Shown one piece after another: positions 1-64,000 of a stretch of DNA of 64,000 nucleotides; positions within the stretch are counted from its first letter, which is position 1; every line of letters begins with the position of its first letter. A program made the translations under genes and the position numbers. The stretch spans positions 34,184 to 98,183 of the forward strand of contig CAWIGF010000001.1 in the NCBI GenBank assembly GCA_963835585.1, given 5' to 3'. This stretch comes from an uncultured Candidatus Woesearchaeota archaeon (GTDB taxonomy: Archaea > Nanobdellota > Nanobdellia > Woesearchaeales > UBA10107). The notes beneath the pieces were generated by a model. That model was not told the DNA's origin. It saw only the letters and a program-made list of their open reading frames with translations, and searched no databases.

Positions 1-10
1 CAACAAATGA

Positions 11-850
11 ATGGAAGACATAATCAAAAAAGCGATTGAAAAAATCAAGACCAAGAAATGGAAGAACTTAGATGAAGATATAATAAAAGAAAAAGTAACA
101 GAATATCTAACGAAAAATCCAAAAATCAAAATAAATGAACTCAATGAGAAGAGCTCTGAGTTCAAAAAAATAATAAAATTCGTGAAACAGCAACTACACA
201 GACCATATGGCGCATTCCAATCGGATATCTCTAAAAGAAACAGGTTGTTTGAGAGATTAAAAGAGAACATAAATGACGAGGAAATAAAGAGAGAAATTCT
301 CTTGACTCATTCCTCGACGAGGGAACGGCTCGATTTCTATGACGAATTAAAAAAAGAATTAAGCCAATATATAGAGGGAAAAACAATTCTTGATATCGGC
401 TGTGGCCTGAATCCTCTAGAATTCGATGAAAATGAAATCATTGCAGTTGAATTCAACAAGGAAGATATTGATTTATTGAATGAATATTTCAAATTGAGAA
501 ACAAAAGAAGCAAAGCAATACTTTTGGACCTGAATAAGAAAGAAAATATGGAGAAATTGAAAAACATAAAGACAGATACTGCCTTTGCCTGGAAATTATT
601 CGATATCCTTGGCACAAAAATAACAGAGAATATCGTAAAAAGCATCAACGGATGCTATCTAATCGCAAGCTTTTCCACCAAAACATTGGGAAACAAGCGA
701 ATGAACGTCCCGCGAAGAGTCGGATTCCAGAAAATGCTCAGAAGGCTAGATCTTGGGTACAAAACGACACAAATAGGGAATGAGATATTCTACATCATTG
801 AGCTCAATAACGTCTCAAATGACCATAAAATGGCTTTAAACCCAACCTAA
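11..850 (+). CDS. Putative class I SAM-dependent methyltransferase
   Basis: Glycine-rich SAM-binding motif DIGCGLNPL followed by acidic residues in the 279 aa ORF. Substrate unknown. Confidence 0.45.
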   Translation: MEDIIKKAIEKIKTKKWKNLDEDIIKEKVTEYLTKNPKIKINELNEKSSEFKKIIKFVKQQLHRPYGAFQSDISKRNRLFERLKENINDEEIKREILLTHSSTRERLDFYDELKKELSQYIEGKTILDIGCGLNPLEFDENEIIAVEFNKEDIDLLNEYFKLRNKRSKAILLDLNKKENMEKLKNIKTDTAFAWKLFDILGTKITENIVKSINGCYLIASFSTKTLGNKRMNVPRRVGFQKMLRRLDLGYKTTQIGNEIFYIIELNNVSNDHKMALNPT

Positions 851-962
851 GCCAAATACATAAGCTTATAAACTAGCCCAATAGTATATACTATAGTATA
901 CAATAACGTACTTCTAGTATAGTTATGCAGTATAACTAATTGAGAACGGGTGAATAAATACC

Positions 963-1127
963 ATGGGTTTTAACGAAGGAAGACGAAACAGTTTCGGACC
1001 TCGAGAAATGCACAAGGCAACTTGCGCAGATTGCGGTAACGAATGTGAAGTCCCATTCAAACCAGCAGAAGGCAGACCAGTTTACTGTCGAGACTGCTAT
1101 CCAAAACACAAGAAACCACAATTCTAA
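963..1127 (+). CDS. Small zinc-ribbon protein with a CxxC-x17-CxxC motif (54 aa)
   Basis: Not in the ORF track because it is under 60 aa. Translation from the sequence: MGFNEGRRNSFGPREMHKATCADCGNECEVPFKPAEGRPVYCRDCYPKHKKPQF, with two CxxC pairs. AT-rich promoter-like region with palindromes upstream. Confidence 0.55.
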   Translation: MGFNEGRRNSFGPREMHKATCADCGNECEVPFKPAEGRPVYCRDCYPKHKKPQF

Positions 1128-1293
1128 GATAATATCAAGGAATTACTGATTTTTTGTCTATTTTTTATTTTTACTTTATTTCTAAATTGTTATTGCATAA
1201 AAAAGGGATAAGCACTTGTTTATCTTTGCAATGACCAATTTAAATTATTTATTTCTTAGCGCAGCCTGTGCATAGGAAAGCACAAACTTTTTA

Positions 1294-1959
1294 ATGCCTG
1301 ATTCACGCGTAATCACAATGATACCTTCATTCATCACTTGGTTTGTGAATTACTTTCTTCACCTGGACCAGCATCTTAGTGTACTGATAAGCACTTATGG
1401 AGCATGGGTCTATGCCATTCTTTTTGCTATCATATTCTGCGAGACGGGGCTTGTTGTGACGCCGTTCCTTCCAGGAGATTCATTGATTTTTGCCATCGGG
1501 ACGTTCGCGGCTATCGGTTCCTTGAAAACTTCGTTTATATTTTTCCTGCTTTTCATAGCCGCAATTGCAGGAGACAACGTCAATTACTGGATTGGAAGAT
1601 TTGTTGGCCCAAAGGTATTCAGGAGCAAGAAATCAAGAGTATTCAACATAGAATACCTCCACAAAACGCATAAGTTCTATGAAAAATACGGCACAAAGGC
1701 AGTAATCATAGCAAGATTCATGCCCATCATACGAACATTCTCGCCTTTTGTTGCAGGAATAGGAAAGATGGAATACGGCAAGTTCTTCGGGTTTGACTTT
1801 ATTGGAGGTTTGGCGTGGGTCAGCCTATTCTTGTTCGGTGGTTATTTCTTCGGCAACATTCCTATCGTCAAAAACAATTTCGAGTGGGTCATTGTTGGAA
1901 TAATTATCCTGTCATTGCTTCCTGCGATAATTACATACATAAGAAACAAGAGGAAATAA
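1294..1959 (+). CDS. dedA: DedA/SNARE-associated family membrane protein
   Basis: Motif VVTPFLPGDSLIFAIG, multiple transmembrane segments, 221 aa. Confidence 0.8.
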   Translation: MPDSRVITMIPSFITWFVNYFLHLDQHLSVLISTYGAWVYAILFAIIFCETGLVVTPFLPGDSLIFAIGTFAAIGSLKTSFIFFLLFIAAIAGDNVNYWIGRFVGPKVFRSKKSRVFNIEYLHKTHKFYEKYGTKAVIIARFMPIIRTFSPFVAGIGKMEYGKFFGFDFIGGLAWVSLFLFGGYFFGNIPIVKNNFEWVIVGIIILSLLPAIITYIRNKRK

Positions 1960-2231
1960 TCATTATGCATCAGCGCCAGATCTTCTATTTATGACGGTAA
2001 TTTTTGAGTAAGGCGTTTGGTGTTTCTTATATTCATTTTCATCGGGATTTTTATTATGTGTTTGTAAAAGTGAATTTTCTATCTTAGACATTTCATACGA
2101 TTCAGATAAGGATACCATCGAAAACATATCAATTAAGCCAGTAGCCTTGATTTCAGAAATGACTTTGTTCAGGATTTCTTCGATATGGACGTCAAGAAAA
2201 CACTGCGTTGTTGAGTTATTTGCATCAATCA

Positions 2232-3299
2232 TTATTTCTTTTTCTTATGTGCCGAATGTTTTTTCCCTGCCTTGTGCTCATCCTTTTCTTCCTTGTGCAA
2301 GAAAGTTATTTTCTGATGCAGCTTGGCAATATTTTCCCTGTTGATGCTGTTCTTGATCAGGGTATATGCGGTAAATATAGAAATCAGGGCAGCCGCTATC
2401 GAAGCTACAAACAAAAGATTGTTCTTTATCGCACTACCAAGAGATGTCTGGGGTTTTTGGGAACTCATCAAAGAATCACTTATATCACTAAGTCTTGTTT
2501 GTATGACTGCCATCGTCGCGACAGCTGATTGATAATCACCGTTGATCAACGATGTCTGTGCATTTGCCAAATAAGTCGACACTTCCTGAAGGTCGTTCGC
2601 CACAAAATCGCTGACAGTATATCCATTGTTCTTCTTATCATCATATTGCTGTGTAAGAGAATTATATTGTGTGTTTAACTGCGTAAGATTGAGATTCAGC
2701 TGGGTTGCGTTGTATGTCTGAACCTGTTGCTGTGCTTGTGCGGCTACTGATACCTGGCTCACAAATCTATTCAATAAAACACCATTGGATGAAACCTTGA
2801 TAACAAGATCAATCTGACCTGATTTGGTTATGTTTGTGTTCACGAACACATAATCTTTGTCTCCTGCGACAAGTTGCTGGATTGGTATCGCGCTTATTGT
2901 TTCGACACCATCCCCTGATATGTCCGCGCTGATGTTGCTCAAATCGACAGTTCCTGTATTCCTGAACAACACATTGATTTCGCTAACGCCTTGCGTAGTA
3001 TCGGCTGGCGCCATTTTGTCAAGAGTTAATCCTATTGTGCATACAAATCCCGGATCATGACAATTCATGTCTTGGCAAACAACACAGCCTTTATCGCATT
3101 CATTTGCATTGCATGTAATTTGAGGAACCTGACTCTGTTGTGAAGATGATTCATTAGAAACAGAACTTTGATTGCTGACAACAGTCTCGTTTATATGTGT
3201 GACGTTCGTATTTGCCTGCGTTGCATTTGTATCATTATCCGCATGAACCAACGAGAACAATGCCAGCAGAACGACAAAAAACACAAGTGAGCGCTTCAT
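2232..3299 (-). CDS. Secreted or surface-anchored hypothetical protein
   Basis: N-terminal signal peptide (MKRSLVFFVVLLALFSLVHA), many N-X-S/T sequons, Cys-rich segment, C-terminal transmembrane helix plus a basic tail. Confidence 0.5.
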   Translation of the reverse strand: MKRSLVFFVVLLALFSLVHADNDTNATQANTNVTHINETVVSNQSSVSNESSSQQSQVPQITCNANECDKGCVVCQDMNCHDPGFVCTIGLTLDKMAPADTTQGVSEINVLFRNTGTVDLSNISADISGDGVETISAIPIQQLVAGDKDYVFVNTNITKSGQIDLVIKVSSNGVLLNRFVSQVSVAAQAQQQVQTYNATQLNLNLTQLNTQYNSLTQQYDDKKNNGYTVSDFVANDLQEVSTYLANAQTSLINGDYQSAVATMAVIQTRLSDISDSLMSSQKPQTSLGSAIKNNLLFVASIAAALISIFTAYTLIKNSINRENIAKLHQKITFLHKEEKDEHKAGKKHSAHKKKK

Positions 3300-3344
3300 A
3301 TAATTTTGTAAAAGTGTTCAATTTAAAAACCTTACTAATAAGAT

Positions 3345-4100
3345 TTAATAACCGAACCAGAAGAATTGCCTGTACCCGAAGAACTTGTTGGTGTACACCA
3401 TCTCTGTCACGTTTTCGTTGTATGAAACGACTCTTGATTTATTCACGTAAATGTAATCAGTCACGTTCTTGAGTTCTTGTATCTGGTGAGGAACCTGCTG
3501 TATTGCATATGTAATTGGTTCCAAATAGAAGCATTTCTCCCTGTGTGGAGGAGTAGACGTTTGCAACGAGCAAGAGATCGTGTCTGAAGGAGCAAGTGAA
3601 AGTGACCAGTTGAATATTGTACTTGAATACGCATCAATAGTCTTTTCTTCGTCAGATCCATCCTCAACATTTCCGTTTCGTGTGTACTGAAGGTGGAAAA
3701 TGAAATCTCCTGCAATATCCTCTTGATTTGTCACATTGAACGTGCATATTCCCATGCTCTGCCCGTTCTGGACATTTTGTGTATAGGCCGTTGTGAATGT
3801 GTAGTTGTAATTCATCTGCTCGCATCGAGTAGGTCCGTATGGCGTCTTTTCAGTCGTGTATGTTGTCTCAGTCACTTCTTTCTCGACGACGATTGGTTCC
3901 TGCGTCAAATATGTCTGCGTTTGTTGCTTTGTAACTTCGACAACCTGTGAACTCGCATACGCAGAAGTTAAAACATAAAGTATCACAATAACGACAATCC
4001 ATAAAATGATTCGTTTGAGCGGAGAATTACGCGAAGGAATTTTCCTGTTGTCTGACTTGAATTCAGGTTTTTTTGCGTTTGATTTTTTTGATTGCGCCAT
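3345..4100 (-). CDS. Membrane-anchored hypothetical protein
   Basis: Basic N-terminus followed by one transmembrane helix (ILWIVVIVILYVL) and an extracytoplasmic domain with sequons. Confidence 0.45.
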   Translation of the reverse strand: MAQSKKSNAKKPEFKSDNRKIPSRNSPLKRIILWIVVIVILYVLTSAYASSQVVEVTKQQTQTYLTQEPIVVEKEVTETTYTTEKTPYGPTRCEQMNYNYTFTTAYTQNVQNGQSMGICTFNVTNQEDIAGDFIFHLQYTRNGNVEDGSDEEKTIDAYSSTIFNWSLSLAPSDTISCSLQTSTPPHREKCFYLEPITYAIQQVPHQIQELKNVTDYIYVNKSRVVSYNENVTEMVYTNKFFGYRQFFWFGY

Positions 4101-4158
4101 GTGAAATACCTATATGACTGAGTAAATGTCAATATTTAAGCTTTTTGTAACACCTTGT

Positions 4159-4707
4159 TTATATATCCACAAATACTCTGTGCTTCTCAGTGCCTTCCAG
4201 CTCAAGGAGAATTCGCTTGATTACAATTTTCTCCGGATCGGGCATCAACTTTATTCTAGCCTTCAAATCCGCAAATGACTCGAACGGCTTTCCTCTTCGT
4301 TCTTCGATTATCTCCCACATGTGTTTTTTTCCGAGACCAGGAAGCAATTCAAGCTGGTGCATCCTTGTTGTCAAAGGTTGTGCCTGGTTGAAGAATGCAA
4401 CAAATCTTGGCTCGTTCTTCTGAACGATATCTTTGATCACGAACTCAAGTTCGGAACGTGCCGTCCCTGTCAACTTGTCCAGATTTATCTTTCCTATTAT
4501 GTGATGTATCTTGTCCCGTTTTCCTTCGCCGATGTAAATTTCCTCTAATGGCTGTAAGAAAATATCTTTTTTTGGAACTAATTCAAGAAGCGTAAAATTT
4601 TCCAAGCCCATGGCTTGCACTATTGGAGTCTTCTTGTGACTCGGGCGCATATCGTTCGGATATCCGTTTTTCAAAAAATCCAATACTATTGCTTTTTCTT
4701 CCTTCAT
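4159..4707 (-). CDS. DUF655/COG1491-type predicted nucleic-acid-binding protein (OB-fold plus HhH)
   Basis: 182 aa. Position directly downstream of rpoF and rpl21e is conserved in archaea. Contains an HhH-like LLPGLGKK motif. Confidence 0.55.
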   Translation of the reverse strand: MKEEKAIVLDFLKNGYPNDMRPSHKKTPIVQAMGLENFTLLELVPKKDIFLQPLEEIYIGEGKRDKIHHIIGKINLDKLTGTARSELEFVIKDIVQKNEPRFVAFFNQAQPLTTRMHQLELLPGLGKKHMWEIIEERRGKPFESFADLKARIKLMPDPEKIVIKRILLELEGTEKHRVFVDI

Positions 4708-4724
4708 GATCGGACATTCTCTCC

Positions 4725-5075
4725 TTACTTTTTGAATTCTTTAATGACATCTGCAATCTTAGTTATGTTTTCGTTCGTTATCGTTACTGAATATGCGCTT
4801 AACACCAATTTTACATCTTCAGGATCAGCAGGAAGCACATCAAGCAACTTAGATATGTGCTCTGGCTTTAGTCTGGAAATGGCAAGCGCCTCTATTTTTT
4901 TCTTGAGCTCGTCTGCTTGCTTATGGCTGAGCTTCGCAAACTTTTGCAAGTACTCTTCTGTCTTGACTGCACGGAATCCCAATTCACCGTCACGTGCCTT
5001 GATATCCGCTAATGATTTCTGCAAATCATATATGCTGATTGGTTCCTCGTTTGTTATCTTGACGTTCATGATCAT
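4725..5075 (-). CDS. rpoF: DNA-directed RNA polymerase subunit Rpo4/F
   Basis: 116 aa. Central helical region (EYLQKFAKLSHKQADELKKKI) resembles archaeal RpoF. Conserved rpl21e-rpoF gene order. Confidence 0.7.
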   Translation of the reverse strand: MIMNVKITNEEPISIYDLQKSLADIKARDGELGFRAVKTEEYLQKFAKLSHKQADELKKKIEALAISRLKPEHISKLLDVLPADPEDVKLVLSAYSVTITNENITKIADVIKEFKK

Positions 5076-5368
5076 GCACCTTGGTATTTTCTCAAATGGA
5101 CTGGATGTACAATGAGGCTCTTCTTTTTTCCCATGTCCTGGATCTCAACGACATAGCATCGACCCTGCATGCCAGTGACCTTTGCTGGTTTTGCATGGAA
5201 TCGCCTGAAATACATGCCGCCGTGAATTGCCGGTTCTGCCTTAAGCAGGACCTTGTCCCCCTTGGCAAACTTCTGAAAGTATCTTGTGAGACTGAACTTG
5301 CCCCTATTTCGCGGAGCCTTGCCTAATATGTCCCGTGTTTTTTTCCTGCTTCCACCCATTCGTTTCAT
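5072..5368 (-). CDS. rpl21e: 50S ribosomal protein L21e
   Basis: 98 aa basic protein with L21e-like signature (GDKVLLKAEPAIHGGMYFRRFHAKPAKV). Stop/start overlap with rpoF. Confidence 0.85.
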   Translation of the reverse strand: MKRMGGSRKKTRDILGKAPRNRGKFSLTRYFQKFAKGDKVLLKAEPAIHGGMYFRRFHAKPAKVTGMQGRCYVVEIQDMGKKKSLIVHPVHLRKYQGA

Positions 5369-5692
5369 GATTTCTCTCCCTGTAATATCTAGCGACTTAA
5401 ACTACCCCTCTTTAAAAAGGATACGTACCTGTATTTATAAAAATAACGATTACATCGCTTTAAATAGTTTTCTATGGTGTTTTTAGACATAATACTAAAT
5501 AAAAAAACATCCGAAAAGACGCGAATTCCTGTTTGAATTCAGGAGCGATGATTCAAGAAACACACCTTGTTTGAATCAAAACAAATGGTGCGAAAAGTTT
5601 CGACTGAAAGAGTACGAAACGAAGACTCAAAATTCGTTTAGAAACATTTATATATTAAGAGAGGCACATTTTTTTAAAGACAAGGAGGAAGT

Positions 5693-6112
5693 TTGGGCAT
5701 GAGCATATTCCATAAAATTAAAAACAAATTGACTGGCGATTCTGATTTTGAAATTCCTGAGGAAGTTGACAAGGATTTCCTTCATGTCGATTCTGAACAA
5801 CCAAATAGCAAGGCAAAAGTGGTTTTGCGACCTTATATTCTTGAAGATTTTGACGATGTAAAACCAATCCTTGACTCATTGAGAGAGGGTTACACTATTC
5901 CTTTGATAAATATAAGACCTCTAAAGGACAAAGATCTTGTCGAATTGAAGCGAGCAATAAACAAATTGAAGAAAACATGCGATGCAATCGAGGGAGATAT
6001 CGCAGGATTCGGAGAAGACTGGATCGCAGTTGTTCCCGCATTCGCTCAAATCTACAGAGAGAAGAAGGAATTGCCTGTCGCCGAGAAAGCTGAGCGATAC
6101 GACAGATACTAA
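5693..6112 (+). CDS. sepF: SepF-like cell division protein (DUF552)
   Basis: C-terminal core (VVLRPYILEDFDDVKPILDSLREGYTIPLINI ... DIAGFGEDWIAVVP) has typical SepF topology. ftsZ is present in the window. Confidence 0.55.
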   Translation: MGMSIFHKIKNKLTGDSDFEIPEEVDKDFLHVDSEQPNSKAKVVLRPYILEDFDDVKPILDSLREGYTIPLINIRPLKDKDLVELKRAINKLKKTCDAIEGDIAGFGEDWIAVVPAFAQIYREKKELPVAEKAERYDRY

Positions 6113-6199
6113 TTTTTCTGAAAAATTTTATTTGACAGAAATTGTCATGATAATTTCCTAATCACAACTTTTATAAATTTAATTCTTGGTATTTCGCTT

Positions 6200-6751
6200 A
6201 TGGCAGACGAAGAACCTGAAGTATTGTCCGGACAACCGTGTCCTTTCTGTCACCAGAGCACGCTTACATTAACTGAACAAAAAAAAGAAATCCCTTACTT
6301 CGGAGAAGTCTATGTATTTTCCATGAGCTGTGAGAACTGCAAATACCACAAAGCGGACTTGGAATCTGTTCAGAATCATGAACCGACGCGATTCACTCTT
6401 GAAGTCTCGAGCGAGGAAGACATGAACATACGGATCGTAAAAGCATCAAGCGCGACTGTAAAAATTCCTCACGTCGTCACAATAGAGCCGGGAGAAGCTG
6501 CCAACGGATACATAACAAATGTGGAAGGGCTGTTGAAGCGAGTGAAGTATCAGATTGAAACCGCTCGGGATGCTGCAGAAGAAGATGAGGAGATCACTAA
6601 AGCAAAGAATCTTCTTAAAAAATTAGGCAGAGTAATGTGGGGACAGGAGAAAATAAAGATAATACTTGAGGATCCTGCTGGAAACTCGGCAATCATTTCT
6701 GAGAAAGCTGTCAAGGAACCTTTGAAAGGAAAGAAAAAAGAAGAATCATAA
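6200..6751 (+). CDS. ZPR1-type zinc-finger protein
   Basis: Two CxxC pairs (CPFC ... CENC) followed by a ZPR1-like beta-rich domain, 183 aa. Confidence 0.65.
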   Translation: MADEEPEVLSGQPCPFCHQSTLTLTEQKKEIPYFGEVYVFSMSCENCKYHKADLESVQNHEPTRFTLEVSSEEDMNIRIVKASSATVKIPHVVTIEPGEAANGYITNVEGLLKRVKYQIETARDAAEEDEEITKAKNLLKKLGRVMWGQEKIKIILEDPAGNSAIISEKAVKEPLKGKKKEES

Positions 6752-6763
6752 TCTCTAATTAAA

Positions 6764-6847
6764 GCGGGATTGCCGGAGTGGTCTAACGGGCGCGATTCAG
6801 GGTCGCGTGGCTTAGTGCCTTCGCGGGTTCGAATCCTGTGTCCCGCA
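6764..6847 (+). tRNA. tRNA-Leu(CAG), class II with long variable arm
   Basis: Hand-folded. Acceptor GCGGGAT/GTCCCGC, 3-bp D stem, anticodon stem CGCGA/TCGCG with loop TTCAGGG, long variable arm, T loop TTCGAAT. CCA not encoded. Confidence 0.75.
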
Positions 6848-6887
6848 TCAATACCTTTAATAATTAGAACATAGAAAAATGATTTAC

Positions 6888-6971
6888 GCGGGATTGACAG
6901 AGTGGTCAAATGTGCTTGGCTAAGGACCAAGTGGCTTAGTGCCTGCGCAGGTTCGAACCCTGCATCCCGCA
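6888..6971 (+). tRNA. tRNA-Leu(TAA), class II
   Basis: Hand-folded. Acceptor GCGGGAT, anticodon stem CTTGG/CCAAG with loop CTAAGGA, T arm GCAGG-TTCGAAC-CCTGC, 3' end ATCCCGCA. Confidence 0.75.
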
Positions 6972-7042
6972 TCGCACTATAAGTTACATGCGGCAGAAAA
7001 TAGCACTGGTTTGGAGTTATGGGTCAGTGCATGCATCCCGCA
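6972..7042 (+). repeat. tRNA-Leu 3'-flank unit ending in a second copy of the tRNA 3' terminus (GCATCCCGCA)
   Basis: Sequence ...ataagttacatgcgg..agcactggtttgga..gcatcccgca. A homologous unit follows repeat copy 2 at 10114-10184. Confidence 0.6.
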
Positions 7043-7132
7043 CGATTTATAAATCTTGGTTTTACTTTTTTCTAAATGCCAAAATCACAAAATATATAAA
7101 TACCAATATATTGGTATAAACATACCAAATAA

Positions 7133-7732
7133 ATGGTTAGCATGATAACAGACAAGAAATTGCGAATATTAAGCACATTCGGTCTCCAAGAAGTCCTGAC
7201 GTTCAAGGACATCAAGAAGCGGGCAAAGCAGAAGTCTAACAACGCCATACAGCTTGCTTTGAAAAACTTCATGAAACAAGGCATCATAGCGAAGCGCCAT
7301 GCAGGCAACGTATTGCTATATTCTCTTAATGCTGGCAATAGCACGGCACAGGCATACCTTGAAGTATTGAACAATGAGAAGATTTCATCATTACCTAAAG
7401 AAGCATTCATAATACAAGACAGGCTCTTGAAGAAGACAGCATTATTTATTCTGCTGGTCTTTGGAAGCTATGCGAAAAAAACAAACACCAAAACATCTGA
7501 CATTGATGTTGCGGTCATAACCGAGCAAAAGAAAGATATCGCTCCAATCTTGGAGACAATCAAACGACAAGAACTGCGACACATCGATTATCATATATTT
7601 ACGCAGGATGAATTCATAAGCATGCTTCATGAAGACCAGGAGAATCTTGGAAAGCAAATCTATAAAAACTGCCTAATCGTCTATGGGTACATCCCTTACA
7701 TCAATCTGGTGAGCAATGAAAGACATCGCTAA
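7133..7732 (+). CDS. Minimal nucleotidyltransferase (MNT) with N-terminal winged-helix domain; toxin-antitoxin-type component
   Basis: Nucleotidyltransferase motif GSYAKKTNTKTSDIDVAVI. Overlaps the downstream HEPN gene. Confidence 0.75.
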   Translation: MVSMITDKKLRILSTFGLQEVLTFKDIKKRAKQKSNNAIQLALKNFMKQGIIAKRHAGNVLLYSLNAGNSTAQAYLEVLNNEKISSLPKEAFIIQDRLLKKTALFILLVFGSYAKKTNTKTSDIDVAVITEQKKDIAPILETIKRQELRHIDYHIFTQDEFISMLHEDQENLGKQIYKNCLIVYGYIPYINLVSNERHR

Positions 7733-8195
7733 ACTATATTTGCAACGTGCAGAGAATGAACTGGCCGCGGCAGAGATATTGTATACCATTTCCAGTGATG
7801 CAAAGATTCAGAAAGAGCAGTTCAAGCTTGAAGAAAATTTTACATTTTATAGTGCGGTCATAAGTCATGCATACTACTCCATTTTCTATGCTGCAAAAGC
7901 AATCCTTGCAGAGAACAACATAAATACAACTGCTCCTGAAGTCCATAAGAAGACGCTTGATGCATTTGAAATACATCTTGTTAAAACGGGAAAACTTGAC
8001 GTTGACTTGCTGAAAATCTACAAGGAGTTAGTTGTCAGGGCCGATGATCTCTTAGGAATCTTTTCTTTGGAAAAAAAGAAAAGAGGAGAATTCACATATC
8101 AGAAATTGCCGCAGGCGAACAAGGAACCGGCAAAAGAATCGTTCGACAATGCATCGTCGTTCTTCAAGAACATCAGGAAAGTCCTTATTGGCTGA
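7716..8195 (+). CDS. HEPN domain protein, partner of the upstream MNT
   Basis: All-helical 159 aa protein. Overlaps the MNT gene by 17 nt, the classical MNT-HEPN pair arrangement. Confidence 0.65.
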   Translation: MKDIAKLYLQRAENELAAAEILYTISSDAKIQKEQFKLEENFTFYSAVISHAYYSIFYAAKAILAENNINTTAPEVHKKTLDAFEIHLVKTGKLDVDLLKIYKELVVRADDLLGIFSLEKKKRGEFTYQKLPQANKEPAKESFDNASSFFKNIRKVLIG

Positions 8196-8210
8196 TTTTT
8201 AATTAATCTA

Positions 8211-8402
8211 ATGGAGCAGACTAATGCATGCTACTTAATGGATAATGTTTCCTGTGAGTTCATACCAAGAAGATTCAGAAGGCGCTCTCATATTGTTACG
8301 TTTAAACTCAACGAAAAAGAATTCTTGCTATTAGAAAAACTGGCTCCACACGGCGAAAAATCATCTTATATCAGGGAGAGGGTTTTTCAAACAATTTCTT
8401 AG
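8211..8402 (+). CDS. Small ribbon-helix-helix-like protein
   Basis: Beta strand IVTFKL followed by two helices (EKEFLLLEKLA..SSYIRERV). 63 aa. Confidence 0.35.
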   Translation: MEQTNACYLMDNVSCEFIPRRFRRRSHIVTFKLNEKEFLLLEKLAPHGEKSSYIRERVFQTIS

Positions 8403-8423
8403 GGTAGGGCAATATAAAAAAAA

Positions 8424-9197
8424 TTAGGAAGTTTTCTCGACTGTGTGGATATTGATATTTGCACCTGCTGTTGGAGAATATGATGCAGGGATAGTTATAT
8501 TCGTTCCCCATTGTGCATATGAGATAAGCCCAGAATTATCAAAGCAGAATGTCTGTGTCATGTTGGAATACATGCCTTCATAACACGTTCCAAATCGTGT
8601 ATCATTGTGTGTTTCAAGTGTTTCGAGTTGAATGGAATTCAGGAATGATGACGTTTCATTCTTTACAGATGTATCAATGTTGGGAGGCATTTCTTGAACA
8701 CATGAGGGCGGAGCTTCTGTTGAATTGAATGAGCATCCGCAATCATAACCAAATGTTTTATCAGTACAATCGGGGCTTTGTGGATCCCGAACTACGGAAG
8801 GCAGGCATACAGATGATGTCATCAAATCATATGTGCAAAGTCCATTATTTTTCTCATATATTATGTTCTGTTCTCTGCTCTCATCAGGAAACCCGTTGAA
8901 ATAAGAATACCGTTCTTCGAAAGCGGAGATTTGGTCGTTAGTAACTTCTATTGAAATTATTGATTCATCGTCGATATTTGTAGAACCAGATCCGAATGGT
9001 TCCCATTCACGGATGTATTCCCTCATTTCATAGTTGCTCACATAATTAGATGGCGATATACTGAGTGCAAGTTGTAAATTAGAAAGCATTGTCGAGTCTA
9101 TGGAACGTGTACTTACGTTCTGGCTTGCAATAGGGATTATATTTGTTTGGGTGCAAGCCATCAAGAACAACACAGCAATGAGAAATAATCGTTTCAT
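8424..9197 (-). CDS. Secreted Cys-rich hypothetical protein
   Basis: Signal peptide with lipobox-like LFLMAC, Cys-rich middle region, sequons. Confidence 0.45.
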   Translation of the reverse strand: MKRLFLIAVLFLMACTQTNIIPIASQNVSTRSIDSTMLSNLQLALSISPSNYVSNYEMREYIREWEPFGSGSTNIDDESIISIEVTNDQISAFEERYSYFNGFPDESREQNIIYEKNNGLCTYDLMTSSVCLPSVVRDPQSPDCTDKTFGYDCGCSFNSTEAPPSCVQEMPPNIDTSVKNETSSFLNSIQLETLETHNDTRFGTCYEGMYSNMTQTFCFDNSGLISYAQWGTNITIPASYSPTAGANINIHTVEKTS

Positions 9198-9261
9198 ACA
9201 ATGCCATCACTGAACACATTATATAAAAGTAACGGCAGTTTGTAACTGCTAAATCTGAGCA

Positions 9262-9343
9262 AAAACCACAAGATATAAAAACTCCAGCACAGTCCATATC
9301 ATTGAAATAAACCATTTATAGCCTTTGGTGGTTTATACTTATG
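9262..9343 (+). repeat. Repeat copy 1 of the ~100 bp cassette-boundary repeat (lacks the tRNA 3' core)
   Basis: Sequence aaaaaccacaagatataaaaactccagcacagtccatatcattgaaataaaccatttatagcctttggtggtttatacttatg. About 95% identical to copies at 10011 and 11304. Confidence 0.8.
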
Positions 9344-9393
9344 AGCCAATTCTATTCTCTAAAAATAGAAAAAATCATCAAGATATCAGCGAA

Positions 9394-9705
9394 TTATTTC
9401 ACTTCAAGAACAATATGTTTCACATCAGGAACAGAAAGAAATATTTCTTCTCCTTTCTTCAAATCAAGGCTATTAACCACATTGCTGTTGAAATAAATTC
9501 CAAGTCGTTTTCCAGATAATTTGACGATTTTTTGTTTTATTTTAAGCGGACCTTCGCGCAGTTCTGAAAGAACTTTCTGGGATGAAGATGGTTCAAATTC
9601 GAAATAATTGCAGTTAGAACATTGATAGCTAATTGCTTTCTGTGAAGCTCCGTGTACAGCGACTTCTACTTTTCTCAATTTATTTCCGCAGTTTGGGCAT
9701 TTCAT
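9394..9705 (-). CDS. Zn-ribbon plus AbrB/MazE-like protein (putative antitoxin or regulator)
   Basis: N-terminal CPNC...CSNC zinc ribbon. C-terminal swapped-hairpin-like segment EEIFLSVPDVKHIVLEV. Adjacent to the 70 aa gene. Confidence 0.4.
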   Translation of the reverse strand: MKCPNCGNKLRKVEVAVHGASQKAISYQCSNCNYFEFEPSSSQKVLSELREGPLKIKQKIVKLSGKRLGIYFNSNVVNSLDLKKGEEIFLSVPDVKHIVLEVK

Positions 9706-9707
9706 AT

Positions 9708-9920
9708 TCAGTTCACCTTTTTTGCATTTATGACAATTAGTGTATTTTTTCTGATTTCGAATAGTATATAATATTCGCCATCTTCAATCTCATATTTTGT
9801 TCCCTTTTTTCTCGGGTTTTTCGTCTTGAATATGATTTCTACGACTTTACTCCAAGGAACATCAGTGGCATGATGCTCTAAATAGTGTTCGCCTGGTTGT
9901 ATGCCTGTAAAATAAATCAC
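9708..9920 (-). CDS. Small RelE-fold-like protein (DUF4258-like?), putative toxin
   Basis: 70 aa. Precedes the Zn-ribbon/AbrB gene by 2 nt on the same strand. Palindrome gtactacacttttgtagtac lies in its promoter region (about 9925-9945). Confidence 0.3.
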   Translation of the reverse strand: MIYFTGIQPGEHYLEHHATDVPWSKVVEIIFKTKNPRKKGTKYEIEDGEYYILFEIRKNTLIVINAKKVN

Positions 9921-10010
9921 GTCAACACCGTACTACACTTTTGTAGTACATTATACTATATAAAACTTGTGTTTTTCTTAAGTTGCCAAGTTAATGTCAG
10001 TTTTTTGCAA

Positions 10011-10184
10011 AAAACCATAAGATATAAAAACTCCAGCACAGTCCATATCATTGAAATAAACCATTTATAGCCTTTGGTGGTTTATACTTATGGGCTGGTT
10101 CCTGCATCCCGCATCATACCATAAGTTTAATGCGGTGGAAAGTAGCACTGGTTTGGATTTATAGCCCGGTTCCCAGTCGTCGCA
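10011..10184 (+). repeat. Repeat copy 2, ending in the 13 nt tRNA-Leu 3' core CCTGCATCCCGCA (10101-10113), plus a downstream degenerate tRNA-3'-like unit
   Basis: Same ~100 bp unit as copies 1 and 3. The following ...agcactggtttgga...cccggttcccagtcgtcgca parallels the flank at 6972-7042. Confidence 0.8.
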
Positions 10185-10229
10185 TAATTTTTGAACAGTT
10201 GCTTTTTTAGAAATTTCGTTTGTTAAGGA

Positions 10230-10793
10230 TCAAGAAAAAGTAGTTTCTTTTTCTACGACAGAATCAATTGAAGTAACAGGAACTATTTGCGAAGAATTTC
10301 TTTTCTTCTGGTACCATTTATATCCAGATTTAAATCCAGGAATTGCATATTTTCTTGAGATATAAATCACATAATAGCTTACTGCAGCCCAGCCACTGAT
10401 ATCAAAACATATATCTGCGGCATCATGCAAAAAAGTAATTCTTATGGCATCTGGCAAGTGCCGCACATAGTCGAGATTTCCAACAAGTAATTTTACAGCG
10501 GGTTCTACTATATTATCAATAGCATACTCTTCTGCTTTCTCGAAAGCTTTTGTATAACGTGCGCTAAATGCGGCAGGAAGCATACCGACTTTAAGCAAAA
10601 TCGCCGGCAGTCCATGAACTGGACAACCAAGCGCATGGAGCGCATCAACTCGTATGGTTGGTAGACCAAGACGCCTAGCTACACTTCCCACAAGACCGAT
10701 CTTCTTTTTTTGAGCATCATGATTAGTTTCACATGCCGATATGTGTATATGTTTTTCTGCCATCATAAATCGGAAAGAAGACACACGCGACAT
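10230..10793 (-). CDS. Hypothetical protein with locally elevated GC, divergent from nikR
   Basis: 187 aa. Codon usage is visibly more GC-rich than surroundings, which suggests horizontal acquisition. No confident family assignment. Confidence 0.4.
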   Translation of the reverse strand: MSRVSSFRFMMAEKHIHISACETNHDAQKKKIGLVGSVARRLGLPTIRVDALHALGCPVHGLPAILLKVGMLPAAFSARYTKAFEKAEEYAIDNIVEPAVKLLVGNLDYVRHLPDAIRITFLHDAADICFDISGWAAVSYYVIYISRKYAIPGFKSGYKWYQKKRNSSQIVPVTSIDSVVEKETTFS

Positions 10794-10919
10794 ACAACGA
10801 AGGAGTCAATCGCCAACATATGTGTCAACTTAAACATTGAAACAAGTTAATAATATTTAATGCTTTTCTTAATAACAAATATGGATATGTTTATAAAAGA
10901 GTTAATAATACAATAAAGC

Positions 10920-11303
10920 ATGACAATCATCAGCATGTCATTAAATGATAAGCTTCTTGCCGAATTGGACAAAATAGAAAACGAAGCAGGATTCTCCGGC
11001 AGAAGCGAGGTAATTCGAGCAGGATTGCGTCTATTGATGCAGGAACGCAAAGAAAAATCCAAGATGAAAGGACGTATAGATGCTGTTTTGCTCGTCATAC
11101 ATCATGACAAATATTCGGAAGAAGTTTCTGCGATACGGCATAAGTACCAATCGCTAATCAAGACACAAGTCCACAACCATGTCGAAAATCATAGGTGTCT
11201 TGAAGTGTTCATTCTCCATGGAGATGCGAATGCAGTACTCAAACTCGAGGAAGAATTCCAAACAAATAGAAAGATGGAACTAGTTAGATTGATAACAGCA
11301 TGA
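10920..11303 (+). CDS. nikR: NikR-family nickel-responsive transcriptional regulator
   Basis: N-terminal RHH (SMSLNDKLLAELDKI..GRSEVIRAGLRLL). C-terminal metal-binding domain with His cluster (VIHHD, VHNHVENHRC). Collinear with E. coli NikR architecture. Confidence 0.75.
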   Translation: MTIISMSLNDKLLAELDKIENEAGFSGRSEVIRAGLRLLMQERKEKSKMKGRIDAVLLVIHHDKYSEEVSAIRHKYQSLIKTQVHNHVENHRCLEVFILHGDANAVLKLEEEFQTNRKMELVRLITA

Positions 11304-11406
11304 AAAACCACAAGATATAAAAAATCCAAGACAGTCTATAACACTAAAATAAACCATTTATAGCCTTTGGTGGCTTATACTTATGGGCTGGTTCCTGCAT
11401 CCCGCA
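11304..11406 (+). repeat. Repeat copy 3, ending in the tRNA-Leu 3' core CCTGCATCCCGCA (11394-11406)
   Basis: About 88% identical to copy 2 over roughly 100 bp. Confidence 0.8.
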
Positions 11407-11620
11407 CTCCTTTTAGATCTTAGTATTACTTTACGAATAAATTGCACAAAATGTAGCGAAACAAAATTTTTCTGAATCCATCAACAATGGTTTTGTTTTC
11501 TTGGAAAAATACCATAAAATCTTGATGCATACGTATTATCCTTACAATATACTCAATAGGGTGTATATTGATAATGCTTATCAACAATAGGGCACTACGT
11601 GCTTTATTGGGGGGAAAACA

Positions 11621-12115
11621 ATGTCACTAAAAGAATACATGCAAAAAAAGAAATCAACATTAACTGCAATCGTTCTCGGGGCGATGATTGCCGGGTGCTC
11701 GCAACAAAACACACCAACCACGCCAGCTCCAGACGGAAACCAATTGGTCGGCGGTGCCGGAACTCCTGCAATCAATGTGAGCTATGTGCCCCCGATCGGA
11801 AATGGCAACAATATTACTGGAAAGGTCAATCATGTAATCCCTAACAAGACAATAATAACCGGGTACATATACGTGCCAGGTGAAAACTGGTGGATAAAAC
11901 CTTACGCCTCACCACCATACTGGACAATAAACCATGACGGTTCATTCAGTTTCCCTTATGATACAGGAGGAATTGATCAAGAAGCGACGACAATCGAACT
12001 TTATCTGCTTCCGTTAGCTAACGAATCACAAATACCTATCGTTGAGTATGCAATCAGCCCACCTGATATGAGCGGCGTTGGAACTGAAGCGCAGACAATA
12101 ATAAGCAGACAATAG
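11621..12115 (+). CDS. Putative lipoprotein
   Basis: Signal peptide with lipobox-like AGCS. Gly/Pro/Asn-rich. Elevated GC. Confidence 0.45.
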   Translation: MSLKEYMQKKKSTLTAIVLGAMIAGCSQQNTPTTPAPDGNQLVGGAGTPAINVSYVPPIGNGNNITGKVNHVIPNKTIITGYIYVPGENWWIKPYASPPYWTINHDGSFSFPYDTGGIDQEATTIELYLLPLANESQIPIVEYAISPPDMSGVGTEAQTIISRQ

Positions 12116-12125
12116 TAGGCAAAAT

Positions 12126-13124
12126 ATGTCAATGCTGAACGGGCTTGAAAGAAAAGTGATAAGAGGGTTGGCAGCCATCGTTCTTGGTTCCGGTCTTGTC
12201 ACTGCAACGATAAATTGCAGCGGCAAACCAACAAGTTTTCCAAATTCAAGCAAGCCAACTGCGACTCAAACAAACACTATCACAAGTACGCACACCGTAA
12301 CGAACACACCCACTGTAACTCCCACACCAATAACAGTTCCTCCTCCCGGATATAGTTTAGTCTGGAGCGATGAATTCGACGGAGCAATAGGAAGCGCACC
12401 GAACGCAAGCAACTGGACATACGACATAGGCAACGGGACCAACGGTTGGGGAAACTTTGAGTACGAGAACTACACAAACAGCACAGACAACGCCCAGATA
12501 ATCTCGGATCCTAATGCAACTGATGGAAAAGCACTTGCGATAATCGCGAAAGATACTATGCCCGGAAGTTCCAATTACATCCAAGTGGGAAGGTACACGT
12601 CCGCACGGCTAAAGACGGCAGGGTTGCAACAGTTCCAGTATGGACTTCTCGAAGCAAGGATACAACTGCCATACGGCGATGGGATATGGCCAGCTTTTTG
12701 GACGCTAGGGAATGATTACACTACCGGAACGGTATGGCCTAACTGCGGTGAAATAGATATCATGGAAAATTTTGGAAATGCATCTCAGCAATCGATAAAT
12801 CACGGCTCGATGCACGGACCAGGATATTCAGGAGGCAATGCGCTAACAAGCACATATGCTCTTCCTAATGATCAGGTGTTCCATGATGGTTATCATCTCT
12901 TTGCCGTCCAATGGCAGCAAAATGAAGTCCAGTTTTACGTGGACAACATATTGTATGAAACTCGCACTCCTGCCGATATTGGCTCTAACGCATGGGAATT
13001 CAACGAACCATTTTTCTTGTTGCTTAACACCGCGGTTGGCGGAAGCTGCCCGGGAAGTCCAGACCCTTCAACATCATTTCCGCAGACGATGAAAGTTGAT
13101 TATGTAAGATTTTATCAGAATTGA
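12126..13124 (+). CDS. Glycoside hydrolase family 16 (beta-1,3-glucanase/laminarinase-like) with signal peptide and Thr/Pro linker
   Basis: GH16 catalytic motif GEIDIME. WSDEFDG near the domain start. Thr/Pro-rich linker TPTVTPTPITVPPP. Elevated GC. Confidence 0.8.
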   Translation: MSMLNGLERKVIRGLAAIVLGSGLVTATINCSGKPTSFPNSSKPTATQTNTITSTHTVTNTPTVTPTPITVPPPGYSLVWSDEFDGAIGSAPNASNWTYDIGNGTNGWGNFEYENYTNSTDNAQIISDPNATDGKALAIIAKDTMPGSSNYIQVGRYTSARLKTAGLQQFQYGLLEARIQLPYGDGIWPAFWTLGNDYTTGTVWPNCGEIDIMENFGNASQQSINHGSMHGPGYSGGNALTSTYALPNDQVFHDGYHLFAVQWQQNEVQFYVDNILYETRTPADIGSNAWEFNEPFFLLLNTAVGGSCPGSPDPSTSFPQTMKVDYVRFYQN

Positions 13125-13147
13125 TTTGCCAATATTATTTTATTACA

Positions 13148-14392
13148 TCACTTTCTAATTCTTGCTGCATTCGCATGAGCTTCAAGTCCCTCAAGCGTTG
13201 CTAATTGCTGCACGATGCCATATAATTCACCAGTGATTGCTTCTTGATTCGTCGCTATCTTCACAAAATTGAAGACGGACAATCCACCAGTGTATCGAGC
13301 GCATCTGTTTGTTGGCAGTACGTGATTTGTTCCGCTCGCGTAATCTCCAAGCGCCGTCGGAGTTTCTCCCAAGAACATAGAGCCATATTCAGTGAATCTC
13401 GGTTTGAGCTCATCGACATCTTCCAGCATGAGTTCCAGATGCTCGGGAGCATATCTGTTCGCTACATATGCTGCTTCACTTATGTTATTTACAAGTATTA
13501 TGTTGCCGTTATCCAAAGATTTTCTTGCTATTTCAGCTGTCTTCGGTCCCTGTAGTTGCTTTTCTAATTCGTCTTGCACTTTTTGTATCAATTTTTCTGA
13601 TGTTGTTATCAAAATGGGTTTTGCGTCTGATGCATGTTCCGCCTGCGCAAGAAGATCTGCCGCTATGTATTTGAAATTCGCTTTCTCATCCGCTATTATT
13701 ATGATTTCGCTTGGTCCTGCGATGAAATCAATACCTACTCTTCCGTACACTTCCTTCTTTGCAAGATTTACGTATTTGTTTCCCGGACCGACGATGAGAC
13801 TAACCGGTTCGATGGATTCGGTTCCGTATGCCATCGCCGCTATGGCCTGTGCACCTCCGACTCTGTATATCGTGTCGATTCCTGCTATTTTTGCTGCGGC
13901 CAATGTCAGAGGATGCACATCTCCATCATGGCTTGGCGGAGAGCATACTACAAGTTTTTTTACGCCAGCGACTTTTGCAGGAATTCCTATCATGAGCGCA
14001 GTGGAAAGCAGGGGATAATTGCCCCCAGGGATATAGCCTCCAACAAAATTAATTGGAGTGATGCTCTGTCCCAGACGAACTCCCTTGTTCTCAATCTCGA
14101 AGCTCTTCAATTGCCGCATCTGTTTTTCAGAAAAAGCCTTTATGTTCGCGGCTGCCGTGTGTATGGCCGTAGATACCCCGGGATCAAGCGTGTTTAAGGC
14201 ATGCGCGATTTCTTTCTCGGAAACCTTGATGTCAGGAAGATCAACATTGTCAAATTGTTTGGTATAATTCCTTACAGCACTGTCTCCATCTTGTCTCACA
14301 TCAGCTATTATTCTCTTGACTAACTCAGATTCTTCAAGTTCCTGGGAATCAAAAAAAGATTCTCTCAGTTCACTACACTTTACAACTTTCAT
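13148..14392 (-). CDS. hisD: Histidinol dehydrogenase
   Basis: Motifs GPGNKYV, DFIAGPSEIIIIAD, EHLEL. Start assigned at MKVVKC. The ORF track extends 9 codons upstream to 14419. Confidence 0.85.
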   Translation of the reverse strand: MKVVKCSELRESFFDSQELEESELVKRIIADVRQDGDSAVRNYTKQFDNVDLPDIKVSEKEIAHALNTLDPGVSTAIHTAAANIKAFSEKQMRQLKSFEIENKGVRLGQSITPINFVGGYIPGGNYPLLSTALMIGIPAKVAGVKKLVVCSPPSHDGDVHPLTLAAAKIAGIDTIYRVGGAQAIAAMAYGTESIEPVSLIVGPGNKYVNLAKKEVYGRVGIDFIAGPSEIIIIADEKANFKYIAADLLAQAEHASDAKPILITTSEKLIQKVQDELEKQLQGPKTAEIARKSLDNGNIILVNNISEAAYVANRYAPEHLELMLEDVDELKPRFTEYGSMFLGETPTALGDYASGTNHVLPTNRCARYTGGLSVFNFVKIATNQEAITGELYGIVQQLATLEGLEAHANAARIRK

Positions 14393-14641
14393 TTTCCAAG
14401 AACCTCTTTTTTGATGCAATCCAGTACACTAGGTATTTTATAAAGGTATGTCCGATGGAAACACAGTCATCCTATAAGAAATATATAACAAATACTAAAT
14501 ACTTCCAAATCAATACTATCTGTGGGGTGTGTAACATGAAAGAGCTATCGCGTTTCAAGCTTGAAGACTTGAAGAGTGAAGTAGAGCTGATGAAAAAGCA
14601 GATGTACCAGGAAAAGTACGGCAAAACACGAGATAAGAAAA

Positions 14642-14824
14642 TTATTTAGGGACAATCTTTAATTTCTTGCTAAGGCCGTCGCTGAGCCTGACTACGTCGT
14701 ATTTCTTTATTCCCTGGGAATCCGCCCACTTTTTGGCATTTTCCTCAGTCTTGAAAGTCCTCGGTCTCTTGGCCCTGTGCCTTCCCCGATGGACCAGTTG
14801 TGGTTTCTTGTGTCCTATACCCAT
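14642..14824 (-). CDS. Small basic protein (60 aa, from MGIGHKK)
   Basis: TATA-like ttataaa about 25 nt upstream. Highly basic N-terminus (HKKPQLVHRGRHRAKRPR). Function unknown. Confidence 0.3.
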   Translation of the reverse strand: MGIGHKKPQLVHRGRHRAKRPRTFKTEENAKKWADSQGIKKYDVVRLSDGLSKKLKIVPK

Positions 14825-14905
14825 ATCTGTTCTAGAAAATAGGCCATTTATAAAGGTTGTCATTGACAAAAATTTATAAGAAAGCATGTAAAAGCAGTCC
14901 TGAAA

Positions 14906-15241
14906 TTGGAAGATTACACAAAAACGCAAACAAAGGAAGTAAGATACAGAAATATTCCGCTTCCCGTTGGAAAAGTTCCCCGCAATCTTGGATTTGCAAA
15001 AGCATACATCGACAATGTAGTTCCAAAGCTTTATTCAGTTTTCAGAACAAGAAATTTGAATAAAATACGGCTGGTTGCAAGAAAAATCGCATACTCCGAT
15101 GTCGACCTGGTTGCGCGAGCTAGCGAAGAACCTGATGCTTCATACCTTGAAGGAATATTAAGAATGAAGCCGCCCACGGCAAAACGCCTTGGAAAGATTC
15201 TTGTAAAGAATTACCATGTCCACTTCAAAGAAGCCAAATAA
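14906..15241 (+). CDS. Hypothetical protein
   Basis: 111 aa ORF with no recognisable motif. Confidence 0.3.
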   Translation: MEDYTKTQTKEVRYRNIPLPVGKVPRNLGFAKAYIDNVVPKLYSVFRTRNLNKIRLVARKIAYSDVDLVARASEEPDASYLEGILRMKPPTAKRLGKILVKNYHVHFKEAK

Positions 15242-15242
15242 A

Positions 15243-15971
15243 TTACTTCAGTTTGTTTATCCTTCCAAAATAATATACATCCTTGTTTTCTACAATGAAT
15301 ATCTCGAAGTTCTGCATTTTCAGCAAAGGACTTAGGAAATTTCCCTGCAATACATCAGTTCCCTCAGTCAACAGATTCATCGATGGAATGACTATCAAAG
15401 TGCGTCCCTTGTACTTTCCTTTCAGGAAACATTTGAATTTCTCCGCCTTCCTTTCTTCGCGCAATGTTATCGCGGGATGCTCATGCCCCATTATTATCGT
15501 CTTTATCTTTTTAGGCATCTCGGGAACATGATCGCCGTGCACGAACAATATGTCTCCTGAAGAATATTCTTTCACAATCTCTAAATTTCTTTTCTTCGCA
15601 ACAGGACCGAGCATAGGATCGTGATTGCCCTTCAACATGATTATTTTTTCGCAGTGCTGCGAGAGATAATCAAAGAATCTTAGCAAATCCCTCCACTCCT
15701 GTTCTGATATCCTTCCGAATTCGTGCTTTAGATCTCCAGTAATCAGTATTGTCTCAGGCTTCACCTTGGAGAATATGAAATCGAAGTGCTCCAGGAGATC
15801 CTTCAGATGAAATTTTGGGACTAATGTGCCCCTCTTCTGATGTTCTTCCTCTATTCCAAGATGTATATCAGAAATCACAAGCAGCTTCTGCCGTCTTAGA
15901 TAGAGCGAAAGGTCGACTATTTCTATGCCTTTTATTATTTCCATTGCAATATTCATGTCACTTTTATGCAT
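15243..15971 (-). CDS. Calcineurin-like metallophosphoesterase (ICC-like, COG1407-type)
   Basis: Motifs ISDIHLG, TGDL, GNHD, GHEH in canonical order. Confidence 0.7.
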   Translation of the reverse strand: MHKSDMNIAMEIIKGIEIVDLSLYLRRQKLLVISDIHLGIEEEHQKRGTLVPKFHLKDLLEHFDFIFSKVKPETILITGDLKHEFGRISEQEWRDLLRFFDYLSQHCEKIIMLKGNHDPMLGPVAKKRNLEIVKEYSSGDILFVHGDHVPEMPKKIKTIIMGHEHPAITLREERKAEKFKCFLKGKYKGRTLIVIPSMNLLTEGTDVLQGNFLSPLLKMQNFEIFIVENKDVYYFGRINKLK

Positions 15972-16033
15972 TTAAAGGCTATGCTTTTATTCAAAGGTAA
16001 GCTTTATAAAATGACCAATTATTCGCTGTCCAA

Positions 16034-17530
16034 ATGACAGGAATCACATACTATAGCACAAACGACAAATCGAAAAGGGTCAATTTCAAGACAGCCTTAC
16101 TTACAGGACAGCCGGATGATTATGGCCTTTACATGATTCCAAGATCAGAAATTCCAAAAATCCCTATTGAAAAAATACAAGAAATGCCCAATAAAACGTA
16201 TGCCCAGATTGCATTTGATGTTTTAAATCCTTATCTTCAATCAGAAATTTCTCGAAAAGATCTGCGTGAGTTGCTCAGGGATGCATACAGTAGAACCATC
16301 ATTCCGACGTACATCCGAAAGATTGATTACAAGACGAATGTCATGTGGCTTTCGCAAGGTCCGACATACTCATTCAAGGATTACGCAGCACGGTTCTTCG
16401 GAAGAGCGCTAAATTATTTCTTAGAAAAGGAAGACAAAAAAAAGACTGTTTTAGTGGCGACAAGCGGAGATACAGGAGGAGCAGTTGCCGATGCGCTTTG
16501 TGGCTTGCCCAGTGTAGATAATATAATTTTCTTTCCAAAAGATTTGATAAGTCCTGGTCAAAGAAGACAGATGACTACCTTACGCAAAAATATATATGCA
16601 TTTGAAGTCAATGGTAATTTCGACGTCTGCCAGGCTCTCGTCAAGAATCTTCTTGGGGACAGAGAATTTGCAAGAAATACATTTGGAGATTATGACAGGA
16701 TAACTTCCGCGAATTCCATAAGTCTTGGAAGGCTGCTTCCACAGGCAGTATACTCTTTCTTTGCATATTCACGGGTTTCAAAAGGAGATCCCATATTAGT
16801 TAGCATACCATCTGGAAATTTTGGCGACATGATGGGAACGGTCATAGCAAAAGAAATGGGGTTGCCAGTAGAAAAGATTGTCTGTGGTGTAAATGAGAAC
16901 ACGGAATTTCCTGAATTCCTCAAGACATGAAAATATGAAGTTAGACCTTCAAAAAAATCTCCTTCATCAGCAATGATTGTCGCTCATCCTAGCAATTTAG
17001 CGAGACTGATTGATTTCTACGGCGGACACATGTTTGACAAAATACATCCAGTTACAAAAAAACCTGTGCGAAAGGGTATTATTGACAAGATGCCCAATAT
17101 GAAATCAATGAGAGAAGATATTTTCTCTGTCGGAGTTGACAATAATCAGCACTACAAGACAATGAAAGAAGCGTACTATCAACACAACATCGTCCTTGAC
17201 CCCCACGGAGCAGTCGCATGGCGGGCACTTGAAATATTCAATTCAACAGGGCCCCAAAAGATAAAGAACTTTTACAGATTTCTCAAAGGAGAATATGAAC
17301 GGCATTCAGTGATATATGAAACGGCTCATCCTGGAAAATTTCCAGAGGATATCAAAACAGCTATTGACTTATCTGTTATTATTCCTGAGAGGATGAGGGA
17401 GCAAGCGAAATTAGAAGAAAGATTGTACTCGATCAAAAGCAATCCCCAGGAAACAGAAAACGGATTAGAGCCAAGCGATGAACAAATAAATGAAGTAAAG
17501 AACAAGATAAGAGAGCTAAAATTAAAATAA
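16034..17530 (+). pseudogene. thrC: Threonine synthase interrupted by one in-frame TGA at 16928-16930
   Basis: ORFs 16034..16930 and 16973..17530 are in the same frame and jointly collinear with long-form ThrC. The N-terminus resembles E. coli ThrC and SIPSGNFGD is conserved. Only one TGA separates them. Confidence 0.7.
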
Positions 17531-18220
17531 TTTCTTCAAGATATCTATTGTGAATAAGAACGTCGCATGTGCCTGCTCTTTCGAAGGCTGGAAAGGAGAT
17601 TGCTTTTTATGAACAGAAAATATTCTCACATTATTGATGAGATGAATCTGCTGCGTCAGAGAAGGATCTATCTCTATGCCTGATTCCCTTAATTTGGATA
17701 TTATGTTTCCCAACCCTATTCCTGGACTGGTTTCAAGCAGGTCTTTTCCAGTCGCGTCGAAATATTTCCTGTGCAAGGCAGTCTCAAGAACTCTTGCGCA
17801 AAGAATCATCGAAGATCTGAACGCGCCGGCATTGAAACATTTTTCAACTTCCGCAAGATCGAAGAACACATCATCGCGTATTTCAGAGGGAAGGTTCAGC
17901 GATAATGACGCTGATTTTGCGTCCGTCTGCTCTTGTTTCGGGATGGACAAGGCTCCGACAATCCCCAGCATGCCTTTCGAATCCCCTTTGACAAACATGC
18001 TTTCGAGTTCCACCACTTTTTTCTTTATCTCATCATCAGAATCTATTGTAGCTTCCTTTATTTTATTAAGATTGTTCTTGATGATTGTCCTGTAATAATC
18101 GCCCCTCTGATCTTTGTAGTCAAGGACCTTCTTTTTTGCAATGGATGATACTAAAGAAATGTTGTGATTCAATACTGCAATAAGCGCCATTTTCAGGTCT
18201 TCTATCGGATCAAAGCTCAC
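17522..18220 (-). CDS. Hypothetical protein
   Basis: 232 aa, helical. No confident family. Confidence 0.35.
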   Translation of the reverse strand: MSFDPIEDLKMALIAVLNHNISLVSSIAKKKVLDYKDQRGDYYRTIIKNNLNKIKEATIDSDDEIKKKVVELESMFVKGDSKGMLGIVGALSIPKQEQTDAKSASLSLNLPSEIRDDVFFDLAEVEKCFNAGAFRSSMILCARVLETALHRKYFDATGKDLLETSPGIGLGNIISKLRESGIEIDPSLTQQIHLINNVRIFSVHKKQSPFQPSKEQAHATFLFTIDILKKLF

Positions 18221-18254
18221 GAAACATCATGAAGCAAAGCAGTATTTAAAGGTT

Positions 18255-18992
18255 ATGAAGAGGGCAGGTAACAAAATATTTAAAGAAAGTTACAAGAATA
18301 TATGCATGAAAAGAATATTACTAGTGCTATTGCTTCTTTTGATTCCTTTTGCATATGCCCAGAAGAATCAGAACGATTCCATACTGCAGGCACAGAAGGC
18401 AAATCTTGATTTCCACGCTGCAACGTTCATATCTGAAATGGACAACATAATACAGTTCGCGGCATCAAACAACATAACAACCGATGACCTGAATAAAACC
18501 GAATCAGACTTTGAAACTAATCTTCAAAAAGGACTGGGCAGCCAAACAACAGCTGATCTTGCCGCGATAAATTCAGAAATGAAGACATCCGCGAATGACT
18601 TTGTAAATGAGACAGATATTCTGCTGGGCAGTTATTCGTATGAAATAAACACAGTTGCATTGAAATTCTCCGATAATCAAAATAAAATAATAACTGAAAA
18701 AGAACAAGCTGCGGTATTGGCGGACAAAGGAGTGCTAAAAGATGCATTTGACCAGAAAATACAAGACCTGACTGCAGAAATTAATAGTAACACAGAGAAA
18801 GGCAAGAGCAGCGTCATTGCTAATTATCTTCTTGGAAAGTTCAAGGAGCAGGAACAGAGCATAGATTCTATGAACGTAACAATATCAGGACAGCCGACAG
18901 CAAACTTCATTACGAGCTTATTTTCTGTAATAAGTCAGAAGTTCACGGAAATAAAAGCATATTTTGAGACAAACAAAGTAGGTGCAAAATAA
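18255..18992 (+). CDS. Secreted hypothetical protein
   Basis: Signal peptide ILLVLLLLLIPFAYA. Asn/Thr-rich. Confidence 0.45.
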   Translation: MKRAGNKIFKESYKNICMKRILLVLLLLLIPFAYAQKNQNDSILQAQKANLDFHAATFISEMDNIIQFAASNNITTDDLNKTESDFETNLQKGLGSQTTADLAAINSEMKTSANDFVNETDILLGSYSYEINTVALKFSDNQNKIITEKEQAAVLADKGVLKDAFDQKIQDLTAEINSNTEKGKSSVIANYLLGKFKEQEQSIDSMNVTISGQPTANFITSLFSVISQKFTEIKAYFETNKVGAK

Positions 18993-19273
18993 TGAGACGT
19001 AAAATTATTCTCATTGTTGTGTTGGCAATCCTTGTTAGTGCGTGTACAACTGTCGATCTGAGCAAAGTGAAAAGCATTGAAACAATTGCTGCAAATGACA
19101 CTGGAAAAGTCATATCACAAGTGCAGAATAGTTCTATTGTAAATACAACCCAAACAATAGTATCCAATGTTGAAACTGACGTAAATCAGGGATCAAACTA
19201 CGATACGCCAAGCATAGTGACCAGCAGGATACTGAATGAAGTTGACACAGGAAGCTTCGGTGACATAAAATAA
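18992..19273 (+). CDS. Small putative lipoprotein
   Basis: Signal peptide with lipobox VSAC. Stop/start overlap with the upstream gene. Confidence 0.4.
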   Translation: MRRKIILIVVLAILVSACTTVDLSKVKSIETIAANDTGKVISQVQNSSIVNTTQTIVSNVETDVNQGSNYDTPSIVTSRILNEVDTGSFGDIK

Positions 19274-19705
19274 ATGGATCACATCGCAATAATGAAGAAG
19301 TCGTGGGGGCTTACCGAAAAGATTCTTTCCGGGAAAAAGAAAGTAGAATCTCGATGGTATAAATTCAAACATGCTCCTTGGGATAAAATCAAGAAGAATG
19401 AAACCATTTACTTTAAGGATTCTGGAGAGCCAATCACAATAAAGGCAAAAGTTGAAAAAGTCATCCAAATTCCAAACTTGACCAAGAATAAAGTCAATGA
19501 AATTTTATTGAGATATGGGGAAAATGATGGACTCACGCAAGATCAGCTTCCTAAATTCTTCGAGATTTTCAAGGACAAGAGATATTGCATGCTTATTTTC
19601 CTCAAGAATCCGCAAAAAATAAAGTTATTTACAATCAATAAGAAAGGGTATGGCATTATGAGCGCATGGATCTCAGTAGACAACATCAAAAAAATAATCA
19701 ATTAA
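19274..19705 (+). CDS. ASCH (PUA-like) domain protein
   Basis: N-terminal MKKSWGLTEKILSGKKKVESRW is typical of the ASCH fold. Confidence 0.6.
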   Translation: MDHIAIMKKSWGLTEKILSGKKKVESRWYKFKHAPWDKIKKNETIYFKDSGEPITIKAKVEKVIQIPNLTKNKVNEILLRYGENDGLTQDQLPKFFEIFKDKRYCMLIFLKNPQKIKLFTINKKGYGIMSAWISVDNIKKIIN

Positions 19706-22700
19706 TCTCTTTGTTCGCCCTTATCAGGAATTTTATCAACTCATCGGGCCATACTTTTGGTATTGCTCCCTTTAGAAGCTCATCAAGCCACTTCTTGAAT
19801 GAGATGTGGAATGCCTTCCTTTCTCCTGCAATCAATCTCCTGATTTCATAGACTATGTCTGCATCCAGCTTTACTTTTCTTGTGACCTCGTTCAATTGCT
19901 GGTTCAGGAAATCCTCTTCCCTGCTTATTTTCTTACTAGGAGTTATTCCAAGCCTTGTGAAAATGAAATTTCTCAGTTCTGGAGACCAGCTCTGCTCTAT
20001 TTCTTTCTGGTATCTTAGAATACCGCGCTTCAAATCATCTCTTGGTTCATATACTGGATCATCAATCATCCTGAACATCTCTTCCTTTGAATTTCCAGGA
20101 ACATGCTTTAGATATCTCACAGCCATCTTCAACTGACCTTCTTTGCTCTCCATCTCCCTTCTTCTCTTTTCCTCGACATTCTTCCAGAATTCGTTATAAT
20201 CTATTTTTTGCAGTTTTCCCTCCGGCTTTAATCCGCGCTTCATTTCTATTGAAGTTATGACCTGCTCGTGCATTCGTTTCAGGAATTCCATCCTGTCTTC
20301 AACTCGCAAAACATCCAGATAACCCTGCAAGACAAGCATGAACGAAAATGGAGATGGGACGTTTGTCGTTATCTCCTGTATCTTGACTTTCTTGTCGTGT
20401 ATCCATTGCAACACTAATTTCGCGTTATTTACATCCATCAAGTCTTCAAGAACTTCACGCCTTGCTTCTTTTAGGATTGGAAAATCTTCTGAAATCCTCT
20501 TAACTGCCTGCAACAATATCATCGAACTGACCTGCTGCCTTCCGACTCTTCTGCTTTTCCCCTTGTAAGTTCCCAATATCATTAATGCACGGGCTGCGCA
20601 ATGCCTAAATCTTCTCTTAAGAATCTCAGTTTTTTCCAATGCAGCCTTCATAAGCTCCTCAAACCTTTCTGATTTCAGCAATTCAAAAGCGCGGACAGCC
20701 TGTATGGGATGCATTGATGCTATGTAGAATCCATTATCAGAAATTCCAATCTCTACATCCCTGTGCTGTATCTTTGAAATCACGTACGCAACGGCCCTTG
20801 CCAGGCAGTCATTTACGCGCCTTCCGTACAAAGTATGAAACACCGCATATTTCTTTCCGCCTTCATCGTAATGTTCAATTAATAATTTACTTGAAGTTGG
20901 TATTATCGCAAATTCAAACTGCTCCTTGAAATATTCATAGATTGCTTCCGCGGCATTGTCATCTACGTACAAATAATCGTTGATGAACTTCAGAATCTCG
21001 TTCTTGGTCTCTTTTTTCGCGAAATGCTCCTGCATCAGTTTCCTGAACCTTCCTATCTCGTTTGCCAGATCAAAGCTTAACGGAAGGCTTTCGGAATACC
21101 AGCTTGGAACTGTTGGTCTTCTTCCAGTGGCAGCCACAACTCGCGCAACCATTCCTGATGCATTCCTGAACTCGTATGTATTTCCTCCCAACAGGAAAAC
21201 ATCTCCTGTTTTCAATTTCTCCAGAAATCCTTCATCAATGGAACCGACAACGATATCTCCAACTTTCACAGAGACTCCGGACTCGGAAGGTATCGTGCCT
21301 ATGTTTGTCATGTATATCACGCGCGCCATCATTCCTTTCTTTCCTATCATTTTTGTTTTAGGATCGTACCAAATCTTAGCATAGATGTGCCTGTCTTCCA
21401 ATGAGGCATATTCTCCAGCAAGATATGATATAATCTGGTCGAAATCTTCTCTTTTGAGATTTCTATAGCAGTAACTTGAGGTTATCATCTTGAAGAGATC
21501 TTCAACATTAATCATTTCCTCGAGAGCAATTCCGAATATCTGCTGGGCTAGAACATCAAGAGCATTTTCAGGAATATGCAGCCTGTCTATTTTCTTTTCC
21601 AACGCAGATTTCAACAACACAGAACATTCAACCAGATCATCCCTGTCCATGACGATTATCCTTCCCTTGGTTGTATCATGCAGACGATGTCCGGATCTTC
21701 CAATTCGCTGCAGGCATCTTGCAACAGATTTCGGGCTTCCCAATAAAATAACCAAATCTATGAAGCCTATATCTATTCCAAGTTCTAATGAGGTAGAACA
21801 GACTACACATTTTAATTTTCCTTCTCTTAAATTCGATTCCAGCTGGGTCCTGTGCTGTTTCGACAGAGAGCCGTGATGGGCCCCTATATTCTCAGAATAA
21901 TTCTTTGGAAATCTTGTCTTAAGATGATGGACAACACGCTCCGTGCCTGATCTTGTGTTAGTGAAGATAAGTGTTGTCTTGTGCTGCTGGATAAGTTTGT
22001 CGATTAACGTGTAGGTTTCGTTGCTTACGGTGTTGTAATCGGTTGAAATGAGATTTTTTACTGGGCTTATGACCTGCAAATCAAGTTTCTTTATGCTCGG
22101 AATATCTACAACTTCGCAGCTTCTTCCATTTCCTACCAGGAATTTCGCAACTTCATCCAAAGGTGCAACAGTAGCGGACAATCCTACGCGTGCCATGCTT
22201 GGGCTTAATCTCTGCAACCTTTCCATAGAGATGCTAAGATGAACGCCTCGCTTGTTCTCTGCCAATGCATGTATCTCATCCGCAATAAACCAATCGACGC
22301 GCTTGATGTGCTCTATAAATTTTATAGACGACAGCATTATTGCCAATGACTCAGGAGTTGTTATGAGTATGTGCGGAGAGTTTTTGAGCATCGCCGATTT
22401 TTCTGACTGCGTCGTGTCTCCTGTACGCACTGCGACTCGTATTCCGAATTTCTTTCCAGTCTGCTCTTCCATCTCATGCAACGGCTCAAGCAGATTTTTT
22501 TGGACGTCATTGTTCAGTGCCTTCAAAGGAGAAATGTAGACGACATAGACCTTGTCTTCCAATATTTTTTTTTCGCTGCAGTCTATCAGATGATTAAGAA
22601 TTGATAGAAAGGCCGTCAACGTCTTACCGGAACCGGTACTTGCAGAAACTAATATATTCTTCCTTGAATTTATGTCTATGATGGCAAGCTTTTGCGGATC

Positions 22701-22802
22701 CGAGAACGTCTTGAACTTGTTCCTGAACCAATTCGAAACGATAGGGTTCAATGTAGAGAAGATAGAATCATCTGTATCCGGCTTTTGCTTATATGTTATC
22801 AT
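19698..22802 (-). CDS. lhr: Lhr-like large ATP-dependent helicase (DEAD/DEAH superfamily 2)
   Basis: Walker A STGSGKT near the N-terminus, DExH box IADEIH, 1034 aa with long Lhr-type C-terminal extension. Confidence 0.8.
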   Translation of the reverse strand: MITYKQKPDTDDSIFSTLNPIVSNWFRNKFKTFSDPQKLAIIDINSRKNILVSASTGSGKTLTAFLSILNHLIDCSEKKILEDKVYVVYISPLKALNNDVQKNLLEPLHEMEEQTGKKFGIRVAVRTGDTTQSEKSAMLKNSPHILITTPESLAIMLSSIKFIEHIKRVDWFIADEIHALAENKRGVHLSISMERLQRLSPSMARVGLSATVAPLDEVAKFLVGNGRSCEVVDIPSIKKLDLQVISPVKNLISTDYNTVSNETYTLIDKLIQQHKTTLIFTNTRSGTERVVHHLKTRFPKNYSENIGAHHGSLSKQHRTQLESNLREGKLKCVVCSTSLELGIDIGFIDLVILLGSPKSVARCLQRIGRSGHRLHDTTKGRIIVMDRDDLVECSVLLKSALEKKIDRLHIPENALDVLAQQIFGIALEEMINVEDLFKMITSSYCYRNLKREDFDQIISYLAGEYASLEDRHIYAKIWYDPKTKMIGKKGMMARVIYMTNIGTIPSESGVSVKVGDIVVGSIDEGFLEKLKTGDVFLLGGNTYEFRNASGMVARVVAATGRRPTVPSWYSESLPLSFDLANEIGRFRKLMQEHFAKKETKNEILKFINDYLYVDDNAAEAIYEYFKEQFEFAIIPTSSKLLIEHYDEGGKKYAVFHTLYGRRVNDCLARAVAYVISKIQHRDVEIGISDNGFYIASMHPIQAVRAFELLKSERFEELMKAALEKTEILKRRFRHCAARALMILGTYKGKSRRVGRQQVSSMILLQAVKRISEDFPILKEARREVLEDLMDVNNAKLVLQWIHDKKVKIQEITTNVPSPFSFMLVLQGYLDVLRVEDRMEFLKRMHEQVITSIEMKRGLKPEGKLQKIDYNEFWKNVEEKRRREMESKEGQLKMAVRYLKHVPGNSKEEMFRMIDDPVYEPRDDLKRGILRYQKEIEQSWSPELRNFIFTRLGITPSKKISREEDFLNQQLNEVTRKVKLDADIVYEIRRLIAGERKAFHISFKKWLDELLKGAIPKVWPDELIKFLIRANKEIN

Positions 22803-22863
22803 TCAAGTACGCTAATGACAGTAAAAACTAATTAAGAAGTAATATATAAGGATTGTGACGGGA

Positions 22864-23184
22864 TTATTGGCCTTCTAGATTTTTCTGAACAATGGCAACT
22901 AGTTCTCTTGCCATGATGCAGTCATCAAATAAATATTCATGTCCAAGTTGTTCTTCAATCGTTTTTGGATCGACACCGACTCTCCTTATTGCACCATAAA
23001 CGCTGTTTTTTGTACTTTCTCCAGGAGCATAAACTCCGGAACCATGCCTGCCGCCATCAGTAAATATGCAATTAAGACACTGACTTTCAATAGCTTGACG
23101 TGAACCGGCGTTTTGATAAATTAAAGCCAATTCTCTCTGAAATTCACTAATTTTCTGTTCTATTGTTTTTTGTTCGTTTGTCAT
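22864..23184 (-). CDS. Small Cys-containing protein (MTNE/CLNC family, paralog A); last gene of the 11-gene operon
   Basis: 106 aa. Starts MTNE and carries CLNC and a later Cys, as does the adjacent paralog. Confidence 0.5.
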   Translation of the reverse strand: MTNEQKTIEQKISEFQRELALIYQNAGSRQAIESQCLNCIFTDGGRHGSGVYAPGESTKNSVYGAIRRVGVDPKTIEEQLGHEYLFDDCIMARELVAIVQKNLEGQ

Positions 23185-23185
23185 T

Positions 23186-23503
23186 TTATTCTCCTTGCAC
23201 TTTTTTCAAAAGTCCTTTTTTGTTTAAAATGTCTGCAACAACATAAAATAAATCATCTTTACCAATACATCCAGAAAGGTTGTTTGTTCCAAACCGCGCA
23301 TCTAATCTGTACGAATTTATTTCTTCTCTCGTTACACCGAGATTATTCAGCTCTATCAATACACCAAAGTATTCTTCTCTATTTTGAAGTCTGCGTTCTT
23401 CACTTACACAATTAAGACAAAAATCAGTATAATCTGTCGCCCTAATCAACCCCTCTAATTGCTCTCTTACTTCTTTTCTGTCCATGTATTTTTCGTTTGT
23501 CAT
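23186..23503 (-). CDS. Small Cys-containing protein (MTNE/CLNC family, paralog B)
   Basis: 105 aa. Same N-terminus and same Cys spacing as 22864..23184. Confidence 0.5.
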   Translation of the reverse strand: MTNEKYMDRKEVREQLEGLIRATDYTDFCLNCVSEERRLQNREEYFGVLIELNNLGVTREEINSYRLDARFGTNNLSGCIGKDDLFYVVADILNKKGLLKKVQGE

Positions 23504-24234
23504 TTTTCATCACTTTTTTGTTTTATTTGATACAAAGAAAAATCTCCTAACTGAAGACCTTTGTCTGATTTTATTCTCTTTTCTTTAACAATTACCAATC
23601 CATATTTATCAACGTGTGTTGCAGGGTCATTTTCTTTTCCAGCGAAATGAAAGTACGGAGTAATATATATGCTATCTTCATCAGCAAAATGAGTTCTTAG
23701 TTCTTTGAGAAATTGTTTGAGCGTATTCGTTCCGCCAAGCATACTTTTTCTCAACATTTCGTCCTTGAAAATACTTTTTCCAAAATTTTTGGCCTCTTCA
23801 GGGAAGAATGGATGATTAAAAACAATTATGTCATATTTTCCTTGAATATTTTCAAATAAATTACTCTTGTATGTCTTGCAGATCTTACTCAAATTATGTC
23901 TTCGTATGTTTTCTTGCGTATTTTTGATTGCGTTTGGATTTATATCGCTAAAATCAACATATTTTGCACCATATATAGCCATAACAAGCCCCTGAGTTCC
24001 AGCACCGCATCCAACATCAAGACATGTTTTTCCCAGATACAAATCTTTATTTTCATATAAATATTGCGCAAGAAGAACTCCTGAACTCATAATATCCGAG
24101 GCAAAAACGCCGCGTTCAATAATTAAATCAAGATCTGGATTTTTATCAAGCACAATTTTGCAGGTAGTAGTAGATCTATTATGCCTCTCTAGTTGTATCG
24201 CAACTTGTTTTTTCTGCGCTTCAGTTAATTTCAT
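23500..24234 (-). CDS. SAM-dependent methyltransferase, small-domain (MTS) type with NHPF motif (RsmC/HemK-like)
   Basis: Motif I LDVGCGAGTQG. Motif IV IIVFNHPFF (NPPY-like). 4-nt overlaps with both neighbours. Confidence 0.7.
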   Translation of the reverse strand: MKLTEAQKKQVAIQLERHNRSTTTCKIVLDKNPDLDLIIERGVFASDIMSSGVLLAQYLYENKDLYLGKTCLDVGCGAGTQGLVMAIYGAKYVDFSDINPNAIKNTQENIRRHNLSKICKTYKSNLFENIQGKYDIIVFNHPFFPEEAKNFGKSIFKDEMLRKSMLGGTNTLKQFLKELRTHFADEDSIYITPYFHFAGKENDPATHVDKYGLVIVKEKRIKSDKGLQLGDFSLYQIKQKSDEK

Positions 24235-24605
24235 TTTACCTTCTCCTTTTTTCTCATACGCTTCATCAGTATTCTCGCAATTTTACGTCTCTCTAGTTCT
24301 TTGACAACAAAATCAGCCAATTTATCTCCTTCTAAGATAGCGATTGGTTTCTCATTTCTGTGATAAGCATTTGCATCAACATATGCTTCAAGTTTATCGA
24401 GTTTATCTCCTGTTTTGACATCTGATTCTTTTATGTACCCTTGTCTAATGTGTTCTTCACTAAGACACCATGCATCCTCGTTCTTAATAACGGGAATCAT
24501 AGCATCTTCAGGAGAATCGGCTTTAATGAATCCCTTCAAAAGATTTTGATATGCACCAATACAACCATAAGTTCGTATTCTTTCAACGACAAAATATTCA
24601 TTCAT
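24231..24605 (-). CDS. Hypothetical protein with basic C-terminal tail
   Basis: 124 aa. ATGA overlap with the upstream gene. C-terminal KRMRKKEKVK. Confidence 0.45.
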   Translation of the reverse strand: MNEYFVVERIRTYGCIGAYQNLLKGFIKADSPEDAMIPVIKNEDAWCLSEEHIRQGYIKESDVKTGDKLDKLEAYVDANAYHRNEKPIAILEGDKLADFVVKELERRKIARILMKRMRKKEKVK

Positions 24606-24913
24606 TTTTGTGCTTCCTTTTCGTTTTTCCCGAAATCAAGGTAATCCTTATTTATTCTTTTTTCTAACTCATCATACCAGAAACATTTCCCGACCTGTAT
24701 TTTATTTATTGGAAATTTACGTTTGAGCTCATTCAGCGAATCGTATAATATATGGAGACAGATAGTGTTTTTTTCATTTCTGTCTTTCTCCATATTGCAC
24801 ATATCTTCCAGAGAAATACTGATCGAGGCGCATATCCTCAGAATTTCCTCTACTTGCCTTTTTGTATAAATTGGTTCGGTTGAAAATGTGAACCTCATTT
24901 TATTTCCCCTCAT
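24602..24913 (-). CDS. Hypothetical protein
   Basis: 103 aa. Overlapping start and stop codons within the operon. Confidence 0.45.
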   Translation of the reverse strand: MRGNKMRFTFSTEPIYTKRQVEEILRICASISISLEDMCNMEKDRNEKNTICLHILYDSLNELKRKFPINKIQVGKCFWYDELEKRINKDYLDFGKNEKEAQK

Positions 24914-25283
24914 TCTTCAAGATATAGTCAAGCGTTACATACTTGTCTGGACTGTCCATAAATTTATCATCACCAATCGATACGTTTACATCGCCACGTT
25001 TCAAATCAAGATAATGTCTTTCCACTCCATTTCCGGAAAACACTTGATGATTTCCAAAACAGTAATACCCAGTACGTTGTCTGAATTCATTTTCTATGAA
25101 TTCGGAAATGTCACTTGGAGTTTTATCTTTAAATTTGAAATTAACAGAAAATTTATGATAATTGACATTTATTTTTGTTTCAGGTTTCAGTTCGGACAAT
25201 ATGCTTTGAACCTCTGAAAAATCAATTTTTTCATCAAACACTTTCTTTCTTTTATCAATCCAATTTGAAATTGTTCGCATCAT
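24900..25283 (-). CDS. Hypothetical protein
   Basis: 127 aa. Overlaps neighbours. Confidence 0.45.
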   Translation of the reverse strand: MMRTISNWIDKRKKVFDEKIDFSEVQSILSELKPETKINVNYHKFSVNFKFKDKTPSDISEFIENEFRQRTGYYCFGNHQVFSGNGVERHYLDLKRGDVNVSIGDDKFMDSPDKYVTLDYILKNEGK

Positions 25284-25591
25284 TTTCTTTCTCCAAATCG
25301 AGTTGGCAATTGCTGCCCGTTCGTTTCGACATCAAATGCGCTACTCATTCCTTCGTAATTTCCTTGTTTGTCATAGATTATTTTCTGCGTTCCTTTTCCA
25401 AACCTAGTCAATGCAACATAATAATCTCCTTCGCGTACTTGTGCAAAATCAAAATGATTGCTATTGCAGTAGTTCCTCAACATATCCAAATTATGCAGTA
25501 TTCCTTTAGGAAAACCAAGAGGCACAATTATTATTTCACTGAATTCTGCTTTTTGCTTTGCCTCTTTTGCGAGTTCCTCAAGGTTTTTCAT
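25280..25591 (-). CDS. Hypothetical protein
   Basis: 103 aa. ATGA overlap. Confidence 0.45.
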   Translation of the reverse strand: MKNLEELAKEAKQKAEFSEIIIVPLGFPKGILHNLDMLRNYCNSNHFDFAQVREGDYYVALTRFGKGTQKIIYDKQGNYEGMSSAFDVETNGQQLPTRFGERK

Positions 25592-25606
25592 TTTTGTTCA
25601 CTTCAT

Positions 25607-25750
25607 TTATCTTCTGATGTTTCTATAAGCAAAAACTTTATTTTGAACGGGAAGATAGTTTTGCCTTACTGTTCTGTACTTATCTTGCGGTTTCTCGTAA
25701 TTTTTTACAATTTCCGTAAGTGGTTTTTGCAATGTTTCCTTTGTTTCCAT
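25607..25750 (-). CDS. Small ORF (47 aa) within the operon, not in the ORF track
   Basis: Translation: METKETLQKPLTEIVKNYEKPQDKYRTVRQNYLPVQNKVFAYRNIRR. GGAGAAAC sits 4 nt upstream of the ATG. Fills the only gap in the operon. Confidence 0.35.
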   Translation of the reverse strand: METKETLQKPLTEIVKNYEKPQDKYRTVRQNYLPVQNKVFAYRNIRR

Positions 25751-25770
25751 TTTGTTTCTCCGCTAAACAC

Positions 25771-26010
25771 TCATTGATTAGATTTGAAAAGTTCGCTTAC
25801 TTTCTTAGTGAGATCGACTACGTTCACTCCGAATTCTTCTCTTTCTTCTTTTGACAGAGAATCATATTGCGGCATGTATTCCCCAAAAAACTGAAATGCC
25901 ATGCTTCTTACATAAACGCGATGTGTATTGAAGTATTCTCCTGCACTGATTCTTTTATCTAAGTCAACAAATTTCTCGCGAAGTTGCTGTGGTGTTAATT
26001 TATCGCTCAT
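25771..26010 (-). CDS. Hypothetical protein
   Basis: 79 aa. GGAGG 6 nt upstream of the start. Confidence 0.45.
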   Translation of the reverse strand: MSDKLTPQQLREKFVDLDKRISAGEYFNTHRVYVRSMAFQFFGEYMPQYDSLSKEEREEFGVNVVDLTKKVSELFKSNQ

Positions 26011-26020
26011 CTTTTCCTCC

Positions 26021-26629
26021 TCAGAACCTCGCCATTATCGATGGACCTATGTTGCATTTAGGTTTTGTTCCATCTGCGAAGTTTATGTCCAATCCCATAG
26101 ATAGTGTATATTTTCCGATATCCACTCCAACTCTGTTCTTGGATACTCCAGATTTGTTTCCGTTGTTTGCAATATTAATCAAGGATGAATCTGATATGTC
26201 AAGTTTAACATCGCCAATCTTTGGCTTGTAAACTATCATTGGATCTATCTCTACTACGTCATGCGTGCTTGCTGTTGCCTGCACATATCCGTAGAGATTT
26301 CCTTCTGTTTGCTGTGCGAAAACTCCAAGTCTTGGAAGAATTCCAAATGCTGTTGGTGCTTGAAGTTCAAGTGTAGGACCCAAGTCCTTTCCATACATGA
26401 CATCAAAGCAGTAGGCATAGCTATCGTTGAGATTTCCTTTATAGTCAAAGACTGGCTTTGCCTCAGTCAAGAGAAGTATGTCCTCAATCTTGTTGTTTGT
26501 CTTCAAATCGATAAAAGCAGTATTGTTTCCAGTAAGTACTTCTATCGAGTTTCCTGCGTACACAGGAGTCGCTATCATCACCAATCCGAATAATGTATTT
26601 TTTATTGTGTTTTTCATTTTGTCCCCCAT
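26021..26629 (-). CDS. Secreted beta-rich hypothetical protein; first gene of the operon
   Basis: Signal peptide LFGLVMIATPVYAGNS. TATA-like tttaatattta upstream. Confidence 0.5.
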   Translation of the reverse strand: MGDKMKNTIKNTLFGLVMIATPVYAGNSIEVLTGNNTAFIDLKTNNKIEDILLLTEAKPVFDYKGNLNDSYAYCFDVMYGKDLGPTLELQAPTAFGILPRLGVFAQQTEGNLYGYVQATASTHDVVEIDPMIVYKPKIGDVKLDISDSSLINIANNGNKSGVSKNRVGVDIGKYTLSMGLDINFADGTKPKCNIGPSIMARF

Positions 26630-26678
26630 TAGTTACTATTTTCAAGTAGAGAATTAATCAGTTTAATATTTATCTGAT

Positions 26679-27650
26679 ATGAATGATATTAATAATATCA
26701 ATTTCAATAAATTTATATATAAACAAACCATAAAAACAGCCATGGAAAGAAAGCTAATCAAACAAGGGCTTGGAGGCTATACTATCTACCTGCCAAAGGA
26801 ATGGGTCACAAAAAAAGGCCTTAAAGGAGGAGACAAAGTTACAATAGACGAGACAGATACCACTTTGACAATAGGCAGCCAGGTGAAAGGAAAGAAGGAA
26901 CTGACCATAAACATAGACAACCAAAACAGAAAGAACGTGAGAAACCTGCTCACTCATGCATACAGGAGAGGATTTGACAAGATTCGCTTGACGAACATAG
27001 ACCCAGGTGTTTTGAAGGAAGCTCAATTTGCCGCGCAGAATCTACTTCTTGGCATGGAAGTCACGGAACATACAGATAAATCATGCACGCTCGAGAATAT
27101 ATCTGAACCGACCGAAGAGAAATATGAAGTCATGTTGAGGAGAATATTCCTGATAATAAAAGAGATGCAGAATATCACCATAAACGATTTCGCAAATTAT
27201 TCTTTCATTCATATCAACGAAATCGAGACATTGCGAGACCAGGAAGACAGATATATCTTATTCTGCAGGAGAATCCTTACAAAAGAGAAGATAGAAAGAA
27301 AATCCATCCTGGAGTGGGAACTATTCACATTCCTTATGCACATAAGCCATTCGACGTATTATCTGTATAAATATGTTGCAGAGAATAAAATAGAGAAGGA
27401 TCCTTCTCTGGCAATAGTGAATGATATCACAAAATACTTCGACATGTTCTATAATGCTTATTTCAACAAGGACATCAAGTTAATTCATGACATAAACAGG
27501 ACAAGAGATGAATATTACTTGAAAAAACTGCCAAAACTGATAGAAAACGGAAAAAATGCTATGATTTATGCATCAATTAGAGAGATATTCAGGTTGATTC
27601 AGATTGGAACGAGCCCGATTCTCGCTGAAATAATTGAGACATCATTTTGA
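26679..27650 (+). CDS. AbrB/SpoVT-domain transcriptional regulator fused to a PhoU-like helical domain
   Basis: Swapped-hairpin motif LIKQGLGGYTIYLPKEWVTKKGLKGGDKVTI followed by about 230 aa of helices. Divergent from the operon. Confidence 0.5.
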   Translation: MNDINNINFNKFIYKQTIKTAMERKLIKQGLGGYTIYLPKEWVTKKGLKGGDKVTIDETDTTLTIGSQVKGKKELTINIDNQNRKNVRNLLTHAYRRGFDKIRLTNIDPGVLKEAQFAAQNLLLGMEVTEHTDKSCTLENISEPTEEKYEVMLRRIFLIIKEMQNITINDFANYSFIHINEIETLRDQEDRYILFCRRILTKEKIERKSILEWELFTFLMHISHSTYYLYKYVAENKIEKDPSLAIVNDITKYFDMFYNAYFNKDIKLIHDINRTRDEYYLKKLPKLIENGKNAMIYASIREIFRLIQIGTSPILAEIIETSF

Positions 27651-29486
27651 TCGTTCAAATCTCTCCTTAACTTCATCGTATTTCTCTTTAGAATGTTCTT
27701 TTGCGTCTTTTAGAGTGGCCAATTCAACGTCATCTATTTGTTCTTTTCCCATCGCATATGACAGCCAAGTTTTTATGAATTCACTGTCTTTTTGATTTAT
27801 ATTGCTTGCATTAATGTAATTGGCAAATTTTGGGCCTTTCTCTTCAACTGCTTCCGCGTAAGCAGGCAATCCAATTCTTGCAATAGTCAGTGCTTTTTCC
27901 AAATCAACATAATTTATTTTCTTATCTGTCGCCCTATTTGCATAAACGCTGCTTGAATCTTTAATTTCGCCTGCACTAAGTCCATATTCAATGGATTTCT
28001 CGGGCATTGCAAATTCTGGCGGGACCTGAGAAGTTCCGATTGCGTCATGAGGACCGTATGATTGCCACATTTGATATTGTGCATCAGTAATCATCCCATT
28101 CCTATCCATATAAATTCTTTCGACTTTAGCTGCTTTTTCATATGCATCCAATAAATTTTCAATGTATTTTTTCCCTTCGGATGACATTCCCACGAACAAA
28201 CTTGGAGGTCCTTCGAACATCAATCCCAAATATCTTGGATGGGAAGGAATGTTCTCTTCACTATAGACAAAACTAATTGGCTTTTGATCCGTATTCGGCG
28301 CCGGCATATAGATCGCTCTTGATGGATTTGAAGGCATAGAAACATTGGTTGAAGTTTGAATGAATTTCCCCCAAGCCCATAGGATTGCTATGGCAGCAGC
28401 AGGATACCCAAACATTCTTAATTTCTTTGCCATCTGTTTGGACAAATTCATGTTTTCTCTTATTTTCTGTAGTTCGCTCTGCAAGCGCTCTCCATCGCAT
28501 TGTCTCTTATCAGGATCAATATTTAGCGCTTTTTGAATGAAAGACCTAAGTTGCCTAGGAACGTTCTTTTTTATCTTTTTGTTAATTTTTTTAACAAATT
28601 CTTCTCTGTAGTCCTCATCGTTTTCCAGTTTCTTGTTCAATTCAATCAACGTGCTCTCAGGATTATCACCCTTCCTCAATTCGTCTTCAAGAATATATTC
28701 TCCCGAGAACATCCTGTACATCAATGAACCAAATGACCAGACATCAGATTCCTTCGTCGGTTTCGAAGAACATGATGCGCATTCTGGTGCTCTTGTACAT
28801 ATTTCTCCCATATTGTCCCTAGGAGATCCTGTTCTTCCGAATATGCTTTGCGACGTTCCTAAATCATTGATGAACCAGTGACCATATTTCTTTTGCACAT
28901 TTGCTGGCTTCAAATCACCATGGACCCTCTCATGCTTTTCATGGATTTCAGCTAATCCGGTTGCAATATCTGTTGAAATCTCGAGAATATCATCTAGTTT
29001 AAGTGATTTGTTATTTAATGATAACCTGAAATCATCACCCTCTTTCTCTCCTAATTCCTCGGCAAGATCATTCTCATAAACATCCATGACGATATAATTA
29101 TTTCCAAGTTTATCTTTTCCATACGATCGCGGAACGACATTTGAACAAGGAATAAGTTTTCCTGCTTCATTTTTTACAATTTTCTCCATGTTTAGTTTTC
29201 TGTGTTTCATTTGCCTTTTGGCCAATTCTGTTGGAGCAAGAATTTTCAAAGCGACATCCATATCCAAAGTATTATCATGTGCTTCACATACAACTCCCCA
29301 TTGTCCTTCTCCCAAGAATTTTGTTAATTCGTATCTGTCATCGCTGAATTTCCTAATGCCCCTTTCTTCTAATTTATCAAGAGCATATTTTATTTTACTT
29401 CCATCTCTTTCTGCTTCCCAATCATTTAATAGATGAGTTTCCTTTAGTTCTGTTTGTTTCTTTTCTGAAACTTCGACAGGCGTCAT
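27642..29486 (-). CDS. Eukaryotic-like Ser/Thr protein kinase with transmembrane segment and C-terminal extracytoplasmic domain
   Basis: GEGQWGVV (Gly loop), VALKIL (Lys), HGDLKPANV (catalytic loop), DLGTSQ (DFG-like). Hydrophobic FGYPAAAIAILWAWGKF segment followed by about 240 aa. Confidence 0.8.
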   Translation of the reverse strand: MTPVEVSEKKQTELKETHLLNDWEAERDGSKIKYALDKLEERGIRKFSDDRYELTKFLGEGQWGVVCEAHDNTLDMDVALKILAPTELAKRQMKHRKLNMEKIVKNEAGKLIPCSNVVPRSYGKDKLGNNYIVMDVYENDLAEELGEKEGDDFRLSLNNKSLKLDDILEISTDIATGLAEIHEKHERVHGDLKPANVQKKYGHWFINDLGTSQSIFGRTGSPRDNMGEICTRAPECASCSSKPTKESDVWSFGSLMYRMFSGEYILEDELRKGDNPESTLIELNKKLENDEDYREEFVKKINKKIKKNVPRQLRSFIQKALNIDPDKRQCDGERLQSELQKIRENMNLSKQMAKKLRMFGYPAAAIAILWAWGKFIQTSTNVSMPSNPSRAIYMPAPNTDQKPISFVYSEENIPSHPRYLGLMFEGPPSLFVGMSSEGKKYIENLLDAYEKAAKVERIYMDRNGMITDAQYQMWQSYGPHDAIGTSQVPPEFAMPEKSIEYGLSAGEIKDSSSVYANRATDKKINYVDLEKALTIARIGLPAYAEAVEEKGPKFANYINASNINQKDSEFIKTWLSYAMGKEQIDDVELATLKDAKEHSKEKYDEVKERFERSK

Positions 29487-29732
29487 GGCGCATCCTCCAA
29501 TATGTCGATTGTTACCTTGACCAATGTTTTTGGCTTAAGATGCTGCTCAAGAACTCGTGGAACTACTATAATCGACTGTGAGCCGTGCTTGGCTACTTTC
29601 TTCGTTATGATAAACTGCTTTTCCCCCATTTTATACATACGGTATGTATGGGTTATTTATATATTTTACTACTTTAAAGAAGTAACAAAACAACCGAAAC
29701 ATTTATAATCTATAAATTATAATATATGAAAT

Positions 29733-29939
29733 ATGACAACATCAATAGCGGTTAAGGAAGAAACAAAAGATATGCTTGAGCAGGTAAAAGAAGAGCTTAA
29801 CTCACCTAATTTTGACGACGTAATCAGGACACTGATTGCAAAAACAAAAAAACCTGAAAAATCTATGTATGGAGCCGGCGGGAAGATGCCGTTGAAAGAA
29901 ATATTGAAAGACCTGAGGGACAAAAGTGACAGATACTAA
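29733..29939 (+). CDS. vapB: VapB-type antitoxin
   Basis: 68 aa, upstream of and overlapping the PIN gene. Confidence 0.6.
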   Translation: MTTSIAVKEETKDMLEQVKEELNSPNFDDVIRTLIAKTKKPEKSMYGAGGKMPLKEILKDLRDKSDRY

Positions 29940-30297
29940 ATGCCTTGATTCGTCAGCATGGCTTGCATATTATTTTGCGGAAAGCATCGAAATGAAAAAC
30001 ATAATCGATTCGGAATCATCAATTGTCACGTCATCGATTTCGCTCTTTGAGATAAAAAAACGCCTTAAAAAAGCAAAAAAAGACTATGAAACATTCCTGA
30101 CTTTCTTGAAGAAAAGGAGTTCTGTCATAATTGCACCAGGGATTATTCTTGCAGAAAATGCAGCGGATGTATCTATCGATCATGGACTTGGAGCTGTTGA
30201 TTCATTGATTTATGCTACAGCGCAATTTGCCGATGCAGAATTGATAACGGCAGACAATGATTTCAGGGAATTGGACAATGTCAAGATAATATCATGA
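29926..30297 (+). CDS. vapC: PIN-domain toxin VapC
   Basis: Acidic residues in PIN positions (CLDSSAWLAYY at the N-terminus; DSLIYATA; ITADNDF). Confidence 0.75.
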   Translation: MTDTKCLDSSAWLAYYFAESIEMKNIIDSESSIVTSSISLFEIKKRLKKAKKDYETFLTFLKKRSSVIIAPGIILAENAADVSIDHGLGAVDSLIYATAQFADAELITADNDFRELDNVKIIS

Positions 30298-30575
30298 AAA
30301 AGGCTGCAAAATATTGGTCAGGAAGAGTAACTACAGAAAGCAATTCGCTTGATCTGGAACAGGGAGTCTTCACGAAGTCAAGTCCTCGTGCAATCGCCAT
30401 GTCATTGAAACGCTCTGCAGAAGAAAGCGCAAGAAAAAAAACAGATTCGTTCCGTTCAGCCATGTCTATGCTGAATTTCTACATCAACCGAGCTGGAAAG
30501 AACATCTCTGCGAACAGAAAAAAAGTGCTTGAGAAAGCCAAAGACGAATTAAGAAAACTGTTCAAGCGAGATTGA
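30294..30575 (+). CDS. DUF3175-like small protein
   Basis: Segment RSAMSMLNFYINRAGKN. Confidence 0.35.
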   Translation: MKKAAKYWSGRVTTESNSLDLEQGVFTKSSPRAIAMSLKRSAEESARKKTDSFRSAMSMLNFYINRAGKNISANRKKVLEKAKDELRKLFKRD

Positions 30576-30580
30576 AAAAT

Positions 30581-31234
30581 TCAAAAGGAGAAATCCTGCT
30601 CTTCGCTCAATGATGCTTTCTGTTTCTCTAGTTCGAAGATATGCTTGCATAATCCGTCATATTTCTTGTTCGCAGCAGGTGAATTAAACAAGGAATTATT
30701 TACTATGAACTCAACAGGATCTTTGTTTTCAATTAATATCGAATCTATGTGGTTTGTTCTTCCGGGAAAAGAATATTTTCCTTTAATTGAAGAATTATCA
30801 TCCTTCGCATAAACTTCTACATCAGTACTTGGAAATCCTGCATTTAGTCTAATGGCTCGATAAAGTGGAGCGTTAGTTGCGAAAGAAAGCAATCCTTCTC
30901 CAATTCTTGCGCCAAGATTCGAGTTCTTATCTTGAGAAGCGCCAATGTCGTTGCGTTGGGATATTTTCACATGAGGTGAATCATATATCATAAGGTTATG
31001 TTCCTTATGCTGCAGAACACCGACAGAAAGAACATTAACTATAACCCATCCAGCAAAAGCCCCAATCAATGGATTTTGTTTTTTCTTTTTCTTTCCTGCA
31101 ACATATCCAAAATAAACAGGAAGGGATATTGTCGCTGCTGCGGCGTGCGCAAGACCTATACCGAAACCGTATGCAAGTGATTTATATTTTTCAGAAGAGG
31201 TAATGGGTGTCTCCACACCAGGTATGTTATCCAT
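30581..31234 (-). CDS. Membrane hypothetical protein
   Basis: Two N-terminal transmembrane helices, then a soluble domain. Confidence 0.4.
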   Translation of the reverse strand: MDNIPGVETPITSSEKYKSLAYGFGIGLAHAAAATISLPVYFGYVAGKKKKKQNPLIGAFAGWVIVNVLSVGVLQHKEHNLMIYDSPHVKISQRNDIGASQDKNSNLGARIGEGLLSFATNAPLYRAIRLNAGFPSTDVEVYAKDDNSSIKGKYSFPGRTNHIDSILIENKDPVEFIVNNSLFNSPAANKKYDGLCKHIFELEKQKASLSEEQDFSF

Positions 31235-31309
31235 GCTTCATCGAAATATAACATGTATATAAGATTGACTGCCAAAACCTTTATAAAGAAGCACTAGAGC
31301 AAAAGAACC

Positions 31310-31753
31310 ATGGAGATTATACACAGTGTTAATCCAAATGAACTTATCAAAAGGCTTGCGCAGGAGCTACAAAACAAGGCTGAATGCAAACCTCCAGTAT
31401 GGGCCAAATTCGTAAAGACTGGCACTCACAAAGAGAGGCCGCCGATGGACGAAAACTGGTGGTACCAAAGATTGGCAGCAATTCTTAGGACAGTATATAT
31501 TCAAGGTCCTGTCGGCGTGAACACGCTAAGGACAAAATATGGCGGAAGAAAAAACATGGGCTATCAGCCTGAAAGATTCAAAAAAGGTTCAGGAAACATA
31601 GCAAGAAAAAGCCTTCAGCAACTGGAAAAGGCAGGATTGATCAAACATGTCCAGAAAGGATTGTACAAAGGCAGAGTCGTTACTCCTGCTGGAATGAAAT
31701 TGCTTGAATTAGTAGCGACGCAGATATCAACAGAGGCAAAGAAGACACAATAA
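31310..31753 (+). CDS. rps19e: 30S ribosomal protein S19e
   Basis: S19e signature (PPVWAKFVKTGTHKERPP..WWYQRLAAILR). Confidence 0.85.
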   Translation: MEIIHSVNPNELIKRLAQELQNKAECKPPVWAKFVKTGTHKERPPMDENWWYQRLAAILRTVYIQGPVGVNTLRTKYGGRKNMGYQPERFKKGSGNIARKSLQQLEKAGLIKHVQKGLYKGRVVTPAGMKLLELVATQISTEAKKTQ

Positions 31754-31926
31754 TGGCAAGATACATGACTTCAGGAAGGAAAATGAAATTAGCCAAAGAA
31801 GGGCGAAGGACAAGATGGGCTCCTTTCTGGATCATACCCAAGATTTTTGGAAAAACAAGGAGAATCCATCCAGGAAGAAAGACATTTGTAAAAAGAAGCT
31901 GGAGAAAGACAAAATTAAGGAAGTAA
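31753..31926 (+). CDS. rpl39e: 50S ribosomal protein L39e (57 aa, not in ORF track)
   Basis: Translation MARYMTSGRKMKLAKEGRRTRWAPFWIIPKIFGKTRRIHPGRKTFVKRSWRKTKLRK. taATGg overlaps the S19e stop. Confidence 0.65.
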   Translation: MARYMTSGRKMKLAKEGRRTRWAPFWIIPKIFGKTRRIHPGRKTFVKRSWRKTKLRK

Positions 31927-31927
31927 A

Positions 31928-32431
31928 ATGGCAATATTAGAACGAACATACATAATTCCGTTGCGAAAGCAGGTGAATAAATCTCCTAGATACAAGAGAG
32001 CGAAGAAAGCAGTGAGTACAGTGAGAATATTCCTTGAAAAACACATGAAGTCCAAGGACGTGAAGATTGGCGAAGTGTTGAACCGCGCTATGTGGGAAAA
32101 CGGGATAAAGAATCCGCCTGGCAAGATCAAAGTAACTGTAACGAAAGATGATAAAGGCATTGTCAAGGCAGAATTGTTCGGACACCAATACATCGAGAAG
32201 AGAAAAGAAGTAAAACAGGAAAAATCAAAATTAGAGCAGCTCAAAGAGAAGATAACTGGAAAAGAAGAAGTTGCAAAGGAAGAGCACAACAAAGAAGCGA
32301 TAACACACGTTCCTCAGGAAGAGCATAGCCATGAAGGACACGATAATTCCAAGGAACTAAAATCAACAACAGAAAAAGAACGAAAGGTGGCGACCGGAAC
32401 TCAACAGGCGCACCACAAGAACAAGAATTAA
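31928..32431 (+). CDS. rpl31e: 50S ribosomal protein L31e with Lys/Glu-rich C-terminal extension
   Basis: N-terminal 90 aa L31e-like (RTYIIPLRK..VRIFLEKHMK). Followed by about 75 aa of charged low complexity. Confidence 0.8.
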   Translation: MAILERTYIIPLRKQVNKSPRYKRAKKAVSTVRIFLEKHMKSKDVKIGEVLNRAMWENGIKNPPGKIKVTVTKDDKGIVKAELFGHQYIEKRKEVKQEKSKLEQLKEKITGKEEVAKEEHNKEAITHVPQEEHSHEGHDNSKELKSTTEKERKVATGTQQAHHKNKN

Positions 32432-32466
32432 TTCTTACTGCTCAAAAACCCATACGAGAGTGTAAG

Positions 32467-33459
32467 ATGAGTGAATTACCATTTGAAACAATCAAGAGAA
32501 CTGTTCTGATAAAGAAAGAAACAGAGACATCTGGAAAATTTGGAATCAATCCCGAAGAAAGGCCGATAGAAAAACTAATAGAGTACGGGGTCGTAAACAT
32601 AGACAAGCCTGCCGGCCCGACGAGTCATCAAGTTTCTGCATATGTTAAGCAAATCCTTCACATCAACAAAGCCGGACATTCAGGAACGTTGGATCCTAAC
32701 GTTACCGGGGTGCTTGCTGTTGCTCTCGGAAGAGCGACCAAAGTTGTCCAAGGACTTCTCACTGCAGGAAAGGAATATGTTTGCATAATGCATCTTCATA
32801 CTCCAATTTCCGAAGAACGCATAAGAAAAGCAATCGAAAGTTTTTTGGGGACAATATCGCAATTGCCTCCGTTAAAAAGCGCAGTGAAAAGAGAAGTACG
32901 CGAGAGGGACATATATTACATAGATATTCTCGAGATTGACGGCCAGGATGTTTTGTTCAAGGTCGGGTGCGAGGCAGGAACATACATAAGAAAATTATGC
33001 ACTGACATCGGGAAGAAATTGGGGACGAATGGGCACATGGCCGAGCTTAGAAGGACAAAAGCAGGCCCGTTCAACGAGAGCACGCTCGTCACATTGCAGG
33101 AGCTGCAGGATGCTTACATATTCTGGAAGGAAGACAACAACGAGAATTATTTGAGAAAATGCATACAGCGCATAGAAAATGCTGTTGCGCATCTTCCAAA
33201 AATGTGGATTTCCGATTATGCGGTGGATTCTTTGTGCCACGGATCCGCATTGAACGCTCCAGGTGTCGCAAAGCTCGAAAGCGAGATAAAATACAACGAT
33301 ATCGTTGCAATAATGACATTGAAAGACGAGCTTGTCGCGATAGGAAAGGCAAAGATGAACTCGAACGAGCTGATGATGAAGGAAAAAGGAGTTTGCGCAT
33401 TAGTTGATGCCGTGTTCATGGAACCCGGAATATATCCGAAGATAATAAAGAAAGATTAG
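32467..33459 (+). CDS. cbf5: tRNA/rRNA pseudouridine synthase Cbf5 (TruB family, H/ACA RNP catalytic subunit) with PUA domain
   Basis: Motif GHSGTLDPNVTGVL (catalytic Asp). C-terminal PUA-like region. Confidence 0.85.
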   Translation: MSELPFETIKRTVLIKKETETSGKFGINPEERPIEKLIEYGVVNIDKPAGPTSHQVSAYVKQILHINKAGHSGTLDPNVTGVLAVALGRATKVVQGLLTAGKEYVCIMHLHTPISEERIRKAIESFLGTISQLPPLKSAVKREVRERDIYYIDILEIDGQDVLFKVGCEAGTYIRKLCTDIGKKLGTNGHMAELRRTKAGPFNESTLVTLQELQDAYIFWKEDNNENYLRKCIQRIENAVAHLPKMWISDYAVDSLCHGSALNAPGVAKLESEIKYNDIVAIMTLKDELVAIGKAKMNSNELMMKEKGVCALVDAVFMEPGIYPKIIKKD

Positions 33460-34031
33460 ATAAGTGTTTTTTGGGAAAGTTCTCCCTTGACGATGGCCAT
33501 GTCCTTCTCCCATTCGACGATAAGATTCCTGTTGTAAATTATAGCTGCCGGATGGAACAATGGGATCAATTTTATCTTCATTCCGTCTATTTCAATCATC
33601 TTTACCTTTCCGTGGACCGTTGTAATTCCTGGCTGCTTGTCCATAAGATCAGGATTGCAACCTGCTAGGAAGAATTTTGTCGCATAATTCCCCAAAGAGC
33701 ATATTACTTTCGGCTTCATTTCCCTGATTTGCTTCATCAGCCAAGGAGTGTGTGCTTTTATTTCATCTGGCAACGGATCCCTGTTCTCAGGAGGCCTGCA
33801 CTTCAGGATGTTTGTTATGTATATATCATCAAGACCTAATCCAACTTCGGCAAGAAGCTTGTCAAGGTTCTTTCCAGCTGCGCCAACAAATGGAAGTCCT
33901 TGCTCATCCTCGTTTCTTCCTGGCGATTCGCCCACGAAGAGTATGTTTGCATGCAAATTTCCTTTTCCAATGACGATATTCTTGCAATTCTTGCATATTT
34001 CCGTGTTTTTTGCCAGCTCTATCTCGTCCAT
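33456..34031 (-). CDS. udg: Uracil-DNA glycosylase superfamily protein (family 4/5-like)
   Basis: Motif FVGESPGRNEDEQGLPFVGAAGKNLDKLL, and HP near the C-terminus. Confidence 0.75.
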   Translation of the reverse strand: MDEIELAKNTEICKNCKNIVIGKGNLHANILFVGESPGRNEDEQGLPFVGAAGKNLDKLLAEVGLGLDDIYITNILKCRPPENRDPLPDEIKAHTPWLMKQIREMKPKVICSLGNYATKFFLAGCNPDLMDKQPGITTVHGKVKMIEIDGMKIKLIPLFHPAAIIYNRNLIVEWEKDMAIVKGELSQKTLI

Positions 34032-34113
34032 TCATACATTTACATGAAAAAGGTATAAAAACATTACCAAAAAATGATTAGAAAATGCTGCCGTTCCAGG
34101 CAGCTTCAAGGAT

Positions 34114-34185
34114 TTATCTCCTTTTCTTTGATTTTCTTCGTTTGGACTTCTTAGAAGCCTTTCTTTTTGCTCTTTTCTTAGCCAT
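34114..34185 (-). CDS. Tiny highly basic peptide (23 aa), possibly L41e-like
   Basis: Translation MAKKRAKRKASKKSKRRKSKKRR. GAGGTGA 8 nt upstream of the ATG. Confidence 0.25.
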   Translation of the reverse strand: MAKKRAKRKASKKSKRRKSKKRR

Positions 34186-34439
34186 TTGTTTTCACCTCAC
34201 GAAAAAATATTTCGTGTAATGCACGTTAATTATCCGAAGTATAAAAACATTTTCATTTCTTGTGCTGTTAGGTTAAAGGGATCTATTTAAAAAAATAGAA
34301 AAAAAGAGGAATTATTTTTTCCCCCAAAAATCAATAAATGCACTTACAACAAAACCAACTGCGGCTATGCCACAAGGTAAAGCTGCTGGTGGAAATGCTA
34401 CTGATGCACCCACCATAGTTACTGCGGCAAGAATCTTGT

Positions 34440-34751
34440 TTGTTCCTTTTTCAGTTTTTGATTCCATTAAATTCACCCCCAGAGATTATAGCTGAAATAA
34501 GTGTTAATAAAAGAATCGAAAACCGAAAGTTTTATTACTATGTATTGCTATGTAAAACCATGCAAGATGAAAATGTAACTGCAAATTTTGATTCTGTTTT
34601 TATTAAAAAAGTAGTAAAATCACGAGGGAGTTTTGTTATTTGGATTCCAAAAGATGAAGCAGAATTTTTACAAATTAAAGAAAGTTCATTTTTGAGAGTT
34701 GGATTAAAAAAACTTGAAAAAGAAAAAGATTTAAAAAAAGAAGGTTACTAA
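34440..34751 (+). CDS. Hypothetical protein inside the transposon
   Basis: ORF of 103 aa. The true start may be the internal Met (MQDENV). Confidence 0.3.
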   Translation: MFLFQFLIPLNSPPEIIAEISVNKRIENRKFYYYVLLCKTMQDENVTANFDSVFIKKVVKSRGSFVIWIPKDEAEFLQIKESSFLRVGLKKLEKEKDLKKEGY

Positions 34752-34957
34752 AATGTCTATAGAGGTGATATTTTTGTCAGAAAAGGGTGTGACCGGTGGT
34801 CATAATTTTAATGCCCCTTTACTATTTACGAGTGAAGATATTAGCATAAGATTTATATATATGTTAAAATTACCTCTATTGTGGGGGATGCAGTTTTAGT
34901 CAAAAAAATAACTCCACATGACAGAACTATCCACTTCGCTTTCACGAACAAAAAAAC

Positions 34958-35031
34958 TGGGCGTCCGCCGAGATTTGAACTCAGATCTTCGGCGTACAAG
35001 ACCGAAATCCTACGATTGGACGACGGACGCC
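34958..35031 (-). tRNA. tRNA-Thr(TGT)
   Basis: Hand-folded on the minus strand. Acceptor GCGTCCG/CGGACGC, anticodon stem TCGGT/GCCGA with loop CTTGTAC, T arm CTGAG-TTCAAAT-CTCGG, followed by CCA. Confidence 0.65.
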
Positions 35032-35049
35032 ATATTTATTCGAAAAAAG

Positions 35050-35123
35050 TAGGCGGCAGGGGACTTGAACCCCCGATCTCCAATTTAGCGGACTGGCGAT
35101 CTATCCAACTAATCTAGCCGCCC
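35050..35123 (-). tRNA. tRNA with apparent GCT anticodon but class I architecture (short 5 nt variable loop)
   Basis: Minus strand: GGGCGGC-TA-GATT-AGTTGGATA-GATC-G-CCAGT-CCGCTAA-ATTGG-AGATC-GGGGG-TTCAAGT-CCCCT-GCCGCCT-A. C at position 33 is unusual. Confidence 0.5.
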
Positions 35124-35386
35124 TTTTTCTTTTTTTCAGGAATTTAGAATCAACTCTAAATCCCCCATTCACTCGTCGCGTGAGCTACTTAAACATTTTC
35201 ACACATCGGTTCGTGCAAATAATCCCTACTGGTTTGCCCTCGCCGAATCGGCGAAACTATTTTTGTGAATTGTGATACTCGTGAGTTGTGAATAGGCAAA
35301 CAGTAGGCGTTTCGTTTAGAAATCGCCATGCTGTTTAAGCATTTTTTGCTTGAAAATATAAAATCATACTGAATTCAAAAATGTTT

Positions 35387-36307
35387 CTAATTATTCTTTT
35401 TGACATAATCCCGACAAAACTTCTGTTCAGAAGCCAATCTAATCAAACCCAACCACCTATTCTCGCCTGTTTCAAGTCTTAATCCTGCTAATTCGCAAGG
35501 AACTCTTCCTGTTGTTGTGTGAGCTTCAATAAAGTTATGCTGTAAAACAATTCCCTGCATTAAAATAGGAGCTGACCAAAGCGCTTTTAACGTTCTAAAA
35601 TTTCTTACTCTGTCTTTTATCTTGCTGAAAACTGTTTCAATTCTAACATTATGAACTTTTGATTTTCTGACATTATTTACTCTATGTTCTACCTTAAGTC
35701 TTGAGCCACCATGGTCAACACGTGTTGCTCTATTAGAAGAGAAAATTCTTCTCATGGCTTTTGGATAGAATAATGCGGCATCAGTTTGAATATATCTTGG
35801 CAATCCATTCTTTGTTGTCTTTTTTAAGAAATCTACTGCTTCCTCAACATTGGCAGTAATGCTATAGTGTATTCCTGAAATAAATCTCGTTCCATAATCA
35901 ATAGCACACCAAAATTTATCTTTTCTGCCTTCGCAGTCCAATTCGGTTTCATCGGCATAAAAATTACCTTCAAGAATTGGTTTTAAGTTATCAGTATATT
36001 TCTGAACTTTCAAAACATACTTTCTACACCAATCCAATACGCTTACATGAGAAGCATTATGTGGGTAATGCCTTCTGAAATGATTTCTTACTTTCCTGCT
36101 TGAAAGATTGCTGAAATAAAGGTCTATGCCGTCAGTAATCTTTTCAGGGCTATTTCTCATTCTAAAGAAACCATCATCTTTTACAAAAGCAGTTTTACAA
36201 GATTTACATTCATATCTCTGTATTAAACCCCTATTCTGTGTCTTTCTCATTCCTCGTTTCTTTATGTCTTTGCTTTGACATTTTGGGCATTTTGTTTGGT
36301 TTTCCAT
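35387..36307 (-). CDS. DDE transposase with N-terminal C2C2 zinc finger (IS1595/IS1-like)
   Basis: N-terminal CPKCQS...CKSCK. Central and C-terminal acidic residues. 306 aa. Sits inside the IR-bounded element with 8 bp TSD. Confidence 0.75.
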   Translation of the reverse strand: MENQTKCPKCQSKDIKKRGMRKTQNRGLIQRYECKSCKTAFVKDDGFFRMRNSPEKITDGIDLYFSNLSSRKVRNHFRRHYPHNASHVSVLDWCRKYVLKVQKYTDNLKPILEGNFYADETELDCEGRKDKFWCAIDYGTRFISGIHYSITANVEEAVDFLKKTTKNGLPRYIQTDAALFYPKAMRRIFSSNRATRVDHGGSRLKVEHRVNNVRKSKVHNVRIETVFSKIKDRVRNFRTLKALWSAPILMQGIVLQHNFIEAHTTTGRVPCELAGLRLETGENRWLGLIRLASEQKFCRDYVKKNN

Positions 36308-36414
36308 GTTATATACCTTATTAGTATATTATTATATAAGTATAGCTTATATATAAATCTTACGTTTCTAGTAATATACGAAAGATTTATATACCATATT
36401 AGTATATATGATAT

Positions 36415-36565
36415 TATGGGATTAATAGAAATAAAGCAAAAAGGCTTTAAATGTGAACGTTGTGGTCACGAATGGGTACCACACGACATAAAGCAAGAAC
36501 CAACAGTATGCCCAAAATGTAAGTCACCTTATTGGAATAAACCAAGACAAAAGAAAAAGGATTAG
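36415..36565 (+). CDS. Small zinc-ribbon protein (49 aa) translationally coupled to the DNA methyltransferase
   Basis: Translation MGLIEIKQKGFKCERCGHEWVPHDIKQEPTVCPKCKSPYWNKPRQKKKD. Its stop is immediately followed by the methyltransferase ATG. Confidence 0.45.
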
Positions 36566-37336
36566 ATGAAAACAGAACACAAGATAGTTTACGGGGATTG
36601 TTTAGAAGAATTAAAGAAACTACCTGATGAATCAGTAGACTTGATTTTTGCAGATCCACCTTATGGACTAGCAAAGAAAACAGGATTAGACTCACCATAT
36701 AGCAAACACGTAACGCTTCAAGAAGCATGGGATATTTTTTCAAAAGATGATTTTTTTAAATTTAATATAGAATGGATAACAGAATGTTGGCGAGTTTTGA
36801 AGCATGGTGGCAGCTTCTGGGTATGTGGTTCATTCCATAATATTTACCAACTAGGATTTATTTTACAGCATTTAGATGCTAAAATAAATAATAGCATTGT
36901 TTGGTTTAAGCCAAATGCACAGCCAAATATAACATGCAGAATGTTCACAGAAAGCACAGAGCATTTAATATGGGCTGTTAAAAATCATTCCAAAACAAAA
37001 TGGACATTTAACTACGAAGATACCAAAAACAAGATTTTTGATAGCATAAATCCAAAAGGAAAACAAACTAGAAATGTCTGGAGTATTGCTCTTACATCGC
37101 CAAAAGAAAAATGGGCAGGAGTTCATCCCACACAGAAGCCGATTGAATTACTCAGAAGGATTATTTTATCATCTTCAAAACCAAATGACTTAGTTCTTGA
37201 TCCTTTTGTCGGCTCTGGCACAACTTCTGTAGTGGCTAAACTGCTTGGGAGAAATTCAATAGGTATAGACAATAACAAAAAATATCTAGAGATAGCAAAG
37301 AAAAGACTAGCACAGGAAACTTTACTTCTTAGGTAA
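36566..37336 (+). CDS. Type II DNA methyltransferase, beta-class (N4-cytosine or N6-adenine)
   Basis: Motif IV DLIFADPPYG precedes motif I VLDPFVGSGTT (beta-class order). Confidence 0.85.
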   Translation: MKTEHKIVYGDCLEELKKLPDESVDLIFADPPYGLAKKTGLDSPYSKHVTLQEAWDIFSKDDFFKFNIEWITECWRVLKHGGSFWVCGSFHNIYQLGFILQHLDAKINNSIVWFKPNAQPNITCRMFTESTEHLIWAVKNHSKTKWTFNYEDTKNKIFDSINPKGKQTRNVWSIALTSPKEKWAGVHPTQKPIELLRRIILSSSKPNDLVLDPFVGSGTTSVVAKLLGRNSIGIDNNKKYLEIAKKRLAQETLLLR

Positions 37337-37855
37337 TGGAAGCCCTAGAAATTCCAATGGTAATTCTTCAAAGAAATAATGACAATCAACTGATTTAATA
37401 TATTCTAAAACATCTTTATATTCCGCTGATTTAAACCATTTGCTTAAAATATAAACATATTCAATCTTAATTCCTGTATTTGAAAATAGTTTAATATATT
37501 CCTTCTTTTTAAAATCGCAGGTTTGTAGCTTTTCATCAACAGATCCTGCAACCTCTTGAAACTTCATTTCTATTATGAAAAGAGTCTTAGCTGAAAGAAC
37601 AAAGATTGTTTCATCAGGTAGAAGTTTTTTTGAAAGTCTTGACTTTGCATCATAAATTTTCAATTTAAGACCTAACAACACATCATATACTTCATGTTTC
37701 TTGTAAAATGAAGCAATTAATTTATCATTAAAGAATAAGTCATTTCCAGCAACTTTATACCCATTCAATTTACTAAAAACAGTTCTAAGGTCTAATCTTT
37801 GCTCAAATTTTAATCCAGACAGGGTATTTGATCCCCCTTCACCACCACTAATCAT
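37322..37855 (-). CDS. Putative type II restriction endonuclease (PD-(D/E)xK-like)
   Basis: Convergent with the methyltransferase, 15 nt 3' overlap. PD..ExK-like PDETIFV...IIEMKFQ. Confidence 0.5.
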   Translation of the reverse strand: MISGGEGGSNTLSGLKFEQRLDLRTVFSKLNGYKVAGNDLFFNDKLIASFYKKHEVYDVLLGLKLKIYDAKSRLSKKLLPDETIFVLSAKTLFIIEMKFQEVAGSVDEKLQTCDFKKKEYIKLFSNTGIKIEYVYILSKWFKSAEYKDVLEYIKSVDCHYFFEELPLEFLGLPLPKK

Positions 37856-38099
37856 ATTTAAGCAAAAGAATAAGAACTATTTAAATAGATCCCTTTAACC
37901 TAACAGCTCATCATTTCTAAAATTTTTGTGAAAAGTTTTTTTAATTTCTACAAAACAAAACATCGTGACAAAAAAAAGTTTAATAAAAAAATATCTCGTC
38001 GTAAAATAAATGAAATAAAATTAAAAAAACAAAATTCACTTTTTGAATGTGATTTGAAAATACGAGCATTTAAAAATAAACAACACAAAATAAGAAAAT

Positions 38100-38627
38100 A
38101 TGAAAGTACAGCAAAAGAAACCAAACAAAGTAAAAAAATGGTTCTTGGCGATAGGAATCGCTATAATCTTCGTATTATTCGTGAATTATGCAATATCTGC
38201 TGTGTTTAACCAGCCGGATTACAATAAATATTGCAAACCAAGCGCACAACCAGTCATCAATCAAGGTACAAACGACACTTGCATAGCAAATGGCGGACAA
38301 TGGATAGAAACAAATTCTAATGCATCACAGCAGCCAACAGGATACTGCAATTCCGATTTTGTTTGCGGAAATCAGTACAATTTAGCCCAAACTGCCTACG
38401 ATAATGCTGCATTCATCACAAAAATAATCGCTGGATTGATCGGATTGGTTCTTGGTGTTGCGATTGTTGTTGAAAGCGTCAGCGCAGGATTCCTTCTTGG
38501 AGCTGTCATTAATCTGTTCTTTGCAACGGTGCAATATTGGGACAGGTTCAGCAACATTATCAGAGTGATAATACTTGGCGTTGTGCTTGCTATATTGATA
38601 TGGGTGGGTTACAAGAAAATCAAATGA
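38100..38627 (+). CDS. Membrane protein with Cys-rich ectodomain
   Basis: N-terminal transmembrane helix, Cys-rich region, three C-terminal transmembrane helices. Confidence 0.5.
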   Translation: MKVQQKKPNKVKKWFLAIGIAIIFVLFVNYAISAVFNQPDYNKYCKPSAQPVINQGTNDTCIANGGQWIETNSNASQQPTGYCNSDFVCGNQYNLAQTAYDNAAFITKIIAGLIGLVLGVAIVVESVSAGFLLGAVINLFFATVQYWDRFSNIIRVIILGVVLAILIWVGYKKIK

Positions 38628-38788
38628 AACAATCAAAGTTTATTCAAGGTTTAGTTCTTTTTATGATTGTTTTGCTAATCGCTAATATGGTTCTTTTTGC
38701 ACTGAAAAAGATATCAGTTTTGCTGTTTTGGGTGATAATAGTCATATTCGCCGTTGTTGCATATTCTGGGTTGTTGAAGAAGAAATAA
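38624..38788 (+). CDS. Small two-transmembrane-helix protein (54 aa)
   Basis: ATGA overlap with the upstream gene. MKQSKFIQGLVLFMIVLLIANMVLFAL... Confidence 0.4.
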   Translation: MKQSKFIQGLVLFMIVLLIANMVLFALKKISVLLFWVIIVIFAVVAYSGLLKKK

Positions 38789-38923
38789 TGCCTTAAAATA
38801 TCTCTAGTGGCGGTTTTATGCTAGTTTGTTTAATTACTTAATAGTAGTAACAAATAGAAAGGTTTATATAGGAGTAGTACCTTCCAAGGTATATGCCCGT
38901 TTAAGAGGCAAAGAGGACTTAAA

Positions 38924-39448
38924 ATGAATGTAGAAAACGAAACAAGACAAAATCTGACTGAAATGGTCGCTATTGGTGATGCTCACGTTACTTACATAAC
39001 AGATAAAGATGGAGAAAAACTCCCTTCATATATGATAGCGATAAGGAAAGAACAGGATATCATCGGCATAGGTGGTTTCAAATGGAAAGAAGTCTGTGTC
39101 TATGGTGTTTCTGACAATATTCGTGTCTCAGAATCCATTGCAGACAAATTTTTCAAATCAAATACACCTTCATTAAATCGAGTCCGGTATGAGCCAGGGG
39201 AAGGAAATCCTTTCCTATCGATTCAAAGATATTCCATAAATACAGTACGTAACCCTGTCGTTTTGAGTGAACAGATAGAACAAAAACTTGCAAGACAGAC
39301 TGAAAAAGACACCGTTTCATATCAGAAAGCATTGAAAGAATATGAGATAAATCAACGAGAATTGGAACAAGTGCTGGCTCAATACGCAAACGAACTGAGG
39401 AAAAATCCAAAAAACCATTTCCGCAAAGTGCGGCAGCAGCATAGGTGA
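38924..39448 (+). CDS. Hypothetical protein
   Basis: 174 aa soluble protein. Confidence 0.4.
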   Translation: MNVENETRQNLTEMVAIGDAHVTYITDKDGEKLPSYMIAIRKEQDIIGIGGFKWKEVCVYGVSDNIRVSESIADKFFKSNTPSLNRVRYEPGEGNPFLSIQRYSINTVRNPVVLSEQIEQKLARQTEKDTVSYQKALKEYEINQRELEQVLAQYANELRKNPKNHFRKVRQQHR

Positions 39449-39455
39449 ACAAACA

Positions 39456-39866
39456 ATGAGCACATACTACAAAGGGAAAAACCTAGAACAATACGACAAT
39501 ACAAAAGTTTCATTGAACAAAATAGCATTTGGAACAGGAATAGGCATGCTCATAGGAATTGCATATTTAGGAATAACAAATTCGAACAGATTAACTAACA
39601 AATGGGGAAAACTTCCATACGCCGTTCAGCAGCAGACAATACGCCAGCACGCTAATGCAGAAAGACCAATGCAGACAGGATGCCCTGACTCGATTGATGC
39701 GAACATCATATTAAACAACATAATCATGAAAAATATCAACAATACAAAAGAGGCAAAAAAACAGTGCCTTGAGTATCTAACAAATATTGAGCCATGCGTC
39801 GGGAAGAGCGACATTACGCAAAGCAACATAGATGATATGATAAAAACAGTCAACTCACTCAAATGA
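39456..39866 (+). CDS. Membrane-anchored protein with KLPYxVQQQxIRxHAN motif (paralog 1)
   Basis: N-terminal transmembrane helix then NKWGKLPYAVQQQTIRQHANAE. Confidence 0.45.
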   Translation: MSTYYKGKNLEQYDNTKVSLNKIAFGTGIGMLIGIAYLGITNSNRLTNKWGKLPYAVQQQTIRQHANAERPMQTGCPDSIDANIILNNIIMKNINNTKEAKKQCLEYLTNIEPCVGKSDITQSNIDDMIKTVNSLK

Positions 39867-40093
39867 ACACACATTATCCAGTAGACAATCTCGAAAACAG
39901 ATATTTCATGAAACAGCCGAAACTATCGCCGCTTGAGAAAACAGTTCTTGTGGCAGGCGTATTAATAGGTGGTGTTATTCTTTATGCAGGCATAAAGCAA
40001 TCAGAAAAACTTGTAGATAATTGGAAAAAACTCCCATATTCTGTTCAGCAACAGGCAATTCGCGATCATGCGAACAAAGATTTCAACTATTAG
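39863..40093 (+). CDS. Short paralog of the upstream gene
   Basis: Transmembrane helix then NWKKLPYSVQQQAIRDHANKD. ATGA overlap. Confidence 0.45.
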   Translation: MNTHYPVDNLENRYFMKQPKLSPLEKTVLVAGVLIGGVILYAGIKQSEKLVDNWKKLPYSVQQQAIRDHANKDFNY

Positions 40094-40130
40094 ATAATGT
40101 TTATAAACTTCTTTTCTCATTCTTTTTGTT

Positions 40131-40520
40131 ATGATTGTAATTCCTGTCAAGTTCACATCCGTCGTCATACAAAAATATGCAAGAGACAGCATAACAATCA
40201 GGATTAATTTCACTGATGGTTCAAAAGAGAAGTTCATCGACAAGGATCTAAATTCTGATTTTAACACAGAGGAGCTTACTGAACAGATAATAAGCGAAGT
40301 GAGAAAAATCGCGAAAGAAAACAACGCGAAAACAGGAACAAACTTTCTTGACGACATAGTGATGGTGAGATTTGAGCATGACGAGGAAGAACTCCCTGAG
40401 CGACTCAATAATGCGTTAAGGCGAGTAAAAGAAGAGATAAGAAGAACCACTGGCGCAAAGACGTCAACAAACTACCTTCAAAACATCGCAAACATACAGG
40501 GAGCAAAATTCCAGATATAA
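40131..40520 (+). CDS. Hypothetical protein
   Basis: 129 aa. Confidence 0.4.
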   Translation: MIVIPVKFTSVVIQKYARDSITIRINFTDGSKEKFIDKDLNSDFNTEELTEQIISEVRKIAKENNAKTGTNFLDDIVMVRFEHDEEELPERLNNALRRVKEEIRRTTGAKTSTNYLQNIANIQGAKFQI

Positions 40521-40524
40521 GAAA

Positions 40525-40692
40525 CTATTCCCTGCTGTCAGAAGTAAACTCATCAAGGAGCTCACCAGCTGTTTTTTGCCGCTCAACGGTTTCACGCTTG
40601 TTGCAGTACGGACAAATCTTTGGAGGCATGCTCTTATTTTCCCCTTTTGGGGTAAAAGAATATCCGCAGTTCGTGCAGTTAAATTTTACCAT
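40525..40692 (-). CDS. Small zinc-ribbon protein (55 aa, not in ORF track)
   Basis: Translation MVKFNCTNCGYSFTPKGENKSMPPKICPYCNKRETVERQKTAGELLDEFTSDSRE. Confidence 0.4.
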   Translation of the reverse strand: MVKFNCTNCGYSFTPKGENKSMPPKICPYCNKRETVERQKTAGELLDEFTSDSRE

Positions 40693-40777
40693 GTAAATAC
40701 ATATGTTGTTTTATTTATAAACATTTTGAAAGCAATTTCCCAGTAAATTTATAAAGAAATGAGGAGACAGAGACACC

Positions 40778-42211
40778 ATGAAGATAGACATCAATTCTAA
40801 TAAGGGAGTATTGGTGCTTCCCGTTTATTCTGAGAAGGGAAAACTCTGCTTTTTTGACGACAAAAAGAACAAAGAAGTGAAAGAAAAAGCAAAAAGCGAA
40901 GCAAAGTCATATAATTTTGAAGGAAAGAAGGAAGAACCATTGTTTTTCAAGATTGGGAATGAAAAAATCCTTTTGATTGGATTGAAGGAACGATACGAAG
41001 CAGAGGATTTAAGGCGTTCCTATTCTGTTGTCTGCAGAACTCTCAAGTTAAAGAAGGAAAGCATTGCAACAATTGAAGTTCCTCTTGAAAGCGAGACAGA
41101 AATAAAGGCAATTGTCGAAGGACTTGATCTTACGGATTATAAATTTGACAGATATATCAGGAAAAAAGAGGAAAAGGACGTTGAATTGAGCATTTCTCTT
41201 GATGTAAATAAAAAATTCACAAAAATAATAGAGGAAACACTGCTTGTCGACAGGAACGTCAAATTCGTGCGAGACATCGTCAATGAGAACTCAAACATAA
41301 TAATTCCAGAGAGACTTGCGGAATATGCTTCTGATTTCGCGAAAAAACACAAATTGAACATCAAAATCCTTGATGAAAAACAAATACAGAAAGAAGGATT
41401 GAATTTGCTCTGGGCTGTCGGCCAGGGCTCGCATCATCCGCCACGATTGGTAATTGTCGAGTACAATGGAAATCCACAATCAAAAGAAATTATTGCGCTA
41501 GTCGGAAAGGGCATAACGTTCGATACAGGAGGAACAAACCTCAAGCCGGCTGGTTCCAAGATTGAAGAAATGAAAGAGGATATGGCAGGAGCCGCTGCCT
41601 GCATGGGAGCATTCATGACCGCAGTCGAGTTTGGGATGAAAAAGAATCTGATTTTGGTAATGTCCTGCGCAGAAAACTCAATTTCTGGGCATTCATGCAA
41701 GCCAGGAGACCTCTTTGTCTCATACTCGGGAATTGGAGTTGAGATAGGAAATACGGACGCTGAAGGAAGATTGGTGTTGGCGGATGCAATAGGCTACGTT
41801 CAGAAGAATTACAAGCCAACAAAAATAATCGATTTAGCAACATTGACCGGAGCAATACTCATCGCTCTTGGAAAAACGCTCATTGGATTGTTTGGAAATG
41901 ACGAAAAATTATTAGAACAACTATTCAAGGCAGGAGAAGTTACCGCTGAGCGAACCTGGAAATTACCAATCTATGACGAGCACAGGGATGAGATGAAAAG
42001 TAAATTTGCGGACATAAAAAACAATGGCCCAAGAGAAGGCGGCTCAATAACCGGAGCTGCATTCATCGAAAGGTTTGTAAATGAAGGCATTAAATGGGCA
42101 CACCTTGATATAGCTGGCGCAGTGAGAGGCGAAAAAGACCTGTTTTACGTCCCTGAAGCTGCAACTGGAAAGGGAGTCAGGCTTCTTCTTGAGTTCTTGA
42201 AAAATGATTAA
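40778..42211 (+). CDS. pepA: Leucyl aminopeptidase (M17 family)
   Basis: Active-site motif NTDAEGRLVLADAI. 477 aa. Confidence 0.85.
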   Translation: MKIDINSNKGVLVLPVYSEKGKLCFFDDKKNKEVKEKAKSEAKSYNFEGKKEEPLFFKIGNEKILLIGLKERYEAEDLRRSYSVVCRTLKLKKESIATIEVPLESETEIKAIVEGLDLTDYKFDRYIRKKEEKDVELSISLDVNKKFTKIIEETLLVDRNVKFVRDIVNENSNIIIPERLAEYASDFAKKHKLNIKILDEKQIQKEGLNLLWAVGQGSHHPPRLVIVEYNGNPQSKEIIALVGKGITFDTGGTNLKPAGSKIEEMKEDMAGAAACMGAFMTAVEFGMKKNLILVMSCAENSISGHSCKPGDLFVSYSGIGVEIGNTDAEGRLVLADAIGYVQKNYKPTKIIDLATLTGAILIALGKTLIGLFGNDEKLLEQLFKAGEVTAERTWKLPIYDEHRDEMKSKFADIKNNGPREGGSITGAAFIERFVNEGIKWAHLDIAGAVRGEKDLFYVPEAATGKGVRLLLEFLKND

Positions 42212-42923
42212 ACACAAAGAACATCACAGAACAAAAACTGGAGAAAATCTTCGTGATTTCATCCTTGGTGCACAGGATGGCATAGTAAATATTCTCGGCT
42301 TGGTTCTTGGCGTCGCATCTGCGACATTGAGTTCGAAAGTGGTAATAATTTCTGGGCTTGCAGGATTGTTTGCCGAATCCATATCGATGGGAGCTGTCGC
42401 ATTCACTTCATCTACCGCTGGGCGTGATTTCTACAGGCGCGAGATGATAAGAGAGAAGCATGAAATGAAAACAATTCCTCATGCTGAGCGAGATGAGATA
42501 AGGGAGATCTACAGGGAAAAAGGGTTCAAGGGAAAAGAACTTGAAAGTATTGTCTCCACAATAACATCAAACAAGAAAGTGTGGTTGAACACAATGATGA
42601 CAGAGGAACTAGGATTGTCCAAGAAAACTTATGAAAATCCCGTATCAAGTTCGTTGTTCGTTTTGCTGGCAACATTGATTGGATCGGCAATACCTCTCAT
42701 CGCATTCTTTTTACTGCCTGTAAAACAAGCAATACTTACATCGGTTGTGATAAGCGCGATTGCTTTGTTCGCAATGGGTGCAGTAAAAGCCAAGATAACT
42801 ATAGGCGACTGGAGAAAGACAGGAGTTCAACTGCTGATCATAGGATTGACTTCAGCAGTCCTGGGTTTCGTATTCGGTTTGCTGATCGGACATCTATTTG
42901 GAGCTTCACCAATCATCGGTTGA
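42204..42923 (+). CDS. VIT1/CCC1-family iron/manganese transporter
   Basis: N-terminal GAQDGIVNILGLVLGVA plus C-terminal transmembrane helices. Confidence 0.65.
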   Translation: MIKHKEHHRTKTGENLRDFILGAQDGIVNILGLVLGVASATLSSKVVIISGLAGLFAESISMGAVAFTSSTAGRDFYRREMIREKHEMKTIPHAERDEIREIYREKGFKGKELESIVSTITSNKKVWLNTMMTEELGLSKKTYENPVSSSLFVLLATLIGSAIPLIAFFLLPVKQAILTSVVISAIALFAMGAVKAKITIGDWRKTGVQLLIIGLTSAVLGFVFGLLIGHLFGASPIIG

Positions 42924-43536
42924 CGTTTTCTTCAAATGAACTAGCAAAAATAGGCGTCAAGACATAAAGAATCACATTATAGATTATCCATAAAGATTTT
43001 GTGAGCGTGAAATATCCCTTGAATCTTAGAATTGTCTCGGCAACCTCGTGTTTTTTTGCATGGAATACACAAGGATATGTTTTGCATTCTGGAATAATCA
43101 ACGAAAGCGCCTTCATGACCCTTGGCATATGCCAGTACTCGGCAACAACAAGTATTGAAGATATTTTGTACTGCCTTATTATTTTTCTAAGCTCAAATAT
43201 CTCCGTATAAGTATCAGTTGCGCCAAATGAACCAGGAATGCAATGAAGAATTTTTGAGCGTGGAATTTTAGAAGCATCTGTTATTTTAAATTTCAATTCC
43301 ATCTCCTTCTTCCACAATCCTTTGAATGCTTCAGAGAATACAATAAATGATCCTTGCTTTTTCTTGAACCTGGAAACTGCAACATCAACTCCTTGTTTTC
43401 CAAAAATTGTCAATCTTGACCTATCTTTCGACAATGCAAGGGAAGGAACATAGATTGCATCAACCTTATTCGAAGAAGGACGTGCATATTTTCTAGGAAT
43501 AAAATCAAACAAAAAAGAAAAGAAATCAGAAAGCAT
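42913..43536 (-). CDS. Hypothetical protein (possibly DUF218/YdcF-like)
   Basis: 207 aa. Weak resemblance only. Confidence 0.3.
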   Translation of the reverse strand: MLSDFFSFLFDFIPRKYARPSSNKVDAIYVPSLALSKDRSRLTIFGKQGVDVAVSRFKKKQGSFIVFSEAFKGLWKKEMELKFKITDASKIPRSKILHCIPGSFGATDTYTEIFELRKIIRQYKISSILVVAEYWHMPRVMKALSLIIPECKTYPCVFHAKKHEVAETILRFKGYFTLTKSLWIIYNVILYVLTPIFASSFEENVNR

Positions 43537-43540
43537 ATTC

Positions 43541-44122
43541 TCAGTAATATCTTCGCTTTCTGTTTGCCATCTTGCTTGGTCGCATTTTTTCAGCTCCCTT
43601 GCCCTTGTTCAACAAACCTCTGCTTCTTTTTGCAGATGAAGTAAGTCCTCTGAATGGTCTTCCACGGTGAACGTCTTTTGTTATCCATGACAGACGAGGA
43701 TCTGACTTGATCGCAGGATGAGAAACATCTACCATGATGACTTCATACCATAAATAATGTCCATCTTTCGCAACTTCATATGAATTCAAGACCTCGCAGT
43801 TTGGATAGTTCTGAAGTGCTCGCTGTTCGGCGATTGTCTGATAGTTGAGAACCAATGATTTTCGTGTCGTCCATTTTTTCGAACGTCGTCCTGCGGAAGG
43901 AAGTGGCTTTCTATGTCCGCCTCGCTGCACTCTTTGACGTACGACAAATATTCCTTGCTTTGCTCTATATCCCAAAGAACGCGCTCTGTCAATTCGTGTC
44001 GGCCTATCCAGCTTGACTGTTGCCGGCTCGCTTCTCCATTGTATTTTTCTTGCCTTCATCAAATCAGGCATTGAGTCTGTGGGTTGTGTCCAGAGATCTC
44101 TAACGTATTTGTACATTGACAT
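43541..44122 (-). CDS. rpl15e: 50S ribosomal protein L15e
   Basis: Signature MYKYVRDLW...RIDRARSLGYRAKQGIFVVRQRVQRGG. Confidence 0.85.
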   Translation of the reverse strand: MSMYKYVRDLWTQPTDSMPDLMKARKIQWRSEPATVKLDRPTRIDRARSLGYRAKQGIFVVRQRVQRGGHRKPLPSAGRRSKKWTTRKSLVLNYQTIAEQRALQNYPNCEVLNSYEVAKDGHYLWYEVIMVDVSHPAIKSDPRLSWITKDVHRGRPFRGLTSSAKRSRGLLNKGKGAEKMRPSKMANRKRRYY

Positions 44123-44308
44123 TGTGTGCCTCCATTGTTTTCATTCCCTCCTAAGATTCAAGGAAGCAAATCCTCACATCTCTTGGGAGTATACAATACA
44201 TAGCGGGAATATGGCCTGTTTATAAATATTGCCTTTAATGACTGCCTAGTAGTTGTAAATCTATTTATAAAAAACCTCTCCGATACTCTCAGGGGGTAAT
44301 AAAAAGAG

Positions 44309-45163
44309 ATGGACAGGGAATTCCTTATTGGCGTCGAGGTTACAAGCAAGACTATTACCGCAGGCCTTGTTGATCTAAGCGGGAAGATAGTCAAAAAAAT
44401 CTCACTCCAGACGGAACTTTCAAAAGGGAAGAAAAGAGTCATAGATAACATATCATCCGCCATCAACAAAATAAAAAAGAACAAGATTCTCGGCGTCGGC
44501 GTCTCATTGCCAGGTGTCGTAAACAGAGAAAAAGGCATGGTAATAGATTCTCCGTTCCCGGGTTGGAGCGGATTGACTTTGAAGAAACTGCTTGAAGATC
44601 AAGTTCATACACCTGTTTTCATTGAAAATGAAGGTAGGTGTTTTGCGTTGGCCGAGTACAAATGCGGTACGTTCAAGCGGACAGAAAATGCAATTGGTGT
44701 CTTATTCAACGAGTCAATAAGTTCTGGTCTGATCATTGACGGTAAGCTGACAAAAGGTTCCGCATGTGCAGCAGGATGCCTCAGTCATTCCATTGTTGAT
44801 AACAAGAAAGGAAAGCTCGAGGACGTTGCTTCGCCAAGCTCCATTGAACGATTATTCAAGGAGAAGACAAAAAAGGCAAAACAAATTTCTGAGATTGTAA
44901 CAATGGATAAGGATAAGAACGCAAGGGAAATCCTTTCGGCTGCCGGGACGCAATTTGGAGCAACCATGGCCCATCTTGTCAATGCGTTGAATCCTGAATT
45001 GATTATTGTCGGCGGAGTCTTGGCACGATCCGAGACATTCATGGAAGCCACGCAGCGTGCTGTGCTCAGCAAATCGAACGAAATTTGCGGAAAGCGCGTC
45101 AAGCTCATCGGATCAAAATTAAATGACTCGGCAATACTTGGTGCCGCAAGCATCGTCACCTGA
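44309..45163 (+). CDS. ROK-family sugar kinase/regulator-like protein
   Basis: N-terminal actin-like ATPase fold (IGVEVTSKTITAGLVD), Gly-rich loops, Cys cluster ACAAGC. Confidence 0.6.
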   Translation: MDREFLIGVEVTSKTITAGLVDLSGKIVKKISLQTELSKGKKRVIDNISSAINKIKKNKILGVGVSLPGVVNREKGMVIDSPFPGWSGLTLKKLLEDQVHTPVFIENEGRCFALAEYKCGTFKRTENAIGVLFNESISSGLIIDGKLTKGSACAAGCLSHSIVDNKKGKLEDVASPSSIERLFKEKTKKAKQISEIVTMDKDKNAREILSAAGTQFGATMAHLVNALNPELIIVGGVLARSETFMEATQRAVLSKSNEICGKRVKLIGSKLNDSAILGAASIVT

Positions 45164-45571
45164 TTAGAATAATTTCTGAACTGTATTCCTTGTTTCTTTC
45201 ATGACATCTGATGGTAATTTCTTTCGCTTCCACTCATCCAAGCCATCCCCCTTGAATCGAGGAATCACATGAGCATGCGAATGCATCACGAACTGCCCGG
45301 CTGCCGCCTTGTTGTTGATTCCAATGTTAATCCCGTCCGCATTTACTGCCTTTTGCACAACCGATGATGTTTTTTTTATCAATGACATCATATCGCGGGC
45401 AAGCTCATCAGGAATGTCAAAAATATCGCTGTAATGTTTTTTTGGAACAACAAGACAATGCCCCCTGTTAACGGGATTCAAATCCAGAAAGACTATAAAA
45501 TTTGATGTTTCATGAACGAGGTCCGCAGGAATTTCCTTGTTAATTATCTTGCAGAATATGCAGTCGACCAT
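45164..45571 (-). CDS. HIT-family hydrolase
   Basis: Histidine triad HSHAHVIP. Start set at MVDCIFCKI. The ORF track extends upstream to 45667. Confidence 0.75.
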   Translation of the reverse strand: MVDCIFCKIINKEIPADLVHETSNFIVFLDLNPVNRGHCLVVPKKHYSDIFDIPDELARDMMSLIKKTSSVVQKAVNADGINIGINNKAAAGQFVMHSHAHVIPRFKGDGLDEWKRKKLPSDVMKETRNTVQKLF

Positions 45572-45644
45572 GCAATAAAGCAAGGATAAATTATATATAA
45601 GCATTTCCATCAAATTTATATAATCAGTTCTTCGAACTAGAAAC

Positions 45645-47351
45645 ATGGACAAAATCAAAAAAGACATACGAAAATTTGCCTTATTGAACGGCTCGAAATT
45701 TGATTATGTCAATCCAGGTTCTGTTATTTCTGCGTTGATTGCCGAGCATCCAAGCATAAAGAAGAACATGAAAGAAGTCCAGACAATGATGAAGCCCATC
45801 ATTAATGAAATCAACAAGATGAGCAAGGATGAACGCCTGCAAGAATTGAAAGATGTCGCTCCTGAACTGCTGGAAGAAAAGAAAGTCGAGAAGAGAGAAG
45901 GATTGAAGGATTTGCCGAACGTCAAGAGGGCAGTTGTGGTGAGAATTGCACCGTCTCCATCGGGGCCGCTGCACATAGGACATAGCTACATAACTGGACT
46001 CAATTACCAATACAAACAGCAATACAAGGGAAAATTAATCTTGAGAATTGAAGATACGAATGCGGACAACATTGATCCTGATGCATATTCAATGATACCT
46101 GAGGATGCAAACTGGCTTACTGAAAATGGGATTGACTCAATCATCATCCAATCAGACAGAATGGATTTGTACTACGGATATATACTGCGACTTATCGAGG
46201 AGAATCACGCATATGTATGCACATGCGAAACAGAAGTGTTCAAGGAAAAACTCAGCAAGAGTACACCTTGCATGTGTAGAAATCTTTCTGTGGATGAACA
46301 ACTTAAAAGATGGGGTAAAATGCTGTGTGGTTACGATGAGGGAGAAGCGGTACTAAGATTCAAATCTGACATTCATCATAAAAATCCTGCAATGAGGGAT
46401 TTTCCGTTGGCACGCATAAATCTCTCCGAACATCCAAGAAAAGGAGAAGAGTACAGAGTATGGCCTTTGATGAATCTTGCAGTCGCAATTGATGATATGG
46501 AAATGGGAGTGACGCATGCAATACGCGGAAAAGATCATGCAGACAACGCGCTGCGCCAGGAAATGATTCACAAAGTGCTCAAAGTAGATACTCCTGAATC
46601 AGTTTCAGTTGGGAGAATAAATTTTGAAGGATTCGATTTGAGCACGACACAAACCAAATTGAAAATCAAGGAAGGAGAATATGACGGATGGGACGACATA
46701 AGATTGCCTTTCCTGCAGTCATTCAAACGAAGAGGATATCAGCCAGGAGCATTAAGGAAGTTCGCTGTTTCGTTGGGAGTAACACAGACAGACAAGACTG
46801 TATCCCAGGAAGAATTCATGAAATCGTTGAATTATTTCAACAAAGAAATAATCGATCCTGTTGCAAACAGGTATTTCTGTGTGAGAAATCCTGTCGTGAT
46901 CACGATCAAAAACGCGCCGGAACTAGAAATCGAGCAGGATTTGCACCCCGACAACAAGAAAGGCGGGAGAAAATTCAAGACTAACCAGAATTTCTATATC
47001 GAGAAGGATGATTATGATCAATTGCAGAACGGACAGCTCGTCAGATTGATGGGTTGTTTGAACTTCAGGGTAATCAAGAAAACCCCAAAGGAAAATATGT
47101 TTGAATTTGATTCAAAAGAATATGGAATATTCAGGGATGATGCAAGCAAGGACAAGAAACAAATTCACTGGCTGCCACAGGATCAGAGCCAACTTACAAA
47201 AATAAAGATAAAATTAGAAGACAATACTGATGTTGATTGTTTCGCGGAGAAGGGAGTTGAGAACGTTAAAGTAAATAATGTTGTTCAATTCGAACGGTTT
47301 GGTTTCTGCAGGTGCGATTCAAAGAATAGTTTCTGGTACGGGCACAGATGA
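45645..47351 (+). CDS. gltX: Glutamyl-tRNA synthetase, archaeal/eukaryotic type
   Basis: HIGH motif SPSGPLHIGH. Class I fold. 568 aa. Confidence 0.85.
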   Translation: MDKIKKDIRKFALLNGSKFDYVNPGSVISALIAEHPSIKKNMKEVQTMMKPIINEINKMSKDERLQELKDVAPELLEEKKVEKREGLKDLPNVKRAVVVRIAPSPSGPLHIGHSYITGLNYQYKQQYKGKLILRIEDTNADNIDPDAYSMIPEDANWLTENGIDSIIIQSDRMDLYYGYILRLIEENHAYVCTCETEVFKEKLSKSTPCMCRNLSVDEQLKRWGKMLCGYDEGEAVLRFKSDIHHKNPAMRDFPLARINLSEHPRKGEEYRVWPLMNLAVAIDDMEMGVTHAIRGKDHADNALRQEMIHKVLKVDTPESVSVGRINFEGFDLSTTQTKLKIKEGEYDGWDDIRLPFLQSFKRRGYQPGALRKFAVSLGVTQTDKTVSQEEFMKSLNYFNKEIIDPVANRYFCVRNPVVITIKNAPELEIEQDLHPDNKKGGRKFKTNQNFYIEKDDYDQLQNGQLVRLMGCLNFRVIKKTPKENMFEFDSKEYGIFRDDASKDKKQIHWLPQDQSQLTKIKIKLEDNTDVDCFAEKGVENVKVNNVVQFERFGFCRCDSKNSFWYGHR

Positions 47352-47806
47352 AGAATAACAAATTATGAAGAGTATTATAACAAATTATGAAGAGTATTGC
47401 CTGTCAGGTTGTCGAGTATAATTCGGCTGATTACATCTAAGATATATCTCGTTTAAATGCTGAGTATCTACAGGTCGCGTTTCATTTGAATCAGGTATTC
47501 TTTTATAATTCGAAGAAGAAGAGAATAAATGAAATAATCCCGAAAGCGTGTCTGACAGAACAGGCTTCTTTCCTAACCGAGCAGTCAAGTCCATAACTTC
47601 ACCTTTGTTCGCCTTGGGTAAGGCTAATACTGATTTAATTATCAAATCTATATAAATATTCTGATTCCTCACCACCAACAAGGGACAATATTATTCATTT
47701 TATAAATATCCTCGAAACATTTTTAAACAGAAATGGCCTAAATAAGCGTTATAGGCGTTTAAAACGCATAATAAGCGTTTTTGACAAAAAATGAGAGGTG
47801 CTAAAA

Positions 47807-47977
47807 ATGGGAGATAGTTTGGTTGTAAAGGCAAAGATCAAAGACGAGGCCAAGGGATTTAATGTTTCTGGAGATTTCGCTGATGCTTTGAGTGAAAAAG
47901 TGAGCAAAGTTATCAAAAAGGCCTGCGAACGAGCCGAAGCAAACAGCAGAAAAACAGTTATGGCAAAAGATCTGTAA
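47807..47977 (+). CDS. Small histone-fold-like protein (56 aa, DUF1931-like?)
   Basis: GAGAGGTG upstream. C-terminal RKTVMAKDL resembles the RKTI..EDI end of archaeal histones. Palindromic ataagcgtt...aacgc operator-like repeats upstream. Confidence 0.3.
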   Translation: MGDSLVVKAKIKDEAKGFNVSGDFADALSEKVSKVIKKACERAEANSRKTVMAKDL

Positions 47978-47989
47978 AAGATCTTTTAC

Positions 47990-48517
47990 TTATTTTTTTA
48001 ATTCTCTTAGCTTTTCCTTTGACGCAGAAATTCTCTCCTTGATTCTTTCCAATAGTGATTCAGGATATGAAGGATTATCTTTCAGTTCATAGTATTTTGC
48101 CTCAAGTGCGTATAATTTGTCTTCCATTTCCTCAACCAAGGATGGCTTTATTTCCTCATTGAGTTGTTCTTTCAATGATTCTTCGTTTACTTTCTTCCCA
48201 ACCTTTTCCAATAACTCGTTTAATTTCTGTATTTTCAAATCGAGCTCTTCCTCTTTTTTCTTCAATTGTGCATGTGATTCATACTCTTTTTTAGATATTC
48301 TAGAAACGCCCAGTTTCTTGTCAAGCATAATTGATATGTGTTTCTCCAATTTTTCTAATTCTGCGGAAATTACTGATTTTTTCGGAGATTGCGCAGCAAC
48401 AATCCTTATCTTCTGCAAATAACCACGCAATTTATCCCGAGAAATTTGCTGCTCGTTGACTTTTTTGGCAGCAAGAGAAAGATTGTAAAAAAGTTTTTTC
48501 ATTCCAGGATGCATCAA
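47990..48517 (-). CDS. Coiled-coil protein
   Basis: 175 aa, heptad-rich, Glu/Lys-rich. Confidence 0.4.
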   Translation of the reverse strand: MMHPGMKKLFYNLSLAAKKVNEQQISRDKLRGYLQKIRIVAAQSPKKSVISAELEKLEKHISIMLDKKLGVSRISKKEYESHAQLKKKEEELDLKIQKLNELLEKVGKKVNEESLKEQLNEEIKPSLVEEMEDKLYALEAKYYELKDNPSYPESLLERIKERISASKEKLRELKK

Positions 48518-48529
48518 TTACCTCGGTAA

Positions 48530-49105
48530 TTACTTAATCAACCCACCAAACATCCCTTTCTTTTCATCTCTTTTGGGAGGCATTGGTGGTGCTGGTGGCA
48601 TCGGCATGCTCATACCTTGTGAAGGTGATTGTGGAGGCATTCCCCCTAGTGGTGGAAGACGTGGAGAAGTGGGTGTATTTTGTTGTTGCGGAGCGGCCAT
48701 TGCTGGACGTTGCATCGGTTGCTGTTGCGGTCTCATCTGAGGAGGTTGCTGCGGTCTTGGTCTCTGCTGTTGCTGTTCTTTTGCGGAAACCATATCGGCA
48801 ACCGCCAAAATTCCTTTAGCTATCTTTTGGTTTTGATCCGAAAGATCATCAAGCCTTTGCTCTATCGGCTGTATTCGCTTGGCAATGACGTCCGACTCCC
48901 GTTCCTCTGCTTTCATTTGATCAGAAGCCTCTTTGAATATTTCAATTAGCGTCTCCATGTTATCATTCAGTTTATCTATGCTTTCCTGGAGAGACTTTCC
49001 GGATTTGGTTCCACCAAGAGGATTTTTCTTTAAGTAATCAACATCCTGTTTGAGCTCAGAAACTTCCTTCGAACTAAGGAGAGTATATTCGTCATCAGCC
49101 ATCAA
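48530..49105 (-). CDS. Coiled-coil protein with Pro/Gln/Met-rich low-complexity C-terminus
   Basis: N-terminal coiled coil. C-terminal PRPQQPPQMRPQQQPMQRP...PMPPAPPMPP. Confidence 0.4.
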   Translation of the reverse strand: MMADDEYTLLSSKEVSELKQDVDYLKKNPLGGTKSGKSLQESIDKLNDNMETLIEIFKEASDQMKAEERESDVIAKRIQPIEQRLDDLSDQNQKIAKGILAVADMVSAKEQQQQRPRPQQPPQMRPQQQPMQRPAMAAPQQQNTPTSPRLPPLGGMPPQSPSQGMSMPMPPAPPMPPKRDEKKGMFGGLIK

Positions 49106-49188
49106 TCCACCTCTTTGTTAGAGTGAATTTAGGCTTGATTTCTTTATAAAGTTTGCGCAGAAAAGCCCTTAAACCGCGTTAAAACAAG

Positions 49189-49656
49189 TTATTGGGAAGA
49201 GGACCCATTTTCTTCGATTAGCCTATTCTTGTTATTTTCAGAAGGAATCACTTCAGAAATTTTGCAAGTCGCGAATCCCTTTGTTTTTTCATCATTTTGC
49301 AATACAAATGAACCGTTATAGGCAAAAGAACTGCCATTTTCTGTTTGATGCGTCTCGATTGGATCACCAAAATTGTAATCAACTCGGCCATGTGGAGACA
49401 TTACAAGAAATTCCAAACTTTCGTCAGAAAGATTTCCCAATAGGACCAAATCTGAATCACAAGAATGGCATGAAGCCTTTCCTTTGCATGCAACTGTACC
49501 CTGTATTCTTTTATTGTTGAATAGTTTGTAAAAATTTCCGGAATAAGCCATCCGTATCCCATGTGAATTTGACTCAACTTCAATTTTATATTCTGTTCTT
49601 GATGGTTGTCTGTGACATGAACCTGAACTGTAACACACTTTAATTCCCCATATCAT
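49189..49656 (-). CDS. Hypothetical protein
   Basis: 155 aa. Cys/His-containing. Overlaps the thermosome stop. Confidence 0.35.
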   Translation of the reverse strand: MIWGIKVCYSSGSCHRQPSRTEYKIEVESNSHGIRMAYSGNFYKLFNNKRIQGTVACKGKASCHSCDSDLVLLGNLSDESLEFLVMSPHGRVDYNFGDPIETHQTENGSSFAYNGSFVLQNDEKTKGFATCKISEVIPSENNKNRLIEENGSSSQ

Positions 49657-51288
49657 CCATGTTCATTGGCTTTTGCATCGGCTGGTTCTGTCCTGACGCA
49701 ATAACATCATCGATTCTCAGAATCATCTCGGCAACTTCCGCTGCGGAGGAAACAGCCTGCGTCTTTATTTTCAACGGTTCAATTATTCCTTCGTCCCATG
49801 CATCAATTATTTTTCCGGTGAACACATCGATTCCTGCCCATTTGACCCCTTTGTCATGGGCAACTTTCAGATCTGTAAGGACATCAATTGGATCGAGCCC
49901 CGCATTTTCCGCGAGCGTTATCGGAATGATTTCCATCGCATCGGCGAAAGCGAGTACTGCCAACTGCTCCCTGCCGCTCAACGAAGTAGCGAATAATCGC
50001 AGGTTTCGTGCAACTTCAACTTCGCATGCTCCTGCACCTGCGACAACTCTTCCTGATTTTATTGCAGCGACCAAGTCACCTATCGCGTCTTCCATTGCCC
50101 GCTTAACTTCCGCGACAATATGCTCAGTTCCTCCCTTAACTAGAATCGTTACTGACTTTGACAAGCTTGTGCCGCTCACGTACGTTACATTATCATCTCC
50201 CATCTTCCGTTCCTCGACAATTTCTGCATATCCCAAATCGGATGAGCTCAAGTCAGAGAGCTTTGTTACAATCGCTGCTCCTGTTGCTCTCGCTAATTTT
50301 GCCATGTCCGATTTCTTTACCCTTCTGCATGCATAAATGCTATGCTTTGCGAGATAATGCTGAGCCAATTCATCTATTCCTTTCTGACAGAACACAACAT
50401 TGACATGCAATGAGGACAATTTGTCGACCATTTCCTTTATGATCCGTTCCTCAGTCTCTAGGAACGAGTGCAGTTGCGATGGGTCCGTGATTTGTATTTT
50501 CGCTTCTATCTCAGTATTCTTTATTTCAAGAGCAGAATCAATCAATGCTATCTTCGGATTTGCCAGTTTCTGGGGCATTCCGGAATGAACTTTTTCCTTG
50601 TCGAGAATAAGACCCTCAATTATCTCTGAGTCCTCGACACTATTCCCTATCTTCTTCTCTATCGCGATATCGTCGCGCTCGATGACAAAATTTCCTTTTT
50701 CATCTTTTTCAATGACTTTTATAAGTGCCTTCAGGCACAGCAGGGAAAGTTTTTCTTTCGCAACCTCTGCCCCCTTTCCAGTCATTGCCGTCAATGCTAT
50801 CTTCTTCAATAAATCAAGATTTCGCTCGTCAATATGCTCGGAAATATTCCTCAATATAATCTGCGTTTTTTCCTCCGCAATCCTGTATCCCTTTACAATG
50901 ATGGTTGGATGAATATTTTTGTCGAGAAGAGTTTCTGCCTGTTTGAGCAATTCTCCTGCAAGAACAGCTGCCGTCGTCGTTCCGTCTCCAACAACTTCTT
51001 CCTGTGTCTTCGCAACTTCGACAAGCATTTTTGCGGCTGGATGATCCATCTGCATTTCCCTCAGGATTGTCGCGCCATCATTCGTGATGGTGATATCCCC
51101 AAGCGCGTCAACAAGCATCTTGTCCATTCCTTTTGGACCCAATGTTGTCCTGACTGTTTCCGCTACTAACTTTGCGGCCGCAATATTATTTCTTTGGGCA
51201 GACCTTCCTGTGGTCCTGGTTGTGCTTTCAGGTAGAATGAATATTGGTTGAACGTCTTTAGCCATCTTTCCCTCAATGAGTACGCTAA
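49640..51288 (-). CDS. ths: Thermosome (group II chaperonin) subunit
   Basis: N-terminal [13 protein letters not shown]... and motifs [15 protein letters not shown], long collinear match. Own TATA (tttataaata) about 20 nt upstream of the ATG. The ORF track fuses it to the upstream transposase. Confidence 0.9.
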
Positions 51289-51324
51289 CCACCCTATCCT
51301 TATTTATAAAGGTTATCATGGTCA

Positions 51325-52141
51325 GGCTCTGTCCTAAAAGTCGGTAAAGCCAAGAAAATAAGTTATGGCAGACTAGCCGCAAATATACTTCTGTGCGGAT
51401 TGTCCGCACAGTTTTGGAGCTGACACTAGCTCCAAACTTGCGTTTTATACTGCTGTTGCTTGATTCAACAAGCGATCTTCGATGATACGTTCTCAATCGA
51501 TACTGCCTCGCCATTTTCTTACGATAACGACCTCGCTTTGCGTTCTTTTTCGCTGGAACCATGAGCACCATGTTGTGCTCATGCGCAAACTTGAACAAAT
51601 ACTCGGCAGAATATCCTTTGTCTGCCACAGCAATCCTCGGATTACTGTTTTTTAAGAGAAATTTCGCATCCTTGATGTCGTGTGCTGGAAGCACACGAAT
51701 CTTCGCAGCGCAGAATTTCTTTTTTCGCGTGTCGAATGCTGTGCTTAGTTTGATGGGAATACAAGGGAAATTCCCGTCGATGCGCTTCAGATAATGATAG
51801 CTCGGATTTGTCCTCGACAAACCTGTGCTGTCGATGGCAACGAGATGCGAGTTGCCACAAGTTATGCTCAATATTTTCTGCCAGAAAGCTGTATCGAGTT
51901 TTGCAGCGGTATACTGCAACGCTGATTTGCTTGGGCATCGTATGCCAAGCAAATCGCAGTGTTCCCGGACCCTGCGATAGGACAATCTGCAATATGCCTT
52001 GATGATCAGTGCGTGCAAATGCTCCAGAAATTCATACGTCTTCGGTCCGAAATGGTGCAGCCATCTCGGACAGCCCAATCTCCTCAACAAACGCTTAAGT
52101 TTTTGTATTAGTTTTGTTTCTTTTCCCATGTGGGGGTTCAC
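51325..52141 (-). CDS. IS5-family DDE transposase whose ORF lacks a stop inside the element
   Basis: N-terminal HTH-like region. DDE-like residues in IDSTG, ADKGY, ESSNSSIKR. The ORF runs through the terminal repeat and in frame into the thermosome gene, giving the 833 aa track ORF. Confidence 0.7.
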
Positions 52142-52214
52142 TCCCCACCCCAGAACAGCCTAGCGGCTGTCTGGGTTATTAGTTTTATGAATTACAGAGA
52201 TTTAGGACAGAGCC
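51325..52214 (-). mobile_element. IS5-family insertion sequence (about 890 bp) with 14 bp terminal inverted repeats and 9 bp target duplication TCATGGTCA
   Basis: Left end GGCTCTGTCCTAAA (51325-51338). Right end TTTAGGACAGAGCC (52201-52214). Direct repeats at 51316-51324 and 52215-52223. Confidence 0.75.
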
Positions 52215-52262
52215 TCATGGTCAATAAAGCTTAAATATATCCCTCCGAAAAAGAGAAATCCT

Positions 52263-53141
52263 ATGGGGAAAAACTCAGTACTTTCCAATATTGTTATCAA
52301 ACAAGAAGAAGAAAAAATCACAGCACATGCAGACTATATGCCACTTCGTATTGATTCCGAGAACTTCGTTCGTCTTACACATGATCGAAATCCAATCCAC
52401 TACAAACTTCCTATATGCAACGAGGCAATTGCTCCAGGGTTCATGCACACGACAGCTGCGTTGGCATTGCTCTCAGAAATCATGCGTAATGATAATGACC
52501 ATTTCCCCAGATACTGGATTCAAGAAGTTAACATGAATGGTGTGGTCATTACAGGTATTCCACACAAAACGGAGACGACATTCGACCCAAAAAATAAGAT
52601 ACAGATTTCAAACATCTTAAATCCAAAGAATAGTGTGCAATGCAGCATTAAAAATTCAGGCTACGATATATGGCAAGACATTCCTTTACCATCCGCAACC
52701 CTCATACATCAGGATCACATAGAAATCCCAGACGAATCAGTACTTTCAGATTTTGGAAGCATACTAAATCCGAATCTCAACGGCATGCAAACTCCATTCT
52801 ATGCGCTCGCTTGTGCATCATCAGTTGTCTTCTCCGCGATAGATGCCAAAAAAATACGTAATCCTGCACAAGAAGTGATGAACATGTATGCTAGTCAGCA
52901 CATTCAAACAGATATGGAAACTCTAAAATCCATAAAAAAAAGCATGACACTGGATTTTTACCTCTCTGAACCAGACAAGTTCGGCGTAATCTCTCCTTCG
53001 ACGATAGATATGTGCGTCATAGGAAAAAATGAGAACGGAGAGGTGGCATACATCGTCTCTGCGCCGCTAGCATTCAAGGAAGAAGCCCGCATGATGAAGT
53101 TGATAAGACGGTATTTGAAGCAGATAACGCCCACGCAATGA
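52263..53141 (+). CDS. MaoC-like/hot-dog fold protein (tentative)
   Basis: MaoC-like segment DRNPIHYKLPICNEAIAPGFMHTT. Confidence 0.35.
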   Translation: MGKNSVLSNIVIKQEEEKITAHADYMPLRIDSENFVRLTHDRNPIHYKLPICNEAIAPGFMHTTAALALLSEIMRNDNDHFPRYWIQEVNMNGVVITGIPHKTETTFDPKNKIQISNILNPKNSVQCSIKNSGYDIWQDIPLPSATLIHQDHIEIPDESVLSDFGSILNPNLNGMQTPFYALACASSVVFSAIDAKKIRNPAQEVMNMYASQHIQTDMETLKSIKKSMTLDFYLSEPDKFGVISPSTIDMCVIGKNENGEVAYIVSAPLAFKEEARMMKLIRRYLKQITPTQ

Positions 53142-53207
53142 AGCGATGATTTCCTGTCTCAAAAGATACATGCTCCTTTCATTCAGAATTGTTATAAATT
53201 AGCGTTT

Positions 53208-53795
53208 ATGTTTCAACACATGCAAAAACCAAAATTCATGCAAAAACCAAAATTGGAATTACCGAATGATCCATATTCTCTCATAGACAATAAGGGCGGA
53301 ATACATCCCTATTACTTATCGCAAATGTATATTCGCATCCATAAAACAATAGCAGAAAAAATTGGAGAAGAAACTCTTCAACACAGATTGTTCTTCGAAA
53401 ATGACAAGAAAAAAGATGATTATCATTTTAAATTAAGCAAGCAATATAAAAAATATTTTTATTGTGCACTAAAAGACAAGAAAATAAAACAAGAACTTGC
53501 CTCTCTGCCAAACATAGAAGCGATTCTTTCCATAATAGGAAATGCAACGTCCGGACATCTGAAAGACAACAAGAAAAAATACAATGCATTGGTTCACGAA
53601 GCAATTCAAAATTATTCCTTTCCAAGCGAAACACATCCAAATGAAGGACAATCAGAAGCAGGCGAGCACAACAGTTTAGTATCATGGAAGGGGGTCAGAA
53701 AAATAAAATTCAATACAAAACCTAGAAAGATAACTGAATTACTGCAAAGATGCGACCCAAAAAACAATCCAGATCTGAAGAAACAGTATGAATAG
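53208..53795 (+). CDS. Hypothetical protein
   Basis: 195 aa, Lys-rich. Confidence 0.35.
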   Translation: MFQHMQKPKFMQKPKLELPNDPYSLIDNKGGIHPYYLSQMYIRIHKTIAEKIGEETLQHRLFFENDKKKDDYHFKLSKQYKKYFYCALKDKKIKQELASLPNIEAILSIIGNATSGHLKDNKKKYNALVHEAIQNYSFPSETHPNEGQSEAGEHNSLVSWKGVRKIKFNTKPRKITELLQRCDPKNNPDLKKQYE

Positions 53796-53927
53796 AATGT
53801 CTCATATATTTTTTCTATATTGAAAATAATTAGCAAAAATCAACAGCAACGTTTATAAACAACCCCTATAACAAAAGGAATAAATCTTCTATTCTGGTTT
53901 AAATCGGAAGTAGAGGGGTTTCGAAAA

Positions 53928-54611
53928 ATGGTTCAAGTGAAAAAAGGCGATTTCATCGAAGTTGAATACACAGGCAAGGTAAAAGAGGATAATTTTGTTT
54001 TCGACACGACATCGGAAAAAATCGCAAAAGAAAAAGGAATTTTTAATCCATATGCATCATACGGCCCAACAATAATCTGTGTTGGAGAAGGTCAGTTGCT
54101 GAAAGGACTCGACATCAAGATACAGGGCAAGGAAATCGGAAAAGAATACGAATTTTCATTAAGCCCAGAAGAAGGATTTGGAAAGAAATCAGCGCAGTTG
54201 CTGAAACTAATTCCTGCAAGCGCATTTAAGAAAGGAAATACGCGACCAGAAATCGGCATGCAAGTCGAGGTTGATGACCAAATTGGCGTGATAAAAACAG
54301 TTACTGGCGGAAGAATCGTTGTAGATTTCAACCATCCACTGGCAAGCAAAGATCTTGAGTATACAATCAAGATTAACAAACTAGTTGTTGATGATGCAGA
54401 AAAAATAAAATCAATGGTTTCATTGACGCTCAACCTGAACAAGAGCAAGATTGACGTTACCATCCAAAATGGAAAAGCAACGGTAAAGACACTCAAGCTT
54501 CCTGAAATATTCCACAAGGAACTTTCAAAGAAAATAATGACAGTTGTTCCTACCATTAAGGAATTAGTTTTCGAAGAAACACCTCAGAAAAAAGAGGAAA
54601 AGAAGGTTTAA
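53928..54611 (+). CDS. FKBP-type peptidyl-prolyl cis-trans isomerase (long archaeal type)
   Basis: Begins VKKGDFIEVEYTGK..VFDTT. Insert-in-flap region. C-terminal extension. Confidence 0.8.
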   Translation: MVQVKKGDFIEVEYTGKVKEDNFVFDTTSEKIAKEKGIFNPYASYGPTIICVGEGQLLKGLDIKIQGKEIGKEYEFSLSPEEGFGKKSAQLLKLIPASAFKKGNTRPEIGMQVEVDDQIGVIKTVTGGRIVVDFNHPLASKDLEYTIKINKLVVDDAEKIKSMVSLTLNLNKSKIDVTIQNGKATVKTLKLPEIFHKELSKKIMTVVPTIKELVFEETPQKKEEKKV

Positions 54612-54662
54612 ATAGAAGGAACCACTGAAATTGTCATTAACCCTTAAGAGGTCAGACGACAA

Positions 54663-55751
54663 ATGGACACTACCATAAACACAGTAAGTCAACAAGAAAG
54701 ACATTCTGATAGCGATGCAGAACTGGAAGCATTCATTTCAAAACAGCAGGCATCTATCAAAGTCATTGGTGTCGGTGGTGGCGGAAATAATACAATCAAT
54801 AGAATGAGTGAAGTCGGGATTAAAGGTGCCGAAACAATTGCGATAAACACCGACGCCCAGGATTTGCTTTACACGACCGCTGATAAAAAATTACTGATTG
54901 GAAAAGAAATATCAAAAGGACTTGGTGCAGGCTCGATACCGAAAATAGGAGAGGAAGCGGCACGAGAGTCCGAAAATGAAATCAAAAGAATGCTAAGCAA
55001 TGGCGATATGGTTTTCATAACATGCGGCCTTGGAGGAGGAACAGGTACAGGTGCAGCTCCTATTATTGCGGAAATAGCAAAAAAGATGGGAGCATTAACT
55101 GTTGGTGTCGTGACACTCCCTTTTTCAATGGAAGGAAGCAGGAGATTTGAAAATGCAACCATCGGTCTCGAAAAATTAGAAAATATTGTTGATACGCTCA
55201 TCGTAATACCTAATGACAAGTTGCTGGAACTAGCTCCAGATTTGCCATTGCACACTGCATTTAAGGTTGCCGATGAAATATTGACAAATGCAGTTAAGGG
55301 AATTGCAGAATTGGTAACGAAAGCAGGACTGGTCAATCTTGACTTCGCGGACATAAGAACTGTAATGGGCAACGGCGGAGTTTCGTTGATTGGAGTCGGA
55401 GAAGCAGACGGAGATAACAGAGCACAGGAGGCAGTTGAAAAAGCTGTTCACAACCCATTGCTTGACGTTGATATTGCAGGAGCAACAGGAGCTTTGATCA
55501 ATGTATCAGGCGGCCCTGATATGACATTGGACGAGGCTCGTAAAATAGTTGAGACTGTCTCAGAGACGCTTGATGAGGATGCAAGAATTATCTGGGGAGC
55601 TCAGATATCAGAAGATTTAACAGGAGTAGTTCGCGCATTATTGATAATCACAGGAGTGAAATCAAGCCAAATCTTTGGACCTATGAAAAAAGTATCCAAG
55701 GAAAAGAGAAGAGAAATCGAAAACGAGCTCGGCATTGATTTTGTTGACTAA
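54663..55751 (+). CDS. ftsZ: Cell division GTPase FtsZ
   Basis: Motifs GVGGGGNN and [10 protein letters not shown] (tubulin signature). Confidence 0.9.
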
Positions 55752-55753
55752 AT

Positions 55754-55948
55754 ATGGAAGAAGGTCAGCAAAAAGCAACAATGATGCAGAGATTGAAGCG
55801 ATTTTATCATGAGTGTGTTCGTGTCCTGACAATAACCAAGAAACCAGATGGCACTGAGTACAAGACCATTGTCAAAGTATCAGGGCTCGGCATTGCGTTG
55901 ATTGGTTTGATAGGATTCATCATACAGATGATAAGCCAAGTATTGTAG
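55754..55948 (+). CDS. secE: Protein translocase subunit SecE/Sec61-gamma
   Basis: 64 aa with a single C-terminal transmembrane helix. Conserved position upstream of spt5 and rpl11. Confidence 0.7.
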   Translation: MEEGQQKATMMQRLKRFYHECVRVLTITKKPDGTEYKTIVKVSGLGIALIGLIGFIIQMISQVL

Positions 55949-55955
55949 GAAGACT

Positions 55956-56435
55956 ATGACAGAAGCAGAACAAAAAACAACAATTTACGCTGTACGAACA
56001 ACAGCAAACAGGGAAGACCAGGTAATGGATTTCTTAGAAAGCAACATAAAGAAAAAGAAGCTTGGTGTCTTCTCAATAATACACCCTCACGGCATGCGAG
56101 GATACATTTTCGTTGAAGCACTTACGAGGAGCGACGCGGAACAGGCGACACAAGGAATCCCTTACGCACGAGGAATCCTCGACAAGGAAGTGCAGATGAA
56201 AGAACTGGACCATATGTTCGAACAGGCTCCTTCCGAAATGAACATTCAGAAGAACGATATTGCGGAAATCATATCAGGAACATTGAAAAGGGAGCAATGC
56301 AAGGTTCAGCGAGTCGATCCCGTGAAAGGAGAGGTCGTTGTCGTGCTATTGGATGCGGCAGTGCCAATCCCAATCACATTGAAAATGGATGCGATCCGCG
56401 TAATCAGAAGAGAAGGCGAAGAAGACAACAAATAA
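55956..56435 (+). CDS. spt5: Transcription elongation factor Spt5 (NusG homolog)
   Basis: NGN domain (IYAVRTTANREDQV) plus KOW (GEVVVVLLDAAVPIPITLKMDAIRVI). Confidence 0.85.
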   Translation: MTEAEQKTTIYAVRTTANREDQVMDFLESNIKKKKLGVFSIIHPHGMRGYIFVEALTRSDAEQATQGIPYARGILDKEVQMKELDHMFEQAPSEMNIQKNDIAEIISGTLKREQCKVQRVDPVKGEVVVVLLDAAVPIPITLKMDAIRVIRREGEEDNK

Positions 56436-56450
56436 ATTTTTATTTTAGGA

Positions 56451-57386
56451 CTATTTCTCAATGTATATGCAATGACTATATTCTTTTAATATTTCTTCAA
56501 CTGGTTTTAATCGGGCTCCATCTATTCTTTTTATTCTCATCGGATTAAAATTACTCTTATGTGGATTGAACGGCTCTCCGTCGACAACGAAACATGCCTT
56601 GAAATGCTCTTTGAAATAATCCCGCACATCTTTGTTATTTGGATAATATCCATATGCGTATGCCCAATATTTAGGAGCGGGAATTCCATGTTTCTTGAAT
56701 TTTTCCAGAAGGGGTTCGACTTCTGCCCTTGCTTGTTCAACTGTTGCGTTTCGCAAGCTGCAATGCTTTGTTCCATGTCCTTCGATAGTTATATTTAGTT
56801 CTGAAAACTCTTCGAGAATTTCATCGAGACGGGTTTTAGAAGTACCAAGATTTTCATAAGGAGATGAGACAAAGAAAACTGCAGCCCTTCCGAAATCTTT
56901 GTGTACCTCAGTGAAATTTTTGTAAACTTGTATAAATTCTGGATTCTCAATACAATCGTCTACAGACAATACAACAGGCTTCTTTCCTTTCGGTAAATGC
57001 ATCGTGCCGTTGACTGCGTCGTCAAGAGGAACAAGGAAGAAATCATCCCGATATAAATAAGACAACATTGCCTCAAAGACCGGCTCAGTAAGGTGATTTC
57101 TTGCGCCTGGTTCTAATGAATGGTATATCGAATGAAAAAGCAATATTGGAATGAATCCTTCGTTTTCGCATTTTATGTGCGATGTCTGGGCAGGAGAAGA
57201 AATTTCTTTTGAAACCATAGCGGGAGTTGATTGTTGGAGAGGGACATCTGGCAAATATATCTGAGGTTTGGAAAAACCGATTGGTGTAGGTGTGTCGACA
57301 AGAGATGGAGTTGGTGTTTGTGAGAATAGTTGTGCAGAAGAAAGTATACTCGCTGCCAATAGTCCGCTAATGACTGTTTTTTTCAT
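56451..57386 (-). CDS. Secreted hypothetical protein (possible polysaccharide-deacetylase-like fold)
   Basis: Signal peptide. PILLFHSI and DD segments. Low confidence on family. Confidence 0.3.
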   Translation of the reverse strand: MKKTVISGLLAASILSSAQLFSQTPTPSLVDTPTPIGFSKPQIYLPDVPLQQSTPAMVSKEISSPAQTSHIKCENEGFIPILLFHSIYHSLEPGARNHLTEPVFEAMLSYLYRDDFFLVPLDDAVNGTMHLPKGKKPVVLSVDDCIENPEFIQVYKNFTEVHKDFGRAAVFFVSSPYENLGTSKTRLDEILEEFSELNITIEGHGTKHCSLRNATVEQARAEVEPLLEKFKKHGIPAPKYWAYAYGYYPNNKDVRDYFKEHFKACFVVDGEPFNPHKSNFNPMRIKRIDGARLKPVEEILKEYSHCIYIEK

Positions 57387-57492
57387 GACGAAACGTCCAA
57401 AGAACCTCCCTTATCATATTGTTCGACGAGATATTTAAGCCTTATTAACGCCAACAGCAATCTTTATAAATTAACCATAAGACCAAAACATC

Positions 57493-58269
57493 ATGGCAAA
57501 GCAAACAGTTGAAGCTATGATTGCGGGCGGCAAAGCTAGCGCATCCCCTCCACTTGGACCAGCTCTTGGACCTACAGGACTCAACGTAGCTGAAGTCATA
57601 AAAAAAATTAATGAAAAAACAATAGCATTCAACGGTATGCAAGTGCCAGTAAAAGTAGTTTTTGATCCTTCTGATAAAACATTTGACATAACAGTTGGAA
57701 CTCCTCCTGCAAGTTCATTGCTGAAAGGAGAAGGTAAGATCGAATTGGGTTCCGGTTCCGCGAAATTGGACAAGGTTGCAGATTTACGAATAGAACAGAT
57801 AATCAAGGTCGCAAAGATGAAGGAAGATTCTCTCGCAGGACGAACACTCAAAGATAAAATAAAGGAAATCATTGGAACATGCTTGTCTATGGGAATTTTA
57901 GTGCAAGGAATGGACCCAAGAGACGCTATCAAGGCGGTAAATGCAGGAAAATATGACGCTCAGATCAAAGCAGAGAAGACAGAATTGACAGTTGAGGAAT
58001 TGAAAGCAATAGATGAGGAAAAGAAAAAACTCGCTGCAGAGTCGGAAAGACGACATGCACAAGAAGAGGCAAACGCAAACCAGATCATGAAGGAAATGGA
58101 AGGCAAGCCAACATCCACAATAAAGGCAAAGATGATAGAAGTGGGAATTTCGCGAATGGTTATCGACAAATTGCTCGGTCTTGGAAAAGCAGCAGCTGCG
58201 CCAGGAGCACCGGGAGCACCTGCACCAGCGGGCGCAAAACCAACTGCAGCAGCACCTGCTAAGAAATAA
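57493..58269 (+). CDS. rpl11: 50S ribosomal protein L11 with about 95 aa Ala/Pro/Lys-rich C-terminal extension
   Basis: N-terminal L11 signature (SASPPLGPALGPTGLNVAEV). C-terminal AAAPGAPGAPAPAGAKPTAAAPAKK. Confidence 0.85.
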   Translation: MAKQTVEAMIAGGKASASPPLGPALGPTGLNVAEVIKKINEKTIAFNGMQVPVKVVFDPSDKTFDITVGTPPASSLLKGEGKIELGSGSAKLDKVADLRIEQIIKVAKMKEDSLAGRTLKDKIKEIIGTCLSMGILVQGMDPRDAIKAVNAGKYDAQIKAEKTELTVEELKAIDEEKKKLAAESERRHAQEEANANQIMKEMEGKPTSTIKAKMIEVGISRMVIDKLLGLGKAAAAPGAPGAPAPAGAKPTAAAPAKK

Positions 58270-58414
58270 TTATCTTCTTTTAATCAGATATTTTTGTTTA
58301 GTTCATATCCTTTCCTGAACCGAAACCTTTCTCTAAAAATATAAGTATATTTATAAGTATTTATATAAGATAATAGATATATATTTAAATAAGCATATAA
58401 ATAAGTATAAAAAT

Positions 58415-58579
58415 ATGACCGAACTCAAACGAAAGCTCTACAAGAGAGGCAGCTCGTACGAGACGACAATCCCCATGCCGTTGCTTTTCGCACTGGACAA
58501 GAAAAAGAAGCACAATGTTGTTTTCAAATTTGACAATCAAAGAAACAAATGGTATATAGAATTCGAGGAAGTGAAATGA
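58415..58579 (+). CDS. Small AbrB/SpoVT-like protein (54 aa)
   Basis: Translation MTELKRKLYKRGSSYETTIPMPLLFALDKKKKHNVVFKFDNQRNKWYIEFEEVK. The beta-CASP RNase ATG lies at 58576-58578 and the stop at 58577-58579, so the two ORFs overlap in different frames. Confidence 0.4.
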   Translation: MTELKRKLYKRGSSYETTIPMPLLFALDKKKKHNVVFKFDNQRNKWYIEFEEVK

Positions 58580-59835
58580 AACTTATTTTCCACGGCGGAG
58601 CGAAAGAAGTCGGAAGGAGCTGCATAGAGATAAATTCAGGAAAGAGCAGATTCCTGTTCGATGTCGGGGCAAAACTAGGAATGGAGACAGAATACCCTAC
58701 AATTCCAAATAAAATCAAAACAATTGATGCAACGATTATCACTCATGCACATCTGGATCATTGCGCAGGATTGCCGTACATGAACAAGCAAGGACTTGAC
58801 TGCCCGATATTCATGACGGAGGGCACGAGAGAGCTCGCAAAAATACTCATCAAGGATTTCATGCACGTTGAATCGCTGACAAGCGTTCCTCCTTACACAA
58901 AGGACAATATGTTTTCTGCGTTTTCAGAGTTCCATTCAAAACCATACAGACAAAGATTTCAGATCAAGGATGCAAATTTCATGTTCTTTGATGCGGGACA
59001 CATACCAGGAAGCGCAATAGTCGTCATAGAGACTGAAGGAAAGCGCCTCGCATATACTGGAGATATCAACATGACACCTACAAGATTGGTACAGGGAGCC
59101 GATCTTCATATTGGAGAGATTGACGCACTAATCATAGAAACAACATACGGGGACAGGGAACATCCGGATAGAACGCAGACAGAAAATGATTTTCTAAATA
59201 AAATAAAAGAAACAATCAAAAGAGGAGGAAGCGTATTCGTTCCTGTATTCGGAGTGGGAAGAGCACAGGAGATTTTAATGCTGCTCAATACGCAAAAGCT
59301 TAACGCTCCCATATACCTAGACGGCATGTCACGGGATGTTACTGATCTTATTATCCAAAACAATTGGTGCAGAGACGTTGGCGCATTAAAGAAAGCAAGA
59401 GACAACGCAACATATCTGAGAGGAAGGCAGGAACGGAAAGACGCGCTAAAGCAACAAGGAATATTCGTGACAACATCAGGTATGCTCACAGGAGGTCCAA
59501 TCCTTGAATATCTGAAAGAAGGATATGGAGACAAGAAAAATTCCATTTTGCTTACAGGATATGTGATTGAAGGCACCAATGGGCGATTATTAATGGATGA
59601 AGGATCCATTTTCCTGGAAGGGAAAAAGGTCAAGGTGAAAGCGGAGTACACACAATACGACTTTTCAGCTCACTGCGGATTAGATGAACTGAAAGAAACA
59701 ATCCAGAAACTCAATCCAAGAAAATTAATCCTTCTGCACGGCGATGAATCAGCATTGCAGAACATGGCAGAGGAACAAAGAAAGAAAGGTAGAGAAGTAT
59801 TCATCCCAGGAATAGGGGACGAAGTTTACATTTAG
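58576..59835 (+). CDS. Metallo-beta-lactamase/beta-CASP family ribonuclease (aRNase J/aCPSF2-like)
   Basis: HxHxDH motif ITHAHLDHCAG. Beta-CASP region. About 420 aa. Start set at MKLIFHGG. Confidence 0.8.
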   Translation: MKLIFHGGAKEVGRSCIEINSGKSRFLFDVGAKLGMETEYPTIPNKIKTIDATIITHAHLDHCAGLPYMNKQGLDCPIFMTEGTRELAKILIKDFMHVESLTSVPPYTKDNMFSAFSEFHSKPYRQRFQIKDANFMFFDAGHIPGSAIVVIETEGKRLAYTGDINMTPTRLVQGADLHIGEIDALIIETTYGDREHPDRTQTENDFLNKIKETIKRGGSVFVPVFGVGRAQEILMLLNTQKLNAPIYLDGMSRDVTDLIIQNNWCRDVGALKKARDNATYLRGRQERKDALKQQGIFVTTSGMLTGGPILEYLKEGYGDKKNSILLTGYVIEGTNGRLLMDEGSIFLEGKKVKVKAEYTQYDFSAHCGLDELKETIQKLNPRKLILLHGDESALQNMAEEQRKKGREVFIPGIGDEVYI

Positions 59836-59853
59836 ACAAAAAGAGGTGTTGAC

Positions 59854-60192
59854 GTGAAAGATAGGTTTAAGGAATTTTTGGAAGATCTGAACTACAACGA
59901 GCTTCTTGACCTACAAAAGAGCGTAAAGGACAAGGATTCGGACATACGGAAAGTTCTTGACAATCATGTTGATGTTGTCGAGCGAATGAATGCCCGAGTC
60001 TGCGCAACATGCGGGAACCAGCTCCTTCCGAATAACACCAAGAACCTTGTCCTCCATTTCGGCCCGGAGGATTTCAAGAAGAAGGCATCGTTCTGCGCAT
60101 TTGATTGCCTGGAATTCTTTGTCGAGCAATTGAAAGCAATGGAGAACAAGAAAGAGAAAGACAAGAAAATATATGGAAGATATACCAAATAA
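59854..60192 (+). CDS. Hypothetical Cys-containing protein
   Basis: CATCGN...CAFDC. Confidence 0.3.
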   Translation: MKDRFKEFLEDLNYNELLDLQKSVKDKDSDIRKVLDNHVDVVERMNARVCATCGNQLLPNNTKNLVLHFGPEDFKKKASFCAFDCLEFFVEQLKAMENKKEKDKKIYGRYTK

Positions 60193-60790
60193 AACATTAT
60201 CAGTGATTGTCGGCATGGCACTTGTTGTATCTGTAATAGGGATGTTCAGTTTGTCTGATCATTTAAATCTAATAACAGGATTCGGAACTACGGGAACTGC
60301 GCAAGTCAATATCACAAAATCAGCTATCCTAAATGTTACTCAGCCTACGATGGATTTCGGAAACGGAACTATTTCCCCTGGCGCTAATTGCGTCATGTCA
60401 TCGCTTGACGTGTCAAGAGATCCCAATAATTGTTTCACTGCATCAAACGGCTTGAAAGATGCCACTAACAGCAGTTTCCATGCGCAGAATGTCGGAAACG
60501 TTGCATTGAATGTAACGGTAACTGATCTTTATTCAAATGCATCCGCGTTCTGGGGCGTTAATGGCGGAAACTACACATTTGAGTGCTTAGACAATGTGAC
60601 AAACAATGGTGCATCCGGGGAAGTAACAACATGGACGACGCCAAATTCCACTGCTCCACTGAAATGTTCACTTTACCTGAACTCAACATACTTGCAGAAC
60701 GAGTTCTTGTTGGCAATAAATATTTCGATCCCAACGACAGCATACGGTTTCAAGAACGACACATGGACATTCACAGCAACTCAGGCTTAA
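60173..60790 (+). CDS. Secreted or surface hypothetical protein
   Basis: N-terminal hydrophobic segment LSVIVGMALVVSVIGMFSL. Many sequons. Confidence 0.4.
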   Translation: MEDIPNKTLSVIVGMALVVSVIGMFSLSDHLNLITGFGTTGTAQVNITKSAILNVTQPTMDFGNGTISPGANCVMSSLDVSRDPNNCFTASNGLKDATNSSFHAQNVGNVALNVTVTDLYSNASAFWGVNGGNYTFECLDNVTNNGASGEVTTWTTPNSTAPLKCSLYLNSTYLQNEFLLAINISIPTTAYGFKNDTWTFTATQA

Positions 60791-62403
60791 TTCTTATTAG
60801 AATATTTCTTAAGGCTCATCTGTCCCTTTCTTTTTGTCTCGTTGATTCCTTCCATTTTATCACCGACTTGTTCCTTGACAGTTCTAGCCACGGATTCTCC
60901 CAATAATTGCTTTAATGTTCCGAAATCGATTTTCTTCACATCTCCCAAATCCTTGATACCGTTGTTGAACATTTTTCTCGCTCGAACCCTTCCTATTTCC
61001 TTTAGTTGCAAGAGTGTTAGCAGTTCCTCCTTGGCTCCGTATTTCATTCTTAGCCTGAGTTTGTTGAATTCTTTCGCGAACTCATGATGCTCGTTCATTT
61101 TTGCAAGCTCATGCCACGAATACAGCAGCCAGTCGGCAACATCTAGTTTTGCCCTGGATTCTCCCGGACGCACATCAAAATTCTCGAGCATGTACTCATC
61201 ATCCTTCTCGTCCATCCATTCCATGAAAAACTGCGTAGTCTTGATTGAATTAAGGAAATCATCGTATTCAGGCTCGAACATATCAGGTTCTTCCGTAAGA
61301 AGCTCGTCCTCGTGCTCAACGACCAATGCGGTGTACTCATTATTCTCTCTGGATTTGACATTGAGAAGAGGCCTCATTTCGAGCGTGTCTGAAATCATCT
61401 GGATTAGTGCAAAGGTGGTGTGCATCTTTGCCCCAAGTCCCTCGAGCAATTTGTGCGCGGTCAATGGATCTATGTACAGCTGTGCAACCCTCCTCCCTAT
61501 TTCTGTCGCATGGATTGCATCGTTTTGCATCTCATCCGCGGATACAAAATCACTTTGCTTTGTTTTTATGAACTTGAATTCGCTAAGGAGGCGTATCATC
61601 TTGTCGATGATCGTCTCAAGTTTCTTCATGTCCTCGAACTGATGCGCCCAGAATGTTTTCGAGAAAAAATTGAGAAGTTCCTTGCGCGATGACACGAATC
61701 CTGATGCAATCAAGCTGAGAACATATGTCCTTAGCACGGGTTCGACTGCGAGCTTTGACGTTATGTTCTCCGGTTCGCCATGCACGTAACGATCAGTGAT
61801 TTCTTCCCTCTCTTTTTCAGTGGATGTGATAACAATGCTTTCTCCTTCCGTATCGTATTTTGGCCTTCCTGCCCTGCCTGCCTGCTGCAGATATTCCAGG
61901 ACAGGAATGTAATTATATCCTCTCTGGCTGAATCTCTTCACATCCCTAATGATTGTCCTGAATGCCGGAAGATCGACTCCTGCTGCCAATGTCGGAGTAG
62001 CGCATATTATTTTTATTTTTCCGGTCCTGAAATTATCTTCAATTAATTCCTTCTGTTTTGATGCCAGTCCCGCATGATGGAATGCTATCTGATATTGCAC
62101 AAGTTCCGCAAGCTTCTCGCACTGCCTTGTCGGTTTGCTCAATACATGAAGAATAGTATTGCTTAATTCTGGATTTGTCTTTTGGTGATTCTTTCTGAGA
62201 AATTTGACAATGTCTTCCGCAACTTTTTCGGCAGATCTTTTTGCGTTCACAAAAACCAGTGCCTGCTTGCTCTTTTCCAACGTGTCTAGAACGACATTGA
62301 CGACATCTTCGTTTGTCTTTTCAGGAATGGTGAAGGACTTAGTCATTTCTTGCGATGATCTCCAGCAATAACGGAAATTCCTTGTATTCGGATCCTTTTT
62401 CAA
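60787..62403 (-). pseudogene. hel308: Hel308/Ski2-like helicase lacking the N-terminal RecA1 ATPase domain
   Basis: The protein begins within RecA2 (ALVFVNAKRSAEKVAEDI...). Helicase C motifs IICATPTLAAGVDLP and QQAGRAGR, then WH/ratchet/HLH domains. No Walker A or DExH box. Confidence 0.65.
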
Positions 62404-62899
62404 GATTGAAATGTCCCTGCCCTTTTTTCACGATCAGCTCCCCTCCTAATTGCTTGGATAGATATTGCGCATGCTCGAGTGGACAATATGGATCATTATC
62501 AGAATGTATGAATATGAATTTCTTTGCATGTTTTTTTATTTTCTCAAAGTCAAACTTTTCTTCGAACAATCCATCAAGACTTTTCTCTCCAAGATTGTCT
62601 TTGAATGATCCTACTAGGATACACGTGTTGACAACAATGTCTTTTGGAAGGTGCTGCAGTAATCCAAGAATTGCAACTGCTCCTGAAGAATGCCCTATTA
62701 TGAACGAATCAGAATTGAATTTCCATTCTTTGTTTTTAAAAATGAATTCATTGTATTTTTTTATGTTTGGTGCATCTGCACCAGGCAAGTCCGGACTCCA
62801 TACTCTCCAGCCTTTCTTCTTAAGTTCTGTTTTCAGCCACGGGAACCAATTTCCCTGAGATGAACTTCCTGTTCCGTGGAGTATGAGTGCATTTTTCAT
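62339..62899 (-). CDS. Alpha/beta-hydrolase fold esterase-like protein
   Basis: Nucleophile elbow GHSSGA, plus a downstream Asp and His. Confidence 0.55.
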   Translation of the reverse strand: MKNALILHGTGSSSQGNWFPWLKTELKKKGWRVWSPDLPGADAPNIKKYNEFIFKNKEWKFNSDSFIIGHSSGAVAILGLLQHLPKDIVVNTCILVGSFKDNLGEKSLDGLFEEKFDFEKIKKHAKKFIFIHSDNDPYCPLEHAQYLSKQLGGELIVKKGQGHFNLEKGSEYKEFPLLLEIIARND

Positions 62900-63339
62900 A
62901 AATTCTCCAACAATTTGCTGATTATCTTTTGTTTAAGCTTCTCAGAAATTTCAATATTTCCTTCCCTGTCGTAGTACTGCCCAAATTTGGAATCCGAGAA
63001 TTTTGTTCCATCAATTACGACATCATGATCGTAACGAGGAAGGAAATGCCAATGAACATGAGGTTGTGGTGGGTTTTCTTTGTATGCGTCATTCATCAAA
63101 CAAGTCCAATTGAACATAGTAGCATCAAATGACTTTTTCGTAGCATTTTCAAGTTGCTTTGCTATCCCGAAAAAATCCAAGATCTCATTTTGCTCAAGTT
63201 CAGAAAGATTTCCACAGTGTCTTTTCAAAACAACAATACACCTGCCAAGCTGGCTTTGATTCATTCCAAGAAGAATGTTCCAGTACTTTGTTTCTTTTAT
63301 GAAATTAATCTTTTCTTTCTTGCAAAATATACATGCCAT
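62896..63339 (-). CDS. HIT-like protein
   Basis: HVHWHFLP histidine triad variant. ATGA overlap with the esterase. Confidence 0.55.
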   Translation of the reverse strand: MACIFCKKEKINFIKETKYWNILLGMNQSQLGRCIVVLKRHCGNLSELEQNEILDFFGIAKQLENATKKSFDATMFNWTCLMNDAYKENPPQPHVHWHFLPRYDHDVVIDGTKFSDSKFGQYYDREGNIEISEKLKQKIISKLLENL

Positions 63340-63377
63340 GTTGTTTTGTGTTTATTTTCCATTTAATAAAGCTAATG

Positions 63378-63695
63378 CCGGGTTGTCCTTTGCTAAAAAA
63401 GTGGTGCGCCCCCCGTGACTTTCAGTGAACTCATTTCTGAGTCCGACGTTTGAACACGGGACCGTTATCGGTGTTTTGTAACACTCTCGATGTCTAGCCT
63501 TGCTGAGCAAGGATATCAGTTTCACTTCCGCTTACTTTCGCACGGCGGAACGAGTGCTCCATTGCCCCGCATCCCGCAAGCATTTGCGGGGAGCAGTCCA
63601 GGCTAAGCTAGGGGCGCACGTTAACAAGAAGGAAGTAGCTCATTTTTAAAGGTTTCCTATAAACCGCAGTACCAAAACCCACAGGACAACCGCGT
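63378..63695 (+). ncRNA. GC-rich structured RNA of about 320 nt, candidate SRP RNA (7S)
   Basis: Local GC far above the genome background. Terminal helix GGTTGTCCT (63381-63389) pairs with AGGACAACC (63683-63691). Alu-like GUGGUGCGCC and UGUAAC near the 5' end. Helix-8-like GAAGGAAGUAGC in the 3' half. Confidence 0.45.
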
Positions 63696-63732
63696 GTGAG
63701 GCTTATAAGTCATAAATTCTATTTATTCTTGA

Positions 63733-64000
63733 TGACGAAAGTATTTACAAAAGAACAAATCAAAGAAATACGAGAGATTTATCTTCGTTTGAAATCAGTA
63801 CACAAAGTAAGTAAAAAACTTCATATCTCAATAAGCACTGCATACAAATATGCTGGTGATTTAGCTCCGCACCAAAACATCATAACTTCATTAAAAACAA
63901 AGAATGAGCGATTAATTGGTATTTATGTTGGATTGTGGATGGGAGATGGAACGCAATTTTATAATGGTCGTTTCAATATTAAAATTTGTAGTAATAAAAA
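63733..64000 (+). CDS. LAGLIDADG-family homing endonuclease with N-terminal HTH (partial, runs off the window)
   Basis: Segment LIGIYVGLWMGDGT is a LAGLIDADG motif. N-terminal HTH-like KEQIKEIREIYLRLKSVHKVSKKLHISISTAYKY. Confidence 0.5.

Follow-up and report, generated by a model that had tools for sequence, protein, structure and literature searches.

Repeats behind a tRNA-Leu gene

The window, by which we mean the whole 64-kb stretch of DNA analysed, comes from a tiny-genome Woesearchaeota (DPANN) archaeon and carries two neighbouring tRNA-Leu genes on the plus strand. The upstream neighbour, tRNA-Leu(CAG) (6764-6847), has the 3' end CCTGTGTCCCGCA, which is two positions off the repeated core described below. 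The second gene (6888-6971), at which the repeats are anchored, had been labelled tRNA-Leu(TAA) in a sequence-only reading of this DNA, but ARAGORN reads its anticodon as AAG, with the anticodon loop C-U-A-A-G-G-A. It scores 56 bits with the Rfam tRNA model and is intact, and the island begins at 6972, directly 3' of the gene, and overlaps the tRNA 3' end. The last 13 nt of the tRNA (core O, CCTGCATCCCGCA; 6959-6971) recur exactly on the plus strand at 10101-10113 and 11394-11406, the positions given earlier, and a degenerate copy, O' (CATGCATCCCGCA), identical at 12 of 13 positions, lies at 7030-7042. The three exact 13-mers and the 12/13 copy share a single orientation and, counting the tRNA end itself, all lie downstream of the tRNA; matches to the core with at most two mismatches numbered seven, against 0.82 expected. 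Perfect conservation of the core is statistically unremarkable, given that it spans only 13 nt and the arms of unit A diverge by 9%.

Two longer units, both on the plus strand, adjoin these cores. Unit A is present at 9261-9346 (A1), 10010-10113 (A2) and 11303-11406 (A3), the latter two spans including the core, with A1 and A2 97.7% identical over 86 nt and A2 and A3 91.3% identical over 104 nt. The alignment of the three copies, A1 without the core, agrees with the earlier observation of a unit of about 90 bp ahead of the second and third tRNA ends and of a core-less copy at about 9262-9343, and a 33-mer from unit A is found in the 64 kb only at these three places, with none expected. Unit B, previously described as a homologous unit of about 70 nt ending in a degenerate tRNA 3' end, follows the tRNA (B1, 6972-7042) and the second core (B2, 10114-10183), its copies being 85% identical over 62 nt including the core. 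In B1, the leftmost 28 nt (6972-6999) are followed by 30 nt that resemble the end of unit A (7000-7029) and then by O', while B2 ends in a strongly degenerate core, O''. Trailer-like sequence recurs behind several cores; for example, the flank behind O' (F1, 7043-7068, plus strand) is in register with, and 73% identical to, the flank F3 behind the third core, a likeness matched by the scores of 10 of 2000 shuffles. The in-register homology between 7007-7068 (end of B1, O' and F1) and 11371-11432 (end of A3, O and F3) extends over 62 nt at 74% identity (E=6.8e-6). The resemblance of the end of unit A to the tRNA sequence upstream of O was not significant in a shuffle test.

The three junctions with an exact core form a mosaic in which homology changes over precisely at the 13 nt of O. 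The tRNA and A2 junctions share nothing to the left, 13/13 positions in the core and 45/60 to the right; the A2 and A3 junctions agree at 55/60 positions to the left and at all 13 of the core and share nothing to the right; and the match between the tRNA and A3 junctions is confined to the core. The succession tRNA-O-B1, A2-O-B2 and A3-O-F3 corresponds to the pattern attL, attP-like and attR (BOP', POP' and POB'), as expected for two related elements in tandem site-specific integration. The repeats are confirmed as real and non-random. Three contigs of an independent assembly (Logan, run ERR10755942) reproduced the junctions tRNA-B1-S1-A1 (L001), A2-O-B2-S3-A3-O (L024) and A3-O-F3 (L002); they break only inside repeats, and their coverage stops short of the A1-S2-A2 links.

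Cargo segments and the search for a recombinase

Two candidate elements may be delimited by these junctions, E_I (6972-10100) and E_II (10114-11393). E_I begins with segment S1, in which an MNT-type nucleotidyltransferase gene (7133-7732, plus strand) overlaps a HEPN protein gene (7716-8195, plus strand), followed by a 63-aa ORF (8211-8402, plus strand) and a gene for a 257-aa Cys-rich protein with a lipoprotein-like N-terminus (…LMAC; 8424-9197, minus strand). Behind the extra, core-less A1, segment S2 holds a small two-gene module on the minus strand, encoding a 103-aa protein (9394-9705) and an adjoining 70-aa ORF (9708-9920), which possibly represent a toxin-antitoxin pair (9394-9920). Segment S3 in E_II comprises a 187-aa ORFan (10230-10793, minus strand), which replaces the "GC-shifted gene" of the sequence-only reading, and a gene for a NikR-like RHH regulator (10920-11303, plus strand), the stop codon of which abuts A3. 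Pfam/NCBIfam matches back the earlier MNT-HEPN and NikR labels, whereas no family match was found for the 63-aa protein, once called RHH, or for the 70-aa protein, once called toxin-like; the 257-aa protein had no family match either. For the 103-aa protein, earlier read as part of a Zn-ribbon/AbrB pair, the Zn-ribbon part was weakly supported by matches below threshold and AbrB found no match.

Cargo of this kind (MNT-HEPN, a regulator and ORFans) is typical for islands. Its genes are encoded on both strands, in some segments several together. S1, S2 and S3 showed no mutual similarity, so that the repeats separate cargo of unrelated sequence and not copies of one block. Since A1 lacks the core, the boundary between S1 and S2 is not explicable by recombination at O.

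Neither the array nor the 41 window ORFs scanned, of which 31 have 170 aa or more, yielded an integrase (Phage_integrase), another recombinase, a casposase or an IntI, in line with the earlier remark that no integrase is visible in the window. The array ORFs lack the integrase that a tRNA-integrating element of the tyrosine-recombinase type would itself encode. Among the families matched by at least two of the 113 ORFs that follow tRNA-Leu at other loci, none was an integrase family. E_I and E_II, each flanked by O, have the make-up of CIMEs in the accretion model, namely att-flanked modules without recombination or transfer genes.

Extent of the island and comparison with other loci

The sequence-only reading ended the array at 11410; its left anchor is retained, but the island runs about 3 kb further, to about 14480. 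This distal part (E_III, 11407-14480; GC 43-47%) consists of the trailer F3 (11407-11432), a 164-aa protein, a GH16 glycosidase and HisD (minus strand). It contains no intact att repeat, leaving the right end of the island without a clean attR, and 14452-14475 may tentatively be read as a decayed partial tRNA copy. Conserved backbone resumes at 14537-14929 with a 37-aa ORF (14537-14650, plus strand) and a 95-aa ORF (14642-14929, minus strand), homologues of which lie directly behind tRNA-Leu in a related genome, L017. The empty tRNA-Leu site, for which a comparison with related genomes had been suggested, was sought among relatives with 75-82% ZPR1 identity. In L017, tRNA-Leu(GAG) is followed by 62 nt, a conserved 34-aa ORF and then the homologue of the 95-aa backbone gene, whereas the window counterparts, 63% and 46% identical, respectively, lie 7.5 kb from tRNA-Leu(AAG). 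This difference in spacing shows, on sequence comparison with L017, that the whole of 6972 to about 14480 is an apparent insertion relative to that genome. No empty site from the same species was found, the relatives compared having ZPR1 identities of only 75-82%, and the syntenic regions of seven relatives contained no homologues of the cargo genes.

Partial tRNA copies of this type are found elsewhere. Among 154 tRNAs, the 3'-terminal 11-mer recurred on the same strand downstream in 15 cases and upstream in none (431 kb scanned per side). One-directional copies akin to those in the window are present at 14 other metagenomic loci, two of them with tiny cassettes (L126, with DUF4258/DUF2283, and L127), and at each locus the duplicated end matches the locus's own tRNA. 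At some loci, such as L055 and L117, the partial copies are short and stuttered. Dispersal of the repeat, which would have spoken for a generic mobile repeat, was not seen: all unit A copies within the 64 kb lie at this one locus, and a conserved 21-mer of unit A was unmatched in GTDB species representatives, IMG/VR and JGI metagenomes, where no integrase-bearing parent was found.

Origin of the array

The data may be best explained by accretion, with one site-specific integration after another at the 3' end of tRNA-Leu(AAG), and we consider it fairly probable that the locus is a genomic islet of this origin. Core O (T-stem 3' strand, acceptor 3' strand and discriminator) would serve as identity and crossover segment, a size not out of line with archaeal att sites, whose lengths have a median of 17 bp, a lower end of 8 bp and a single case of 13 bp (PMC6563490). 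Unit A would be the element-borne P arm, with A2 (10010-10100) and A3 (11303-11393) as the right ends of E_I and E_II, and unit B the P' arm, with B1 and B2 belonging to E_I and E_II, respectively. The tRNA-O-B1 junction, with the tRNA end as its core, would then represent attL, A2-O-B2 the internal attP-like junction of two tandem elements, and A3-O-F3 an attR-type junction, E_I and E_II being related elements with differing cargo. An older, decayed insertion (164-aa protein, GH16 and HisD) may fill the remainder of the 7.5 kb. Each B arm appears to hold a relic junction (end of A, degenerate core and trailer), as would be left by co-excision of two adjacent elements under the accretion-mobilisation model. 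Lacking a recombinase gene, E_I and E_II may owe their movement to an integrase that acts in trans from another locus, as CIMEs do, or may be immobilised remnants. The repeats, the mosaic, the extra DNA relative to L017 and the lack of a recombinase gene among the ORFs scanned are observed directly; the type of recombinase (probably a tyrosine integrase), the sequence of events and any mobility today are inferences.

Alternatively, the tRNA 3' end and its trailer may have been duplicated locally, by slippage, unequal crossing-over or gene conversion, with ordinary variable chromosomal genes between the copies. The recurrence of trailer-like sequence, the GC content of the array (37.3%, near the window average of 39.2%), the stuttered copies at L055 and L117, which could be slippage products, and the 97.7% identical direct repeats A1 and A2, which bracket S2 and of which A1 is core-less, as fits homologous recombination, all point in that direction. 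We regard this as unlikely, however, as the cargo segments are mutually unrelated, the mosaic switches precisely at the core, 7.5 kb is missing at the equivalent position in L017, and the copies are one-way (15 downstream versus 0 upstream). Unlikely, too, is an array of non-autonomous transposons in which the 13-nt repeats are target site duplications left by a staggered-cut enzyme, casposase-like or other, that acts in trans, repeatedly at the tRNA-Leu 3' end. Family-2 casposons of Methanosarcina do target the tRNA-Leu 3' end, with tandem copies that share a target site duplication and solo ends that adjoin a CGCA motif (PMC4779613); the window shares with them the tRNA-Leu isotype, tandem copies with a short shared repeat and CGCA in or at the repeats. 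Each metagenomic locus having duplicated its own tRNA end fits this as well, and E_II has a subterminal inverted repeat (CCATAAGTTTAA / CCATAAGTATAA; 11/12 positions, 28 of 2000 shuffles as high). That repeat, however, lies 5-7 nt in from the tips, E_I has no significant one, and clean TIRs are wanting; Cas1 and PolB are absent among the 41 window ORFs scanned; the M. mazei duplication begins at CGCA and extends downstream, a register unlike that of core O; and the homology at the B1 and A3 junctions reaches beyond the core on both sides, which a pure target site duplication would not give.

That unit A is a generic dispersed repeat (MITE) with three copies here by chance is very improbable. 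The copy count covers 64 kb of a 340-kb source contig, and short-read assembly breaks at repeats, but the many dispersed copies expected of a MITE were not seen, all three in the 64 kb being at one locus, two of them fused in register to the tRNA 3' end, with the 21-mer unmatched in the three collections. The integron-like array offered as an alternative in the sequence-only reading, with A and B as attC-type folded sites and the tRNA end as attI, has been largely refuted and is hardly credible. Repeat-punctuated small cargo segments resemble the VCR arrays of Vibrio superintegrons; the window likewise has conserved repeats of 100-170 nt between segments of 0.7-2.2 kb, with genes of the toxin-antitoxin type among the cargo, and unit A has an imperfect internal inverted repeat. 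Nevertheless, the attC-like hairpins suggested as a check did not materialise, A and B showing no folding advantage over shuffled sequence on either strand, whether treated as DNA or as RNA (z-scores -0.94 to +0.31); the sequence lacks the R''/R' GTTRRRY motif; no IntI or tyrosine recombinase was found in the 41 ORFs scanned; cargo orientation is mixed and segments are multi-gene; and a tRNA stands in place of attI. Of the two origins proposed in that reading, serial integration at the tRNA gene is the one supported, by the core-switching mosaic, the unrelated cargo and the adjacency in L017.

Repeated integration at the tRNA end has counterparts in several systems. In the Streptococcus accretion model of ICESt1/ICESt3 (PMC5704250, PMC7563491), CIMEs are likewise att-flanked modules without their own recombination genes, in tandem arrays with internal att sites, and relic internal sites fit jointly excised composites; here, in contrast, the host is a DPANN archaeon, the modules are only 1.3-3.1 kb, mobility is putative, and no cognate integrase-bearing element came to light with the unit A 21-mer in the three collections. 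The tycheposon islands of Prochlorococcus (10.1101/2020.12.28.424599) share a streamlined genome, seeding at tRNAs, tandem elements with only partial tRNA between them, scattered older partial tRNAs and remnants, and adaptive or defensive cargo; tycheposons, however, carry a tyrosine recombinase and replication genes, whereas the window array has no hallmark gene and a much shorter partial tRNA (13 nt). In Thaumarchaeota and other archaea, integrated elements (PMC6563490; PMC8371274) also use the distal 3' end of tRNAs, have short direct repeats and form arrays through site reuse but, unlike those in the window, are recognised by their integrase gene and mostly exceed 5 kb. Foreign genes over 7.5 kb, split by tRNA-end repeats and conserved arms, would be the usual footprint of serial insertion of small elements at one tRNA site. 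The islet may represent an ordinary kind of feature, the members of which are unusually small, without integrase and CIME-like.

Repeats, junctions and cargo at tRNA-Leu

Two neighbouring tRNA-Leu genes were identified by ARAGORN and Rfam, at 6764-6847 (CAG) and 6888-6971 (AAG). The sequence-only reading had assigned the anticodon TAA to the second gene, which anchors the repeats, but this was wrong; its loop reads C-U-A-A-G-G-A, and the anticodon is thus AAG. The 13-nt end of this gene, CCTGCATCCCGCA (core O, 6959-6971), is repeated exactly at 10101-10113 and 11394-11406 and with one mismatch at 7030-7042; with up to two mismatches allowed, there were 7 matches to the core, against 0.82 expected. 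Unit A, of about 90 nt, lies directly before cores 2 and 3 (copies A2 and A3), and a third copy, A1 (9261-9346), has no core. A1 and A2 are 97.7% identical and A2 and A3 91%, and a 33-mer from the unit occurs at just three sites in the 64-kb window, all of them unit A copies. Unit B, of about 70 nt, follows the tRNA (B1, 6972-7042) and core 2 (B2, 10114-10183), its copies sharing 85% identity across 62 nt, core included. The same junctions were present in a separate short-read assembly of the sequencing run ERR10755942, in which contigs broke only within repeats and the links joining A1, the cargo segment S2 and A2 were not spanned, showing that the array as a whole is not an assembly artefact (that neither S2 protein is on record in its exact form is uninformative). 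The exact 13-mers, the two units and the independent assembly together bear out the earlier observation of tRNA-end-associated repeats near tRNA-Leu.

The anchor anticodon places an A at position 34, and the loop of a tRNA in one relative (L023, 11231-11305) reads the same. In addition, ARAGORN called Leu(AAG) in 15 further metagenomic loci (L032, L034, L050, L052, L055, L070, L082, L096, L099, L100, L101, L132, L135, L136 and L139), as against 12 with Leu(GAG). To our knowledge, Archaea are regarded as having practically no A34 tRNAs; unless decoding by A34/I34 is used in these lineages, the calls need checking. No Rfam families other than tRNAs were found in the window or in nine related loci. 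A stretch of about 225 nt at 63395-63645 (-), GC-rich in a 39% GC genome and ending in a U-run, has a predicted fold of -90.5 kcal/mol (z=-3.07, with 0/200 shuffles as good) and no Rfam match even at E<=1; it resembles a structured RNA that has escaped annotation. A truncated ORF from 63732 has a LAGLIDADG-like motif and no Pfam match.

When 60 nt on either side of each core were aligned, the tRNA and A2 junctions showed no similarity on the left, 13/13 matches in the core and 45/60 on the right; the A2 and A3 junctions matched at 55/60 on the left and 13/13 in the core, with nothing on the right; and the match between the tRNA and A3 junctions was confined to the core. Judged by these alignments, the junction set tRNA-O-B, A-O-B and A-O-F (F being the trailer, 11407-11432) is the BOP', POP', POB' pattern expected of two related tandem elements at a tRNA attB, with A as the P arm and B as the P' arm. 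The inter-repeat segments are mutually unrelated in sequence, indicating that the repeats bound distinct cargo rather than duplicated blocks. The first proposed element (E_I, 6972-10100) contains an MNT-HEPN pair, a 63-aa ORF, a gene for a 257-aa lipoprotein-like protein, the core-less A1 and a 103-aa/70-aa gene pair; the second (E_II, 10114-11393) contains a 187-aa ORFan and a NikR-like regulator. The sole match to the 187-aa protein (10230-10793, -) among 5.8 billion clustered proteins was itself; when 1.84 billion representatives were scanned in full with HMMER, the only additions were a few weak partial relatives (114-138 aa), and no match was found in the PDB. Searches with the cargo proteins by tblastn against all 155 loci returned nothing outside the same sample. 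Base composition gave no signal, the GC content of the array (37.3%) being no different from that of the window (39.2%); only the distal 164-aa/GH16/HisD part of the island is GC-richer (43-47%). This part (11621-14419), with a lone hisD, a GH16 glycosidase gene and a lipoprotein-like 164-aa gene, has no counterpart in the syntenic regions of any relative examined, and its genes were probably acquired horizontally.

The site in relatives and partial tRNA copies at other loci

Based on the flanking genes (DUF655, Rpb4, L21e, SepF and ZPR1 on one side; Metallophos, DUF4145 and Lhr on the other) and their relatives, the window was assigned to Woesearchaeota (DPANN). Relatives with a ZPR1 75-82% identical keep this backbone, with a different gene content in each between ZPR1 and the 95-aa/Metallophos genes, and several of them have a tRNA-Leu (GAG or AAG) in this interval. 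In one relative, L017, the order is tRNA-Leu, a 62-nt gap, a 34-aa ORF, a 138-aa ORF and the 95-aa backbone gene, with counterparts in the window at 14537-14650 (a 37-aa ORF, 63% identity) and 14642-14929 (the 95-aa gene). DNA homology to the L017 tRNA flank begins near 14490, so that 6972 to about 14480 (7.5 kb) is extra relative to L017. No homologues of the cargo were found in the syntenic regions of the relatives, no conserved tRNA context near ZPR1 was found in 14 GTDB loci at 53-63% identity, and a search for a same-species genome for empty-site comparison found none. L017 is the nearest available stand-in for an empty site; as a genome of another species, it demonstrates variability of the site but not a recent insertion. 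The extra 7.5 kb, the junction set and the unrelated cargo support the earlier suggestion of serial integration at the tRNA.

A metagenome scan with a tRNA-Leu variable-arm/T-arm pattern yielded 120 loci. In all fetched loci, tRNA 3'-terminal 11-mers recurred on the same strand downstream of 15/154 tRNAs and upstream of 0/154, with about 0.8 chance matches expected by our estimate in the 431 kb scanned per side. Most cases were tRNA-Leu genes with a second 3'-end copy just 45-146 nt downstream (L045, L056, L058/L138, L062, L090, L098, L102, L109 and L117), and roughly 12% of the tRNA-Leu loci sampled had "empty" partial-tRNA duplications of 45-150 nt; further cases were at tRNA-Thr (L055) and tRNA-His (L122). 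Small cassettes were present in two loci: L126, with partial copies at about +520 and +1490 and a DUF4258/DUF2283 pair as the first cassette, and L127, with one 89-aa membrane ORF inside 367 nt. Given the one-directional copies and these two tiny-cassette loci, a one-directional pattern recurs at the tRNA 3' ends of these archaea, and the window array is its biggest example among the loci covered.

Several of these loci have features of their own. In L045 (4414-4480) and L102 (2369-2426), the 46-54 nt that separate the tRNA-Leu end from its duplicate are related across two different metagenomic contigs and keep two hairpins, the second fully compensatory (CGAAC-GCA-GTTCG vs TCAAT-CGC-ATTGA); this covariation suggests a conserved structure, possibly a minimal element or protein-binding site. 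At 90-135 nt downstream of tRNA-Leu, L098, L062 and L090 (and weakly L109) have spacers with the common motifs gagaacctAGGTTCGAcga and gagattgNgagc, which look like a partial tRNA 3' half with about 55 nt inserted in its T-loop and, after it, a duplicate of the 3' end of the tRNA belonging to that locus. In L069 (1-280), tRNA-Leu has a T-loop intron of about 45 nt, and its entire 3' part, about 95 nt with the intron counted in, recurs as a duplicate 183 nt downstream. In L152 (12463-13381), an intact tRNA-Leu(GAG) has, about 830 nt upstream of it, 26 nt copied from the tRNA-Leu 5' end; a LAGLIDADG_3 ORF lies between the two, and the arrangement is a 5'-side counterpart of the 3'-side duplications.

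Possible routes of accretion

We consider it fairly probable that the locus grew by accretion into a tRNA-anchored islet. Among the mechanisms considered, conservative site-specific recombination at the 3' end of the tRNA has the best support, and the integrase responsible may have acted in trans or been lost since. The att sites of archaeal elements have a median length of 17 bp and a minimum of 8, with one case of 13 bp, and arrays formed by reuse of one site are documented for such elements (PMC6563490). In tycheposon islands, elements are parted by partial tRNA alone and remnants are scattered (10.1101/2020.12.28.424599), and integrase-less att-flanked modules have a counterpart in bacterial CIMEs (PMC5704250, PMC7563491). 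The main mechanistic rival is casposon-like target-site duplication, to be taken seriously because family-2 casposons hit tRNA-Leu and build tandem arrays (PMC4779613). However, a casposase was missing among the window ORFs scanned, the inverted repeat is subterminal and significant for E_II only, and the homology runs past the core; moreover, the duplication in M. mazei begins at CGCA and extends downstream, a register different from that of the core here (PMC4779613). The earlier alternative of an integron-like cassette array with attC-like hairpins was not borne out, as units A and B fold no better than shuffles on either strand, as DNA or RNA (z -0.94 to +0.31), and the GTTRRRY motif is not present in them.

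The 3' 30 nt of B1, together with its degenerate core and the 26 nt beyond, share in-register homology with the A3 end, the core there and the flank downstream of it (62 nt, 74% identity, E=6.8e-6; in tests of the two flanks, 22/2000 and 10/2000 shuffles reached the same score), indicating that B consists of a 28-nt left end plus a relic of the end of A, core and trailer. B2 has the same layout, with decay further advanced. The simplest reading is that an ancestral adjacent pair of elements was excised via the outer cores, so that the inner junction would have been retained in the new P' arm, i.e. accretion followed by co-mobilisation. Alternatively, arm B may be a 58-nt deletion derivative inserted at two cores; co-excision and deletion alike require recombination at O. 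Homologous recombination between A copies gives a better account of the core-less A1, which is near-identical to A2. The idea that unit A ends in a decayed copy of the tRNA 3' half upstream of O was rejected as not significant (1002/2000 shuffles as high for A2 and 60/2000 for A3).

That no integrase is visible, as the sequence-only reading remarked, holds among the 41 window ORFs scanned with Pfam, all array ORFs included, in which no tyrosine or serine recombinase and no Cas1 was found. Similarly, no integrase was among the 25 listed Pfam families, each with at least two ORFs, from 113 ORFs within 4 kb downstream of tRNA-Leu in the metagenomic loci. Searches of GTDB representatives, IMG/VR and JGI metagenomes with a conserved unit A 21-mer gave no match, and on this result unit A is not demonstrably a dispersed repeat; a 17-mer, GGTTCCTGCATCCCGCA, matched 7 viral contigs with no added resemblance to the units (chance matches), and a 22-mer of the tRNA T-arm and end was missing from viral contigs. 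The only transposase domains in the scanned window ORFs were two DDE domains, both far from the locus. One is a DDE_Tnp_IS240 transposase (35387-36307, -) adjoining tRNA-Ser and tRNA-Thr, after which come an N6/N4 DNA methylase (36566-37336) and a weak PD-(D/E)XK nuclease match (37322-37855), the whole being probably a restriction-modification module tied to an insertion sequence. The other, DDE_Tnp_1, forms the N-terminal part (residues 100-261) of an 833-aa ORF (49640-52141, -), in frame with a complete thermosome Cpn60_TCP1 (residues 326-816), and probably represents either read-through from an IS remnant into the chaperonin gene or a start codon called too far upstream.

Implications for DPANN archaea

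DPANN archaea have tiny genomes, and we know of few mobile elements described for them. Two features stand out: the modules are very small, have conserved arms and lack an integrase, and partial-tRNA footprints are apparently common in DPANN. A broader reading, which we regard as unlikely, is that DPANN tRNA 3' ends, tRNA-Leu foremost, may be docking sites for a pool of integrase-less 0.4-3 kb cassettes. A chromosomal recombinase would shuffle these in trans, and each would combine conserved recombination arms with genes of toxin-antitoxin, defence or regulatory type, a system integron-like in its working and distinct from the integron in mechanism, of which the 45-150-nt "empty" duplications would be footprints or minimal elements.

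The locus is a tRNA-anchored hot spot at which defence and regulatory genes were gained as kilobase-sized integrase-less pieces. Searching for one-directional partial-tRNA repeats offers a cheap finder of such islets, which integrase-based detection would miss, in metagenome-assembled genomes. If trans mobilisation of the modules persists, these would be the archaeal equivalent of bacterial CIMEs, and a candidate recombinase recognising the 13-nt tRNA end would be implied.

Follow-up and report, generated by a model that had tools for sequence, protein, structure and literature searches.

Organisation of the locus

The window analysed here is a stretch of 64,000 nucleotides from an uncultured Candidatus Woesearchaeota archaeon, a tiny DPANN archaeon. 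The segment of interest has the following features (coordinates, strand, description and basis):

34253..34260, no strand: left target-site duplication TCATTTCT, identical to 37911-37918
34261..34291, plus: left terminal inverted repeat, 31 bp, 30/31 complementary to 37880-37910 and unique in the window
34312..34476, minus: small hydrophobic ORF of 54 aa, doubtful (ORF list; no Pfam match)
34560..34751, plus: 63-aa ORF with an AbrB-like 'VIWIPKDEAEFLQIK' motif (ORF list)
34959..35030, minus: tRNA-Thr, anticodon UGU (ARAGORN; Rfam tRNA, 56.6 bits)
35049..35123, minus: non-canonical tRNA, anticodon GCU (ARAGORN; Rfam tRNA, 55.1 bits)
35124..35386, minus: spacer separating the tRNA genes from the transposase gene (composition; RNA fold z-score -3.5)
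35387..36307, minus: DDE transposase, 306 aa, with an N-terminal zinc ribbon and an IS6-type catalytic domain (Pfam, NCBIfam, tblastn)
36308..36415, no strand: AT-rich control region from which the transposase gene and the zinc-ribbon/methyltransferase operon diverge (repeat search)
36416..36565, plus: zinc-ribbon protein, 49 aa, C..C…CPKCKSPYWNKPR (weak Pfam Zn_ribbon_8 match)
36566..37336, plus: beta-class CcrM-like N6-adenine (or N4-cytosine) DNA methyltransferase, 256 aa (Pfam, NCBIfam, PDB)
37322..37855, minus: putative type II restriction endonuclease, 177 aa, PD-(D/E)xK fold (invariant P80-D81…E96-x-K98)
37880..37910, minus: right terminal inverted repeat, 31 bp, with inner TATTTAAATA approximately 30 nt upstream of the nuclease ATG
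37911..37918, no strand: right target-site duplication TCATTTCT, identical to the left copy

Terminal repeats, target duplication and insertion site

The element is 3650 bp in length (34261-37910). A preliminary description of this DNA had proposed 31-bp inverted repeats with one mismatch, flanked by 8-bp direct repeats, and both are borne out: TGTGCTGTTAGGTTAAAGGGATCTATTTAAA at 34261-34291 matches TGAGCTGTTAGGTTAAAGGGATCTATTTAAA, the reverse complement of 37880-37910, at 30 of 31 bases, and the outer TCATTTCT copies at 34253-34260 and 37911-37918 are perfect. The concern that these might be generic repeats was dispelled by a search with the 28-nt repeat core, which is unique to the two ends within the 64-kb window with 3 mismatches allowed and has no match in any of 100 shuffled controls. 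At the left end, the repeat shows the tip typical of the family, TGnGCTGTTAGGT, and internally TATTTAAA, which resembles a TATA box and points into the element; TATTTAAATA within the right repeat is a likely candidate promoter for the nuclease gene. Just inside the left repeat, at 34325-34305, a hairpin followed by a T-run is terminator-like.

Three related MAG contigs (L150, L151 and L152) have an insert-free orthologous locus with the order S19e-L31e-Cbf5-UDG-(about 252 bp)-175-aa gene, whereas the UDG and the 175-aa gene are 4068 bp apart in the window. This comparison places the insertion in the intergenic region bounded by the uracil-DNA-glycosylase gene, which has a small basic ORF next to it, and the 175-aa membrane-protein gene. 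The empty site is thereby recovered in relatives (the flanking 175-aa protein is 58% identical and the intergenic DNA has diverged) but not as an exact sequence, and no second copy of the exact element was found.

The identical 8-bp duplication on both outer flanks argues for a single insertion, as had been proposed. IS6 elements classically mobilise genes as pseudo-compound transposons (PMC7986276), and the repeats could in principle stem from two separate events or from such a structure around ordinary host genes, the tRNA and restriction-modification (R-M) genes then being chromosomal. We consider this extremely unlikely: there is only one transposase copy, the repeats are inverted rather than direct IS copies, the relatives' orthologous locus has none of these genes, and the same single-unit architecture recurs in 67 relatives (discussed below). 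The pseudo-compound arrangement is thus strongly disfavoured. IS6 elements transpose by way of cointegrates, in a replicative or a targeted conservative mode; single copies with duplications fit a resolved cointegrate and a simple insertion alike.

Transposase and family assignment

The transposase has a CxxC…CxxC zinc ribbon at its N-terminus and a DDE triad (D119, D176 and E224) that is invariant in the family alignment. The element had been described as IS1595-like, with the zinc finger of that family; this assignment does not hold for the catalytic domain, which is IS6-like by Pfam, NCBIfam and tblastn, and the resemblance to the IS1/IS1595 type is confined to the ribbon. The DDE domain matches Pfam PF13610 DDE_Tnp_IS240 (IS6 family) with 46.8 bits (cut-off 27). 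The top NCBIfam model is IS6, with 77 bits over positions 3-201 of 202 (equivalog cut-off 125 bits); IS1 scores 34 bits. In tblastn against a plasmid collection, the annotated features among the matches listed are IS6-family transposases throughout (E down to 9e-13), at an identity of only 23-25%. The CxxC…CxxC motif is common to IS1, IS1595 and some IS6 members.

Elements of the IS1595 family, as reportedly described by Siguier et al. in 2009, duplicate 8 bp of target on insertion, encode an N-terminal zinc finger and can carry passenger genes, all of which would suit a transporter IS of that family with passengers. The zinc ribbon scores 27.7 bits against NCBIfam NF050000 (IS1/IS1595 N-terminal zinc-binding domain; cut-off 28), and 18.6 bits against Pfam Zn_ribbon_InsA (cut-off 26.1). 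Against this identity, the catalytic region can be aligned over its full length to IS6 models, and to annotated IS6 transposases only; DDE_Tnp_IS1595 gave no Pfam match at E <= 0.01, and no IS1595 transposase model is listed at E <= 0.1 in NCBIfam. The 8-bp duplication does not discriminate between the two families because it is just as typical of IS6 (PMC7986276). An IS1595 identity is therefore very unlikely and appears largely refuted.

By its transposase the element is predicted to be IS6-like. Membership of IS6 sensu stricto is arguable because of the sub-cut-off score, the TG tip and a length 2-8 times that of ISfinder IS6 members.

A family of homologous elements in DPANN archaea

A motif-seeded search of DPANN genomes and metagenomes, with a perfect 8-bp duplication as part of the definition, yielded 67 non-redundant homologous elements, all with the repeat tip TGAGCTGTWAAGT…; a motif-free repeat search around transposase homologues recovered the same conserved tip. 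Element lengths range from 1619 to 7108 bp (median 2918), so that, at 1.6-7.1 kb, every member carries cargo. A small AbrB/MazE-like gene is present in 42 of the 67; in 41 of these 42 it is upstream of the transposase gene and is read in the divergent direction, and we regard it as part of the lineage core. At least 17 elements encode a DNA methyltransferase (16 with methyltransferase-motif proteins and one with a C5 methyltransferase). Nuclease matches of the cargo in Pfam cover five named restriction-enzyme families (ThaI, Tsp45I, MvaI/BcnI, BsaWI and Bsp6I), and there are further matches to Eco57I/MmeI-type enzymes and ResIII.

These hits indicate that the IS6-like lineage is widespread in DPANN archaea (Woesearchaeota/Nanoarchaeota), and a large IS6-like transposon group with extra genes throughout, often R-M genes, is apparently undescribed. 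The combination of R-M and tRNA cargo had been called unusual; R-M genes turn out to be recurrent in the element's own family, and it is the tRNAs that are rare (2/67).

In the window element, the counterpart of the accessory gene may be the 63-aa ORF, a possible diverged relative: its motif aligns with the family AbrB profile in hhalign, at a non-significant probability of 3.7% (E 0.011). In the control region that separates the transposase and zinc-ribbon genes, 36309-36329 is directly repeated (21 bp) at 36387-36407, while 36350-36365 and 36378-36393 form the arms of a 16-bp inverted repeat.

Restriction-modification cargo

The R-M cargo given in the preliminary description, a zinc-ribbon ORF, a beta-class methyltransferase gene and a convergent PD-(D/E)xK nuclease, is present in full. 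The TAG stop of the zinc-ribbon ORF directly abuts the methyltransferase ATG, with a shared reading frame; 3 other elements encode homologous zinc ribbons, and in two of them, L014 and L056, these are fused to Fic domains. The methyltransferase matches Pfam N6_N4_Mtase (E 7.6e-60), NCBIfam CcrM (247 bits) and CcrM of PDB entry 6pbd (E 7.5e-59). It has DPPY at residues 30-33 and FVGSGTT close to the C-terminus, and is predicted to be intact and CcrM-like.

The nuclease ORF is convergent to the methyltransferase gene, overlaps its 3' end by 15 bp, and encodes a restriction-enzyme-like fold in which P80-D81…E96-x-K98 is unchanged across homologues; a methyltransferase gene is adjacent to the nuclease gene in every homologue, as it is here. 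A methyltransferase-nuclease module with 68% DNA identity is also found at a transposon-free chromosomal locus. The R-M system looks complete, as had been claimed, and the cargo would be a type II pair with predicted cleavage and methylation activities. The window shows no avoidance of GANTC, with an observed/expected ratio of 0.87; the ratio for GATC is 0.65, and these values are a hint only.

tRNA genes and spacer

Both tRNA genes score above the Rfam RF00005 gathering threshold of 29 bits, and their 55-57 bits are on par with the host's own tRNAs; both have an intact cloverleaf and a 3' T-run. The tRNA-Thr(UGU) has a D-loop lacking the GG pair and a discriminator base C. In the second, the anticodon loop is CCGCUAA, position 33 being a C; the variable region has 5 nt, the discriminator is A73, and G1 faces U72. 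A tRNA-Thr and a second tRNA were thus correctly noted, the second not being an ordinary one (GCU anticodon, short arm, C33). Its Ser label in ARAGORN derives from the anticodon only. In archaea, tRNA-Ser is a class II tRNA whose variable arm is long and whose discriminator is G73, and a normal tRNA-Ser is ruled out by the 5-nt variable region and A73.

The spacer had been described as GC-rich, 250 bp long, with a perfect hairpin. The hairpin TCGCCGAATCGGCGA is indeed inside it (35240-35254), while the G+C enrichment is only moderate (0.37-0.45, versus 0.26-0.35 for most other element DNA). No Rfam family was found in the spacer at E <= 5, nor any DNA similarity to the loci retrieved for comparison; possible identities are a leader and a captured piece of DNA.

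tRNA cargo occurs in only two of the 67 elements, and in both it consists of tRNA-Thr(UGU) plus a non-canonical short-arm NCU tRNA. In the other element, L030, the two sequences are unrelated to those of the window and their order is reversed. The short-arm NCU tRNAs of the two elements share A20, C35, U36, A73 and a short variable region. A PIN/VapB pair lies close by in the host genome.

The likeliest origin of the tRNA module is capture, as a fragment, from a donor of higher G+C content. It is quite possible, if short of probable, that the tRNAs and spacer are a passive, non-functional piece of a former host chromosome, acquired by aberrant transposition (for example, at a surrogate end) and hitch-hiking since. 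The higher G+C content of this segment relative to the remaining element, its rarity in the family, the non-canonical C33 and GG-less D-loop, and a codon usage in the element that places no special demand on ACA or AGY all point in that direction; the same codon usage lends no support to the proposal that the element spreads decoding capacity. Such passivity sits poorly with host-like scores, intact cloverleaves and T-runs 3' of both genes, and random capture is unlikely because L030 independently holds the same unusual combination.

The recurrence of the pair type in two unrelated elements, the features shared by the two odd tRNAs and the nearby PIN/VapB pair would instead suit functional cargo, with the pair replacing tRNAs hit by anticodon nucleases or PIN/VapC-type toxins, or with the NCU tRNA being charged by a non-SerRS synthetase (such as ArgRS) and altering AGY decoding. 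By bacterial identity rules, ArgRS reads C35, U36 and A20. We consider this role unlikely, as the identity rules applied come from bacterial systems and no relatives of these tRNAs were found in viral collections.

A model for the element

Taken as a whole, 34261-37910 is very probably one autonomous DDE transposon of the IS6-like lineage with R-M and tRNA cargo. By analogy with IS6/DDE chemistry, the 306-aa transposase would recognise the terminal inverted repeats of approximately 25-31 bp (tip TGAGCTGTWAAGT) and join the element to a target cut at an 8-bp stagger, with gap repair yielding the TCATTTCT duplication. Between their repeats, members of the lineage usually have a gene for a small AbrB/MazE-like regulator, oriented divergently to that of the transposase, together with variable cargo, often type II R-M. 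In the window element, the zinc-ribbon protein and the CcrM-like methyltransferase would form a single operon divergent from the transposase gene, the nuclease gene would apparently be transcribed from the TATA-like sequence within the right repeat, and the two tRNA genes and leader-like spacer lie downstream of the transposase gene. The R-M pair may guard the host against unmethylated DNA and keep the element in place by post-segregational killing; the transposon may in turn mobilise the R-M genes, both within the genome and onto plasmids or viruses.

A bolder proposal, which we think quite unlikely as a whole, is that an undescribed, abundant DPANN IS6-like lineage (a core of zinc-ribbon DDE transposase and AbrB/MazE-like gene) is a dedicated shuttle for type II R-M systems and further genes of defence or toxin type, and that in a minority of members it also transports a functional pair of conserved type, Thr(UGU) plus short-arm NCU. 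If true, the pair would make good the loss of host tRNAs to tRNA-cleaving toxins, or put a non-serine residue at AGY codons.

Comparison with known systems

The window element and IS6 elements are alike in having short terminal inverted repeats with a CTGTT motif and a single transposase ORF. The window lineage differs in that its repeats are longer (about 25-31 bp) and start TG, whereas the classical IS6 tip starts GG, in that an AbrB/MazE-like accessory gene belongs to its core, and in that the window transposase is only 23-25% identical to annotated IS6 transposases and scores under the NCBIfam cut-off. The IS6-type DDE domain and 8-bp duplication are shared with IS6 (IS26/IS240), including its archaeal clades and the zinc-finger clade h, and an N-terminal zinc finger is found in some IS6 members (PMC7986276). 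ISfinder IS6 members are 0.7-0.9 kb in length (at most about 1.76 kb), and ISDsp3 is the sole IS6 member reported with a passenger gene (PMC7986276); the window lineage, in contrast, spans 1.6-7.1 kb (2-8 times the ISfinder length) and always has extra genes.

Transporter IS (tIS) likewise have a single transposase and passenger genes inside one repeat pair, with an IS1/IS1595-type N-terminal zinc ribbon and an 8-bp duplication. They have been described for the IS1595 family and reportedly, in ISfinder tables, also for the IS1 'ISMhu11' subgroup (900-4600 bp). The window element differs in its catalytic domain, which is IS6-like and neither IS1595 nor IS1, and in the cargo of its lineage, which is dominated by R-M and other defence-type genes.

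Transposon-like R-M units, such as those of Xanthomonas oryzae, also have their R-M genes enclosed by imperfect terminal inverted repeats, along with an 8-bp duplication and a recognisable empty site (Furuta, Abe & Kobayashi 2010, PMC2853133). Those units have no transposase inside, so their movement would have to depend on functions supplied in trans or on some unknown mechanism, and no archaeal case passed that study's filters; in the window element the transposase is internal, and the pattern is repeated through a whole family.

Phages, plasmids and integrative elements resemble the window element as mobile carriers with their own, somewhat non-canonical tRNA genes. Here, however, a small DDE transposon takes the place of a virus or plasmid as the carrier, and one of its tRNAs combines a class I (short-arm) body with an anticodon that reads AGY.

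Structure and contents of the element

The element spans 3650 bp (34261-37910) and is bounded by 31-bp terminal inverted repeats: 30 of the 31 bases at 34261-34291 agree with the reverse complement of 37880-37910. The 8-bp duplication TCATTTCT is present on both outer sides of these repeats, at 34253-34260 and 37911-37918. A preliminary description of this DNA had claimed such ends (inverted repeats with one mismatch, flanked by 8-bp direct repeats), and each item of gene content that it listed was likewise located:

34959-35030, minus strand: tRNA-Thr(UGU)
35049-35123, minus strand: second tRNA, anticodon GCU
35124-35386: spacer
35240-35254: hairpin TCGCCGAATCGGCGA
35387-36307, minus strand: transposase, 306 aa, N-terminal CxxC…CxxC
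36416-36565, plus strand: zinc-ribbon ORF, 49 aa
36566-37336, plus strand: DNA methyltransferase, 256 aa
37322-37855, minus strand: convergent 177-aa ORF (putative nuclease)

The repeats are not generic sequences that recur frequently: in the 64-kb window, a search tolerating up to 3 mismatches detects the 28-nt core of the repeats at the two ends of the element and nowhere else, and 100 shuffles give 0 occurrences. The element is real and had been read correctly with respect to structure, but its family label was wrong.

The spacer, previously called GC-rich, does exceed its surroundings in G+C, though only moderately, and it folds somewhat better than shuffled sequences (z = -3.5). No Rfam family matches it, neither an intron-containing nor a third tRNA was found within it, and it has no homologue among the fetched loci. 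This region may be a tRNA leader/promoter region or a relic of a donor genome.

Transposase

The transposase had been assigned to the IS1595 family; its catalytic domain is instead of the IS6 type. The Pfam match is to DDE_Tnp_IS240 (IS6; 46.8 bits, cut-off 27), accompanied by a weak InsA-type zinc ribbon. An IS6 model ranks first in NCBIfam (77 bits, with model positions 3–201 of 202 aligned), ahead of IS1 at 34 bits; the matches listed (E <= 0.1) include no transposase model for IS1595. In a tblastn search of 72,556 plasmids, all matches listed are annotated as IS6-family transposases, with the exception of one unannotated place; these share 23–25% identity across transposase residues ~50–286, with E values down to 9e-13. 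Residues D119, D176, and E224 are conserved without exception among 37 aligned transposase homologues. As the 77-bit score lies below the NCBIfam equivalog cut-off of 125, the sequence places the protein in a divergent IS6-like lineage rather than in the IS6 family in the strict sense. As regards the earlier mention of an N-terminal zinc finger of the IS1595 family, the CxxC…CxxC motif is present, and the N-terminal 40 residues score 27.7 bits against the NCBIfam "IS1/IS1595 N-terminal zinc-binding domain", just under the cut-off of 28.

A family of cargo-carrying elements

A protein search identified 832 transposase homologues (E <= 1e-5). The best 120 of these are 60–71% identical to the query, and the named ones are labelled Woesearchaeota or other DPANN. 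Loci were fetched from species-representative genomes (55) and metagenomes (80). In an inverted-repeat search guided by transposase-gene position alone, without any motif, most loci share the tip TGAGCTGT[T/A]A[A/G]GT…. A motif-seeded search combined with a duplication check recovered 73 complete elements (67 after removal of redundancy), all flanked by perfect 8-bp duplications. These elements are 1619–7108 bp in length (median 2918); as the transposase gene is ~0.9 kb, every one of them contains extra DNA. The target duplications are ~70% A+T, with C at position 1 in 32/67 and G at position 8 in 26/67, suggesting a weakly palindromic target preference of C-W6-G.

A shorter copy in one related contig (L057, 6911-8329; 1419 bp) has intact family ends and a perfect duplication (CAAAAAAC) and retains the C-terminal part of the transposase gene only; it is a non-autonomous deletion derivative. 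Extra family-type repeat tips are found near the main element in contigs L010 (5164/5463 and 10999/15483), L009 (9925-12046), L019, and L039. These suggest nested, tandem, or solo ends, but the motif that detected them allows 3 mismatches and is noisy, and none of the extra tips showed a duplication. Searches of viral contigs gave 0 matches to the repeat core, 0 matches to the anticodon arms of both window tRNAs, and no relatives of the transposase, and thus no evidence for a virus carrying the element.

ORF clustering across the 67 elements reveals one near-core accessory gene, present in 42, which encodes an AbrB/MazE-like protein of 53–82 aa (the copy in L030, the other tRNA-bearing element, matches Pfam MazE_antitoxin, E 3e-7). 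In 41 of the 42, it is located upstream of the transposase gene in divergent orientation; the distance is <=250 bp in 35. The window's zinc-ribbon gene occupies the slot in which most relatives have the AbrB-like gene. A 63-aa ORF in the window was considered as an AbrB-family member and dropped, its hhalign comparison with the family AbrB profile not being significant.

The second commonest cargo is a beta-class N6/N4 methyltransferase (14 elements); proteins with a [DNS]PP[YFW] motif are found in 16 elements, and there is one C5 methyltransferase in addition. Pfam matches among 104 cargo-cluster representatives include the ThaI, Tsp45I, MvaI/BcnI, BsaWI, and Bsp6I restriction-enzyme families, Eco57I/MmeI-type fused enzymes, a type III Res helicase, D12 and C5 methyltransferases, and Fic/DOC and NYN domains. 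Given the methyltransferase counts and these restriction-enzyme families, restriction-modification is a recurrent cargo of the lineage and not a peculiarity of the window copy. The union of restriction-modification genes with tRNAs had been described as unusual: the combination is indeed unique to the window copy among the 67 elements, but the restriction-modification cargo itself is typical of the lineage.

Restriction-modification pair

The methyltransferase is CcrM-like (NCBIfam, 247 bits; PDB 6pbd, E 7.5e-59) but lacks the C-terminal domain of CcrM. The convergent 177-aa protein has only a weak Pfam match (PDDEXK_11) and no sequence relative in the PDB. It belongs to a family of >6000 proteins of ~175 aa, in which P80-D81…E96-x-K98 is invariant. 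Its homologues adjoin a DNA methyltransferase gene in all 3 contig groups examined, the partner being D12-class in contigs L059-L063 and N6_N4-class in L064-L069. In three of the latter (L067-L069, ~5001-6337), a methyltransferase-plus-nuclease module with 68% DNA identity to that of the window is flanked by genes for prefoldin and IF-2B and has no transposase in its vicinity, indicating that the module also spreads or persists outside the transposon. Methyltransferase genes 75–78% identical to that of the window are found in contigs L005, L039, and L121; in the first two, the gene is inside a related element and its partner is a different protein of 173 aa. Judged by its sequence, the window's pair looks intact. 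A likeness between the right repeat and the L059 nuclease promoter was treated as chance, as it comprises only a TATA box and ~8 nt.

Avoidance of GANTC would be expected for a CcrM/HinfI-like methyltransferase and is absent from the window (observed/expected 0.87). The most under-represented 4-mer palindromes in the window are GATC (0.65) and GGCC (0.66), from which no specificity is claimed, and the most depleted interrupted 5-mer over the whole window is ACNGT (0.72). These depletions may be the footprint of present or past restriction systems.

The TAG stop codon of the zinc-ribbon ORF abuts the methyltransferase ATG (36563-36568, …GAT TAG ATG…) and both ORFs are in the same frame. Read-through of the TAG would produce a zinc-ribbon/methyltransferase fusion protein; otherwise, the arrangement would amount to stop-start coupling. 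The zinc-ribbon protein may regulate the operon. Related zinc ribbons are present in three other elements, with Fic-domain fusions in two. In a related transposon of contig L014 (7201-7818, minus strand), a zinc-ribbon motif resembling that of the window's 49-aa protein (C..C…CP.C.SPYWNKPR) is fused N-terminally to a Fic/DOC-domain protein, and a Fic protein of contig L056 (7014-7502, plus strand) clusters with it. The zinc ribbon may be a portable module that is joined to different cargo effectors.

tRNA cargo

Both tRNAs of the element form normal cloverleaves according to Rfam (56.6 and 55.1 bits), similar to the two tRNA-Leu genes of the host. The second tRNA (GCU) has a 5-nt variable region, A73, G1-U72, C33, and the anticodon loop CCGCUAA, and lacks the long variable arm that defines tRNA-Ser. 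The tRNA-Thr has no GG in its D-loop and has C as its discriminator; the discriminator of chromosomal DPANN tRNA-Thr genes (contigs L012 and L016) is U.

Among the 67 elements, only the window copy and L030 carry tRNAs that pass Rfam (ARAGORN calls in L091 and L079 were below the Rfam threshold and were dropped). L030 has a tRNA-Thr(UGU) beside a short-arm NCU tRNA (7480-7553; ACU, A73, G37). Its pair is unrelated in sequence to that of the window, reversed in order, and placed on the opposite side of the transposase gene. Recurrence of a Thr(UGU) and short-arm NCU pair argues for selection rather than accident. An effect on decoding capacity had been proposed, and such codon supplementation is unsupported: there is no meaningful excess of ACA or AGY codons in element genes relative to host genes. 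A blastn search of phage genomes with these odd tRNAs gave one weak unannotated match or none and was of no help with isotype. The short-arm NCU tRNA has A20, C35, and U36, which under bacterial identity rules are read by ArgRS; that this enzyme might charge it is no more than a lead.

Two further observations concern tRNAs. G37 is found in both L030 tRNAs (7402-7555), whereas tRNAs for ANN codons, which their anticodons (UGU and ACU) read, normally have A37; the L030 tRNA-Thr also has A54 in its T-loop. In the window, adjacent tRNA-Leu genes (6764-6847 and 6888-6971, plus strand) have the anticodons CAG and AAG; an archaeon would normally use GAG in place of AAG, and A34 is unexpected. A34 tRNAs may be normal in the host lineage, which bears on the ACU tRNA of L030.

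Insertion site and empty orthologous loci

The genes that flank the element are archaeal (Cbf5, ribosomal proteins L31e and S19e, uracil-DNA glycosylase [UDG]), and the 175-aa membrane protein encoded on the right has homologues in Nanoarchaeota/Nanoarchaeia MAGs. Three related MAG contigs (L150, L151, and L152) preserve the order S19e-L31e-Cbf5-UDG-175-aa gene. The distance from UDG to the 175-aa gene is ~252 bp in these contigs and 4068 bp in the window, and this interval contains no transposase, restriction-modification genes, or tRNAs in the three relatives. When the window without the element is aligned with these loci, a 23-aa basic ORF and its terminator are conserved and the insertion point is in intergenic DNA between two promoters. 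The fetched contigs are from distant relatives (58% identity for the 175-aa protein); their loci are empty orthologous loci and not the exact empty site. The uninterrupted target would read …ACATTTTCATTTCTAAAATTTTTG…. Thus, the empty-site check proposed in the preliminary description produced the orthologous locus without the insert in three relatives, and the exact site is not among them.

Exact-protein look-ups with the transposase and nuclease matched no contig; those with the flanking proteins and methyltransferase returned only short Logan contigs from the same sample (L001-L003, ERR10755942), with nothing beyond the window. These short-read contigs of the same organism break within the element at ~36099-36128 and ~37533-37654, which could be due to strain variation or to extra copies of element parts in that sample.

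The 23-aa ORF (34114-34185, minus strand; MAKKRAKRKASKKSKRRKSKKRR) is extremely basic, is preceded by a GGTG ribosome-binding site and followed by a hairpin, and is conserved in the corresponding place in L150 and L152. It may encode a small ribosomal protein of the L41e type that has escaped annotation. The insertion of the transposon is ~70 bp upstream of its start codon.

Proposed mechanism

The ends of the element and its target duplication are defined, the DDE transposase and the restriction-modification genes are intact, and the architecture recurs throughout the family. By analogy with IS6 biology (PMC7986276), the transposase would bind the repeats and catalyze 3'-OH strand transfer into target DNA whose two strands are cut 8 bp apart; the element would move either through a cointegrate that is then resolved or by simple insertion. 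Both repeats have an inner part (TATTTAAA) that looks like an inward-facing archaeal TATA box, which in the right repeat is ~30 nt from the nuclease start codon. An AT-rich region at 36308-36415, which contains one direct (21-bp) and one inverted (16-bp) repeat, is likely a divergent promoter/operator serving the transposase gene on one side and the zinc-ribbon/methyltransferase operon on the other. As in restriction-modification systems generally, the pair would provide addiction-type stabilization of the element as well as host defence.

Comparison with known systems

The routes by which restriction-modification systems pass from one genome to another have long been in question, and few cases are documented in which their genes reside in a self-sufficient transposon. 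A systematic survey (PMC2853133) found only transposase-less inverted-repeat restriction-modification units, none of them in archaea. The present lineage consists of autonomous elements with clean ends and target duplications that repeatedly carry different restriction-modification systems, making it a concrete, testable vehicle for such mobility. Its 67 natural variants are material with which to define the end and target requirements of the transposase, and the non-canonical transposon-borne tRNA pair could bear on tRNA-targeting conflict or decoding. DPANN archaea have tiny genomes, depend on hosts, and have poorly known mobile elements; in these organisms, the lineage offers a clear and recurrent natural case of restriction-modification systems being carried by autonomous transposons.

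The element is an IS6-related insertion sequence with passenger genes. The IS6 group is best known for the spread of antibiotic resistance as compact elements. The ISfinder IS1 "ISMhu11" subgroup (900–4600 bp) may be a precedent for the present lineage. A 2026 survey of archaeal insertion sequences does not discuss passengers, and our literature search found no paper on this lineage, an absence that is not proof of novelty. According to a 2021 review of IS6 (PMC7986276), ISfinder members are 0.7–0.9 kb in length (maximum ~1.76 kb) and a single one, ISDsp3, has a passenger gene. In contrast to these compact elements, the family described here ranges from 1619 to 7108 bp and always includes extra DNA, extending the IS6 group to cargo-carrying forms.

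Follow-up and report, generated by a model that had tools for sequence, protein, structure and literature searches.

A stop-less IS5-family insertion sequence of DPANN archaea found just upstream of core promoters

The insertion sequence (IS) described here lies between a thermosome gene and a divergently oriented gene in the genome of an uncultured woesearchaeon, and very probably represents an IS5-family element whose transposase stop codon is supplied by the host and which inserts, exact to the base, directly ahead of the archaeal transcription factor B recognition element (BRE) and TATA box. The promoter position of this copy is the specific target of the family and not an accident, a point missed in the first-pass annotation of this DNA. 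The copy was located in the window (the whole stretch of 64,000 nucleotides that was analysed) and was compared with 87 related elements of 882–914 bp and with a related genome that lacks the IS at this site. The element family is widespread in DPANN archaea (metagenome-assembled genomes of Woesearchaeota and Nanoarchaeota).

The element and its affiliation

The features of the locus are collected in Table 1. The terminal inverted repeats (IRs) are perfect over 14 nt and extend imperfectly to 24 nt (88%), and within the window GGCTCTGTCCTAAA is matched at up to two mismatches just at the two element ends. The first-pass annotation had proposed an IS5-family element of 890 bp with IRs and a 9-bp target-site duplication, situated in a divergent promoter region with its end about 15 bp upstream of the thermosome TATA box. 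This description is confirmed by the IR pair and the flanking TCATGGTCA repeats, by the two back-to-back TATA boxes that flank the element, and by a distance of 14 bp between the IS end and the TATA octamer. The window copy is an intact, recently active IS copy.

Table 1. Features of the thermosome locus and of the insertion sequence (window coordinates).
Feature	Coordinates	Strand	Remarks
Thermosome (group II chaperonin), 541 aa; separate gene with its own promoter	49640..51265	-	Pfam Cpn60_TCP1, 3.4e-173
Host-DNA codons (20; duplication copy, BRE, TATA, 5'UTR) in the transposase frame, joined in frame to the thermosome ATG	51266..51325	-	
Thermosome core promoter	51303..51316	-	TATA TTTATAAA 51303-51310; BRE-like ATAACC 51311-51316; 45 nt before ATG 51265
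Target-site duplication TCATGGTCA, 9 bp, thermosome side	51316..51324	.	
Insertion sequence, complete, 890 bp, IS5 family, IS903-like; transposase on minus strand	51325..52214	-	IR pair and target-site duplication; 87 related elements; IS-free relative
Right terminal IR	51325..51338	-	Codes for conserved C-terminal ...LLGQS; last base is base 1 of the next codon
Transposase core, 268 codons, ATG 52129 to ...GQS; DDE domain; without stop codon	51326..52129	-	Identical in 11 copies of the genome
Transposase leader with two neighbouring hairpins	52130..52175	-	Single-sequence folds; H1 52175-52165 with 52160-52149, H2 52148-52143 with 52135-52130
TATA-like TTCATAAA inside the IS; candidate transposase promoter	52184..52191	-	62 nt before the transposase ATG
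Left terminal IR (transposase-proximal), GGCTCTGTCCTAAA on minus strand	52201..52214	-	13/16 positions as in IS903B IR GGCTTTGTTGAATAAATC
Target-site duplication TCATGGTCA, 9 bp, side of the 52263 gene	52215..52223	.	
Core promoter of the divergent gene	52224..52237	+	BRE-like ATAAAG 52224-52229; TATA CTTAAATA 52230-52237; 33 nt before ATG 52263
Divergent gene, 292 aa, function unknown	52263..53141	+	No Pfam hit

The IS5 affiliation is borne out by the match of the minus-strand open reading frame (ORF) to Pfam DDE_Tnp_1 (PF01609; 7.5e-14, 52 bits vs a cut-off of 23). The best NCBIfam model is NF033579 (IS5; 2.3e-33), with 116 bits against a curated cut-off of 140. Short terminal IRs, direct target duplication and a single ORF are also found, and the Y-2-R-3-E-6-K signature can be read directly in the translation as YHRRSLVESSNSSIK. 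The nearest named relatives among the best 25 of 103 records in a plasmid tblastn search with the transposase are archaeal IS5-family or IS5-like elements (ISHvo2, ISHla2 and others; 26–31% identity), and no IS903 match occurs among these 25. Inverted-repeat searches around ISHvo2 on pHV4 and around a Methanomethylovorans IS5 element gave no clear ends.

The element resembles IS903 in its terminal repeats and 9-bp duplication, which make it a candidate member of the IS903 group. As in IS903, a single DDE ORF fills the element and the duplication measures 9 bp, both in the window and in 14 verified cases as well as in the loci L018, L096 and L023. The terminal repeats (window copy, GGCTCTGTCCTAAATC; L023, a distant clade member, GGCTTTGTTGAAAAAGTC) are close to the IS903B repeat GGCTTTGTTGAATAAATC (PMC10569121), the former at 13/16 and the latter at 16/18 positions.

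The TATA-like sequence inside the IS may serve as the transposase promoter. Single-sequence folds of the transposase leader give two hairpins, the second of which ends right at the transposase ATG; the 6 nt preceding this codon are paired in 51 of 53 distinct leaders, with differing stem sequences. RNAalifold run on MAFFT alignments of the leaders returned no consensus structure because these alignments are not structure-aware, and no Rfam family was found for the region.

Some related loci are of a different kind. At L062 a 121-bp MITE is found 9 bp away from the end of an IS, with no TATA box nearby, so that an existing IS end may be an additional attractant for insertion. A derivative of 528 bp (L026) shows a possible 6-bp duplication.

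Insertion sites and core promoters

In the window, the element went into the 20-bp spacer that separates the back-to-back TATA boxes of the 292-aa gene and the thermosome, and both BRE/TATA units were left intact. At the same site the IS-free related genome (L109) carries the divergent promoter TTTATAAA-N20-TTTAAATA; it is collinear with the window after removal of the IS and one duplication copy, and its thermosome orthologue, 84% identical, stands alone as a gene of 541 aa. The TATA box of the divergent gene lies at the canonical offset of 16 from the IS end, and that of the thermosome at offset 15, nearer by 1 nt than is usual in the family.

The main consequence of such an insertion could be an altered regulation of the thermosome, as was also considered in the first-pass annotation, either through displacement of upstream regulatory sites by 899 bp or through IS transcription reading into the promoter; the 14 bp that remain between IS end and TATA box, the orientation of the transposase gene toward the promoter and the present distance of about 0.9 kb between the divergent promoters speak for this reading. 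It is nonetheless unlikely, as BRE, TATA and 5'UTR are intact and collinear with those of the IS-free relative, and the same position is used beside many essential genes (aIF5A, SerRS, Nop5, prefoldin, S8e), suggesting general tolerance.

The position recurs throughout the family. Read outward from the element, 143 distinct flanks from 87 loci display RAAAMM at positions 10–15 and TTTATAAA at 16–23 on both element sides, with no information past position 24. Exact TTTATAWA stands at offset 16 in 35/143 flanks (background 3.7e-4 per position) and, with at most one mismatch, in 59/143 (background 2.8e-3 per position, about 0.4 expected by chance), compared with counts of 1, 5, 2, and 2 at offsets 15, 17, 18, and 19, respectively. 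The peak at offset 16 appears on left and right flanks, i.e., the distance from the factor-binding site is fixed independently of orientation. Distant clades (41–64% identity; L018, L020, L023, L024, L096) have the canonical placement too, and L022 (56% identity) has a one-mismatch TATA box at offset 16.

The motif is absent from about half of all flanks, and 13 of the 14 insertions with a verified duplication carry it on at least one side, usually on one side only (the exception is L037). Duplications match on both sides in 15 of the 79 contigs with both flanks, and the 8 other loci of the 87 have one flank. The unmatched pairs are probably chimeric assemblies through the multi-copy repeat, or recombinants, and most flanks are therefore single-ended observations. 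Among the copies of this genome, only 2–3 of 12 right-flank tails read through a canonical TATA box (right flanks only); like the flanks without the motif and the 1-nt deviation on the thermosome side, this counts against the proposed targeting.

An outward ORF begins within 140 nt in 29/37 TATA flanks, with a modal TATA-to-start distance of 28–33 nt, and the genes downstream of flank TATA boxes are diverse host genes. Host promoters in the window have TTTATAWA 30–31 nt before the ATG, A at -3/-4 and R at -6, a pattern with which the published archaeal BRE/TATA consensus agrees (PMC6640164). According to the proposed mechanism, a 9-bp staggered cut would be placed directly in front of an archaeal core promoter; outward from either end there would follow the 9-bp duplication, the BRE-like RAAAMM and, from position 16, TTTATAWA, and the host gene, directed away from the IS, would usually begin about 30 nt past the TATA start. 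The precision of the offset points to target selection by the transposition machinery.

All insertions considered are survivors in natural populations, and a similar picture might be expected if insertion were random and copies persisted only in the few neutral base pairs upstream of promoters in gene-dense genomes. The data consist entirely of insertions that have passed through selection in nature; there is little space between genes (98 bp here), with neighbour genes 0–40 nt from the site at several loci, and the BRE would be lost upon insertion less than 6 bp from the TATA box. Selection against BRE disruption may indeed make the peak steeper on its near side. The far side, however, is also sharp (59 flanks at offset 16 against 5, 2, and 2 beyond it), for which selection does not account, and the canonical offset is kept where the upstream gene loses its last codons (L019), where the TATA box is cut off from its gene (L005) and where the duplication overlaps an upstream stop codon (L011, L015). 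Moreover, an identical promoter-proximal 9-mer has been used repeatedly (L010/L087, L028, L041+L043/L045, L075+L081). Given how the offsets are distributed and that canonical insertions include harmful ones, survival alone is rejected as an explanation, and we consider it highly improbable.

A reading frame completed by host DNA

In this clade the transposase frame passes the last base of the right IR (...LLGQS), and translation ends at the first stop codon met in the adjoining host DNA, so that every copy acquires an arbitrary C-terminal tail. In 76 of the 87 related elements no stop codon interrupts the frame up to the end of the terminal repeat, and the stop lies in flanking DNA; a minority use a different frame, with a TAG that lies within the IR. 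Most of the 854 homologues show ...LLGQS followed by a tail that starts with L, P, H, Q, or R, as is to be expected of a codon that takes its first base from the C at the end of the IR. The tails have a median length of 8 codons (range 1–66), the window copy being an outlier with 561. The genome itself holds 11 copies on two contigs (339,840 bp and 681,493 bp), the other ten being represented by their protein tails; the 268-aa cores are identical, the tails differ and the stops lie in flanking DNA. A sequencing error as the cause of the missing stop is ruled out by the 11 identical cores and the 76/87 open frames.

The first-pass annotation had pointed out that the element holds no stop codon, had offered as one explanation that flanking DNA normally supplies it, and had proposed to look at where other copies terminate; these copies and the family as a whole agree with that explanation. 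It had further described an 833-aa ORF running in frame over 18 codons into the thermosome ATG. The ORF (49640..52141, minus strand) does comprise 833 codons when counted from GTG, and gives 829 aa if translation begins with ATG 52129, the start used by homologues. The in-frame junction stands as well, with a linker of 20 codons instead of 18. The join reads ...LLGQSLTMITFINK...GKMAK.

The frame of the window copy enters the thermosome ORF because of the 45-nt TATA-to-ATG distance and the lack of a stop in that frame. Tails run into the next gene in 3 of the 11 genomic copies (thermosome, ribosomal protein S8e and one unknown ORF) and in 1–2 of 83 metagenomic tails. An uninterrupted frame of 829 codons, the entry of these genomic copies into downstream ORFs and a public gene call of one 829-aa protein could be taken to indicate a functional or regulated transposase-thermosome fusion, or an open frame that exists to make fusions. 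We regard this as extremely improbable: the partners are unrelated, the tails mostly consist of 1–30 arbitrary codons, and the canonical geometry (offset 16, TATA-to-ATG 30–31 nt) would leave the transposase and the host gene in different frames; furthermore, the thermosome retains its own BRE/TATA and 5'UTR and stands alone in the IS-free relative. With arbitrary, mostly short tails and run-ins that recur by chance, the earlier suggestion of a meaningful fusion product is not supported, and the transposase-chaperonin fusion is an incidental by-product, an accident of geometry. Stop-less elements do give rise to chimeric gene calls (e.g., the public 829-aa "thermosome" and a 413-aa transposase-S8e protein), which annotation pipelines would be well advised to split.

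A frame that ends in flanking DNA is shared with IS1239 of Streptococcus pyogenes, where the transposase frame leaves the element and flanking DNA gives rise to polymorphic C-termini (PMC13630536). In IS1239 the trait goes back to a 1-bp deletion confined to a lineage of a single species, whereas in the present family it is normal throughout a large clade (76/87 sampled elements).

Target recognition and its significance

The BRE/TATA motif, conserved at a fixed distance from both ends, has next to no chance of being part of a longer mobile element (e.g., an outward-facing promoter carried by the IS): it is rejected as such on the position of the verified 9-bp duplications, which lie between IR and motif, and in addition the motif usually occurs on one side only, corresponds to the host promoter consensus and precedes unrelated host genes, the 9-mers and all sequence past position 24 are unrelated between copies, and both TATA boxes are already present in the IS-free relative.

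If the motif is read as host DNA, the transposase could recognize it by direct read-out of the flanking sequence, by an extension of the IS903 preference for A/T-rich bases beside the 9-bp target, or by docking onto a promoter that TBP/TFB have bound and bent. IS903 has the target motif WTTYA-N9-TRAAW (cited in PMC2577343), and the A/T-rich bases next to the duplication have a counterpart here in the A-rich positions 11–13. Unlike in IS903, the signal reaches 14 bp past the duplication, corresponds to the archaeal BRE and TATA box and is sufficient on one side; the hosts belong to the DPANN archaea, and the element, at 890 bp, is shorter and has a frame with no internal stop. It is conceivable, although we put this forward tentatively, that the transposase or transpososome recognizes the bent promoter DNA occupied by TBP/TFB and integrates at the upstream edge of the complex. 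Protein tethering is no more likely than direct read-out of the DNA.

Comparable precision occurs in eukaryotes. Ty3 integrates at a fixed position beside RNA polymerase III promoters via TFIIIB (TBP and the TFIIB-related Brf1), and the integrases of Ty3-type retroelements are tethered by proven protein contacts. Ty3 and similar retrotransposons, together with the Dictyostelium TRE elements, share with the present family a fixed, base-precise distance from the site of a TBP/TFIIB-family factor, independence of orientation, the sparing of coding sequence and a gene-dense genome. They are eukaryotic retroelements, in contrast to the small prokaryotic DDE insertion sequence described here.

The damage done by a mobile element depends on target-site selection, and eukaryotic elements of compact genomes solve this by precise safe-haven targeting beside polymerase III genes. 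The targeting described here is probably likewise a safe-haven strategy, in a gene-dense genome of about 1 Mb, in keeping with the safe-haven logic for mobile elements of compact genomes (reviews PMC5911963, PMC5006619). No report of such targeting, or of an equivalent for archaeal promoters, was found in the literature. Should TBP/TFB indeed be recognized, the element would become the first transposon of prokaryotes known to take its guidance from the basal transcription machinery, in convergence with the way Ty3 finds its targets via TFIIIB. An 890-bp element with a 268-aa transposase, inserting 6 bp upstream of a TATA box, would provide a very small model of how a DDE transposase reads DNA shape or sequence as opposed to TBP/TFB. 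The element would also act as a natural promoter marker in uncultured DPANN genomes, and a tool for promoter-proximal insertion in archaea might be developed from it.

Open-ended transposase frame

The 890-bp element between the divergent promoters of the thermosome and a 292-aa gene carries terminal repeats GGCTCTGTCCTAAA, which match only twice within the 64-kb window (two or fewer mismatches allowed), and a single ORF on the minus strand with a DDE_Tnp_1 domain (Pfam); the top curated model for this ORF is an IS5 transposase, with a score under the cut-off. The transposase starts at the ATG at 52129, the one used by homologues, and the upstream GTG is not the real start. Its frame has no stop in the element and crosses the right repeat and 20 host codons to reach the thermosome ATG (51265) in frame. 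The first-pass annotation had described these repeats, the duplication, the missing stop and the in-frame junction correctly, erring in small counts (18 linker codons). The leader that separates the left repeat from the transposase ATG contains two adjacent hairpins rich in GC; in the second, a Shine-Dalgarno-like GGAGG/GGGG pairs with the bases immediately 5' of the ATG. Of 53 distinct leaders of related elements, 51 have the six nucleotides ahead of the ATG paired, the stem sequences being widely different, and an Rfam search of the region gave no match. As folded, these hairpins may occlude the site of translation initiation in read-through transcripts.

Coordinates of features in the window and in related loci (L) and public protein records (P)
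Feature	Location	Detail
Right and left terminal repeats GGCTCTGTCCTAAA	51325-51338; inverted copy 52201-52214	14 nt
Target duplication, direct repeat TCATGGTCA	51316-51324 and 52215-52223	brackets the terminal repeats
Leader hairpins	52130-52175 (-)	
Merged public gene calls	49640-52129 (-); P0130, P0121, P0125	thermosome 829 aa; S8e 413 aa; unknown ORF 390 aa
TAG-in-repeat stop (TTTAGGAC), other frame	right ends of L006, L015, L019, L022, L066, L069, L091, L093	
Non-autonomous derivatives with family repeats	L062:932-1052; L063:366-528; L026:2910-3437	121 bp; 163 bp; 528 bp
Head-to-tail junctions, element-element or element-MITE	L010, L033, L039, L062, L063, L075, L087, L099	9-bp spacing
Insertion between TATA and gene	L005 ~2916-3805	verified duplication

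A protein search yielded 854 homologues. Most derive from metagenomes of groundwater and sediment, and the few that carry a name belong to Woesearchaeota or Nanoarchaeota MAGs. Among the IS-bearing contigs L003, L005, L009, L013, L014, L016, L018 and L021, some are binned as Methanosarcinales, Kosmotogaceae or Draconibacterium MAGs, labels that probably stem from the mis-binning of short repeat contigs and not from the true host range. In nearly all of the sequences retrieved the core closes with ...RLLGQS, and the tails after it are unrelated, reach up to ~50 residues and open with L, P, H, Q or R; such first residues are expected if the final C of the repeat supplies the initial base of the codon after it. 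At the DNA level, 106 related loci were fetched and both repeats located in 87 distinct elements, of which 76 keep the frame open through the last repeat base. The other 11 stop within the element, mostly at a TAG contained in the repeat and read in another frame, which suggests, from the sequences compared, that a frame change close to the 3' end gave the main clade its open-ended frame. Eleven copies are spread over the 339,840-bp contig that holds the window and a second contig of 681,493 bp from the same source; their 268-aa cores are identical and their tails all differ. The element is thus recently active and its stop is normally supplied by flanking DNA, as the earlier annotation had proposed, along with the comparison of other copies that bears this out. 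IS1239 is a bacterial precedent for a stop supplied by the flank (PMC13630536).

Core promoters beside the insertions

The protein tails often read xxxxx(L/I/V)YK, which back-translates to a TATA box about 15 nt past the element. Read outward from either element end, 143 distinct flanks give a consensus in which positions 1-9 are nearly free (A is rare at 1 and C frequent at 9), positions 10-15 are RAAAMM, positions 16-23 are TTTATAAA and information is absent past position 24. An exact TTTATAWA starts at offset 16 (nucleotides from the element end) in 35 of the 143 flanks, against a background of 3.7e-4 per position, and one with at most one mismatch in 59 (background 2.8e-3); offsets 15 and 17 account for one and five flanks, respectively. 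Matching 9-mers on both sides were found in only 15 of 79 two-sided contigs; the others are probably chimeras that arose when a multi-copy repeat was assembled. The motif occurs on at least one side in 13 of 14 insertions with a verified duplication, usually on one side only, which can be either. Distant clades (L018, L020, L023, L024, L096; 41-64% identity) share this geometry, and for three of these a 9-bp duplication was verified. In the 528-bp derivative an apparent 6-bp duplication (CCCATA), versus 9 bp, was observed, with the 6-nt spacer ahead of TTTAAATA kept. Some TATA-less flanks (L022 right, L057 right, L069 left) read like tRNA gene ends (...GGGGATTTGAACCCCGGAC...), so some insertions adjoin tRNA genes.

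The duplications sit between the repeat and the motif, which places the motif outside the element; the possibility that it is part of the IS was rejected. In 12 window genes TTTATAWA starts exactly 30-31 nt ahead of the ATG, a regular spacing that points to leaderless mRNAs; counted from the octamer, positions -3/-4 of these promoters are A and position -6 is a purine. The flanks show the same pattern, which is close to the archaeal BRE (RRAAA) and TATA consensus (PMC6640164). An outward-pointing ORF lies at most 140 nt away in 29 of 37 TATA-bearing flanks, with a modal TATA-to-start distance of 28-33 nt, the distance that leaderless genes should have; these are unrelated host genes, including aIF5A, SerRS, prefoldin, Nop5, a glycosyltransferase and DegT.

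The thermosome run-in

Without the IS and one duplication copy, the window site reads TTTATAAA-ggtta-TCATGGTCA-ataaag-CTTAAATA, which places two TATA boxes back to back with 20 bp between them. In a related genome (GCA_964351255.1, L109) the IS is absent, the site is a collinear TTTATAAA-N20-TTTAAATA, and the thermosome, 84% identical, is a stand-alone 541-aa gene. The insertion leaves both BRE/TATA units intact, at the canonical offset 16 to the promoter of the 292-aa gene and at offset 15, one nucleotide closer, to that of the thermosome. The canonical offset combined with leaderless spacing of 30-31 nt would put the transposase and the host gene in different frames. In the thermosome gene the TATA-ATG spacing is 45 nt and a Shine-Dalgarno-like GAGGG is present; its ATG is in frame because offset 15 is combined with that distance and no stop intervenes.

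Run-ins into downstream ORFs occur in 3 of the 11 genome copies (thermosome, ribosomal protein S8e (Pfam 8.5e-33) and an unknown ORF). Among 83 metagenomic tails, 77 of which end within the contig, the sole complete run-in is the window copy (561 codons), and the L080 tail enters a downstream ORF in frame and runs off the contig. Run-ins recur by chance, and nothing suggests a function for the transposase-thermosome fusion product envisaged initially, which is incidental; traces of a fusion protein could arise should IS transcripts read through. The merged public gene calls, such as the single thermosome call that results from the missing transposase stop, are a systematic annotation artefact of this IS family.

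Probable target selection and related elements

Under survivorship, selection could remove insertions damaging the BRE, but it could not create the sharp far-side fall of the peak. Moreover, the canonical placement is kept even at a cost: in L011 and L015 the upstream gene's stop codon and the duplication overlap, an aIF6-like gene loses its last codons in L019, and in L005 a TTTATAAA box is parted from the gene that it drives. The reconstructed L005 empty site has a metallophosphoesterase-like ORF with its ATG 32 nt from the TATA, so the IS lies downstream of a TATA that is palindromic. The TATA octamers are palindromic and archaeal BRE-TATA-BRE can act bidirectionally (PMC6640164), which may explain this case.

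Several contigs carry two family elements head to tail with a spacer of exactly 9 bp, and the junction 9-mer is repeated beside a canonical BRE/TATA in four resolvable cases (L010/L087, L028, L041+L043/L045, L075+L081), which fits successive hits on one promoter-proximal target. Such junctions could in general come from one promoter being hit repeatedly or from insertions being attracted to the end of a resident IS, or they could be dimer/circle junctions. In L062 the IS is abutted by a 121-bp MITE that has a verified duplication of its own, and TATA is absent nearby. Together, the far-side fall, the costly sites and the repeated 9-mers lead us to attribute the offset pattern to selection of the target by the transposition machinery, which might proceed by direct read-out of BRE/TATA DNA or by docking on the bent promoter bound by TBP/TFB.

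The IS903B repeat GGCTTTGTTGAATAAATC, associated with a 9-bp duplication (PMC10569121), matches the window copy at 13 of 16 positions and the distant member L023 at 16 of 18. IS903 is known to prefer A/T-rich bases flanking the duplication, WTTYA-N9-TRAAW (PMC2577343), a preference from which the A-rich flank positions 11-13 may descend. Unlike in IS903, a full BRE and TATA lie here at a fixed distance, one side suffices and the hosts are archaeal; these three features are new. Among the best 25 of 103 matches, the named elements closest to this family are archaeal and IS5-like, with only 26-31% identity. A literature search, including a 2026 archaeal IS survey, found no report of promoter or TATA targeting by archaeal IS. 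Ty3 and the Dictyostelium TRE elements, which in compact genomes target safe havens beside polymerase III promoters, are the closest functional analogy. On the sequence comparisons made here, the window locus exemplifies an IS903-like family with apparently base-precise targeting of archaeal core promoters.
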